42,066 nucleotides of DNA from Oscillospiraceae bacterium (GCA_031549735.1 JAVBPF010000031.1:1-42066); one strand, 5' to 3'. Counted from the stretch's first letter, positions 1-42,066 are shown. Notes: generated from the sequence alone by a model not told the origin. Numbers and translations are program-made.

Positions 1-447
1 ATTTTTCAGGATTTCCGTTTGATTGAAAATAAATCTGTTTACGAAAACGTCGCGTTTGCCATGCGCGTCGTCGGCGCGTCGCCCCGTGAAATCCGGCTGC
101 GCGTTCCATACGTACTGGATCTGGTGGGACTGACGCACAAATCCCGTCGCCGTCCGCACGAACTCTCGGGCGGAGAGCAGCAGCGGGTGGCCATTGCGCG
201 CGCCATCATAAACAATCCCAAAATGATCATTGCCGACGAGCCCACCGGCAATCTGGATCCGGCGCGCAGTTTGGAAATCATGACGCTTCTGGAGCGGATC
301 AACTCTCTGGGCACCACCGTATTGGCCGTCACGCACGAAAAAGAGCTGGTCAACCGCTTTTCCAAGCGTGTGGTCGCCATCAACAGCGGCAGTATCATCA
401 GCGACAGAACAGGTGGGTATTATCATTATGAAACGTCACGAGTCTAG
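1..447 (+). CDS. ftsE: Cell division ABC ATPase FtsE, 5'-truncated by the window edge
   Basis: Frame 1 is open from base 1 (IFQDFRLI). Has LSGGEQQRVAIARA signature, IADEPTGNLD Walker B/D-loop and VTH switch. Overlaps ftsX. Confidence 0.93.
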   Translation: MFQDFRLIENKSVYENVAFAMRVVGASPREIRLRVPYVLDLVGLTHKSRRRPHELSGGEQQRVAIARAIINNPKMIIADEPTGNLDPARSLEIMTLLERINSLGTTVLAVTHEKELVNRFSKRVVAINSGSIISDRTGGYYHYETSRV

Positions 448-1327
448 GTATTTTTTCCGTGAAGGCGTCCGCGGCATTTTTCTTCACGGTTTCATGAGTT
501 TTGCCGCTGTCGGTGTCATTGTGGCCTGTCTGCTCATTATGGGTAGTTTTGCCTTGGTCGCTTTCAATCTTGACCACATCATCGCGGGCATCCAGAGTGA
601 GACCGAGGTGCTGGTCTTTGTCGATGAGCGTTTTTCAGAGAACGAAGCGCGTGCTATAAAACCGCAGATCGACGCGCTGTCCAATGTGGCCGAATCGACC
701 TTTGTTACCAAAGATGAGGCTCTCGAGGAATTCAGCCGAAACGTTGACGCCGAATACAGCGAGACCATCAGCACCCTGAAGGGCAAGAATCCGCTACGCG
801 ACCGCTATGTGGTGCGCTTACGCTCCATTGAGGAGCTTGATCAGACGGTCACACTTCTGGAGGAAACAAAAGGCGTGGCGCGCGTGCTGGCTGACACCAA
901 CCTGGCGCAAAATCTCATCTCCACGCGTAGTGTCGTCAACACGGTTTGCCTGATTCTGATTATCGTGTTGATGGGCGTTTCGGTCTTCATTATTTCCAAC
1001 ACCATTCGTTTGGCCACCTACGCGCGCCGCGAGGAAATCGGCATCATGCGCATCGTGGGCGCCACCAAACGCTTTATTCGTCTGCCCTTTATGATCGAGG
1101 GCGCCATTTTGGGCCTTGTCGGCGCGTTCATCGCGTTTTTGCTACAGATGAATGTCTATTCCTTTATCACCGACCAGATCATTTCAGGTTTGGGCGGCGT
1201 CATGAGCATTCAGTCGATGCCGTTTTCCGATATCCTCTGGCCAGTTTTGGGCGTGTTCATATTGGCCGGCTTCCTCATTGGTGTCGGCGGCAGTACCGTG
1301 ACCATCCGCCGTTTCCTGAAAGTCTGA
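428..1327 (+). CDS. ftsX: Cell division permease FtsX
   Basis: One N-terminal TM helix, an extracellular domain, then three TM helices. ISNTIRL..ARREEIGIMRIVGAT..FIRLPF.IEG motif. ATG at 428 preferred over the ORF-track start at 368. Confidence 0.93.
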   Translation: MKRHESRYFFREGVRGIFLHGFMSFAAVGVIVACLLIMGSFALVAFNLDHIIAGIQSETEVLVFVDERFSENEARAIKPQIDALSNVAESTFVTKDEALEEFSRNVDAEYSETISTLKGKNPLRDRYVVRLRSIEELDQTVTLLEETKGVARVLADTNLAQNLISTRSVVNTVCLILIIVLMGVSVFIISNTIRLATYARREEIGIMRIVGATKRFIRLPFMIEGAILGLVGAFIAFLLQMNVYSFITDQIISGLGGVMSIQSMPFSDILWPVLGVFILAGFLIGVGGSTVTIRRFLKV

Positions 1328-1471
1328 CATTCTCTTTTTCCCGCTTGCTCTTTTTCCCTCTTGCCTCCTCCCCTATTTCTGTTATACAATAAATGATGAT
1401 TCATTTGCCCTTCCATGAAGGTGACCCATGAGTTTATTTTTGATTTTACATAGTAAGTGAGTTGATACGCT

Positions 1472-2701
1472 ATGAGCCGCAAAACCCGCATCCTCGCCAT
1501 TGTCATTGTTGTTATCATGTTGTTTGCCCTGTCTCTGGGGCTCATCATGTCCGTAGCGGCGCCGGCTACCGCCGCCCCCGGACCGGCAGAGCTGGATGTT
1601 CTGCGCGAAAACGCGGCCGCTCTGGCCGCACAGCGCGACAAATTGCAGACCGATCTTGATGCAACCCGGCAGCAGCATGCTTCCGCCATTGAGCAAAAGA
1701 CCGCGCTCGACAACCAGATCCAAAACACCGACGCCGAGATTGAGGCCGTCACCAGTCTCATTGACGCGCTGGATGCCCAAATCGCGGACAACGAGGCGGA
1801 GCTTGCGCAGGCCCTGTTGGACGAAGCCGATCAGGACGCGCTTTTCCGGGCCCGCGTGCGCGCCATGGAGGAGGCAGGCGACGCTCAGTACCTCGACGTG
1901 CTGCTCGGCGGCGACAGCTACTCCGACCTGCTGGGACGCATGGGCACCATGCAGGAAATCATGGAGTACGACCAGAGCATTCTGGCGCTCATGAAAGAAA
2001 CGCAGGATCGCATCAAGACAGCCCGCACGGCCCTGGACGCGGACTTGGCGGAGCAACAAACGGCCATGTCGAACTTGGACGACCTTCGCGGGGCGCTCTC
2101 CGGGCAGCTGGCCGACCAGATAAAAATGATTGAGGATCTCGAAAACGAAGAAACCACCGATTTGACGGCTATGGATGAAGCCGATGCCGCCCAGGATCAG
2201 ATTCAGGCGGAAATTGACGCGGCGCTGGCCGAAATCGCGCGTCAGGCCGCTGCGGCCAGCAACAGCGACGGCAGCAACGTCGTTAACGTCCCGGCCAACT
2301 TTGTAGGCGGCCAGTTCAACTGGCCGTTGCCCGGCTATTCCCGTATCAGCTCCTATTTCGGCAACCGCACCCATCCCGTCTATGGCAACACCCGTATGCA
2401 CACCGGTATCGACATCCCCGCCTCCAAGGGTACGCCGATCCACGCCTCCAACAGCGGCGTGGTCGCGACCGCCTCCTACAACGGCGGCTATGGCAACTGT
2501 GTAACCATCACCCATGGCGGCGGACTGCTCACCCTTTACGGTCACATGAGCAAAATCGCCGTTTCGTCTGGTGAGGCGGTTGAGGCCGGCGATGTCATCG
2601 GTTATGTCGGCAGTACTGGCGTCTCCACCGGCAATCACTTGCATTTCGAGGTGCGTCTCAACGGCAACCGCGTCGACCCTCTCGACTATGTCAGCCCGTA
2701 A
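1472..2701 (+). CDS. Coiled-coil plus M23 metallopeptidase (EnvC/CwlO-like FtsEX-associated murein hydrolase)
   Basis: Signal peptide, long coiled coil, and C-terminal M23 domain with intact HTGID and HLHFEV zinc ligands. Confidence 0.9.
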   Translation: MSRKTRILAIVIVVIMLFALSLGLIMSVAAPATAAPGPAELDVLRENAAALAAQRDKLQTDLDATRQQHASAIEQKTALDNQIQNTDAEIEAVTSLIDALDAQIADNEAELAQALLDEADQDALFRARVRAMEEAGDAQYLDVLLGGDSYSDLLGRMGTMQEIMEYDQSILALMKETQDRIKTARTALDADLAEQQTAMSNLDDLRGALSGQLADQIKMIEDLENEETTDLTAMDEADAAQDQIQAEIDAALAEIARQAAAASNSDGSNVVNVPANFVGGQFNWPLPGYSRISSYFGNRTHPVYGNTRMHTGIDIPASKGTPIHASNSGVVATASYNGGYGNCVTITHGGGLLTLYGHMSKIAVSSGEAVEAGDVIGYVGSTGVSTGNHLHFEVRLNGNRVDPLDYVSP

Positions 2702-2829
2702 TCGGCCGCTGTGGTCAACGGCGCACCTTTACCCCAGCGCCAAGATAACCACAATATAAACCTCCATGCCCGCCCCATTCGGGTGCCCGTTTGGGCGCCC
2801 GGTCGGTGTGGGCATGTATTTCTGTGAGG

Positions 2830-4047
2830 ATGGATCGGAAATTGAAAAAACACTTTACGCCCGGCACCGTATTCGCCATTTGCCTTTTGGTGGCCGCCTG
2901 CACCTATATCATTACCCTTACGACAGTAACAAATGAGCTCAACGCCGAGGTTATAAGACTCAATGAAGAGCGGACGGAGATCGAAAAATTCTTCAAAGCC
3001 CGTGAGATCATTCAGAAATCCTACGTGGGCGAGGTCGACGAAGACGCGTTGCTGGACGGCGCCATTGAAGGCATGGTGGACGCGCTGGGCGACCCTTATT
3101 CCCGCTATTACTCCGCCAAGCAGTACGAACGAGTGTCAAACGATCCAGGCAACCAATATGTGGGCATCGGCCTCACGGTCACACAGGACGACGGCGGACT
3201 TCTGGTCGTCGACGTCTATGACGGTTCGCCGGCCGCCCAGGCGGGCATTGCCCCGCGGGACGTCATCGTAAAAATCGACAACCGGGACATCGCGACCGCC
3301 AATTACGACGAAGCCCTTGCCATGCTGGGCGGGGACGAGGGCACCAAGGTGTCGCTCACTCTCTATCGCGCCTCGGACGATTCCACTGTCACTCTTTCGG
3401 TGGAACGCCGTATTTCAACCCGAAGAGCGGTCTCCTCCGAAATTCTCGAGGGGCCCAACCTGGGTATTGTACGCATTCTTCATTTTGAGGAGGGCGTTGA
3501 TTTAGAGTTCAACGACGCGGTGCGCAAGCTGCAAAACGCCCATGTTTCGGGCATCATATTCGACGTGCGCAACAACCCGGGCGGTCTGGCGGCGGTGCTC
3601 TGTTCCATGTTGGATACGCTTTTGCCCGAAGGAACCATCATGACCATACGCGGTAAGGGCGACAATGATCCGCCCCGAACCAGCGACGCGCTGTGTGTCG
3701 ATCTGCCCATGGCGGTTCTCATCAACGAGCGCACCTACAGCGCCGCCGAGCTTTTTGCCGCCGTTCTGCAGGAGTATACACAGGACGGTCTGGCCGACGT
3801 CACCTTGATCGGCGAAAAAACGACCGGCAAGGGTTTTGCTCAAACACCCAATGAACTCCCCGACAAAGCGGTGCTTTGGCTGTCCACCCGCGAGTATTTT
3901 ACCCCGCACGGCGCCAGTCTGGCAGACACCGGCGTTGTCCCCGACGAGGTCATTGTTTTGACGCAGGACGAGAAGGAACGGTTTTCTTTCCTCACGTTTG
4001 AGCAGGATCGTCAGCTGCAGGCCGCCATTCGTCTGCTGAGCGAATGA
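2830..4047 (+). CDS. S41 family C-terminal processing protease with PDZ domain (CtpA/CtpB-like)
   Basis: N-terminal TM, LGDPYS, GIG..V and GSPA (PDZ), DVRNNPGG, catalytic YSAAE and TTGKG. Start uncertain: ATG 2830 or TTG 2842. Confidence 0.9.
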   Translation: MDRKLKKHFTPGTVFAICLLVAACTYIITLTTVTNELNAEVIRLNEERTEIEKFFKAREIIQKSYVGEVDEDALLDGAIEGMVDALGDPYSRYYSAKQYERVSNDPGNQYVGIGLTVTQDDGGLLVVDVYDGSPAAQAGIAPRDVIVKIDNRDIATANYDEALAMLGGDEGTKVSLTLYRASDDSTVTLSVERRISTRRAVSSEILEGPNLGIVRILHFEEGVDLEFNDAVRKLQNAHVSGIIFDVRNNPGGLAAVLCSMLDTLLPEGTIMTIRGKGDNDPPRTSDALCVDLPMAVLINERTYSAAELFAAVLQEYTQDGLADVTLIGEKTTGKGFAQTPNELPDKAVLWLSTREYFTPHGASLADTGVVPDEVIVLTQDEKERFSFLTFEQDRQLQAAIRLLSE

Positions 4048-4075
4048 CATCATAGATTGTCGATGGTTTCGTACC

Positions 4076-4106
4076 AAAGCACCTCCCGGACAGCGGGGGG
4101 TGCTTT
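4076..4106 (+). terminator. Probable intrinsic terminator after the S41 protease gene
   Basis: 13-bp stem aaagcacctcccg/cggggggtgcttt with a short U tail. Confidence 0.6.
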
Positions 4107-4256
4107 GCCTATCTCAATAGTTCTACGCGACATTTTGAGCCGTCTTGTCCCAGCCTTTCTCTCCGACGACCGCTCTCATATTCGATTCTAAATCCCCTCC
4201 TTGAGCCGTATACTGGTGACGTTACCGCTTGCGGAAAGGCGGGTGAGCCCGGGATT

Positions 4257-5105
4257 ATGACAGCTCTCATTCAAATGGCACGCCTGCCTGGCCGCACCGG
4301 ATGGCGGGCTCGTTTTTCTTCCCATCGACGCGACCCGCCTTATCGTCTCGCCGAGCGCACATGTACCCGGGCACGCGTTTGGGAAGCCGTTCTTATGCTG
4401 ACAGGCCACGCGAGTTCCGACGCACAGCGAGCGGAGCAACTGTTGCAGTCGTTGGCCGAGCGCCATACCCGATATATCGTCGCGCCCGACGACTTTCCCT
4501 ATGGGGCACAATTCCCCGCCTTCGGCATTCGTATCCCCAGTCCGCTGCCTCTGTATCGGCGATTGGCCGCGCGGCTGGCCGTCTCCGCCGCCGAACAGCT
4601 GGGCTGGCAGCCGCCTGAGCTGCACATCGCGCTCCATGGCCAATCCCTTTCATCGGATATGGTTTTGGCCGCCGAGCAGCTTTGCAGACACGCGCGATGC
4701 CTCTCCCTTTGCACTGGGCGCGACGCCTCCACCTTCTGTCTGGCCCTGCAGCGGCGCTATGGCGTGTCCGTCTTTGCGCACCCTCCCGCCGCCGAGCTGC
4801 AGCGCTGCCGGCTGCACCTGCTGTTTGACCCCCCCGACGAATCCTTTTCCCGGATCCTTGCCTCCGACACCCGGATTCTTCCGCTTTTTGAAGAGTCTCC
4901 CGCCCGAGCACGCGGTGTCGCCTGGCTCTCCGTTGACCTGCGTCCGCCTGCGCCTTTTCGGGCACTGTTCGCAGACGCGCTGCCCCCGGAGCCGCTTCTG
5001 GCCGCGCTCTTTGCCGAGGGCCAGCTGACAACAGGAGACTTTCTTTCCGGCGATTTTCGGTTTTTTTCTCCCTCGTTTTCGTCTGGTTTTGTCGAAACTG
5101 CGTAA
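4257..5105 (+). CDS. Hypothetical protein, possibly a degenerate shikimate-dehydrogenase-like Rossmann fold
   Basis: 282-aa ORF fills the gap between a terminator and the greA promoter. The segment LHIALHGQ...CRHARCLSLCTGRD...LQRRYGVSV resembles an alpha/beta NAD-binding-like region without a GxGxxG motif. Confidence 0.55.
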   Translation: MTALIQMARLPGRTGWRARFSSHRRDPPYRLAERTCTRARVWEAVLMLTGHASSDAQRAEQLLQSLAERHTRYIVAPDDFPYGAQFPAFGIRIPSPLPLYRRLAARLAVSAAEQLGWQPPELHIALHGQSLSSDMVLAAEQLCRHARCLSLCTGRDASTFCLALQRRYGVSVFAHPPAAELQRCRLHLLFDPPDESFSRILASDTRILPLFEESPARARGVAWLSVDLRPPAPFRALFADALPPEPLLAALFAEGQLTTGDFLSGDFRFFSPSFSSGFVETA

Positions 5106-5158
5106 ACGGAGCGTCAAATTCGTGGGAATTTTTAGCGAGCGTGCAGAGGTCTTCACTC

Positions 5159-5187
5159 TTGACAAATGCCCGATGCAACCTTATACT
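5159..5187 (+). promoter_or_regulatory. SigA-type promoter of greA
   Basis: TTGACA-17 bp-TATACT. Confidence 0.8.
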
Positions 5188-5341
5188 AATGACTAATGCC
5201 ATGAATGACTTTCCATTTTCGGGCGTCATACCGGCGGTTTTTCGCGATGTTCCGCTGTCTGCGGCACCGTTCAATCCCCTCCATAATATCCCTTCATTTT
5301 TTGGGTACACGCATTTTTTGCAGGCAGGTGACTGAAAGAAC

Positions 5342-5815
5342 ATGAACAAGACTTATAAACTTACCGCCGAACGTCTGCAGGAGCTGCAGAACGAACTGAA
5401 CTATATCCGTACCGTCCGCGAGCGGGAAATCGCCGAACAAATCAAGGAAGCGCGTTCCTTTGGCGATTTATCGGAAAACTGTGAATACGACGAAGCCAAA
5501 AACGAACAGGGCAAGGTCTTTTCCCGGATGGTCGAGCTGGAGAACATCATCTCTCACGCCGTCATCATTGAAAAGGACAATTTACCCTGTGATTCGGTTG
5601 TGACCGGCTGCCGCGTCGCGGTCACCGACCTTGATTCCCGCGAACGTGAAATCTACACACTGGTCGGCTCACAGGAAGCCAATCCGTTGCAGAGCCTCAT
5701 ATCGGATGAGTCACCCTTCGGCCGCGCGCTGTTGGGGGGGCACATCGGCGATACCGTCGCCTTTGAGGTTCCGGCCGGTACGCTCCGATATCAAATCGAG
5801 AGCATTGAAGTATAA
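5342..5815 (+). CDS. greA: Transcription elongation factor GreA
   Basis: EARSFGDLSENCEYDEAK motif and ISDESPFGRALLG. Confidence 0.96.
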   Translation: MNKTYKLTAERLQELQNELNYIRTVREREIAEQIKEARSFGDLSENCEYDEAKNEQGKVFSRMVELENIISHAVIIEKDNLPCDSVVTGCRVAVTDLDSREREIYTLVGSQEANPLQSLISDESPFGRALLGGHIGDTVAFEVPAGTLRYQIESIEV

Positions 5816-5824
5816 GTCTCTATT

Positions 5825-5870
5825 CGATTGTTGGGTGAATGTTTCTCATCCAACAATCGTCCTTTTTCTT
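5825..5870 (+). terminator. Intrinsic terminator between greA and lysS
   Basis: 14-bp stem cgattgttgggtga/tcatccaacaatcg followed by tcctttttctt. Confidence 0.6.
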
Positions 5871-5919
5871 GGGTAAACACTGATGCAATATGCAAACCAA
5901 CATTTAGGAGTTGAACACC

Positions 5920-7416
5920 GTGTCCGAAACCATTGAAAGCCTGTCCGAGCTGCTTGCCATTCGGCGGGACAAGCTCCAGACCCTCCGGGACGAAGGGCAG
6001 GATCCCTTCCGACTGACTTCCTTTGATGTGGATGCCTACAGCGCCGACATTCTCGCTGACTTTGAGCAAATGGACGGAAAAACCGTCGCCCTGGCCGGAC
6101 GGATCATGTCAAAACGGGACATGGGAAAGGCCTTTTTTTGTGATTTACTCGACACCAAGGGACGTATTCAATTGTATGCCAAGGTGGACGATCTGGGCGA
6201 GGACGCGTTCGCGCGCCTGAAAAAGATGGACATCGGCGACATTGCCGGTGTGACCGGATTGGTCTTTCGTACCCGGCGCGGTGAGATTTCGGTGCACTGC
6301 CACACGCTCACCTTGCTGTCCAAGTCATTGCGCCCGCTGCCTGAGAAATACCACGGTTTGACCGACACCGAGCTGCGTTACCGCCAGCGCTATGTCGACC
6401 TCATCATGAATCCCGACGTGCGGCGCACGTTTGAAATCCGAAGCCTTCTGACACGCGGCATCCGCAACTTCCTCGATGCCCGGGGCTATCTGGAGGTCGA
6501 GACGCCGGTGCTCAGCTCCATTTCGGGCGGCGCCAACGCTCGCCCCTTCATCACGCATCACAACACGCTGGATCTCGACCTCTATCTGCGCATCGCCACC
6601 GAGCTGCATCTGAAACGGCTCATCGTGGGCGGGTTTGACCGCGTCTATGAAATCGGGCGGATTTTCCGCAACGAGGGTATGTCGGTCAAGCACAACCCCG
6701 AGTTCACCACCATCGAGCTGTACGAGGCCTACATGAACTGCGACGGGATGATGGCGCTGACCGAGAACATGCTGTCGTCGGTCGCCGTCGATATTCTGGG
6801 CTCCGACACGCTGCCCTACGGCGAGGAGTCCATCTGTCTCAAAACCCCCTGGCGGCGGCTCTCGATGGCGGACGCCGTCAAAGAAGTCACCGGGATTGAT
6901 TTTCTCTCCTTCGATTCGGACGCGCAGGCCAAAGCGGCCGCCGAAAGCATCGGTGTGTTCGGCGCGGCCGACCTCACTTGGGGTGGCTGGCTCTATGAGT
7001 GCTTCGATCAGAAAGTCGAAGAGCAGCTGGTTCAGCCCACTTTCATCACGCGGCATCCGGTCGAGGTGTCACCGCTGGCCAAGCGCTGCGCCGACGACCC
7101 GCGTCTGGCCGACCGATTCGAGCTGTTCATCACGCGCCGCGAAATGGCCAACGCCTTTTCCGAGCTCAACGACCCCATTGACCAGCGCGCCCGCTTCCTG
7201 CGTCAGGCCGCGCTGCGCGCCGCCGGCGACGAGGAGGCCGGTATGATGGATGAGGACTTCCTGACCGCGCTGGAGTACGGTATGCCGCCCACCGCCGGCT
7301 GCGGCATCGGCATTGACCGCATGGCCATGCTGTTTACAAACAGTCCCTCCATTCGCGACGTCATCTTTTTCCCCACGATGAAGCCTCTGCCCGAGGGCAC
7401 CGAGGCGCCGCTATGA
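5920..7416 (+). CDS. lysS: Lysine--tRNA ligase (class II)
   Basis: OB fold, RYRQRYVDL, LRIATELHLKRL, FRNEG..HNPEFT, YGMPPTAG.GIGIDR. GTG at 5920 follows an AGGAG RBS. Confidence 0.97.
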   Translation: MSETIESLSELLAIRRDKLQTLRDEGQDPFRLTSFDVDAYSADILADFEQMDGKTVALAGRIMSKRDMGKAFFCDLLDTKGRIQLYAKVDDLGEDAFARLKKMDIGDIAGVTGLVFRTRRGEISVHCHTLTLLSKSLRPLPEKYHGLTDTELRYRQRYVDLIMNPDVRRTFEIRSLLTRGIRNFLDARGYLEVETPVLSSISGGANARPFITHHNTLDLDLYLRIATELHLKRLIVGGFDRVYEIGRIFRNEGMSVKHNPEFTTIELYEAYMNCDGMMALTENMLSSVAVDILGSDTLPYGEESICLKTPWRRLSMADAVKEVTGIDFLSFDSDAQAKAAAESIGVFGAADLTWGGWLYECFDQKVEEQLVQPTFITRHPVEVSPLAKRCADDPRLADRFELFITRREMANAFSELNDPIDQRARFLRQAALRAAGDEEAGMMDEDFLTALEYGMPPTAGCGIGIDRMAMLFTNSPSIRDVIFFPTMKPLPEGTEAPL

Positions 7417-7511
7417 GCGTGACGCCCGATACAGTCCGACGCGAACGATTGGCCGAAACTGGCCGGGATTTCCGCCTGTGCCGCTGTGAACCGAGGACGG
7501 TGATCGGATGA
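7413..7511 (+). CDS. Candidate 32-aa small ORF (MSVTPDTVRRERLAETGRDFRLCRCEPRTVIG)
   Basis: Starts in an ATGA overlap with the lysS stop and ends in an ATGA overlap with the TrmH-gene start. GAGG lies 7 nt upstream. Confidence 0.3.
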   Translation: MSVTPDTVRRERLAETGRDFRLCRCEPRTVIG

Positions 7512-8257
7512 CCACTCACAGAATCACCAGCCGGAAGAACCCGCTTGTGCAATCCTGTGTCAAACTGTCCCGCGACCGCACGGCGCGGCGCGCCTGCGGA
7601 CTTTTGTTGGGCGACAGCTTTCTTCTGTTGGAGGAAGTGCCTCATGCGCTTCTCACCACCGTTATTTTCGCGGCGGGCGTCACATTGCCGTCTCTGCCCG
7701 ATACGGTGGAACGGGTGGAGGTGCCCGACGATCTTCTCGCCTATCTGTCCCCCTCCGCATCGCCTGAGGGCGTTGTGTTTTTGGCCAAGATCCCGCCCCT
7801 GCTCACCGGCGAGCCGCCGGTTCGGGGACGGCACCTCTATTTGGAGGGATTGCAGGATCCGGGCAACGTGGGCTCTATTCTGCGCAGCGCCCGCGCCTTT
7901 GGGTGCGATTCGGTTCTTTTGGATGTCAAAGCGGCCGACCCTTTCTCTCCCAAAGCCCTTCGAGCCTCGATGGGCGCTGCCTTTCATGTCCCGATACGGG
8001 AAGTCACCGCGACCGACGCCTTTTTTGCGTCGTGCCGGCTGTCGGTCTGCGCCACCGTACCCCACGACGACGCCATACGCGCTCAGGATATGACGTGGGA
8101 CGACACGCTGGTTCTTCTGGGCAACGAGGGCAACGGCCTGAGTGATAAGCTTCTGGCGCGCGCCGACCGACGGGTCACCGTCCCGATGGCGCCCGGCTGC
8201 GAGTCGCTGGGCGTTGCCGCCTGTGCGGCCATCCTGCTCTGGGAAATGTCAAGGTAA
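7508..8257 (+). CDS. TrmH/SpoU family RNA 2'-O-methyltransferase
   Basis: LQDPGNVGSILRSA, RASMGA, LGNEGNGL and ESLGVA SPOUT motifs. Confidence 0.92.
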   Translation: MTTHRITSRKNPLVQSCVKLSRDRTARRACGLLLGDSFLLLEEVPHALLTTVIFAAGVTLPSLPDTVERVEVPDDLLAYLSPSASPEGVVFLAKIPPLLTGEPPVRGRHLYLEGLQDPGNVGSILRSARAFGCDSVLLDVKAADPFSPKALRASMGAAFHVPIREVTATDAFFASCRLSVCATVPHDDAIRAQDMTWDDTLVLLGNEGNGLSDKLLARADRRVTVPMAPGCESLGVAACAAILLWEMSR

Positions 8258-8343
8258 TCGCTGATAGCCTCTGATTTTGAGTATTCCCTTTTTCGTTGTT
8301 TCACGCTCCATCATCTCATTCCGAGGGGGTGACCGAACTGTCG

Positions 8344-9582
8344 ATGAAATACTGGCTTTGGCTGGCCAATCTACCCACGCTCAACGCCCGCAAGCGAAAC
8401 GACCTGCTCTACCGCTTCGGCACGCCCGAGAACCTCTTTTTCGCCGACGAGCAGGAACTGGTCGGCCCGGAAGGGCTCACCTCTGCCGAGCGACGCGACA
8501 TCATGTCGCACGACCTCTCGACGGCCGAACTCATTCTGGAGCAGTGCGAATCGAAGGGTATCCGGCTTCTCACCCAGCAGGACGCGCTGTACCCCGAGCG
8601 GCTGAAAAACATTTTTGATCCGCCCTGCGTGCTGTATTACAAAGGCAAGCTTCCGTCCCTAGACGAGGAGGCGGCGCTGTGCGTCGTCGGTTCGCGTTCG
8701 GCCTCACCCTATGGCCAGCAGGCCGCGTCGCGCTTGGCCTATGGACTGGCGCGCGCCGGCGTTGTCATTGTTTCGGGACTGGCGCGCGGCATCGACGCGT
8801 GCGCCCACATCGCCGCGCTGCAGGCCGGCGCGTTTACTGTCGCGGTGCTGGGCTGCGGTGTGGATGTTGTCTATCCCGCCGACAACACCAAGCTGTATCA
8901 CGACATCGCGGCCACCGGTCTTCTGCTGAGCGAGTACCCGCCCGGCACCCGTGCCATCGGTTCCCATTTTCCGGTGCGCAACCGTCTGCTCAGCGGTCTT
9001 TCGCTGGGCACACTGGTTGTCGAAGCGCCCGCGCATTCGGGCTCGCTGATTACGGCGCGCTATGCGTTGGAGCAGGGCCGCGACGTGTTCGCCGTCCCGG
9101 GCAACATCGACTCTCCCGAGAGCCGCGGTGCCAACGCGCTCATTCAGGCGGGTGCGCAGCTGGTCTGTGAGCCGTCCGACATTCTGAAGGAATATGCGGC
9201 GCTCTACCCGCAGAAAATCATCGAGAGAAACTTCGCGCCGCAGGACATCGTCACCTATCCCGGCGCACGTGACGAACCTTCCGGCCTGCTGACGGTGGCC
9301 GACAACCAAAAGGTGCCCGTCGCTTCGAAAAAGACCAAAGCGGCGGTGACGCCCGCGCCGAAGCCCATCGATCTTTCGCCGCTGCTGGAGCGCTTTTCCG
9401 AAGCCGGTCAGGCCGTTCTGGTTTCTCTGGTCGGAGCGCCCAAAAACGCCGACGAAATTGCCCGCGCCGTCTCGCTGCCCATATCGCGTGTGCTGCGCGA
9501 GCTGACCATGCTCGAACTCGAAGGCATCCTCACGGCTCTGCCCGGCGGACGCTATTCATTGTCTTTGGAGGAAGATCAATAA
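8344..9582 (+). CDS. dprA: DNA-processing protein DprA
   Basis: VVGSR, IVSGLARGIDA, FPVRNRLLSGLS, VVEA..SGSLITA and a C-terminal winged helix (LELEG). Confidence 0.95.
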   Translation: MKYWLWLANLPTLNARKRNDLLYRFGTPENLFFADEQELVGPEGLTSAERRDIMSHDLSTAELILEQCESKGIRLLTQQDALYPERLKNIFDPPCVLYYKGKLPSLDEEAALCVVGSRSASPYGQQAASRLAYGLARAGVVIVSGLARGIDACAHIAALQAGAFTVAVLGCGVDVVYPADNTKLYHDIAATGLLLSEYPPGTRAIGSHFPVRNRLLSGLSLGTLVVEAPAHSGSLITARYALEQGRDVFAVPGNIDSPESRGANALIQAGAQLVCEPSDILKEYAALYPQKIIERNFAPQDIVTYPGARDEPSGLLTVADNQKVPVASKKTKAAVTPAPKPIDLSPLLERFSEAGQAVLVSLVGAPKNADEIARAVSLPISRVLRELTMLELEGILTALPGGRYSLSLEEDQ

Positions 9583-9583
9583 C

Positions 9584-12091
9584 ATGTCTCATCTCGTCAT
9601 CGTGGAGTCCCCCGCCAAGGCCAAAACCATCGCAAAATATCTTGGCGGCCAGTTCACCGTCAAAGCCACCATGGGTCATCTGCGCGACCTGCCCCGCTCC
9701 AAAATGGGGCTCGAAATGGATGGCTTTGTCATGGACTATCAGCCGGTGGTCGGCAAGGAAAAGACCATCAACGAACTGAAAAAGGAAGCGGCCAAAGCGG
9801 ACACCGTCTATCTGGCCACCGACCCCGACCGCGAGGGCGAGGCCATCTCCTGGCATGTCAAGGAGCTGCTTGGCCTGTCCGACGATCAGGTGCAGCGCGT
9901 CACCTTCAATGAAATCACCAAGAACGTTGTGCAGGACAGCATCCGGCGCCCCCGCGCGCTGGATATGGATCTGATCGACGCGCAGCAGGCGCGGCGCGCA
10001 TTGGACCGCATCGTCGGCTACCAGCTTTCTCCGCTGCTGTGGCGCAAGGTCAAGCCCGGCTTGTCGGCCGGACGCGTGCAATCGGTCGCCACGCGGCTTG
10101 TGGTTGACCGTGAGGAGGAAATCCGCGCCTTTGTGCCCACAGAATACTGGACCATCGACATCGGGCTTTTGCGTACCGAAGGACCCGGGCAGTTCAACGC
10201 GCGCTTTGTCGGCAACCTTGAGGGCAAAATGGAGCTTGGCTCCGAGCAGGAGGCCCAGAAGGTCATCGACGCCGTGCGCGGCCACCCGATCTCGGTACAT
10301 GCCATCAAGAAGGGTGAAAAAAAGCGCAACCCCACGCCCCCGTTCATCACCTCGACGCTGCAGCAGGATGCTTCGCGGCGGCTCAACATGGGGCCGCGCC
10401 GTACCATGGTGGTCGCACAGCAGCTCTATGAAGGCGTCGAGATTTCGGGTATGGGACTGACCGGTCTCATCACTTACATGCGAACCGACTCACTGCGTTT
10501 GAGCGAGGAGGCCGTCGCCGAGGCGCGCGAGCTCATCCGGTCGCAATACGGCGCCGAGTACCTGCCCGCCGCCGCCCGCCAGTTCAAGAGCAAGAAAAGC
10601 GCGCAGGACGCGCATGAGGCCATCCGCCCCAGCAGCGCCGCGCTCACACCGGACAAAATCAAGGACGACCTCTCGCCCGATCAGTACAAGCTCTATAAGC
10701 TCATCTGGAGCCGGTTCATCGCCAGCCAGATGGAGCCGGCCGTGTTCGACACGCTGAGCATCGACGTTCTGGGCGCTTCCTATCTTTTCCGCGCCAACCA
10801 TACCAGCCTGCGATTCGCGGGCTTCACCGCCGTCTACGAGGAGGCGCGCGACGACGACGCACCCGCGCCCGAAACGCCCCTGCCGCTGCTGAAGGAGGGA
10901 GAACCTCTGGCGCTGTCCGACGTCAAGCCGGATCAGCACTTCACCCAGCCGCCGGCACGCTACAACGAAGCCAGCCTGATCCGCGCGCTGGAGGAAAAGG
11001 GCATCGGACGGCCTTCAACATACGCGCCCACCATCTCAACCATCATTGAGCGCGAATATGTGCGGCACATCGGCCGCGCGCTGACGCCCACGCCGCTCGG
11101 TGAGGTCATCACCACCATGATGAAGGAGAAATTTTCCGACATCGTCGACGCGGCCTTTACCTCGCGCATGGAGGAAAACCTCGATGAGGTGGAGGAGGGC
11201 AAGGTCAACTGGCGTACCATGCTGGGCACGTTCTACGCGGGCTTCGAGCCCCAGCTGACCGCCGCTGCCGAGGATCCCAAGCGCTACCGCGTGCCCGACG
11301 AGCCCACCGACGAGGTGTGTGAGCTGTGCGGACGCAACATGGTCATCAAGGTGTCCCGGTTCGGCCGTTTCATGGCCTGCCCGGGTTATCCGGACTGCAA
11401 AAACACCAAATCAATCACCGAGCCCACCCCGGGCGAATGCCCTAAGTGCGGCAAGACCATTCTGAAGAAAAAGTCCCGCAAGGGTCACGATTTTTACGGC
11501 TGCGAAGGCTATCCCGACTGCGATTTCATGACCTGGGACGTCCCGTTGGCCGACCGCTGCCCCGAGTGTACCAAATCGCTGTTCAAGCGCGGCGGACGCG
11601 GCGCAACCAAGCCGTTCTGCGCCAATCCCGCCTGCGTATCTTTCCTGCCCGAGGATCAGCGCGGCTACAAGCGCAAGCCCAAGGCCGAGGGCGAGGGCGC
11701 CGGCGATGAAAAAGCCGCCGATGCCAAGTCGGCGGACAAGGCGGCCGCTTCCAAAAAGGCTTCTGCCAAAAAATCCACCGCCAAAAAATCACCATCAACA
11801 ACCAAAAAGGCCACCGCGGACAAGCCTATGACTGCCGGAACCGGGGCCAAGACAGCATCGGCCGCCAAACCCGAGGCGACTACCACGGCCAAAACAGCTT
11901 CGGCCGCCAAGCCCAAGGCGACTACCACGGCCAAGACAGCTTCGGCCGCCAAGCCCAAGGCGACTACATCCGCTAAGGCCAAAGCCGCCTCCGCGGGCAC
12001 GTCCAAATCCGCGACTGCGAGCAAGAAGGCCCCTGCCAAGAAGACGCCCTCCACGACCACAAAAAAAACGACCGACGAGACCGGCTCATGA
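9584..12091 (+). CDS. topA: DNA topoisomerase I with zinc ribbons and a Lys/Ala-rich C-terminal tail
   Basis: IVESPAKAKTI TOPRIM, DPDREGE, SAGRVQS, catalytic ITYMRTDS and C4 zinc ribbons. Confidence 0.97.
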   Translation: MSHLVIVESPAKAKTIAKYLGGQFTVKATMGHLRDLPRSKMGLEMDGFVMDYQPVVGKEKTINELKKEAAKADTVYLATDPDREGEAISWHVKELLGLSDDQVQRVTFNEITKNVVQDSIRRPRALDMDLIDAQQARRALDRIVGYQLSPLLWRKVKPGLSAGRVQSVATRLVVDREEEIRAFVPTEYWTIDIGLLRTEGPGQFNARFVGNLEGKMELGSEQEAQKVIDAVRGHPISVHAIKKGEKKRNPTPPFITSTLQQDASRRLNMGPRRTMVVAQQLYEGVEISGMGLTGLITYMRTDSLRLSEEAVAEARELIRSQYGAEYLPAAARQFKSKKSAQDAHEAIRPSSAALTPDKIKDDLSPDQYKLYKLIWSRFIASQMEPAVFDTLSIDVLGASYLFRANHTSLRFAGFTAVYEEARDDDAPAPETPLPLLKEGEPLALSDVKPDQHFTQPPARYNEASLIRALEEKGIGRPSTYAPTISTIIEREYVRHIGRALTPTPLGEVITTMMKEKFSDIVDAAFTSRMEENLDEVEEGKVNWRTMLGTFYAGFEPQLTAAAEDPKRYRVPDEPTDEVCELCGRNMVIKVSRFGRFMACPGYPDCKNTKSITEPTPGECPKCGKTILKKKSRKGHDFYGCEGYPDCDFMTWDVPLADRCPECTKSLFKRGGRGATKPFCANPACVSFLPEDQRGYKRKPKAEGEGAGDEKAADAKSADKAAASKKASAKKSTAKKSPSTTKKATADKPMTAGTGAKTASAAKPEATTTAKTASAAKPKATTTAKTASAAKPKATTSAKAKAASAGTSKSATASKKAPAKKTPSTTTKKTTDETGS
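11846..11971 (+). repeat. Three 42-bp in-frame tandem repeats (AKTASAAKPKATTT) in the topA tail
   Basis: Units at 11846, 11888 and 11930, consensus gccaaRacagcWtcggccgccaaRcccRaggcgactacYacg. Confidence 0.9.
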
Positions 12092-13398
12092 CGCCGGTTG
12101 CCGTCATCGGCGGAGGATTGGCCGGCTGTGAGGCGGCCTGGCAGCTGGCTAAGCGCGGTCTGCCGGTTCACCTGACCGAAATGAAGCCGCACAAAATGTC
12201 CCCCGCGCATCATAGCCCGCTGCTCTGCGAGCTGGTCTGCTCCAATTCCTTCCGCGGCGACCGACTGCAAAACGCACCCGGTCTGCTCAAGGAAGAATTG
12301 CGGCGGCTCGGCTCGCTTGTTTTGCGCTGTGCCGACGCCCATCGGGTGGAGGCGGGCGGCGCGCTGGCCGTCGACCGGACACGCTTTTCGGAGGCCGTGA
12401 CGCAGGCTGTCACGACGCATCCGAACATCACGGTCGTATCGGAAGAAGTCATGGCCGTACCGCAAACCGGGGATTGCATCGTCGCCACCGGCCCGCTGAC
12501 TGCGGATGCGCTGGCCGCCGACATCCAGCGAATGCTCGGGGACACCGAGCCGCTGTACTTCTACGACGCGGCGGCCCCGCTCGTATCGTTTGACAGTTTG
12601 GATATGACACAGGCCTTTTTCGGATCGCGCTACGACCGGGGCGACGACTACATCAACTGCCCGTTGTCCCGAGAGGAATATCTGCTGTTCCGGCAGGAAC
12701 TGGCGCAGGCGCAGGAAGCGCCGGTACACGGCTTTGAGGACAACCGCGTGTTCGAGGGCTGCATGCCGGTCGAGGTCATGGCGCGAAGGGGCGAAGACGC
12801 CCTGCGCTACGGGCCGCTCAAGCCGGTCGGTCTGCGCCATCCCGAAACCGGCGATCGATATTACGCCGTCCTGCAATTACGGCGTGACAACGCGGCCGGA
12901 GAAGTGTATAATTTAGTCGGGTGCCAAACGCACCTCACCTTTCCGGAGCAGAAGCGCGTGTTCTCGATCATCCCGGCGCTGCGCAATGCCGAGTTTCTGC
13001 GCTACGGCGTGATGCACCGCAACACCTACATGAACGCGCCCCGTCTTCTCAATGCCGATTTCAGCCTGCGGCGTGATCCGCGCCTGTTTTTCGCCGGGCA
13101 GATGACCGGGGTGGAGGGCTATGTCGAGTCTGTAGCCTCGGGGCTGACCGCCGGACTGAGTTTGGCAATGCACCTGCTGAACGGGCCACCGGTCGTGTGG
13201 CCGCACACCACGGCCATCGGCGCGTTGGCGCGGTATATTTCCACGCCGTCGGAACAGCCGTTTCAGCCGATGAACATCAATTTTGGTCTGCTTCCGCCGC
13301 TCATCGACGCCCCGCGCCGCAAGCAGGAGCGATATACGGCGCTGGCCGAACGGGCGCTTTCTGATCTGGCTGCGTCGGTCGAGACCTACTCTCTTTGA
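12088..13398 (+). CDS. trmFO: Folate/FAD-dependent tRNA (uracil-54) methyltransferase TrmFO
   Basis: VIGGGLAGCEAA, ELVCSNS, FEGCMP, RYGVMHRNTY, AGQMTGVEGYVES. Confidence 0.96.
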   Translation: MTPVAVIGGGLAGCEAAWQLAKRGLPVHLTEMKPHKMSPAHHSPLLCELVCSNSFRGDRLQNAPGLLKEELRRLGSLVLRCADAHRVEAGGALAVDRTRFSEAVTQAVTTHPNITVVSEEVMAVPQTGDCIVATGPLTADALAADIQRMLGDTEPLYFYDAAAPLVSFDSLDMTQAFFGSRYDRGDDYINCPLSREEYLLFRQELAQAQEAPVHGFEDNRVFEGCMPVEVMARRGEDALRYGPLKPVGLRHPETGDRYYAVLQLRRDNAAGEVYNLVGCQTHLTFPEQKRVFSIIPALRNAEFLRYGVMHRNTYMNAPRLLNADFSLRRDPRLFFAGQMTGVEGYVESVASGLTAGLSLAMHLLNGPPVVWPHTTAIGALARYISTPSEQPFQPMNINFGLLPPLIDAPRRKQERYTALAERALSDLAASVETYSL

Positions 13399-13458
13399 AA
13401 CAACACGGACGCGCCGGGCCACCGGGCTTTCGTTGATCCCGATACCGGAGGATTATGT

Positions 13459-14511
13459 ATGAAAATCATTGTGGACGCCATGGGCGGCGACAACGCCCCG
13501 GGCGAGATTGTCAAGGGCGCCCTGCTGGCGCTTTCCGAGCTGGAAAACACGGAAATTGTTCTGGTGGGACGCGGAGAGGCGCTTCTCCAGGCGCTCTCCG
13601 ATCAGGGCCTTTCCGACCTGCCGCGCGGACTGGAAATCGTGCACGCCTCCCAGGTCATTGCGATGGAGGACGATCCGTCGGCCTCCATCCGGGAAAAGAC
13701 CGATTCTTCCATAGTGGTCGGGCTGAAGCTGCTCGCCGAGGGTCGCGGCGCGGCCTTCGTCTCGGCCGGCAGCACCGGGGCCGTGCTGACCGGCGCCACA
13801 CTCATCATCAAACGCATCAAGGGCATCCGCCGCGCAGCCTTAACGCCGGTGCTGCCCACCGCCAAGGGCGGCGCGCTGCTCATCGACTGCGGCGCCAACA
13901 CCGAATGTACGCCCGAATACCTCTGGCAGTTCGGGCACATGGGCTCTATCTATGTCAAGAAAGCGCTCAAGGTTGTGCATCCGCGCGTCGGGCTGCTCAA
14001 CATCGGCGCCGAGGCCAAAAAGGGCGACGCGGTTCACCGTGAGGCCCATGCGCTGATGGCGCGGCACGAAAATAAAGCGCATTTCAATTTCATCGGCAAT
14101 GTGGAGGGTCGGGACGTGGCGTTTGGCGCGGCCGACGTCATTGTGGCCGACGGGTTCTCGGGAAACATCCTGCTCAAAACCATGGAGGGCGTCGGTCTGT
14201 TTTTCATCGACGCGCTCAAAAAGGTTTTCTATACCAACTTCCTGACCAAACTGGCCGCTTTGTTTGTCAAAAAGCCCCTGAAGTCATTTAAAAAGATGTT
14301 GGACTACACCGAATACGGCGGTTCGCCCTTCCTGGGCGTCTCCAAGCCGGTCATCAAGGCGCACGGTTCCTCCAACGCCCGCGCCCTCTGCTCGGCCATC
14401 CGGCAGGCACGGGACTTCGCCCAAAGCGGCGCCATCGAGGAGATCGAGCGCAGTATCGCCGGCATTCGTCTGCCGGTCACCGAAGCAACCGGGGAGGAGT
14501 CCGCCCAATGA
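13459..14511 (+). CDS. plsX: Phosphate acyltransferase PlsX
   Basis: VDAMGGDNAP, SAGSTGA, DCGAN, DGFSGN..LK, KAHGSS. Confidence 0.96.
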   Translation: MKIIVDAMGGDNAPGEIVKGALLALSELENTEIVLVGRGEALLQALSDQGLSDLPRGLEIVHASQVIAMEDDPSASIREKTDSSIVVGLKLLAEGRGAAFVSAGSTGAVLTGATLIIKRIKGIRRAALTPVLPTAKGGALLIDCGANTECTPEYLWQFGHMGSIYVKKALKVVHPRVGLLNIGAEAKKGDAVHREAHALMARHENKAHFNFIGNVEGRDVAFGAADVIVADGFSGNILLKTMEGVGLFFIDALKKVFYTNFLTKLAALFVKKPLKSFKKMLDYTEYGGSPFLGVSKPVIKAHGSSNARALCSAIRQARDFAQSGAIEEIERSIAGIRLPVTEATGEESAQ

Positions 14512-15170
14512 CAGCACTGGAACGGGCCATCGGCTACACTTTCAGCAACCCGGTATTGCTCGAGACCGCCCTCACGCACAGCTCCCATTACAACGAAAAC
14601 CGCCGCACCTCTCCCGGCTCCAACGAACGGCTGGAGTTTCTCGGCGATTCGGTGCTGGGTTTTGTCACCGCCGAGTATCTCTACAAGAAGTACCCGCACA
14701 AGGCGGAGGGCGAGCTGACACGGCTGCGCGCGTCTTTGGTCTGCGAGAGCCATTTGGCCTACGCGGCCGCGGCGCTTCAGTTGAGCGATCATTTGCTGCT
14801 GGGCAAGGGCGAGCGTGTGACCGGCGGACAAAACCGCCCCTCCATTCTGTCCGACGCTTTCGAGGCGCTCATCGCGGCGCTTTTTTTAGACGGCGGCCTC
14901 GAGGCAGCGCGCCCCTTTGTCATCCAAATGGTGCTGACCCGGCTGCCTGCCGAGCAGACCGATTATAAAACCGTTTTGCAGGAATTCCTGCAGCGTGACC
15001 CGGACAACGATTACAGTTACCAATTGGTCGACGCGCAGGGGCCCGACCACGCGCGCGAATATACCATCGAATTGATACTGAACGGCAAGCCGATCGGAAT
15101 CGGTCACGGCCGCAGCAAAAAGGAAGCCGAGCAGCAAGCCGCCAAGGCGGCGTTGGCCGTGCTGGCGTAA
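14508..15170 (+). CDS. rnc: Ribonuclease III
   Basis: NERLEFLGDSVL signature, SDAFEALIAA, and C-terminal dsRBD (GRSKKEAEQQAA). Confidence 0.96.
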   Translation: MTALERAIGYTFSNPVLLETALTHSSHYNENRRTSPGSNERLEFLGDSVLGFVTAEYLYKKYPHKAEGELTRLRASLVCESHLAYAAAALQLSDHLLLGKGERVTGGQNRPSILSDAFEALIAALFLDGGLEAARPFVIQMVLTRLPAEQTDYKTVLQEFLQRDPDNDYSYQLVDAQGPDHAREYTIELILNGKPIGIGHGRSKKEAEQQAAKAALAVLA

Positions 15171-15175
15171 ACCCT

Positions 15176-15210
15176 ACGGTTCATGGCGGGGCCATGAGCC
15201 GTTTTCGTTT
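15176..15210 (+). terminator. Intrinsic terminator after rnc
   Basis: 12-bp stem acggttcatggc/gccatgagccgt followed by tttcgttt. Confidence 0.75.
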
Positions 15211-15230
15211 AGCGAGCGGTTACATCGTTT

Positions 15231-15280
15231 TTTCTTCCCTGGTGGAGACGGAGGACGTGACTTTTTGCACGCCAAGAAAT
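15231..15280. repeat. Partial copy of the dispersed intergenic repeat (copy A)
   Basis: tccctgg..gacggaggacgtgactttttgcacgccaagaaa aligns to 40500-40543 (tccctga..gatggaggacgtgactttcttcacgccaagaaa). Confidence 0.7.
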
Positions 15281-15426
15281 CAAGCCTCGCGCGGTTTTGT
15301 TTCCATAGGACTCGCTGTTATTTTTTGCGCATACCGAATATTTTAACAATAAGCATCTCGCACAGAGCACAATGAAAAAACAAATATTGCGGCGGCGCGG
15401 CCGCTTTGGGATAGGAGGATTCTTTC

Positions 15427-16569
15427 ATGCAGATGCGCACCATTGAATCCCTCGGCGTCACTGTTTCCCGGCTGGGCTTTGGCGCGATGCGCTTGCCCGG
15501 CGTCAACGGCGACATCGATTACAAGGACGCCGAAAAACTGATCGACATTATGATGGACGCCGGCGTCAACTACTTCGACACGGCCTGGTTCTATCATGAC
15601 GGGCGCTCGGAGCCGTTTCTCAAGAAGGCACTGGTCGACCGCTACCCCCGCGATTCCTTCTTTCTGGCCACCAAATCCCCCACCTTCCAGTGTAAAAACC
15701 GCGCCGAGCTTGAGGAGATTTTCGACGAGCAGCGCCGTCGCACCGGTGTGGACTTTTTCGACTTCTATCTGTTGCACGGGCTCAGCGAGAAGAACTGGGC
15801 CGATGCCAAGGCCATTGACGCCCCGGCCTTTTTGCGTGACCGGAAGGCCTCCGGACAAATTCGGTTCACGGGTTTTTCCTATCACGACGCCAACGAAAAA
15901 CTGGCACCCATTCTGGACGACTTTGAGTGGCAGTTCTGCCAGATCCAGCTCAACTACGCCGACTGGAAGCAGGAGAAAGCCTATGAGCTTTACAACGCCG
16001 TGTTTGAGCGCGGCATCCCGATCATCGTGATGGAGCCGGTACGCGGCGGCGGACTGGCCGCGCTCTATCCCGACATGGCCAACATCCTCAAGGCGGTCAA
16101 CCCGGACGCCACACCCGCCTCATTTGCGTTTCGCTTCTGCTGCGACCTGCCCGGCGTTGACATTGTTCTATCGGGCATGTCGACACCAGTGCAGTGCCTG
16201 GACAATGTAAAGACTTTTTCCGAGGCCAAGCCGCTGTCCGAGGCCGAGCGCGCGGCGCTCGACGCCGTGGTGGATGGCATGGCCAAGCGCCCCTACATCC
16301 CCTGCACCGCTTGCCGCTATTGCTCGGACTGCCCGCAGGGCATCGATATCCCCGCGCTGTTTGGCGCCTACAACGACCACATCGGTTTGAAGGCCAACTA
16401 TCTGCTGGCCGTAGAGTATCTGCTGCGCACGCCGCCCGAGAAGCACGCGACGGCCTGTATCCGCTGCGGCCAGTGTGAGGAACGCTGTCCGCAAGGTATC
16501 GCCATCATGGACAACATCCAATTGGCGCACGATGCCGCGGAGGCCGCCGATAAGGGCGCGCTACGCTGA
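15427..16569 (+). CDS. Aldo/keto reductase with C-terminal 4Fe-4S dicluster domain
   Basis: LGFGAMRLP, YFDTAWFY, FYLLH, MEPVRGG. CTACRYC..CP and CIRCGQCEERCP cluster motifs. Confidence 0.9.
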   Translation: MQMRTIESLGVTVSRLGFGAMRLPGVNGDIDYKDAEKLIDIMMDAGVNYFDTAWFYHDGRSEPFLKKALVDRYPRDSFFLATKSPTFQCKNRAELEEIFDEQRRRTGVDFFDFYLLHGLSEKNWADAKAIDAPAFLRDRKASGQIRFTGFSYHDANEKLAPILDDFEWQFCQIQLNYADWKQEKAYELYNAVFERGIPIIVMEPVRGGGLAALYPDMANILKAVNPDATPASFAFRFCCDLPGVDIVLSGMSTPVQCLDNVKTFSEAKPLSEAERAALDAVVDGMAKRPYIPCTACRYCSDCPQGIDIPALFGAYNDHIGLKANYLLAVEYLLRTPPEKHATACIRCGQCEERCPQGIAIMDNIQLAHDAAEAADKGALR

Positions 16570-16623
16570 TTGACGCCCCGCGCTGAGTGACGCCCCGCGT
16601 TTTTTCAAAGGAGGTGCCGCCCT

Positions 16624-17910
16624 GTGAACAAGAGGATTTGGTTTCGGTCGGTATGCCTGTTTGTCGTTCTTGGCCTTCTCTGGGGCTGCGCCCCGGTACA
16701 TAGTTCAGTGGACGCCGAGTCCCCCGTGTCTCCCCTCGAATCGCCCTCCCCCGCCCCGTCTCCGCCGCTTACACCAGCGCCCACCCCGACGCCGACCCCG
16801 ACGCCGACCCCCGCGCCCACACCACCGCCCGAGGCGCGTATTCAGATGGCCGGCGACGTGCTGCTGCACATTTTCCCGATCAACGCGGCTCGAACCGGTA
16901 CAGATACTTACAACTTTAAGCCCTTTTTCTCGGACGTCAAGCCCTACCTGACCGGCGATCTCGTCATGTGCAACATGGAGGGTCCGATCGATGTAAACGG
17001 TGGAAATCAGGGCATCACCACCTTCCCGCTGTTCAACGCGCCCAATGAGATTGCCGAAGCGGTGCGGGACGCGGGCTTCAACTATGTGGTGGCGGGCAAC
17101 AACCATTCCTATGACAAAAAGCTGGCCGGACTCATCGCCACGCAGGCCAATCTGGCCAAGGCCGGGCTGGAATTCACCGGGATCTACAGTTGTCAGGAAG
17201 AGTTTGAAAATCAGGATTGCCTTTCGAATATCAACGGCATTCCGGTCGCGGTGCTCAACTACACGCAGGACGACAACGGCCTGTCTCCCTGGATCCCCGA
17301 AGACGTGCGGCCTTACACGCTGAGGCGCTTCACCGGTACGATGGACAGCCTGCCGGCCATGGCCGAGGACATCGAGCGGGTGCGGGCACAGGGCGCGCGG
17401 TTTGTCATCCTCGCGTTGCACTGGGGCACCGAATACCAGAACAAGCCCTCCTCCGCGCAGACCGAGCTGGCCCAAGCCCTGTGCGACGCGGGCGCCGATA
17501 TGATTTGGGGCGCGCACCCGCACGTCTGCCAGCCGGTCGTATGGGTCGACGCCAAAGACGGCCGGCGATGTCTGGTGGCCTACTCCACCGGCAACTTTTT
17601 TGCCGACCAGACCGCGATGAATCCCCCCAACGCGCGCACACAGTATGGCATGGTGCTGGATATCGTCATTCGCGACACCGGAGACGCCATCGAGTGGGTC
17701 GACGCCTCCTGCCTGCCCACCCTGACCGCCCGCTTCCAGAACGATGATGACCGGCGGGATTACCGCGTCTTTCCCATCCCTGAAGCCAGTGACGAACTGT
17801 CACGCCCCGACATTTTCCCCAGTGATTCGCTCTGGTCGCAGGCGAAAAAAGCCTACGCTCACATTGATAGCCTTGCCGGAGAGTCGGTACGTGTCGGCGC
17901 GGCGGGGTAA
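16624..17910 (+). CDS. CapA/PgsA-family metallophosphatase-fold lipoprotein with a Pro/Thr linker
   Basis: Lipobox LLWGC and (PT)n linker. AGD, NMEG, GNNH, LHWG, GAHPH and YSTGNF motifs. Confidence 0.88.
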   Translation: MNKRIWFRSVCLFVVLGLLWGCAPVHSSVDAESPVSPLESPSPAPSPPLTPAPTPTPTPTPTPAPTPPPEARIQMAGDVLLHIFPINAARTGTDTYNFKPFFSDVKPYLTGDLVMCNMEGPIDVNGGNQGITTFPLFNAPNEIAEAVRDAGFNYVVAGNNHSYDKKLAGLIATQANLAKAGLEFTGIYSCQEEFENQDCLSNINGIPVAVLNYTQDDNGLSPWIPEDVRPYTLRRFTGTMDSLPAMAEDIERVRAQGARFVILALHWGTEYQNKPSSAQTELAQALCDAGADMIWGAHPHVCQPVVWVDAKDGRRCLVAYSTGNFFADQTAMNPPNARTQYGMVLDIVIRDTGDAIEWVDASCLPTLTARFQNDDDRRDYRVFPIPEASDELSRPDIFPSDSLWSQAKKAYAHIDSLAGESVRVGAAG

Positions 17911-17987
17911 TTCGACCGCCTTCGCTCTGTAAAGCATTTTTGCTGCTCACTCGTTTTCGTCATGTCTCTCTGTATTTCTACAGATTT

Positions 17988-18033
17988 CGCATAGTAAAAC
18001 CGGCCGGGTTGCCCTGGCCGGTTTTACTATGCG
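17988..18033. terminator. Bidirectional hairpin/terminator between the convergent CapA and ABC-F genes
   Basis: 21-bp stem cgcatagtaaaaccggccggg/ccctggccggttttactatgcg. Confidence 0.75.
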
Positions 18034-18053
18034 TCAAAAAAGTCCCGAGAGTT

Positions 18054-19550
18054 CTATGCTCCTTGGCTGCTCACACCCTTGGATGCCAATTCCACCTTCC
18101 GCGTCGCCACCGCATCGACAAAAGCCGCGTCGTGTTCGACAAACAACAGGGTGGGTCGGTGCTCCAGGATCAGCGCCTCGATCTGCATGCGGGACAGCAC
18201 GTCAATGTAGTTGAGCGGCTCGTCCCAAACGTACAGGTGCGCCGATTCGCAGAGGCTGCGGGCGATGAGCGCCTTTTTCTTTTGCCCGGCGCTAAAATCC
18301 CGCATGTCCTTGTCAAACTGCGCCCGCGAGAAATCCAGCTTACGCAGGATGGCCTTGAACAAGCTCTCATCAATGTTACAATCGCGGGCGTATTGGCTCA
18401 GGCCGCCGGTCAGAAAGGATGTATCCTGCGGCACGTAGGACAGGATGAGACCGGACGCCGGGCGCCACCGGCCCTCGATGTCCATCGGCTCGCCCATCAC
18501 CAGCTTGAGCACGCTGGACTTTCCGCAGCCGTTGGACCCTTGCAGCGCCACGCGGTCGCCATGGCCAACGGTCAGATTGACGTTCCGACAGGCCACCTTG
18601 TCCCCGTAGCGAATGGTCACTTCGTTCAGCTCAACCCACCGGGGGGCATGGTGCGAGAGCGGTGACAGCTTTAGCGCGTCCGCCTTCTCGATGTTTTTCA
18701 ACAGCTTTTCCTTGTCCTCCCGCGCCGACTGCTGCCGTGACTCGATATTCTTGGAGCGCTTCATCATTTTGGCGGCCTTGTGCCCGACTGCGCCGCGATC
18801 ATAGGTGTGTTGGCCGATTTTGCTTTTTTCCACCGCGTCCGACCATTTGGCCGTGCGTTTGGTGGCCGCGTCGAGGCGCTTGATGTCCTTTTTGAGCCGC
18901 TCATTCTCGCTCAACTCAAACTCGTCCTGCCTTTGCTTGTTCTCCCACCAGACGGAGAAGTTGCCCTGCGTGATCTCGATGTCCTGCCGGTTGATGCTCA
19001 GGATGTGATCGACGCATTCGTCCAGAAACACCCGGTCATGTGACACCAGAATGAAACCCTTTTTGGACTTCAGATAGGCGGCCACCTTATGACGGGTCTG
19101 TGTGTCCAGGTGGTTGGTCGGTTCGTCAATCAGCAGGAATTTGTCCTCGCCGGCGAACAATGCCGCCAGCTGCACCTTGGTTTGTTCGCCGTTGGACAGG
19201 GTGCCGAAAGGCCGGTCGAGCGCATCCTCGGTCAACTCCAGCAGATAGAGCTCGCGGATGAGCGCCCAAGCCGGCGCGTCGGGCGCCATGGTCTCCAGCG
19301 CGTCGCGCGTAATGGTCTCAGGATCCATGTTCGTGAACGGGAAATAGGCGAAGGGCACCCCGGCGGCGATGGCGCCCCGGTACTCATACCGCCCCATCAA
19401 CAGATTGAGAAATGTGGTCTTACCGCGTCCGTTGCGACCGGTAAAGCCCAGCTTCCAGTCGGTGTCCAGACGAAACGAGACGTCCTCAAAAATATTTTCG
19501 CTGCTGCCCTCGTAGCCGAAAGTCAAGTTGTGCACGTCGATTTGTGACAT
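18054..19550 (-). CDS. Lsa/CplR-like ribosome-protection ABC-F ATPase
   Basis: Two NBDs (GRNGRGKTT..LSNGEQ..IDEPTNHLD and GSNGCGKSS..FSAGQ..WDEPLNYID) and no TM domains. N-terminus IDVHNLTFGYEGSSENIFEDVSFRLDTDWKLG and linker GHKAAKMMKRSK are typical of Lsa/CplR. Confidence 0.88.
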   Translation of the reverse strand: MSQIDVHNLTFGYEGSSENIFEDVSFRLDTDWKLGFTGRNGRGKTTFLNLLMGRYEYRGAIAAGVPFAYFPFTNMDPETITRDALETMAPDAPAWALIRELYLLELTEDALDRPFGTLSNGEQTKVQLAALFAGEDKFLLIDEPTNHLDTQTRHKVAAYLKSKKGFILVSHDRVFLDECVDHILSINRQDIEITQGNFSVWWENKQRQDEFELSENERLKKDIKRLDAATKRTAKWSDAVEKSKIGQHTYDRGAVGHKAAKMMKRSKNIESRQQSAREDKEKLLKNIEKADALKLSPLSHHAPRWVELNEVTIRYGDKVACRNVNLTVGHGDRVALQGSNGCGKSSVLKLVMGEPMDIEGRWRPASGLILSYVPQDTSFLTGGLSQYARDCNIDESLFKAILRKLDFSRAQFDKDMRDFSAGQKKKALIARSLCESAHLYVWDEPLNYIDVLSRMQIEALILEHRPTLLFVEHDAAFVDAVATRKVELASKGVSSQGA

Positions 19551-19561
19551 CAGAATTCCTC

Positions 19562-19766
19562 CCAACAAAAAAGATCACGCAAGAAAAACTCCTGCATGAC
19601 CCAAAACGCATGGGAACCCTCTGAGCGCAAAACGACAGAGACTAACCAAGTCATTTGAAATCAGCGCGTTTTTCTTGCTGCGGCAAACCACGGCCAGACA
19701 AGCCGGGATTTGAAGACACATTAGCAAGAAAAATGGCGCATTCTTCCACTCCGTCCGTTTCATGAT
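19562..19766 (-). promoter_or_regulatory. Attenuator leader of the ABC-F gene
   Basis: Two UUUUUCUUGC copies (19724-19733 and 19579-19588) compete for one GCAAGAAAAA (19669-19678). A U-tract at 19567-19572 lies just before the SD. Confidence 0.7.
19721..19741 (-). CDS. Leader peptide uORF MRHFSC
   Basis: ATG CGC CAT TTT TCT TGC TAA, preceded by GGAGTGG, about 25 nt after the predicted transcription start. Confidence 0.65.
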   Translation of the reverse strand: MRHFSC

Positions 19767-19772
19767 GATGAT

Positions 19773-19801
19773 AATATAACAGAAATCATGCCTGAGGTCA
19801 A
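19773..19801 (-). promoter_or_regulatory. SigA promoter of the ABC-F gene
   Basis: TTGACC-17 bp-TATATT with an extended TG. Confidence 0.7.
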
Positions 19802-19895
19802 GTGGGTGACGCTTCCTCCTCTCCCTGACGCCCCCTCCTTTTTGCCCCTCTCTGTGCGCGTTCGTTCACGGATTACCGTGTGCCCCATTTTTCAG

Positions 19896-19924
19896 TTGAC
19901 ACTGTACGCTCCCGGGTATATTAT
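19896..19924 (+). promoter_or_regulatory. SigA promoter of the CDF transporter gene
   Basis: TTGACA-17 bp-TATTAT, with an overlapping TATAAT at 19922. Confidence 0.65.
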
Positions 19925-19984
19925 AATTAGAAACACCCTGCGGCCTTTCGTCCAGGACGATCCCACTTTGGGGGAGGAGATGCC

Positions 19985-20890
19985 GTGACTTCGCAGGAAC
20001 GCCTCCGGATGGCAAACCATGTCAGCATCGTCACCATCATCTTCAATGCGTTGCTCTCAGCGGGTAAGCTGGCGGTGGGGCTTCTGTGTTTCAGTGCCGC
20101 CCTGGTGGCCGATGCCATGCACAGCCTATCCGACGTTTTGAGTACCTTTGTGGTCATGTTCGGCGTCAGAATGGGCGCGCGTGAGGCTGACAATGATCAC
20201 CCGTATGGACACGAAAAAATGGAGGCCATGGCTTCCTCCGTGCTGGCGCTGTTTCTGCTGGCCGTCGGCCTGTACATTGGGGTGCAAGGCATCCTCTCCA
20301 TACCGCCCGCGCTGTCCGGAGAAACAGAACATAAACCGACATGGCTGGCGGCCATCGCGGCCTTTGTGTCCATTGTCGTGAAGGAATGGATGTATCGCTA
20401 CACCAACCGCGCCGCCGGGAAAATCGACTCCACGGCGCTGCTGGCCGACGCATGGCACCACCGCAGCGACGCCTTTTCCTCGGTGGGCAGCCTCATCGGT
20501 ATCGTAGGCGCGCTGTTGGGCGTGGCCGTGCTCGATCCGCTTGCGTCTATCGTCATCGCCGGGTTCATCGTGCAGGTGGCCATAGCGATTTTTCGTTCGG
20601 CGGTCAATCAAACGGTGGATGCCTCGGCAAGCGCAAAAGATGAGGGGGCCATCCGGGCGCTCATTCTGGAAACGCCGGGCGTCTTTCACATCGACGAACT
20701 CAAAACGCGGCAGCACGCCAATCGACTCTATGTGGACGTGGAACTCTCGGTCGACAGCTCGCTCAGCCTGTGTGAGGCGCATGACATCGCCGAGCAGGTT
20801 CACAAGAGTATAGAGGCCGGGTTCCCGCAGGTTAAGCATTGTATGGTACACATCAACCCGGACAACCACGAGGACGATCCGGAAGTATAG
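19985..20890 (+). CDS. Cation diffusion facilitator family transporter (FieF-like)
   Basis: ADAMHSLSD, HPYGHEKME and ADAWHHRSD motifs. C-terminal dimerisation domain with AHDIA..VH and VHINP. Confidence 0.93.
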   Translation: MTSQERLRMANHVSIVTIIFNALLSAGKLAVGLLCFSAALVADAMHSLSDVLSTFVVMFGVRMGAREADNDHPYGHEKMEAMASSVLALFLLAVGLYIGVQGILSIPPALSGETEHKPTWLAAIAAFVSIVVKEWMYRYTNRAAGKIDSTALLADAWHHRSDAFSSVGSLIGIVGALLGVAVLDPLASIVIAGFIVQVAIAIFRSAVNQTVDASASAKDEGAIRALILETPGVFHIDELKTRQHANRLYVDVELSVDSSLSLCEAHDIAEQVHKSIEAGFPQVKHCMVHINPDNHEDDPEV

Positions 20891-20965
20891 TGATCTTATC
20901 TATGTGTCCCCGCGCGCCGCGCGCGCTTTGTGATAAAACGAAGAGCAAAGAATGAGGTGATATAA

Positions 20966-21514
20966 GTGGCCAATGATTTGTTCCAGATGGCGAGCCGCAT
21001 ACGCGAGCTTCGGGAGATCAGCGGCATCGGTGTTGCCGAGCTGGCCGCCGAGCTGGGTACAACCCCCGAAAAATACGAAAGCTATGAAAGCGAAGGAACC
21101 GATATTCCGATCTCGGTACTCTATCATCTGTCGGCGCGATTCGGTGTGGATCTGGGTGAGCTGCTGACCGGAAGCTCGCCGCATCTGTCCACCTTTTCGG
21201 TCGTAAGAAAGGGCAAGGGCATGGAAATCAGCCGTTACCCCGGCTATGAGTTCCACAGTCTGGCGCACACGTTCAAGCACAAGATGATGGAGCCGCTTCT
21301 GGTGACGCTCGAGCCGTCCGACGAGGATCCGGCGCTTGTCAGTCATGTCGGGCAGGAGTTCAATTATGTCCTTGAGGGCACGATCGAACTCATCTTCGAC
21401 AACAAGCGCGTCCGCCTCAGCGCGGGCGACAGCGTCTACTTCGACCCGACCCACCCGCACGGCCAGCGCGCCGTCGACGGTCGGAGCGCCTTTCTCACCG
21501 TGATTGCGGAATAG
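20966..21514 (+). CDS. XRE-family HTH plus cupin transcriptional regulator
   Basis: N-terminal HTH (RIRELRE..YESYE). Cupin motif H.GQEFNYVLEG...GDSVYFDPTHPHG. Confidence 0.9.
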   Translation: MANDLFQMASRIRELREISGIGVAELAAELGTTPEKYESYESEGTDIPISVLYHLSARFGVDLGELLTGSSPHLSTFSVVRKGKGMEISRYPGYEFHSLAHTFKHKMMEPLLVTLEPSDEDPALVSHVGQEFNYVLEGTIELIFDNKRVRLSAGDSVYFDPTHPHGQRAVDGRSAFLTVIAE

Positions 21515-21537
21515 TCCTTCTGGAGAGGAACATACAC

Positions 21538-23208
21538 ATGTTTTTGTTGAATAAGTTTTTGCCTCGGATTGATTTCGATTCCTATAAGGATTTCAAGGCC
21601 AATTACCGGGTCGACATTCCGGAACACTTCAATTTCGGATTCGACGTGGTCGACACCTGGGCGGAGCATGAACCGGACAAGCGCGCGCTTGTCTGGTGCG
21701 ACGACCATGGCGGAGAGCGCACCTTCACCTTTTCTGAAATCAAAGCACTGTCCAACCGCGCCGTTCACTTTTTCAAAGCGCAGGGCGTGGGCCGTGGCGA
21801 CGTGGTGATGATGATCCTGCGCCGCCGTTGGGAATATTGGATCGCGGCTGTAGCGCTGTGCAAGCTGGGCGCGGTGGTCATTCCGGCCTCGCTTCAGCTG
21901 ACGGCCAAGGACATTGTCTATCGGATTCAAGCGGCCAAAATCAAAATGCTGGTCTGTGTCGACGACGCTTTTGTCATCTCGCAGGTCGAGGAGGCACTGA
22001 CACAAATCGAATCAAAGCCCGTCAAAGCGCTGGTTGGCGCGCCGCGTGACGGATGGCTGGATTTCAATCAGGGTTTGGAGGACAAGCCCGAGACCTTTGC
22101 GCGTCCCACCGGGGATGACGCCACCCGCAACGACGACCTGATGCTGATCTACTTCACCTCGGGCACGACCGGTATGCCCAAGATGGTGTCTCACCCGCAC
22201 ATCCACCCGCTTGGCCATATTGTCACCGCGCACTACTGGCAGCGTGTAAAGGAAAACGGCTTGCATATGTCGGTGTCCGATTCGGGCTGGGCCAAGTTCG
22301 GCTGGGGGAAAATATACGGACAGTGGATTTGCGGCGCGGCCATTTTTGCGTACGATATGGACAAGTTTGTCCCGAAAAATCTGTTGTCCATGATCGAAAA
22401 ATATCGATTGACCAGTTTTTGCGCGCCGCCCACCATGTACCGATTCATGTTGCAGGAGGATGTGGCTCGTTACGATCTGTCATCGGTCGAGCACTTCGGT
22501 CTGGCCGGCGAGCCGCTCAATCCCGAGGTGTTCCGTAAGTGGTATGAGCTGACCGGACACAAAATGACCGAGGGCTTTGGACAATCCGAATCCACCGTGC
22601 TGGTGGCCAATTACCAGTGGTTCGAGCCCAAGCCAGGCTCGATGGGGAAAGCGTCTCCCCTTTACGACATCGATCTGATCGACGCCAACGGCCAGCCCTG
22701 CGCCGAGGGTGAGGAAGGCGAGCTCATCGTCCGCGACGTGAAAAAGCACCCGCCGGTCGGCTTGTTCACCGGTTATTACCTCGACGACGAATTGACTGAA
22801 AAGGCCATGGGGCAGGGGTACTACAACACCGGCGACGTGGCTTGGCGCGATGCCGACGGTTACTTCTGGTTTGTCGGGCGCAACGACGACGTCATCAAAT
22901 GCTCAGGCTACCGCATCGGCCCGTTTGAAGTCGAGTCGGCGCTGCTGGAGCATCCGGCCGTCACCGAGTGCGCCGTCACCGCCGCGCCCGATCCGGTGCG
23001 CGGGCATGTGGTCAAGGCCAGTATCATCTTGGCGCCCGGGCACGTCCCGTCCCCCGAGCTGGCGAAAGAATTACAGGAGCATGTCAAGCGGGTGACCGCG
23101 CCTTACAAATACCCGCGCATCGTGGAATTTGTCGCCGAATTGCCCAAGACGGTCAGCGGTAAAATCAAGCGTGCGCAGATACGCCGGGAGGACGAGGGTC
23201 AAAACTGA
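21538..23208 (+). CDS. AMP-forming acyl-CoA synthetase (ANL family)
   Basis: YFTSGTTGMPK P-loop, EGFGQSE, YNTGD, GRNDDVIK, LPKTVSGKIKR. Confidence 0.92.
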   Translation: MFLLNKFLPRIDFDSYKDFKANYRVDIPEHFNFGFDVVDTWAEHEPDKRALVWCDDHGGERTFTFSEIKALSNRAVHFFKAQGVGRGDVVMMILRRRWEYWIAAVALCKLGAVVIPASLQLTAKDIVYRIQAAKIKMLVCVDDAFVISQVEEALTQIESKPVKALVGAPRDGWLDFNQGLEDKPETFARPTGDDATRNDDLMLIYFTSGTTGMPKMVSHPHIHPLGHIVTAHYWQRVKENGLHMSVSDSGWAKFGWGKIYGQWICGAAIFAYDMDKFVPKNLLSMIEKYRLTSFCAPPTMYRFMLQEDVARYDLSSVEHFGLAGEPLNPEVFRKWYELTGHKMTEGFGQSESTVLVANYQWFEPKPGSMGKASPLYDIDLIDANGQPCAEGEEGELIVRDVKKHPPVGLFTGYYLDDELTEKAMGQGYYNTGDVAWRDADGYFWFVGRNDDVIKCSGYRIGPFEVESALLEHPAVTECAVTAAPDPVRGHVVKASIILAPGHVPSPELAKELQEHVKRVTAPYKYPRIVEFVAELPKTVSGKIKRAQIRREDEGQN

Positions 23209-23225
23209 ACAGAATGGACTCAATT

Positions 23226-23258
23226 AAGAGGCGGCCAACCGGCCGCCTCTTTTTTTTC
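23226..23258. terminator. Intrinsic terminator after the acyl-CoA synthetase gene
   Basis: aagaggcggcc-aacc-ggccgcctctt followed by a T run. Lies between convergent genes. Confidence 0.85.
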
Positions 23259-23272
23259 TTCTGCTGCTGCTT

Positions 23273-23998
23273 TTATCGGTTCTCGTTCCACATGCGCCAT
23301 AAAAAATCTTCAGGGTGGGTACGGTACCAGTAGGGTACGGCAAACCGATCGTAGAGCGGCAATGCCAGCCGCCAGCTCAGATGGGCCCGCGCGCGGGGGG
23401 TAAACTGCGCCCGCCGCCCGAAATAATCGCGCAGCAAGACCTTTTCCGGTTCGGACAGCGGATAGCGTGGGTAACGGGGCACTTGCGCCGCGGGCGCCAA
23501 ACTGGCGCGTAGCGCGTTCAGGCTCACTTTGTCCCGTCTCGGCTCGTGGATGACCAGGGTGTCCATCACGATATCACCCACCCGGCGATCCCGCCCGTCG
23601 ACGAACATGGTCACAACACCCACGCCGTACAGTGCCGGCAGAAAATCCAACAACCGGAACAGGTTTCGACCCAGAGCGCCCACCCAGTCAAGCGGTCTGC
23701 CGTCGGCGTGAATGACGCGCAGGCGCACAATCATTTTGCCCGGCGTCCGACCCTTGCAAAATCCTTCGAATAGGATAAAATAGAAGAAGAAAAGAAGGGC
23801 CGCCGAAAGAATGATGAATGCGGTGTAAAATGAGGCGAAGCCGCCCGCCGACGCCCCGGCCAGCAGCAAAAGCACAAAGGCGATGCCCTGGAAGATCATG
23901 TCCAGCGCCACGGCCAGAAAGCGCGAACCGATGCCGGCGCGCTGATAGGACAGATAGACTTGCTCGGTGGTGTCGACGCGATAGCGGGAAACGTCCAA
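23273..23998 (-). CDS. RDD family membrane protein
   Basis: AGIGSRFLAVALD, GRTPGK...LRVI, RNLFRLLD and RRVGD motifs. TTG start with GAGGTG RBS. Confidence 0.88.
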   Translation of the reverse strand: MDVSRYRVDTTEQVYLSYQRAGIGSRFLAVALDMIFQGIAFVLLLLAGASAGGFASFYTAFIILSAALLFFFYFILFEGFCKGRTPGKMIVRLRVIHADGRPLDWVGALGRNLFRLLDFLPALYGVGVVTMFVDGRDRRVGDIVMDTLVIHEPRRDKVSLNALRASLAPAAQVPRYPRYPLSEPEKVLLRDYFGRRAQFTPRARAHLSWRLALPLYDRFAVPYWYRTHPEDFLWRMWNENR

Positions 23999-24090
23999 AA
24001 AATCACCTCATCAACAGGAGCATTTTGATGGATTCAGCGTTAACCGGGAATCATTCTGAGCAACTCAGATTTCACCAAGGAGTGGATGTC

Positions 24091-25038
24091 TTGACAGAAG
24101 AGGCCTTTGTTCGCGGGCACGCCGCCGCCTGGCACGCTCTGGAGGAGAACCTGAAACAGGGCGTCCCGCATGATTTCGAAGCCATGACCCGGCGGTCGGC
24201 GCTGCGCCGGGGTGTAACCCGGCACCTCTCATACGCGCAGACGCATTTCCCCGATTCGGAGGTCTGCCGGTATCTCAACACATTGGCCGGCAAGGCGCAT
24301 GTGGATGCCGAGCGCAAGCGGCGCGCCCGCCGCAATCCCGCACGCTTTTTCCTCCGCGACATCCCGAAAACCGTATTGGCCGGCAAGGCCTTTTGGCTCA
24401 CCGCCATCGGACTGTTCGGTCTGGCTTTTTTGTACGCCTATCTGTTTGTACATTTCAGCCCGTCCTCGGCGGGCGCGTTTTTGCCGCCGGAATACCTGTC
24501 GGCCGGTGTGAACCCGGGCGGCGGTTCGGCCTACTGGGACGGAACGGTGATGTCGTCGGGCATCATGGTCAACAACATCATGGTGTCGATCATGGCCTTC
24601 GCCTACGGCATCACGCTGGGCCTGGGCACGCTGTATGTGCTGGTGCAGAATGGTCTTATGCTGGGCGGGCTGGCCGCGCTGGTCACCGACGCGGGTCACG
24701 GGACACTGTTCTGGTCGCTTATTCTGCCGCACGGCGTGTTTGAGTTGTTCTCCATTTTCCTGTCGGCCGGCGCCGGGCTGTCCATCGGCTATGCGTTCAT
24801 GCGTCCCGCGCCCTATACACGCGGCGACGCGCTGAAGAAAAATGCCCGCGCCGCCATGAAGCAATTGGTGTTGGTCTGTGTTCTGCTCGTCGTGGCCGGG
24901 CTCATCGAGGGGTTCTTTACGCCCAGCGATCTGCCGGTTTGGAGCAAGTTCGTATTTTCCGGCGTGTGCGCGTTGATTCTTATCGCCTACCTGCTGGGCA
25001 GTCGGGGAGAAAAGCGTTCGCCCGCGGCTTCACCATAA
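24091..25038 (+). CDS. Stage II sporulation protein M (DUF95)-like membrane protein
   Basis: N-terminal W..LE...HLSYAQT...YLN, then IMVNN, QNG, ILPHGVFEL and AGLIEGFFTP. TTG at 24091 follows AAGGAG; alternative ATG at 24028. Confidence 0.85.
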   Translation: MTEEAFVRGHAAAWHALEENLKQGVPHDFEAMTRRSALRRGVTRHLSYAQTHFPDSEVCRYLNTLAGKAHVDAERKRRARRNPARFFLRDIPKTVLAGKAFWLTAIGLFGLAFLYAYLFVHFSPSSAGAFLPPEYLSAGVNPGGGSAYWDGTVMSSGIMVNNIMVSIMAFAYGITLGLGTLYVLVQNGLMLGGLAALVTDAGHGTLFWSLILPHGVFELFSIFLSAGAGLSIGYAFMRPAPYTRGDALKKNARAAMKQLVLVCVLLVVAGLIEGFFTPSDLPVWSKFVFSGVCALILIAYLLGSRGEKRSPAASP

Positions 25039-25081
25039 GGGCGGGCACTCTCGACGCAATGAGGGCTCGGTCGCTGTAAAA

Positions 25082-26383
25082 TCAAATCTTCCGCTTCAAT
25101 AACATATACTTCCGAACCAGCTCGGGCAAAACCCGATGCGGGTCGGACGCCACGACGTCGCCCTGTCTGTTGAAGATGTGGGCGGCGTCTGTTTGCGCTG
25201 TTTCCCGATAGGCGCCCGCGCCCTTCAGCGCCAGGTCGGACAAGTTCTCCGTGTCACTTCGCAGAATCTCATCCACCGACGGGTCGAACAGCGACACCAC
25301 GGTCAGCGCGTGATGCGACGCCAGCACCGAAAGCTCTCCGGCGGCAGCCCGTGCCGCTTCATCATCCTCAAAGAAGGAAAAGAGAAACACAAGCCCGCGC
25401 TTGCGAAACCGTCTGAGCACCTCGCCCGACAGCTGCGCGTAGCCGCTGGCGCGGCGGGTCGGCGCGGCGTTGTACATGGCGGCCAAAAGCTTGTTCATCT
25501 GCGCCTGTCCTTTGTCAGGCGGCACATAGAGCTGCACCTCGCTGTCGAACAACACAAGACCCACGCGGTCGCCCGAGATGAGGGAGACCTGCATCAGCGC
25601 GGCGGCGTTTTCCAGCGTCCGATCCAGGCGTGTCACCACGCCCATCGGCGCGCCCATCCAGCGCCCAGTGTCGATGGCCACCAAGACCTCCCGGTTTTTT
25701 TCGACCTGATAGGTGTTGGTCATCGGCTTTTCCATGCGGGCAGTGGCCATCCAGTTGACCCGCCGGGTGTCGTCGCCCGAGACGTACTCGCGAATGTTCT
25801 CAAATTCCGAACCGCCGCCCCTGAGGCGCTGTAACGCCGCGTCCTCACGGGAGAGCAGGTTTCGTTTGGTGAGCATCTGATATTTACGCATGGCCGTAAG
25901 GTCGGGATAGACCGGCGTCGTACCGGGGCAGGGCAGCACAAAACGCTTGACGCACAGCCCCCATCGGCCGGTCAGCGCGACATGACAGCCGCCAAAGGCA
26001 AAAGAGCCCCGTTCGGCCGGACAGACCGTGTACGCGATGCGGTGTGTCTCCCCGGGCGCCAGCGTCAGCGTCTGCGCCTCGTGCCGCGCGGCGAACAGGG
26101 GGGGCGGCGCGTCGCAGACAACCAGGTTCAGGCTTACACCGGCGGTGTTGGTCAGCGTCAGCTCGACCGAGGACGGCCTCCGCTGCTCCAGAAAAGCGTC
26201 GACCCGGCGTGAAACCATGAGCGCCTTTTTTCCGGGCGACCGACGCCAGTCGAGGACAAACAGCAGGCACACGATCAGCGCGTATCCCAACAGAACCGGC
26301 CACAAGACCCCCGGAAGCGCGCCGAGGGGCGCAACAAGCAGCGTGCCGAACAGCAGGAAGACGGTGCGTTTGGTCAGGCCCAA
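25082..26383 (-). CDS. DUF58/vWA-domain protein, membrane-anchored MoxR partner
   Basis: Two N-terminal TMs, an Ig-like region (RGSFAFG), EFENIREYVSGDD.RRVNWMATAR, vWA start VAIDTGRWM and GDRVGLVLF. TTG start with AAGGAGGTG RBS. Confidence 0.88.
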   Translation of the reverse strand: MGLTKRTVFLLFGTLLVAPLGALPGVLWPVLLGYALIVCLLFVLDWRRSPGKKALMVSRRVDAFLEQRRPSSVELTLTNTAGVSLNLVVCDAPPPLFAARHEAQTLTLAPGETHRIAYTVCPAERGSFAFGGCHVALTGRWGLCVKRFVLPCPGTTPVYPDLTAMRKYQMLTKRNLLSREDAALQRLRGGGSEFENIREYVSGDDTRRVNWMATARMEKPMTNTYQVEKNREVLVAIDTGRWMGAPMGVVTRLDRTLENAAALMQVSLISGDRVGLVLFDSEVQLYVPPDKGQAQMNKLLAAMYNAAPTRRASGYAQLSGEVLRRFRKRGLVFLFSFFEDDEAARAAAGELSVLASHHALTVVSLFDPSVDEILRSDTENLSDLALKGAGAYRETAQTDAAHIFNRQGDVVASDPHRVLPELVRKYMLLKRKI

Positions 26384-26566
26384 GGGCTCACCTCCTTGCG
26401 GTATGGATCGATCTCTGTAAAGTACTTTGTTTAGACAACCATGTTGACTCAAAGAAATTGGTGTGAGAAAAAACATCTCGAGTCTTGCGAAAACTTAACC
26501 GCACGAGGCATCCTATTCAGGGCGTAGGGCTGAAACCGGGATTATGCTACCCGAAACCCTTTGATC

Positions 26567-26873
26567 TCATCGGTTCGGTGACTGTGTGATAACCGGCAAA
26601 GCCCGGATGACAGCGTTTGTGCAGGATTGTTTGAGCGGAAAGCAAGCCTCGCGTCTCCAAAACGTCTCTTTGGTGACTTTCATCGAAGAGCCTCGTCGAC
26701 GCGCAGGGGAAATATGGAATCTCCGCCCCCGGAAAACAGGGCTGGTCGTCTCACGCAAGACCAGGCGGCATTTTCGGAAGGCATTAGACTTATTTCTCCG
26801 GCCGCGCGGTGCGCTCGAGACTTGACACCATCGCGTGAAGAAAGTCACGTCCTTCGTTCCCCGGCAGGGACAA
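26567..26873. repeat. Dispersed intergenic repeat copy B, full length but interrupted by an insertion
   Basis: 26567-26685 and 26834-26873 align colinearly with the reverse complement of 40497-40653. Confidence 0.9.
26681..26833. mobile_element. 143-bp non-coding rod-like palindromic insertion flanked by a CATCG direct repeat (MITE-like)
   Basis: Absent from the homologous 40.5-kb copy. CATCG at 26681-26685 and 26829-26833. Imperfect inverted symmetry about ~26753. Confidence 0.6.
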
Positions 26874-26923
26874 AAACACGTCGATATACAGGACAAGTTC
26901 TGCTCGCCGACTCGCTCAAGTTT

Positions 26924-27870
<947 letters not shown>

Positions 27871-27874
<4 letters not shown>

Positions 27875-28740
27875 GATTCATTCCTCCCATGGTCGGATGT
27901 GCGCCACAGCGCGTCAATACGCCGCGACAGCGAGAGCAAAACAGCTCGGTCTTCTTTGGTCAGAGCGGAAGGTGACGCGGATGACGCGGCAAAGCGGAGA
28001 AGCCCGGTCTCCACCTGCGCATCGCGCCGCCGGGTGCGTTCGCGTACCGCCTCGTAATACAACGTGACGGCACGGACATAGTCGCCGGAATCCTCCATGA
28101 AATCGGCCAGCTGCCGGACATCCTCCACCTCGCGTCGGACGCCGTCGGCTTCCTCCAGCGCTTTGGGCGGGCCGACCGGCCGTCGCCAGAACAACAGGAG
28201 CAGCAACAGGACAATGAGCAGCGACCATCCGGCCGCCGCCACCCAGTCTGGCAGCAGAGACAGCGGCGTAAGTTCCTGTGCGGGCGCCGCCGCCGGACGG
28301 TATTCGTCAAACCAGATTGTGGCGTCGCGACTGGGCCAAAGCTGCTCAAAAAGGTCATAGAGCCGGTCGTTGTATTCAATGCTTTGATTGATATAGTCAA
28401 AGGCCGGCGTGAGGTGCAGATACCGTCCGCCCGCCTCCTCAAAGGCGTCGATGTCCGGGATCGCGGATTCGTACACGTCGGGGTCGACGCAGAGCACGAC
28501 GCCCCCTTCGATTTCGGACAGCGGCACCTCCTTGCGGGCCACATGGAATCCTGATTCCTCCAGCAGCAGATACAGTGCGCGCGTCCCGGTCGATGAGGTG
28601 GTGAGCGAATCGTAGGGCCGCCCGGTCGCCTTGGGCTGCAAACCCAGAAGGAGCAAACCGATCAGCGCGACCAAAAACAACAGAAGGAGGACGAGGTTCA
28701 GCCCCCGTCCGGAACGGGACCCGCCGGAAGTCTTGCTCAT
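27871..28740 (-). CDS. DUF4350-like membrane-anchored protein
   Basis: N-terminal TM, S...TGTRALYLLLEE.G, IWFDEY, second TM then RRPVGP. ATGA overlaps on both sides and expected position in the MoxR module. Confidence 0.7.
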
Positions 28741-29426
28741 GCCGACGCCGCCTCCCTTCCGCCGAAGAGCCGTCCGCGCCAGAGCCGGTAATCCTCCGGC
28801 AGCGCGGGCGTATCTCCGTAGCGCCGCTCGTTGAAGGCGAGGCAGAAGGCGGAGAATACGGCCGCCGCCCGGGTGTCCGCACGAACAATATCCGTATAGT
28901 ATTGGCGATTGGTGCGTCCCGGCGTCAGCGTCAGCACTCCGGTCTCGGACAGCGCCTTGAGATGCGCGTATAACAGGAACGAGAAAGCGTCGCACACCGC
29001 ATCGCTCTCATACAACCGGTCGGCATGGCGCAAAAGCTCCTGCGAGGAGTCGTCTTTCAGGGTGGGCGCGGGCGCGGACGGCGCGGCCTGGCGCGGCGGC
29101 GCCCGGCGTCTGACCAGACGGACAATAAGATAGACAAGCGCCGCGACCAGCACGGCCGCCAGCACAATCAGCAGGACGTCGGCCCGTCCGTTTTCATCGA
29201 TGAAGAGGGACAAGAGATCGTTCAGTCTTTCCCCAAGCCACTGGAGCGCGCGTTCCCAAAAGCTCGGCTGCGGCGGCGCGAACTCCGGCCGTCCCAAAAT
29301 ATCGCGCAGGCGCTCCCGGATATCCGCCTGCCCGGGCAGATCCCCGGTGCCCGTCCAAAGGGCGCCCCAACCAAACGCACCCGAACCAAGGACGCGTTTG
29401 AGATTCAGTTGTCTGCTCCGCCTCAT
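28737..29426 (-). CDS. DUF4129-like membrane protein
   Basis: ILGRPEF, a TM helix, then A..LLY..L..L...PGRTNRQY...F...YG in the C-terminal domain. Confidence 0.75.
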   Translation of the reverse strand: MRRSRQLNLKRVLGSGAFGWGALWTGTGDLPGQADIRERLRDILGRPEFAPPQPSFWERALQWLGERLNDLLSLFIDENGRADVLLIVLAAVLVAALVYLIVRLVRRRAPPRQAAPSAPAPTLKDDSSQELLRHADRLYESDAVCDAFSFLLYAHLKALSETGVLTLTPGRTNRQYYTDIVRADTRAAAVFSAFCLAFNERRYGDTPALPEDYRLWRGRLFGGREAASA

Positions 29427-30370
29427 CGCCGCGCGCGGGCCAATGCGCCCGCCCGAAGCTCCAGATCGTAGCCCTCGCGCCGCATACGGCCGTCCAGATA
29501 GAGCAGAACCGCGAGAATCGGCAGCAGCGGTAGCGTAATGGAGGAGAGGAAAGTGGTGACCAACGTGGTCAGCCAGACCGGCAATGTGACCAGCGTCAGG
29601 AGATAGCTCGATAGCAGACTCCAGGCCAAATCAAGGAACAAGATCATGACAAAGCCGAAGGAGAACGTGAAGGTGTTCTTCCAAAAAGAGCGGAAATAGA
29701 GCGAAAAAGCGCGTCCCACCGCACCGAAACCGTAACGGCCCTCATGGAAAAACACCGCGTAGACCAGCGTCGTCCAAAAATAGGCAATCCCATACAGAAG
29801 CAACACCGCCAGCACCATCAGGACGGTCATCACAATGATGAGGGCGGGTACACCGCTCATGGCGAACATCGCGAAGATAAAGATGACAACCAGCATGGGA
29901 AACAGTACGGCCAATATACTAGCCACCAGAACGAGGAGCTGCGCCAGACCGGTGACAAAAAGCTTGCCATACAGACGAAGCGTGCCGGTAAACCATTCGG
30001 ACGGTTTGCGGCGCGCTCCATGAATATACCCGCCGGCAATGTTGGTTATGCCGCCGGTGATGATCGGGATGATGAACAGGAATGTCAAAAATTGAATCAG
30101 AAGACCCCAGTTGAAGGCGGGAGAAAAGCTCGGGACGGCCATATCGCTGTTTAGGTACGACTCGAAGTAAGAGGTATAGGAATTCAACAATGAATCCACA
30201 AGCGTACCGCCCGACCAGAGATAGATCCCCAGCTCGGTCAGAAAACTCACAACGCCGGAAATCCCCAGTGCGAAAATACAGATGGACACAAAATTGCGCC
30301 GGTAAATCCGGAACGAATTGTCCAACACGGTGCCCATCCCCATCGGCGCCAGCGGAAAAGGTGTGTTCAT
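29423..30370 (-). CDS. Polytopic membrane protein of the MoxR module (GDPD-membrane-domain-like)
   Basis: LAPMGMGTVLDNSFRIYRRNF N-terminus, about 6-7 TMs, C-terminal LLYLDGRMRREGYDL. Confidence 0.78.
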   Translation of the reverse strand: MNTPFPLAPMGMGTVLDNSFRIYRRNFVSICIFALGISGVVSFLTELGIYLWSGGTLVDSLLNSYTSYFESYLNSDMAVPSFSPAFNWGLLIQFLTFLFIIPIITGGITNIAGGYIHGARRKPSEWFTGTLRLYGKLFVTGLAQLLVLVASILAVLFPMLVVIFIFAMFAMSGVPALIIVMTVLMVLAVLLLYGIAYFWTTLVYAVFFHEGRYGFGAVGRAFSLYFRSFWKNTFTFSFGFVMILFLDLAWSLLSSYLLTLVTLPVWLTTLVTTFLSSITLPLLPILAVLLYLDGRMRREGYDLELRAGALARARR

Positions 30371-30415
30371 AATTCACCCCGTCGAAAGCACGCCCTGCCC
30401 GGCGCGCATCATTAT

Positions 30416-31615
30416 CTATCGAAGCAGCCCCACGCAATCATAATGCGGTTTCTGCGCCAGCTTGTCCCGCTGTTCACGAAAAACGGTGTGTGCCAGCGCG
30501 ATGACCAAATAGTCGCAGCGGAGCGCCTCGGGCAGCGTCAGATTGGCAAACCCTTCGATGTCGGCGTCGGACACGTGCGGTTCACAGGCTGACACACGCA
30601 CGCCCCGGTCACGCAGGTCATGGCACAGGGTGAGGGACGGCGACTCGCGCAGATCGTCGATGTCCGGCTTGTAGGCCAGTCCCATCACACAGACGTGCGC
30701 GCCGGCCGGAAGCTCGCGTACCACCGCTTCGGCTACAACATGCGGCTTGTTGTCGTTGATGCGCCGCGCCGTACCGATAAGCGGGGTTTCGGCGGGGAAA
30801 CGCTCGTGAATGAACCAGGGGTCGATGGCGATGCAGTGCCCGCCCACGCCCACGCCGGGGGTGTGGACGTTGACGCGGGGATGGCAATTGGCCAGATCAA
30901 TCAGTGAAAACACGTCGATGCCCAGCTTGGCGCACACACCCGACAGCTCGTTGGCAAAGGCGATGTTGATGTCGCGGAAGGTGTTTTCCACCAGCTTGCA
31001 CATCTCGGCGGTCACGTCGTCGGTCACCTTGAGCTGGCCGCCGGTGGCCACGCGCCGGTAAATGTCGCAGGCCAACCGTGTGGCTTCGGCCGTCATACCG
31101 CCAATGATGCGGTCGTTGTTTTGCAGCTCATAGAGGATCCGACCGGGGATGACCCGCTCGGGACAGTGCGCCACATGGAAGCGCTCGGCTGCCAATCCGG
31201 AATGCTGAGCCAGCTCGTCGCGCAGCATCCGGCAGGTTGTGGGCGGCACGGTGGATTCCAGCACGACCAGATTGCCCTCGGCCAGCACTTGGGCGATCTG
31301 CCGTGCGGCGGCCGCCACAAAGGTCAGATCTGCCTTGGGCGTTCCGCCCGCGCCGTCGACCTTGGGGGTCTGCACCGTAATGATAAACGCGTCGGCGGGC
31401 ACAAGCGTCGTTCCGAACGTCAGCCGCCCGGTATTGCGCGCCGAGGCGAACAGTTCGTCCAGACCGGGCTCAACGATGGGCAGGCGTCCCTCGGACAATG
31501 TCTGCACCACGTCGGGCTTGATGTCGACGCCATGCACCTGAAACCCCGCCTCGGCCAAAGTGATGGCGGTGGGCAGACCGATGTAGCCCAGCCCCAGAAC
31601 ACAGATTTTTTCCAT
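30416..31615 (-). CDS. wecC: Nucleotide-sugar dehydrogenase (UDP-N-acetyl-D-mannosamine dehydrogenase-like)
   Basis: GLGYIGLP, LESTVPP, HCPERVIPG, KLVENTFRD, catalytic GVGGHCI, GLAYKPDIDDLRESP. Confidence 0.82.
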   Translation of the reverse strand: MEKICVLGLGYIGLPTAITLAEAGFQVHGVDIKPDVVQTLSEGRLPIVEPGLDELFASARNTGRLTFGTTLVPADAFIITVQTPKVDGAGGTPKADLTFVAAAARQIAQVLAEGNLVVLESTVPPTTCRMLRDELAQHSGLAAERFHVAHCPERVIPGRILYELQNNDRIIGGMTAEATRLACDIYRRVATGGQLKVTDDVTAEMCKLVENTFRDINIAFANELSGVCAKLGIDVFSLIDLANCHPRVNVHTPGVGVGGHCIAIDPWFIHERFPAETPLIGTARRINDNKPHVVAEAVVRELPAGAHVCVMGLAYKPDIDDLRESPSLTLCHDLRDRGVRVSACEPHVSDADIEGFANLTLPEALRCDYLVIALAHTVFREQRDKLAQKPHYDCVGLLR

Positions 31616-31666
31616 ACTGTTCTCTCTCCCCAATGTTGCAGAAGCCGCGAAGCGGCTTCCAAATCT

Positions 31667-32845
31667 TTATGCCTTGGCGTAGGCGCGCAGTGTGTCGGCC
31701 AAATCGGTTTTCTCCCATGGCAGGTCAAGGTCGGGCCGGCCGAAGTGCCCGTAGGAGGCCGTGGGTGTATAGATGGGACGGCGCAAGTCGAGCGTCTCGA
31801 TGATTTTGGCCGGGCGGAAGTCGAAATGCCGCGCGACGATGGCGGAAAGCTTCTCGTCGGACAGGCGTCCGGTTCCGGCGGTCTCTACCAGAATGGAGAC
31901 CGGCTGCGCCACGCCGATGGCGTAGGAAAGCTCAATCTCACAGCGGCGCGCCAGTCCGGCCGCCACGATGTTCTTGGCGGCATACCGCGCCATGTAGGCG
32001 GCGCTGCGGTCAACCTTGGTGGGATCCTTACCCGAGAAACAGCCGCCGCCGTGCCGGGCAAAGCCGCCGTAGGTATCGACAATGATTTTACGGCCGGTGA
32101 GCCCCGAGTCGCCCGCCGGGCCGCCCACCACAAACCGTCCGGTGGGATTGATATAGATTTTGGTGTCGCCGTCGAGGTAACGGGCGGGGATGACCGGGGC
32201 GATGACCGCCTCGCGCACGGCGGCGCGCAGCGTGTCGATGTCGATGTCCTCGTGCTGGGTGGACACAACGACCGCCTCGACGCGGGCGATATCGCCGTTG
32301 TCGTCGTACTGAACGGTCACCTGACTTTTACCGTCGGGGCGCAAAAAGGGAAGCTCGCCGATCTTGCGGCACTCGGCCAGCCGGCGGGTCAGCGCGTGTG
32401 CCAGCGAGAGCGAGGCCGGCATATACTCGGCCGTCTCATCACAGGCAAACCCAAACATCATGCCCTGGTCGCCCGCGCCGATCCGATCGGCGTCGGCATG
32501 CGCCCGCTTGAATTCCATCGAGTGATCGACGCCCAGCGCGATGTCGGCGCTCTGTTCGTCGATCGAGGTCAGCACGGCGCAGGTTTTGTAGTCGAAGCCC
32601 AGATCGGGGTTGTCGTAGCCGGCGCTGCGGATGACGCCGCGCACCACGGACGGGATGTCAACATAGCACTGGGTCGTGATCTCACCCATCACAAAGGCCA
32701 TGCCGGTGGTGACGATGGATTCACAGGCCACGCGGCCGAACGGATCCTGCCGCAGGATGGCGTCCAGAACGCCGTCGGAGATCTGGTCGCAGATTTTATC
32801 GGGATGGCCTTCGGTGACCGATTCCGAGGTAAACAGTCGAGCCAC
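31667..32845 (-). CDS. metK: S-adenosylmethionine synthetase
   Basis: [49 protein letters not shown] at 32845 follows AAGGAGG; alternative ATG at 32851. Confidence 0.97.
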
Positions 32846-32892
32846 AATCATTCCTCCTTGGGTAGCGATAATTTCATGGGGTCAGCAACGTC

Positions 32893-34131
32893 TCAGAACT
32901 GTCTGAGGTACGCGTCCTGATCCGGCGTCAGGCGGTCGATGCTCAGACCGCGGGCCGCCAGCTTCAGCCGCGCCACCTGTTCGTCGATGGCGGGCGGTAC
33001 GTCATAGACGCCGGGCGCGAGCGACGCGCCGTGAATGGCCAGATGCCGCAGGCACAACGCTTGCACGGCAAAGCTCATATCCATAATCTCGGCGGGATGC
33101 CCCAAGCCGGCGGCCAGATTGACCAGACGGCCTTCCGCCAGCAGGTTGAGCGTCCGGCCGTCGCCCATCCGGTAACCGGTGATGTTTTTCCGGCGCGGGC
33201 GAATGTCCACCGACAGCCTGTCCAAGTCGTCTTTGTCGATCTCCACATCGAAGTGTCCGGCGTTGGCCAGCAGCGCCTCGTTTTTCATACGCTCCATATG
33301 GCGAGCCGTGATGACCTTTTCGCAGCCTGTGACCGTGATGAAAATGTCGCCGAGCGGGGCGGCTTCGTCCATGGTCATCACCGAAAAGCCGTCGCAGTCG
33401 GCCTCGATGGCCTTGACCGGATCGACCTCGGTGACGATGACACGGGCGCCCAGCCCCTGCGCGCGCATGGCAACGCCGCGGCCGCACCAGCCATATCCGG
33501 CCACAACGACCGTCTTGCCGCTCACCTGGACGTTGGTGGTGTGCAGGATGCCCTCCCAGGTGGACTGGCCGGTACCGTACCGGTTGTCGAACAAGTGCTT
33601 GCACTGCGCGTCGTTGACGGCCAGTGTGGGATAAAGCAGCTGACCCGAGGCCAGCCGGGCGCGCAGCCGCGCCACGCCGGTGGTGGTCTCCTCGGTGATG
33701 CCCAAAAGCGCGTCGCCCCATGCGCGCGCGTCGCCGTGCAAAAGCGCGGTGAGGTCGCCGCCGTCGTCCAATACGAGATGCGGATGAAATGATATCGTCT
33801 GCTTGAGATGTTCTTCATACTGCCCGGGCGTCGCCCCGTGCGCGGCGTAAACCGACACCCCCAGCGAGGCCAGTCCGGCCGCCACATCGTCCTGCGTGGA
33901 CAGCGGATTGCAGCCGGTCGCGGCCACCTCCGCTCCGCCCGCGCGCAGCAAAAGCGCCAGCCGCGCGGTTTTGGCCTCCAGATGGATGGACAGGGAAAGC
34001 CGCCGTCCGGCAAAGGGCTTTTCTTCCGCAAAGGTCTGCTCCAGAGCGGCCAGAACCGGCATGTGCGCGGCGACCCAATCGATTTTTTGACGGCCGGACG
34101 CCGCCGGATCCATGGATTCAAACGGAAGCAA
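32893..34131 (-). CDS. ahcY: Adenosylhomocysteinase, short form
   Basis: CNPLSTQD, EETTTG, KHLFDNRYGTGQS, GYGWCGRG, NAGHFD.EID, GRLVNL...GHP.EIMD.SF. Confidence 0.96.
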   Translation of the reverse strand: MLPFESMDPAASGRQKIDWVAAHMPVLAALEQTFAEEKPFAGRRLSLSIHLEAKTARLALLLRAGGAEVAATGCNPLSTQDDVAAGLASLGVSVYAAHGATPGQYEEHLKQTISFHPHLVLDDGGDLTALLHGDARAWGDALLGITEETTTGVARLRARLASGQLLYPTLAVNDAQCKHLFDNRYGTGQSTWEGILHTTNVQVSGKTVVVAGYGWCGRGVAMRAQGLGARVIVTEVDPVKAIEADCDGFSVMTMDEAAPLGDIFITVTGCEKVITARHMERMKNEALLANAGHFDVEIDKDDLDRLSVDIRPRRKNITGYRMGDGRTLNLLAEGRLVNLAAGLGHPAEIMDMSFAVQALCLRHLAIHGASLAPGVYDVPPAIDEQVARLKLAARGLSIDRLTPDQDAYLRQF

Positions 34132-34235
34132 AAAAACACCTCATTCAGCGGGAGATGGGCAGCGCTCATGGGCCGGGTGCGATTCATCCACCGAGCCGGA
34201 AGCTACAAAAAAGAGCGCCCCGCAAAACCGGGACA

Positions 34236-34264
34236 AGTATATCATGATTTATGGGACAGGACAA
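34236..34264 (-). promoter_or_regulatory. SigA promoter of the ahcY-metK operon
   Basis: TTGTCC-17 bp-TATACT with an extended TG. Confidence 0.65.
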
Positions 34265-34412
34265 GTAGGCGCGCCGTTCATAGGGCAGCCTTTCGGGTGT
34301 TGCATCTTCGATGTTGCAGGCCCAACAGCGCACAACCAAAAAGCGCCCGCCAAGGCGGTCCATGCCATGGGAACGACACTTTTTTCATTTGATTTCTCCC
34401 TGCTACCCGAGG

Positions 34413-34457
34413 AAAACGCGTGCCCCTGCCCGAACCAACCGGGCAGGGGCACGCGTT
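34413..34457 (-). terminator. Hairpin/terminator after the lipoprotein gene
   Basis: Perfect 18-bp inverted repeat aacgcgtgcccctgcccg/cgggcaggggcacgcgtt with a short U tail on the minus strand. Confidence 0.7.
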
Positions 34458-34499
34458 CAATGTCTGGATATCCACTGAGTTTATCATGGCGTACAAATG

Positions 34500-34886
34500 C
34501 TACTTCTTTTCAAAAATCATGTTGATGACCAGTTCTCCGCTTTCCTGCTTCATGGTCATTTTGTTGCCTTCGCGCGTGATGATTTGCTCCAAGCCGGTGC
34601 TGTCGGTTAAGACGATGGTATCTCCGTCCAGCGTGTAGGACCCCTCGTCGGCCCGGTCACCCAGCGTAAGCGAGGCCTTGCCGCCCGACTTGAACTCGAT
34701 GACGCACTCGCCCAGTGACGCTTTCAGCTGTTCGGCCGTTACGGTGATGCCCGACATTTCGCCGCCGGACAGAACCCACTTGGTTCCCGACAGGCCATCA
34801 CCATCGCCGTCGCAAGCAACCAGCATGGAGCAGCAAGCGATGAGAAGAACGGCCACCATGGCCAAGGGCAGGATTCTTTTTTTCAT
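34500..34886 (-). CDS. Small beta-barrel (lipocalin-like) lipoprotein
   Basis: MKKR, hydrophobic stretch and LVAC lipobox, followed by GTKWVL, EFKSGG and GSYTLDGD. AGGAGG RBS. Confidence 0.75.
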   Translation of the reverse strand: MKKRILPLAMVAVLLIACCSMLVACDGDGDGLSGTKWVLSGGEMSGITVTAEQLKASLGECVIEFKSGGKASLTLGDRADEGSYTLDGDTIVLTDSTGLEQIITREGNKMTMKQESGELVINMIFEKK

Positions 34887-35014
34887 GCTTTCTTCCTCCT
34901 GATTTCAACGTGAATCTACCATATAGGAATACGGGTCGGATTGTCAAGAGAAAGATCATGCCCGACACCGGACAAAAGCCCTCTCGCATTCAAAAATCGT
35001 TTACATTTCGCCCC

Positions 35015-35043
35015 TTGACAATATTGCGGGCGAGTGGTACATT
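35015..35043 (+). promoter_or_regulatory. SigA promoter of the hrcA operon
   Basis: TTGACA-17 bp-TACATT with an extended TG. Confidence 0.8.
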
Positions 35044-35047
35044 ATCG

Positions 35048-35074
35048 TTAGCACTCGATCCAAGAGAGTGCTAA
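35048..35074 (+). promoter_or_regulatory. CIRCE operator (HrcA binding site)
   Basis: Perfect TTAGCACTC-N9-GAGTGCTAA. Confidence 0.97.
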
Positions 35075-35202
35075 CTCTCGCAGTCACCATTGAAGCTCAA
35101 TGCTTCACCTGATTTCTTGCGTGTCGCCGGATAGCGCCGCCTCCGGCGCGGCGCTGCCTCGAGACACTGTTGAGCGGCCTGTGGCCTCGAAGAGGGATTG
35201 GT

Positions 35203-36252
35203 ATGGAACTGACTTCACGAAAAAAGAAAATACTGCAAGCTGTCGTCGAGTCGTATGTGCAGTCGGCCGAACCGGTGGGCTCGCAAGCGCTGGCGGGACG
35301 GGGTGAATTGAACGTCTCCCCCGCCACGCTCCGTCACGAAATGGCTGAGCTGGAAGCGCTGGGTTACTTGGAGCATCCCCACACCTCGGCCGGGCGCATC
35401 CCCACGCCACTGGGTTACCGACTCTTTGTCAACGAGCTGATGAACCGGCATCGACTGGCCGAGGCCGAACGCGAGGCGCTCGACGCCGTCACGCGCATGA
35501 AACAGCAAAAAATCGATCGGCTGCTGCTGGAAGCCGGCGACCTGCTGTCCTCCCTCACGCAGTATCCCTCTTATGCGCTGGCGCTGCGTTCCGAGGCGGT
35601 TCGATTGCTGCGGCTCGATTTGTTCGCCACCGCACTGTACACGTTCGTGATCGTGTTGGTCTCCGACACGCATGAGATCAAAAACAAGGTGGTTCGGCAC
35701 AAGGCCGAAGTCGTCGATGAAATCCTGCGCGCGTTGGCGCTGCATATCAATCATACGTTTGTCCGCCGCAACATCTTCGACATCTCCGAGAGCGAGTGGA
35801 GTGAGCTGGAGCGCGATGTTGCCGGCGCCGCCGAATACTCGCCGGCCGTCCGCCTGTTCTTCCACGAGCTGCGCGACGAGCACGAAGAGCGGGAAGCCAT
35901 TCTGACCGGACAGTCCCGCCTGTTGGATCACCCTGAGTACCGAGACATCGCCAAAGCCCGTTCCCTGTTGGAGTATCTCTCCGACCGCCGTGAGCTGGCT
36001 CGTCTGGCGCCGCCCAGTCCCAGCTCGGCCGTGCAGTTCATCATCGGGCCGGAGAACGTGGCCGAGCAGCTGCAAAACGCCAGTGTGGTGGTCACGAGCT
36101 ACCCCATCGGCGACGGCATCAGGGGGCTCATCGGCATCATCGGCCCAACCCGCATGGATTATGCCAAACTCACGTCTCGATTGAGCTATTTTGCCGGACG
36201 GCTGGGCGACTTCCTCGCGTCCGGCGAGGATCTTCCCGGAAAGGATGAATGA
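35203..36252 (+). CDS. hrcA: Heat-inducible transcription repressor HrcA
   Basis: EPVGS, SPATLR.EMA.LE..GYL.HPHTSAGRIPT, GIIGPTRMDY. CIRCE upstream. Confidence 0.96.
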   Translation: MELTSRKKKILQAVVESYVQSAEPVGSQALAGRGELNVSPATLRHEMAELEALGYLEHPHTSAGRIPTPLGYRLFVNELMNRHRLAEAEREALDAVTRMKQQKIDRLLLEAGDLLSSLTQYPSYALALRSEAVRLLRLDLFATALYTFVIVLVSDTHEIKNKVVRHKAEVVDEILRALALHINHTFVRRNIFDISESEWSELERDVAGAAEYSPAVRLFFHELRDEHEEREAILTGQSRLLDHPEYRDIAKARSLLEYLSDRRELARLAPPSPSSAVQFIIGPENVAEQLQNASVVVTSYPIGDGIRGLIGIIGPTRMDYAKLTSRLSYFAGRLGDFLASGEDLPGKDE

Positions 36253-36253
36253 T

Positions 36254-36874
36254 ATGAGCGCTTCCGAGAAAAAGAAAAAGGACAACCGCCCGCCCGGTTC
36301 TTCCGTATCCGAGCCGACGGCTTCGCCCGAGCCCCTTGAAAGGAACATGCCCGAAGCACCCCCGGCCGAGGACAGCGCGTCGAATTCACCCGCCCCGGAA
36401 GAGATGCCCTCTCAGGAGGAGCTGGAACAGTTCTTCGCCGAATGCGTCACCGCCGCCAAGGAGCGGGATGAATGGAAGGATCGTTATGCCCGCCTCGCCG
36501 CCGAGTACGAGAACTACCGCAAACGAACCGCGCGCGAGAAAGATCAGCTCTATGGCGACGCGCAGTCCGAGACCATCGCCAAGTTCCTGCCGATGTACGA
36601 CAATCTGTCCCGCGCCGTCGCCTCACCCTCCACCGACGAGGCCTACAAACAGGGCGTGGAGCTCATCCTGAAGGGTTTGCTGGACTCGCTGGAGAGAATG
36701 GGCGTGACCCTGGTGCCGTCTCTGGGACAGCCCTTTGATCCCGTTCTGCACGAAGCCGTCCTGCACATTGAGGACGAATCGTTGCCCGAAAACTCGGTGG
36801 CTGAAGTTTTTCTGGAGGGCTTTGTCATGGGCGACCGCGTCGTGCGGCACGCCACGGTCAAAGTGGCCAACTGA
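36254..36874 (+). CDS. grpE: Nucleotide exchange factor GrpE
   Basis: RLAAEYENYRKRT, FDPVLHEAV, GF...DRVVRHA.VKV. Confidence 0.95.
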   Translation: MSASEKKKKDNRPPGSSVSEPTASPEPLERNMPEAPPAEDSASNSPAPEEMPSQEELEQFFAECVTAAKERDEWKDRYARLAAEYENYRKRTAREKDQLYGDAQSETIAKFLPMYDNLSRAVASPSTDEAYKQGVELILKGLLDSLERMGVTLVPSLGQPFDPVLHEAVLHIEDESLPENSVAEVFLEGFVMGDRVVRHATVKVAN

Positions 36875-37002
36875 GCTTTCTCCTGAGAATCCCGCGCCGC
36901 CATGCCGATTGAATCGGCGCTTCCCTTGCGATGACGCCGCGTCAACCGCGACTTCATATAAAACAACATTCTGCTCTTGCTATATTGTGAGGAGGATCTA
37001 TC

Positions 37003-38853
<1,851 letters not shown>

Positions 38854-38857
38854 GAAC

Positions 38858-38907
38858 TTGCATGATAAGTCCCCGGGCGCTTTCGCGTCCGGGGACTTAT
38901 CATGCAA
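38858..38907. terminator. 23-bp hairpin between convergent dnaK and anti-sigma genes
   Basis: ttgcatgataagtccccgggcgc-tttc-gcgtccggggacttatcatgcaa. No U tract. Confidence 0.65.
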
Positions 38908-38912
38908 CGGCA

Positions 38913-39890
38913 TCACGCCGGCGTCCAGGTCATGCGTTTTTCAGCGAAACGGTGCTCGACCTGCACCGTCTCCACAATTTCCATATTGTTGTAGGATAGC
39001 TCGGCCCGGAAGCTTATGGTGTCCGCGTCCAGCCAGGTGATATCCGCCATTTCGCAGTAGTTTTCGAAATCCGGGCGCTGCCACACGTCGTAGTCTTTGT
39101 CCTTTCCGACCAGAATGCGGGCGCTGTCCACCAGCTCCGGACTGACCATGCCTTCGGCCACATCAAAAACGGTCAGATACTTGCTCTTGTTGGAGCAGGT
39201 CGACACGGCCATTTTTTTTCCGTCGGGCGACGGGTTCAGCTCGGTGATATACATCTGCGGCGCGGTGAACGCCAGCCAAAGGGACAGCTCGCCGTCCCGG
39301 ATCATCCAGATCTGATTGAGGCTGCCGTAATCGGAGTAGTCGTGAAACAGTGTGAACACCTTGATGTCGTCGTACAGGGTCACGATATAGGGGCTGTCAA
39401 AGGTCTGCGTCAGCACCGAGAGCGAGAATTTGGCGGCCTCCCGCAGCTTGCTCTCCGAATGGTTCATAAAAGGCTGCAGCGCCGCAACGGCCTGTGTGCG
39501 AATATCCTCATCGTTGTAGTATTCCACCAGCTTGTTGATGCAGAGGTATTGTTCAAACGGATCGTCGGATTGCAGCCCGTCAAAATACGCCTGCGCGCCC
39601 TTTTCTTCGGCCTGCGCGTCAAACACGGCCAGTTCCTCCGGTGAGAGGTATCGGATGTAAAGATTCAGATTGTCCTGTTCCGCATTGTCCTGACCGGTCA
39701 GCGCCAGCGCCGAAACCGACAGCGCGGCCAGCAATGTCATCACGGCCAGCGCCACGGCCAGACGGCGTATGTTCCGCCCCGAGCGGACGTTCTGAGCCGA
39801 GGCCTGCCGCAGCAATTCGGCGGTATCAATATCGGCAGTCAGCGCGGCCAGACGGGTATCCGCCGTTTCCTTGAAAGACCTATTCATCAA
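38913..39890 (-). CDS. Putative single-pass membrane anti-sigma factor with HEAT-like and propeller-like extracellular parts
   Basis: Overlaps the ECF sigma stop. Short cytoplasmic N-terminus, one TM, IRTQAVAAL..LREAAKFSL helical repeats and an SPDGKKMAV motif. Confidence 0.6.
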   Translation of the reverse strand: MMNRSFKETADTRLAALTADIDTAELLRQASAQNVRSGRNIRRLAVALAVMTLLAALSVSALALTGQDNAEQDNLNLYIRYLSPEELAVFDAQAEEKGAQAYFDGLQSDDPFEQYLCINKLVEYYNDEDIRTQAVAALQPFMNHSESKLREAAKFSLSVLTQTFDSPYIVTLYDDIKVFTLFHDYSDYGSLNQIWMIRDGELSLWLAFTAPQMYITELNPSPDGKKMAVSTCSNKSKYLTVFDVAEGMVSPELVDSARILVGKDKDYDVWQRPDFENYCEMADITWLDADTISFRAELSYNNMEIVETVQVEHRFAEKRMTWTPA

Positions 39891-40380
39891 ACATGTCTCC
39901 TTTCCAGTCCGCTTTCAGCCGCTCCCTCGCCCTCTTGAGCCTCACCGACACAGTGGACTCGGGACAGCCGAGCGCTTCGGCCATCTCGCGGATTTTCAGT
40001 TCCTGATAGTAATGCAACAGAATGACCTCCCGGTATTTGTCGGGCAGCGCCATGACGGCGCGCAAAACCCGGTCGTCCTCCGGCTCGGGCTTCTCGACCG
40101 GGATGTCGGCCATGGTGTCGGACAGCTCGGTCTGGCGCCACCAACGGGAGCGCCGGTAGTTTTTGCAGGTGTTGATCATAATGCGGGTCAACCAGGTCTT
40201 TTCGCTGCTGCGCCCCCCGTAGCGGGACGCCGTGCTGAACGCCTTGATGAGCGTGTCCTGCAGTGCGTCCTGCGCCAGGTGTATGTCCCCCAGATACAGA
40301 AATCCCATACGCAGCAACGAGTCGCCATATTCAGTCACCATCCGCTCCACATCCGGCGCGGCGGACACTTCTGATCTCAT
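39880..40380 (-). CDS. ECF RNA polymerase sigma-70 factor
   Basis: AQDALQDT, KTWLTRIMINTC (region 2), LPDKYREVILLHYY..EMAEALG..ESTVSVRLKRAR (region 4). AAAGGAGG RBS. Confidence 0.92.
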   Translation of the reverse strand: MRSEVSAAPDVERMVTEYGDSLLRMGFLYLGDIHLAQDALQDTLIKAFSTASRYGGRSSEKTWLTRIMINTCKNYRRSRWWRQTELSDTMADIPVEKPEPEDDRVLRAVMALPDKYREVILLHYYQELKIREMAEALGCPESTVSVRLKRARERLKADWKGDMFDE

Positions 40381-40404
40381 CGGCCTCCCCCTCCTTTCAC
40401 CTCT

Positions 40405-40433
40405 TTGACACACAGGGCGGGAAAATTGTTTCA
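40405..40433 (-). promoter_or_regulatory. Putative autoregulatory ECF promoter
   Basis: TGAAAC-17 bp-TGTC(AA) directly upstream of the sigma RBS, matching the AAC/GTC ECF pattern. Confidence 0.55.
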
Positions 40434-40496
40434 AATGTTTTGGGGGTTATGATAGGATTTTTTTCGCGCGGCTATACATCATACTGATGTAATTTC

Positions 40497-40653
40497 TTGT
40501 CCCTGAGGGGGATGGAGGACGTGACTTTCTTCACGCCAAGAAAGTCACCAAAGAGGCATTTGGGGACGCGGGGGCTGCTTTCCTCTCAGGCAGTCCCGCG
40601 CAAACGCTGTCATCCGGGCTTTGCCGGTTATCACACAGTCTCCGAACCGATGA
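40497..40653. repeat. Dispersed intergenic repeat copy C, uninterrupted, ~157 bp
   Basis: Inverted homologue of 26567-26873. Contains hairpins gtgactttctt-cacgcc-aagaaagtcac and cgcgggggctgc...gcagtcccgcg. Confidence 0.9.
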
Positions 40654-40686
40654 AAAACGGGGCGGCCATGCGGTGCCGCCCCGTTT
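40653..40686 (-). terminator. Intrinsic terminator of the P-type ATPase gene
   Basis: 12-bp stem aaacggggcggc/gccgccccgttt with a T run on the minus strand. Confidence 0.75.
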
Positions 40687-40696
40687 GTGTCCGTCA

Positions 40697-42066
40697 TTAA
40701 ATATTCTTCCGCCGTCCGTAGCGCAACATACGCATAGCGTTGAGGATGGCCAGCACCGAAACGCCCACGTCGGCAAATACGGCTTCCCACAGGCTGGCTT
40801 GTCCCGCTGCGCCCAGAAGCAGCACGCAAAGCTTGATGGCCAGCGCCAACACGATGTTCTGCCAGACGACGACTTTGGTTTTGCACGCCACGCGGATGGC
40901 TTCGGCCAACGCGCCCGGATCGCTGCCCATCAGCACCACGTCGGCCGTTTCAATGGCCGCGTCGGCGCCCAGTCCGCCCATGGCCACGCCGATGTCGGCC
41001 CGGGCCAGCACCGGCGCGTCGTTGACACCGTCGCCTATATAACACAGCTTACCTTTGGAGGTCCGCCTGTCCAGCACTTTTTCCAGCTCGGTGACCTTTT
41101 GATCGGGGAGCAGATCGGCATGTACCTCGTCGATGCCCAGCCTCCCGGCCACCTCTTCGGCCACGTCCTCACTGTCTCCGGTGAGCATGACGGTCTTTTG
41201 CACGCCCAGCCGTTTGAGCTGCCGGATGGCCTCACCGCTCTCTGGCCGGATCTCATCGGCAATGACAAGGCATCCGGCATATCGCCCGTCGACCGACACA
41301 TACACCTTGGTTCCGGCGTCGGCTTCCGGAATGAACGCCACGCCCTCACGGCGCATCAGCTTCTCATTGCCCGCGGCGACGGTTTGCTGTCCGATCCGCG
41401 CCACCACACCCTGCCCGGCCACTTCCCGGACATCGGTCGGCGCAGCGGCCTGTTCCCCGTTTTCCGCGCGGGCACGGACGGACTGCGCGATGGGGTGGTT
41501 GGAGTAGTGTTCGGCCGCGGCCGCCAGCGCCAGCACGCTTTCCTCCGAAAACCCCTGTGCCGTTTGGACGCGTGTCACCACAAAGCTGCCGGCGGTGAGG
41601 GTACCGGTTTTGTCAAAGACGACGGTATCCACCTGCGAAAGCGCCTCTAAGTACTGGGAACCCTTGACCAGAATCCCGCGCTTCGACGCCGCGCCGATGC
41701 CGCCGAAGAAACCGAGCGGGATGGAAATGACCAGCGCGCAGGGGCAGGAGATGACCAGGAACACCAAGCCGCGGTGCAGCCAATCGGCCCAGGCGCCGGC
41801 GAAAAACAGTGGCGGTACCACGGCGATGAGCGCAGCGCACAGCACGACGATCGGGGTGTACACTTTGGAAAACACGGTGATGAACTGCTCGGTTTTGGCC
41901 TTGCGCTCCGACGCGTTTTGCACCAGATCCAAGATCCTGGAGACGGCCGATTCGCCGAACACGCGCGTCACACGAACGGTCAGCACGCCCTCCAGATTGA
42001 CACAGCCCGACAGCACGGTTTCGCCCGGGTGCGCGCCGCGCGGCACCGATTCCCCGGTCATCGACG
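40697..42066 (-). CDS. cadA: Heavy-metal P1B-type ATPase (CadA/ZntA-like), 5'-truncated by the window edge
   Basis: TGES, SCPCAL, DKTGT, HP, GDGVNDAP and C-terminal FADVG (P1B-2, Zn/Cd/Pb type). Confidence 0.9.
   Translation of the reverse strand, partial: SMTGESVPRGAHPGETVLSGCVNLEGVLTVRVTRVFGESAVSRILDLVQNASERKAKTEQFITVFSKVYTPIVVLCAALIAVVPPLFFAGAWADWLHRGLVFLVISCPCALVISIPLGFFGGIGAASKRGILVKGSQYLEALSQVDTVVFDKTGTLTAGSFVVTRVQTAQGFSEESVLALAAAAEHYSNHPIAQSVRARAENGEQAAAPTDVREVAGQGVVARIGQQTVAAGNEKLMRREGVAFIPEADAGTKVYVSVDGRYAGCLVIADEIRPESGEAIRQLKRLGVQKTVMLTGDSEDVAEEVAGRLGIDEVHADLLPDQKVTELEKVLDRRTSKGKLCYIGDGVNDAPVLARADIGVAMGGLGADAAIETADVVLMGSDPGALAEAIRVACKTKVVVWQNIVLALAIKLCVLLLGAAGQASLWEAVFADVGVSVLAILNAMRMLRYGRRKNI

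Follow-up and report, generated by a model that had tools for sequence, protein, structure and literature searches.

A conserved seven-gene MoxR-DUF58 membrane module in an uncultured gut Oscillospiraceae genome

A seven-gene module, comprising a MoxR-type AAA+ ATPase and six membrane proteins, was found at 23273..30370 in a gut Clostridia genome, and the same gene families recur in the same order in several bacterial phyla. The module is already on record, with the same annotations, in a mycobacterial locus, and the present copy is a further member. New here are a family for the first gene, a D-x-G-R signature in the DUF58 protein, RDD-SpoIIM fusions, the lack of a conserved eighth gene, nested repeats inside the operon and a short DUF4350 ectodomain. 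On balance we favour, with reserve, the reading that the seven genes form one conserved inner-membrane machine in which the MoxR-DUF58 pair services its own membrane partners.

Module layout and gene calls

The window, that is, the whole stretch of 42,066 nucleotides that was analysed, belongs to a 79%-complete genome in 116 contigs from an uncultured, invertebrate-gut Oscillospiraceae. A Firmicute host had been proposed in a model's sequence-only reading of this DNA, and this agreed with the same-family relatives (Oscillospiraceae) and with the nesting of the module inside a Bacillota clade. All seven genes are real ORFs (Table 1), chance being excluded because of the domain E-values and the recurrence of the whole gene set elsewhere. 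The order is fixed, and the SpoIIM-like gene lies alone on the opposite strand, divergent from the RDD gene. Three ATGA overlaps (29423-29426, 28737-28740 and 27871-27874) couple the first four genes translationally, from the membrane protein through DUF4129 and DUF4350 to moxR, as the sequence-only reading had described. Its domain calls stood for the five genes that scored above their Pfam cut-offs; the DUF4350 call fell below its cut-off, and the first gene, for which no profile match was obtained, was placed by transitive homology only. Membrane topology was assessed by a simple hydropathy scan combined with the positive-inside rule. At least one membrane segment was present in six of the seven products, the number claimed earlier, and none in MoxR, the sole soluble product.

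The ORF of the SpoIIM-like gene as called spans 23818-25038(+), and its start is most likely TTG 24091, as homologues open with MTEE.F; the RDD/SpoIIM-like spacer has its present length because the start was moved to this codon. Likewise, the DUF58 ORF as called is 25082-26476(-), and the most likely start is TTG 26383, which has AGGAGG ahead of it. A GC-rich hairpin between the RDD gene and a convergent AMP-binding enzyme gene likely marks the end of the module.

Table 1. Coordinates of the module genes and associated features in the window
Feature	Position	Strand	Basis or remark
GC-rich hairpin, T-runs both sides	23226..23251	+	terminator scan, 11 pairs, 8 G-C
RDD protein, 241 aa	23273..23998	-	PF06271 71.4 bits
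Divergent spacer RDD/SpoIIM-like	23999..24090	.	92 bp; from start codons and ribosome-binding sites
SpoIIM-like protein, 315 aa	24091..25038	+	PF01944 130.7 bits
DUF58 protein, 433 aa	25082..26383	-	PF01882 98.8 bits (cut-off 23.4); VWA_2 32.2 bits
Two nested multi-copy repeats	26479..26891	.	~410 bp, blastn against own genome
Outer repeat	26479-26681 + 26833-26891	.	two pieces contiguous in other copies
Inner repeat, 147 bp, hairpin-forming	26682-26828	.	predicted fold
MoxR-type AAA+ ATPase, 316 aa	26924..27874	-	AAA_3 209 bits (2e-62); AAA_lid_2 65.9 bits (2.7e-18)
DUF4350-like protein, 289 aa	27871..28740	-	start ATG 28740; PF14258 24.0 bits
DUF4129 protein, 229 aa	28737..29426	-	PF13559 29.2 bits, cut-off 24.8
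Polytopic membrane protein, 315 aa	29423..30370	-	transitive homology

Repeat insertion between moxR and DUF58

The order of moxR followed by DUF58 held as claimed; the junction is not tight, with a gap of ~540 bp made up mostly of repeats. The same junction measures 4 bp in genome G002 and ~67 bp in G001. The three repeat pieces gave 55, 70 and 30 blastn matches distributed over 24 to 37 of the 116 contigs in both orientations, and the repeats between the two genes had no match in Rfam. The insertion was spanned by tiling contigs of a DNA run that is possibly the source of the genome. Coupling of moxR to DUF58 is broken by repeats in the present genome alone.

Conservation and distribution

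All seven families, in the same order and on the same strands, were recovered at 33 of 85 SpoIIM-anchored loci from at least six phyla (Bacillota, 20; Poribacteria, 4; Acidobacteriota, 3; Eremiobacterota, 3; Armatimonadota, 1; Chloroflexota, 1; and one record labelled Lutibacter). The window's pattern was present at 9 of 18 fetched loci in an independent Actinomycetota sample, with which the module is present in at least seven phyla; the conservation across phyla suggested by the sequence-only reading was thus borne out by this neighbourhood survey. Each family among the flanking genes was confined to at most 6 of the 46 loci, and the module has no conserved eighth gene beside it.

Distribution was also uneven. 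Among the 85 rows, 18 had a SpoIIM-like gene with an incomplete set of partners, or none at all, despite available flanks, and the RDD gene was not adjacent to the SpoIIM-like gene in 9. A gene related to the module's first gene (GPDPase_memb-like, see below) adjoins SpoIIM, with or without RDD and in the absence of MoxR genes, in cyanobacterial loci L085, L102, L090 and L098, and likewise in Poribacteria locus L100. Of 24 other same-family genomes, only 5 had the orthologous DUF58, as did 0 of 16 same-order genomes; from this patchiness the module is therefore taken to be dispensable.

These rows bear on the alternative that two independent units travel together, a quartet of MoxR, DUF58, DUF4350 and DUF4129 and a trio of the RDD, SpoIIM-like and GPDPase_memb-like proteins. 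In its favour, cyanobacteria and some rows of Poribacteria, Chloroflexota and Actinomycetota have the trio or the pair and lack the MoxR genes, MoxR-DUF58 is found with a DUF4129-type partner in another context (a MoxR-DUF58-transglutaminase set on contig C44), and SpoIIM and DUF58 are separated by several kb at loci L030, L112 and L127. Such an arrangement is nevertheless considered unlikely: if the two units had no common function, one fixed order and strand pattern would hardly persist over at least seven phyla, and the GPDPase_memb-like gene, coupled by ATGA, occupies the end of the MoxR operon that lies away from the pair.

MoxR and DUF58

The MoxR translation contains GVPGLGKT and LLLADE, so that Walker A and Walker B are both present. 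The DUF58 protein has a membrane hairpin at the N-terminus in the hydropathy scan, and its vWA-like domain is predicted to be cytoplasmic. At the position of the MIDAS motif D-x-S-x-S the protein reads D-T-G-R-W. The sequence-only reading had called this MIDAS degenerate, a description that can be refined, as D-x-G-R was retained in 57 of 62 module DUF58 rows (the others being 3 conservative variants and 2 fragments) and in 14 of 15 Actinomycetota rows. D-x-G-R is a module-wide DUF58 signature and no local oddity. Paralogous DUF58 proteins in this genome and its relatives carry canonical D-x-S-x-S or are otherwise degenerate, never with D-x-G-R.

SpoIIM-like and RDD pair

An AlphaFold2 model of the SpoIIM-like protein (pLDDT 90.3) showed a three-helix N-domain, which would be cytoplasmic, followed by six membrane helices. 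Residues N161, N162, H214, E218 and E273 were invariant in alignments, and homologues matched both PF01944 and PF28475. A second SpoIIM-family ORF (210 aa) is located on contig C72 of the same genome, and a search of this 79%-complete assembly yielded no SpoIIP. The RDD protein has two long membrane helices followed by a C-terminal helical domain, with R26, D33 and D142 invariant (alignment A3). Its C-terminus is placed on the cytoplasmic side because natural RDD-SpoIIM fusions put it there. The two were fused as one protein at loci L097 and L073, and among the 150 top representatives retrieved with the L097 fusion, 91 were 530-700 aa long; RDD and SpoIIM-like proteins are often made as a single fused protein. 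A 606-aa fusion was modelled by AlphaFold2 with a pLDDT of 90.5 and a pTM of 0.87.

An alternative is that the module is a regulated ion or solute transporter, with the RDD/SpoIIM-like/GPDPase_memb-like core moving a cation or small molecule and MoxR-DUF58 serving only to assemble or switch it. An RDD-family protein of Halobacillus andaensis has been reported as an Na+(Li+,K+)/H+ antiporter (PMC5996927, accessible portion), and invariant charged or polar residues lie within the membrane helices of both proteins (R26, D33 and E78 of RDD, and the five SpoIIM-like residues given above). Fold searches yielded no transporter fold (TM-scores ~0.1-0.2), however, the RDD protein here is extended by a cytoplasmic domain and has a constant partner, and transport leaves both the two bitopic proteins and the need for an AAA+ chaperone unexplained. 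Transport was judged improbable.

First gene, DUF4129 and DUF4350

The 315-aa membrane protein encoded by the first gene had no NCBIfam match and no Pfam match even at E 10. It was tied by jackhmmer to the module's first gene in 51 loci; of 27 family members that were aligned, PF10110 was matched in 15 and PF25231 in 5, and an Atlas feature search returned the GPDPase_memb/DUF7847/DUF975 families with high confidence. By transitive homology the protein is thus classed as a divergent GPDPase_memb/DUF7847/DUF975-like protein. Two motifs are conserved (alignment A4), LD..F..YR at the N-terminus and Y.D.R.R.EG.D.E at the C-terminus, and both would be cytoplasmic.

The DUF4129 protein has a single membrane segment by hydropathy (84-102), and its C-terminal DUF4129 domain is probably cytoplasmic. 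The family profile matched designed TPR proteins at profile positions 109-134, which suggests that the domain opens with a TPR-like helix pair.

The DUF4350-like protein consists of a membrane segment, a ~130-aa acidic ectodomain, a second segment and a ~100-aa tail, the last presumably cytoplasmic. Its PF14258 score lies under the cut-off of 30.4, and it is connected to full-length family members by jackhmmer and alignment A7. Compared with other phyla, ~100-170 ectodomain residues are missing in the window and in genomes G001, G002 and G010 (A7); the low score is in keeping with this loss. The family profile gave weak matches to the GH42 middle domain, IFT52 and 2gk3 (E 0.003-0.013).

Comparison with known systems

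The likeness to M. tuberculosis Rv3689-Rv3695 (moxR2 = Rv3692), put forward earlier, was confirmed in the accessible part of PMC8191103, where this locus and its M. chelonae/M. abscessus counterpart MAB_0386c-0392c carry matching annotations (membrane protein, DUF4350, MoxR, DUF58, SpoIIM and RDD) and, as here, only Rv3694c (SpoIIM) is on the other strand. Rv3690 is absent from the table rows given for the locus in that source (PMC8191103), and the orthologous M. chelonae genes fall together in one of its transcriptome contrasts. The DUF4350 proteins of Actinomycetota are longer than that of the present module, and their loci are without the repeat insertion. In agreement with the earlier statement that no function is established, the literature search returned no functional study or assigned function for the module, the mycobacterial locus included, and no experiments on any module member. 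When Rv0954, a division-associated protein, was pulled down, both the SpoIIM-like protein (10 spectra) and the RDD protein (9 spectra) of M. tuberculosis were recovered; this link to division is a single pull-down list containing many membrane proteins (PMC8093794, accessible part).

In the sections of Makarova et al. 2015 available to us (PMC5898192), membrane remodelling or secretion is predicted for DUF4350-MoxR-vWA sets, and a SpoIIM-vWA-COG0714 neighbourhood is noted in bacteria, in which a SpoIIM homologue stands beside a vWA protein and the ATPase as it does here. The archaeal arCOG01314 (DUF4350)-MoxR-vWA neighbourhood has the DUF4350, MoxR and vWA trio in common with the present module, whereas Ig-like proteins, S-layer proteins and a vWA protein that is secreted belong to the archaeal sets and not to the module. 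The seven-gene set with RDD, DUF4129 and GPDPase_memb-like members is not described in sections 3.2 and 3.3 of that paper. By analogy the module might be a novel secretion or surface-protein export apparatus, since DUF4350 is related there to GldG of the gliding/type IX system and a secretion system was proposed (PMC5898192), and the weak family-profile matches listed above are to GldG-like folds. This seems very unlikely to us: the bacterial module has no conserved neighbour encoding a secreted or S-layer cargo, the DUF58 vWA is predicted to be cytoplasmic, whereas that of the archaeal model is secreted, and the DUF4350 ectodomain is cut down in the present lineage. SpoIIM is described as a membrane scaffold for wall hydrolases (PMC5898192, section 3.3). 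The module protein shares PF01944 with B. subtilis SpoIIM of the SpoIID-SpoIIM-SpoIIP engulfment complex; unlike the latter, it adds the three-helix N-domain and pairs with RDD.

Operons encoding MoxR, DUF58 and a transglutaminase, which we take to be of the YeaC-YeaD-YebA/TgpA type, also combine MoxR and DUF58 with a DUF4129-bearing membrane protein, and the set on contig C44 of the same genome (MoxR, DUF58 and an 895-aa Transglut_core protein) is one such case. The module has instead a lone DUF4129 on a bitopic protein and four further membrane proteins, and it was rejected as an operon of this kind with Transglut_core in 0 of 7 products. MoxR-vWA pairs with known clients include RavA-ViaA, NorQ-NorD, CbbQ-CbbO and BchI-BchD; in such pairs metal is bound at the vWA MIDAS, the gene for the client enzyme lies close by and the vWA protein presumably binds the client. 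The module likewise has a MoxR-class AAA+ gene beside a vWA gene, but its DUF58 has D-x-G-R instead of the MIDAS, and its surroundings contain no conserved gene for an enzyme client. In the Bat (Bacteroides aerotolerance) operon MoxR is followed by DUF58 and there are several membrane proteins, all of which the module has; neither BatA/BatB-type vWA membrane proteins nor TPR BatC/E proteins were called in it by Pfam.

Two further candidates were discarded. A MoxR-vWA-beta-propeller conflict system was rejected on a bpMoxR score of 25.5 bits (below 27) and the absence of a propeller gene, and a known anti-phage system because PADLOC matched just one of the 7 proteins, weakly and only to a generic AAA model.

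Proposed mechanism

Gene content, order, conservation, motifs, fusions and hydropathy membrane segments were observed; the physical complex, its membrane orientation, its direction of action and its output are inferred, as is the envelope complex for assembly, insertion or transport that the sequence-only reading had put forward. In the single machine that we favour, the motor would be the cytoplasmic MoxR AAA+ ATPase, held at the membrane by DUF58, its usual type of partner. The bitopic DUF4350 protein, with its GldG/IFT52-like ectodomain and cytoplasmic tail, and the DUF4129 protein, with its cytoplasmic TPR-like domain, would link the two sides of the membrane, and the RDD and SpoIIM-like pair plus the GPDPase_memb-like polytopic protein would form the core. 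Since conservation beside the module extends to no further gene, the ATPase most likely has its own membrane partners as clients; ATP hydrolysis may assemble, remodel or gate the core. In DUF58 a conserved Gly-Arg stands in for the metal-binding serines of the MIDAS, so that its binding to partners is probably metal-independent. Envelope remodelling at division sites is weakly favoured as the output, as a guess. Fold searches returned no functional analogue for the module proteins.

Other observations also run against a single machine: the parts occur apart, the module is dispensable, and in this genome the moxR-DUF58 coupling is broken and the DUF4350 ectodomain is shortened.

A fuller reading, which we would call a long shot, joins these elements: the Arg of D-x-G-R replaces the MIDAS metal, the DUF58 vWA grips a conserved acidic cytoplasmic segment of a partner, MoxR pulls, and the core opens, assembles or resets at the division site. 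The gripped segment could be the C-terminal tail with Y.D.R.R.EG.D.E in the GPDPase_memb-like protein or the acidic stretch that follows the second membrane helix in DUF4350, and the invariant Asn/His/Glu cluster of the RDD/SpoIIM-like core would face the outer leaflet. If true, the module would represent a new class of machine, one that remodels membranes with ATP and independently of metal and that is common to Clostridia, to Actinomycetota with the mycobacteria among them, and to many further phyla.

Significance

With a chaperone-type ATPase and six membrane proteins, the module is among the more widespread bacterial gene sets of untested function. The present copy, from an uncultured genome, is of comparative value, in that it points to residues and pairs that can be tested in cultured carriers; the comparative points are the D-x-G-R signature, the frequent RDD-SpoIIM fusion and the lack of an outside client gene. 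A further such point is that this lineage tolerates both the shortening of its DUF4350 ectodomain and repeats inserted into the operon. Once solved, the module would account for an entire class of MoxR systems and for the role of SpoIIM-like proteins outside sporulation.

Gene content of the module

ORF and Pfam evidence confirmed seven real genes within 23273–30370, as the sequence-only reading had observed, and three gene starts were reassigned from ribosome-binding sites and homologue N-termini. The first four genes transcribed (membrane protein, DUF4129, DUF4350-like and MoxR) are coupled by three ATGA overlaps, and membrane segments were found by hydropathy scan in six of the seven products, MoxR having none. 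The Walker A and B motifs of the MoxR translation are both intact. The flank opposite the terminal hairpin holds a UDP-sugar dehydrogenase family gene, metK and an AdoHcy hydrolase gene. No flanking-gene synteny was found with the module-carrying relatives G001, G002, G010 and G023, the window's flanks being absent beside their modules, and an Rfam search of window positions 22000–32000 returned nothing near threshold.

Features of the module and its repeat insertion, in order of position
Feature	Position	Strand	Remarks
Hairpin with T-runs	23226-23251		closes module against convergent AMP-binding enzyme gene
RDD gene	23273-23998	-	71.4 bits
SpoIIM-like gene	24091-25038	+	130.7 bits; divergent from RDD
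DUF58/vWA protein	25082-26383	-	fifth transcribed, past a gap; 98.8 bits
Two nested repeat elements	26479-26891		outer about 260 bp, inner 147 bp
MoxR ATPase	26924-27874	-	fourth transcribed; AAA_3 209 bits
DUF4350-like protein	27871-28740	-	third transcribed; 24.0 bits, under cut-off 30.4
DUF4129 protein	28737-29426	-	second transcribed; 29.2 bits vs cut-off 24.8
Polytopic membrane protein, 315 aa	29423-30370	-	first transcribed; no direct Pfam or NCBIfam match

The mycobacterial locus named in that reading, Rv3689-Rv3695, is borne out by the annotations in a table of PMC8191103, which gives the M. tuberculosis counterparts of M. chelonae genes as a membrane protein (Rv3689), DUF4350 (Rv3691), MoxR (Rv3692), DUF58 (Rv3693), SpoIIM (Rv3694c) and RDD (Rv3695); all of the Rv3689-Rv3695 counterparts listed there fall together in one contrast. 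In passages of Makarova et al. 2015 (PMC5898192), archaeal DUF4350-MoxR-vWA sets are predicted to form a secretion or membrane-remodelling complex, and bacterial SpoIIM homologues are described as adjoining a vWA protein and a COG0714 ATPase. Literature searches found no functional study of the module locus. The DUF58-MoxR operon of the M. smegmatis SigF regulon (PMC4694148) was not counted as the module, its RDD gene lying elsewhere in the genome, and a reading as a defence system was rejected, PADLOC giving only a weak generic AAA match in one of the seven proteins.

Distribution and phylogeny

Orthologous DUF58 was found in five of 24 other genomes of the same family (G001, G002, G010, G016 and G023) and in none of 16 of the same order; in all five, as far as contigs permit, the set is complete and its order unchanged. 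Scanning of the genome contig collection for close relatives with the DUF58 protein gave no match. The wider survey was anchored on an alignment of SpoIIM-like homologues and comprised 85 rows (80 named loci, four relatives' loci and the window). All seven families occur in the window's order and strands in 33 rows (20 Bacillota, four Poribacteria, three Acidobacteriota, three Eremiobacterota, one Armatimonadota, one Chloroflexota and one record labelled Lutibacter) and in a different arrangement in three (two Actinomycetota, and one Leptospiraceae with an RDD-SpoIIM fusion). Nine rows lack only an adjacent RDD gene, 18 hold a partial set despite available flanks, and a contig edge lies too near for judgement in 22. 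A separate even sample was drawn of 81 genomes from Actinomycetota, the phylum of locus L075; a SpoIIM-like protein was detected at E <= 1e-10 in 21 of these (19 of 79 leaving out the unpublished genomes G042 and G059), and the window's pattern was seen in nine of the 18 loci fetched, most of the others being contig-cut or carrying an insertion. Cultured carriers of the module include Clostridium amylolyticum DSM 21864 (L033) and Brassicibacter mesophilus DSM 24659 (L040).

Concatenated MoxR, DUF58 and SpoIIM sequences of 51 loci were placed in a FastTree tree with midpoint rooting, read without support values, in which rows cluster largely by phylum and the window groups with G001, then with G002 and G010, within a Bacillota clade. 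Recent cross-phylum transfer into the window's lineage is unsupported by this tree, the window and its relatives nesting inside that clade, and the module's patchy occurrence across the family suggests either that it was lost repeatedly or that it moved between close relatives. No eighth gene was found conserved beside the module, no flanking family recurring in more than six of 46 loci.

Several single loci depart from the general pattern. Locus L037 (record titled Lutibacter sp. B2) bears a Bacteroidota genus name, yet its module lies within the Bacillota clade adjoining Brassicibacter, a placement suggesting that the assembly is mislabelled or contaminated, or that transfer has occurred. 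In Clostridium caldaquaticum and two Actinomycetota genomes (L030, L112 and L127), 3–7 kb of other DNA separates the SpoIIM-like gene from DUF58, and the module is therefore splittable at that junction. Six Acidobacteriota loci without an adjacent RDD (L054, L062, L063, L091, L093 and L099; Pyrinomonadaceae, Pyrinomonadales and Blastocatellia records) have a bactofilin gene upstream of SpoIIM, PF04519 being detected in L091, the sole representative scanned. Four clostridial loci (L035, L041, L042 and L070) have a DUF975 gene on the RDD side, and the SpoIIM/RDD pair of L124, an Actinomycetota locus, is inverted relative to other rows.

The DUF58 metal site

The window DUF58 reads DTGRW where the vWA metal site (MIDAS) would be D-x-S-x-S. 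Of 62 DUF58 rows in the survey, 57 have D-x-G-R-x-[MLT], three carry a D-to-E or G-to-A change, and the remaining two are fragments that do not cover the region; 14 of 15 Actinomycetota rows also show D-x-G-R, and L124 is the only row with D-H-S-R in its place. Among paralogous DUF58 genes of the window's own genome and its relatives, ten of 12 tblastn rows align across the MIDAS position, and these comprise two canonical D-x-S-x-S sites, eight otherwise degenerate sites and no D-x-G-R. As judged from these alignments, the MIDAS replacement in module DUF58 is a family signature. A PDB profile search with DUF58 returned nothing at E 0.1.

The RDD, SpoIIM-like and first-gene membrane proteins

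The RDD and SpoIIM-like proteins are often made as one protein; loci L097 and L073 encode such fusions. With the 606-aa L097 fusion as query, full HMMER searching returned 15,510 matches at E <= 0.001, and the best 150 of these include 91 with lengths of 530–700 aa. The AlphaFold2 model of the fusion (alignment of 71 such proteins; pLDDT 90.5, pTM 0.87) fits a single compact unit in which the RDD C-terminal domain would be cytoplasmic. Invariant residues of the SpoIIM-like protein in the alignment are N161, N162, H214, G215, E218, R244 and E273-G274-F275, and from its confident model (pLDDT 90.3) and hydropathy-based topology we infer that the Asn, His and Glu residues would occupy the membrane's outer half. 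Fold searches with the SpoIIM-like model (Foldseek PDB, VIA wide) and the fusion model (Foldseek PDB) gave nothing at E <= 0.001 and no functional analogue; VIA matches of the SpoIIM-like model reached Z 8.9, confined to its N-terminal three-helix bundle and generic.

The first gene, which a word-based homologue search matched to two proteins only, was tied by jackhmmer over the fetched loci to the gene at the same position in 51 loci. Pfam matches among 27 aligned members were GPDPase_memb (PF10110) in 15, DUF7847 in five, DUF975 in three and UPF0259 in two, and a protein-atlas feature search agrees with this placement. The aligned family conserves an N-terminal LD..F..YR motif, predicted to be cytoplasmic, and a C-terminal Y.D.R.R.EG.D.E motif. 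PDB profile searches with this family and with RDD gave chance-level rows only.

Five loci that lack the MoxR genes (L085, L090, L098, L100 and L102) have a GPDPase_memb-like gene beside SpoIIM, in some cases together with RDD. The module thus resembles a membrane trio joined to a MoxR quartet. In a complex prediction of the SpoIIM-like, RDD and GPDPase_memb-like proteins, the control with chain 1 replaced differed from the complex by no more than 0.10 in score (required gap 0.20), so that the result counts neither way on binding.

Repeat insertion, DUF4350 and host genome

About 540 bp separate the moxR stop from the likely DUF58 start; at the same junction G002 has 4 bp and G001 about 67 bp. 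The repeats in this gap recur dozens of times in either orientation, on 24 to 37 of the 116 contigs and at about 83–86% identity, the two families together amounting to about 14 kb of the 1.7-Mb genome; copies also lie at window 40494-40653 and 15226-15293. The fold of the inner 147-bp element is a long, imperfect hairpin, neither family has an Rfam match, and both look like miniature mobile elements. The DUF58 reading frame behind the repeats is intact and preceded by a strong ribosome-binding site, and a weak sigma-70-like putative site lies within the repeat. The DUF4350 ectodomain of the window, G001, G002 and G010 is roughly 100–170 residues shorter than in other phyla, and the sub-threshold Pfam score is attributed to this missing portion.

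The window is contig C22 of an assembly (1.72 Mb, 116 contigs, 79% complete) that was rightly called that of a Firmicute, since the module-carrying relatives of the same family are Oscillospiraceae by their NCBI names. One DNA run, an invertebrate gut metagenome, contains the stretch; its contigs tile over the repeat insertion with depth about tenfold up in the repeat bins, and as the run may be the source of the assembly it is not independent. At window 27292-27499, the conserved AAA core of moxR, metagenome contig depth climbs to several hundred, which is uninformative on this genome because the reads must stem from MoxR genes of other organisms. No RNA runs containing the stretch were listed; from the same study, two metatranscriptome runs yielded short pieces only, in the conserved AAA core and the repeat, and are uninformative on expression. 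Elsewhere in the genome, contig C44 carries a second MoxR system (L111 3855-8762; consecutive genes for MoxR, DUF58 and a transglutaminase-core protein of 895 aa), and contig C72 a second, short SpoIIM-family gene (38816-39346, L110; 210-aa ORF, 51.7 bits) that may be a sporulation-type copy. SpoIIP was not found in this 79% complete genome.

Possible function

Where the client of a MoxR system is known, the two are usually encoded side by side. Because of this, and because no other gene is conserved nearby, the module's own membrane proteins are the candidate clients, and we slightly favour a single machine acting on them. MoxR would be paired with DUF58, which, given its membrane hairpin, would have its vWA-like domain in the cytoplasm (hydropathy-based); ATP hydrolysis would assemble, remodel or gate the RDD/SpoIIM-like/GPDPase_memb-like core, and DUF4350 and DUF4129 would cross the membrane as adaptors or sensors.

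Any one particular output is much less likely than the single-machine model. By analogy with the engulfment scaffold role of SpoIIM, and from a pull-down of the division-associated M. tuberculosis protein Rv0954 reported in PMC8093794, which recovered Rv3694c (10 spectra) and Rv3695 (9 spectra), we lean towards envelope remodelling at division. A transporter is also in play, an RDD antiporter having been reported in PMC5996927. The interpretation in the sequence-only reading is supported in part: its host and mycobacterial locus stand, and its envelope complex for assembly, insertion or transport is one that we, too, only infer.

The module is of moderate interest because the question of its function is real, but this copy is no more testable than many others. 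The window holds one more copy of a known, widespread, uncharacterised module, to which the comparison newly adds the D-x-G-R signature, frequent RDD-SpoIIM fusion, a trio-plus-quartet make-up, the lack of a recurring neighbour and the invariant residues of the SpoIIM-like protein.
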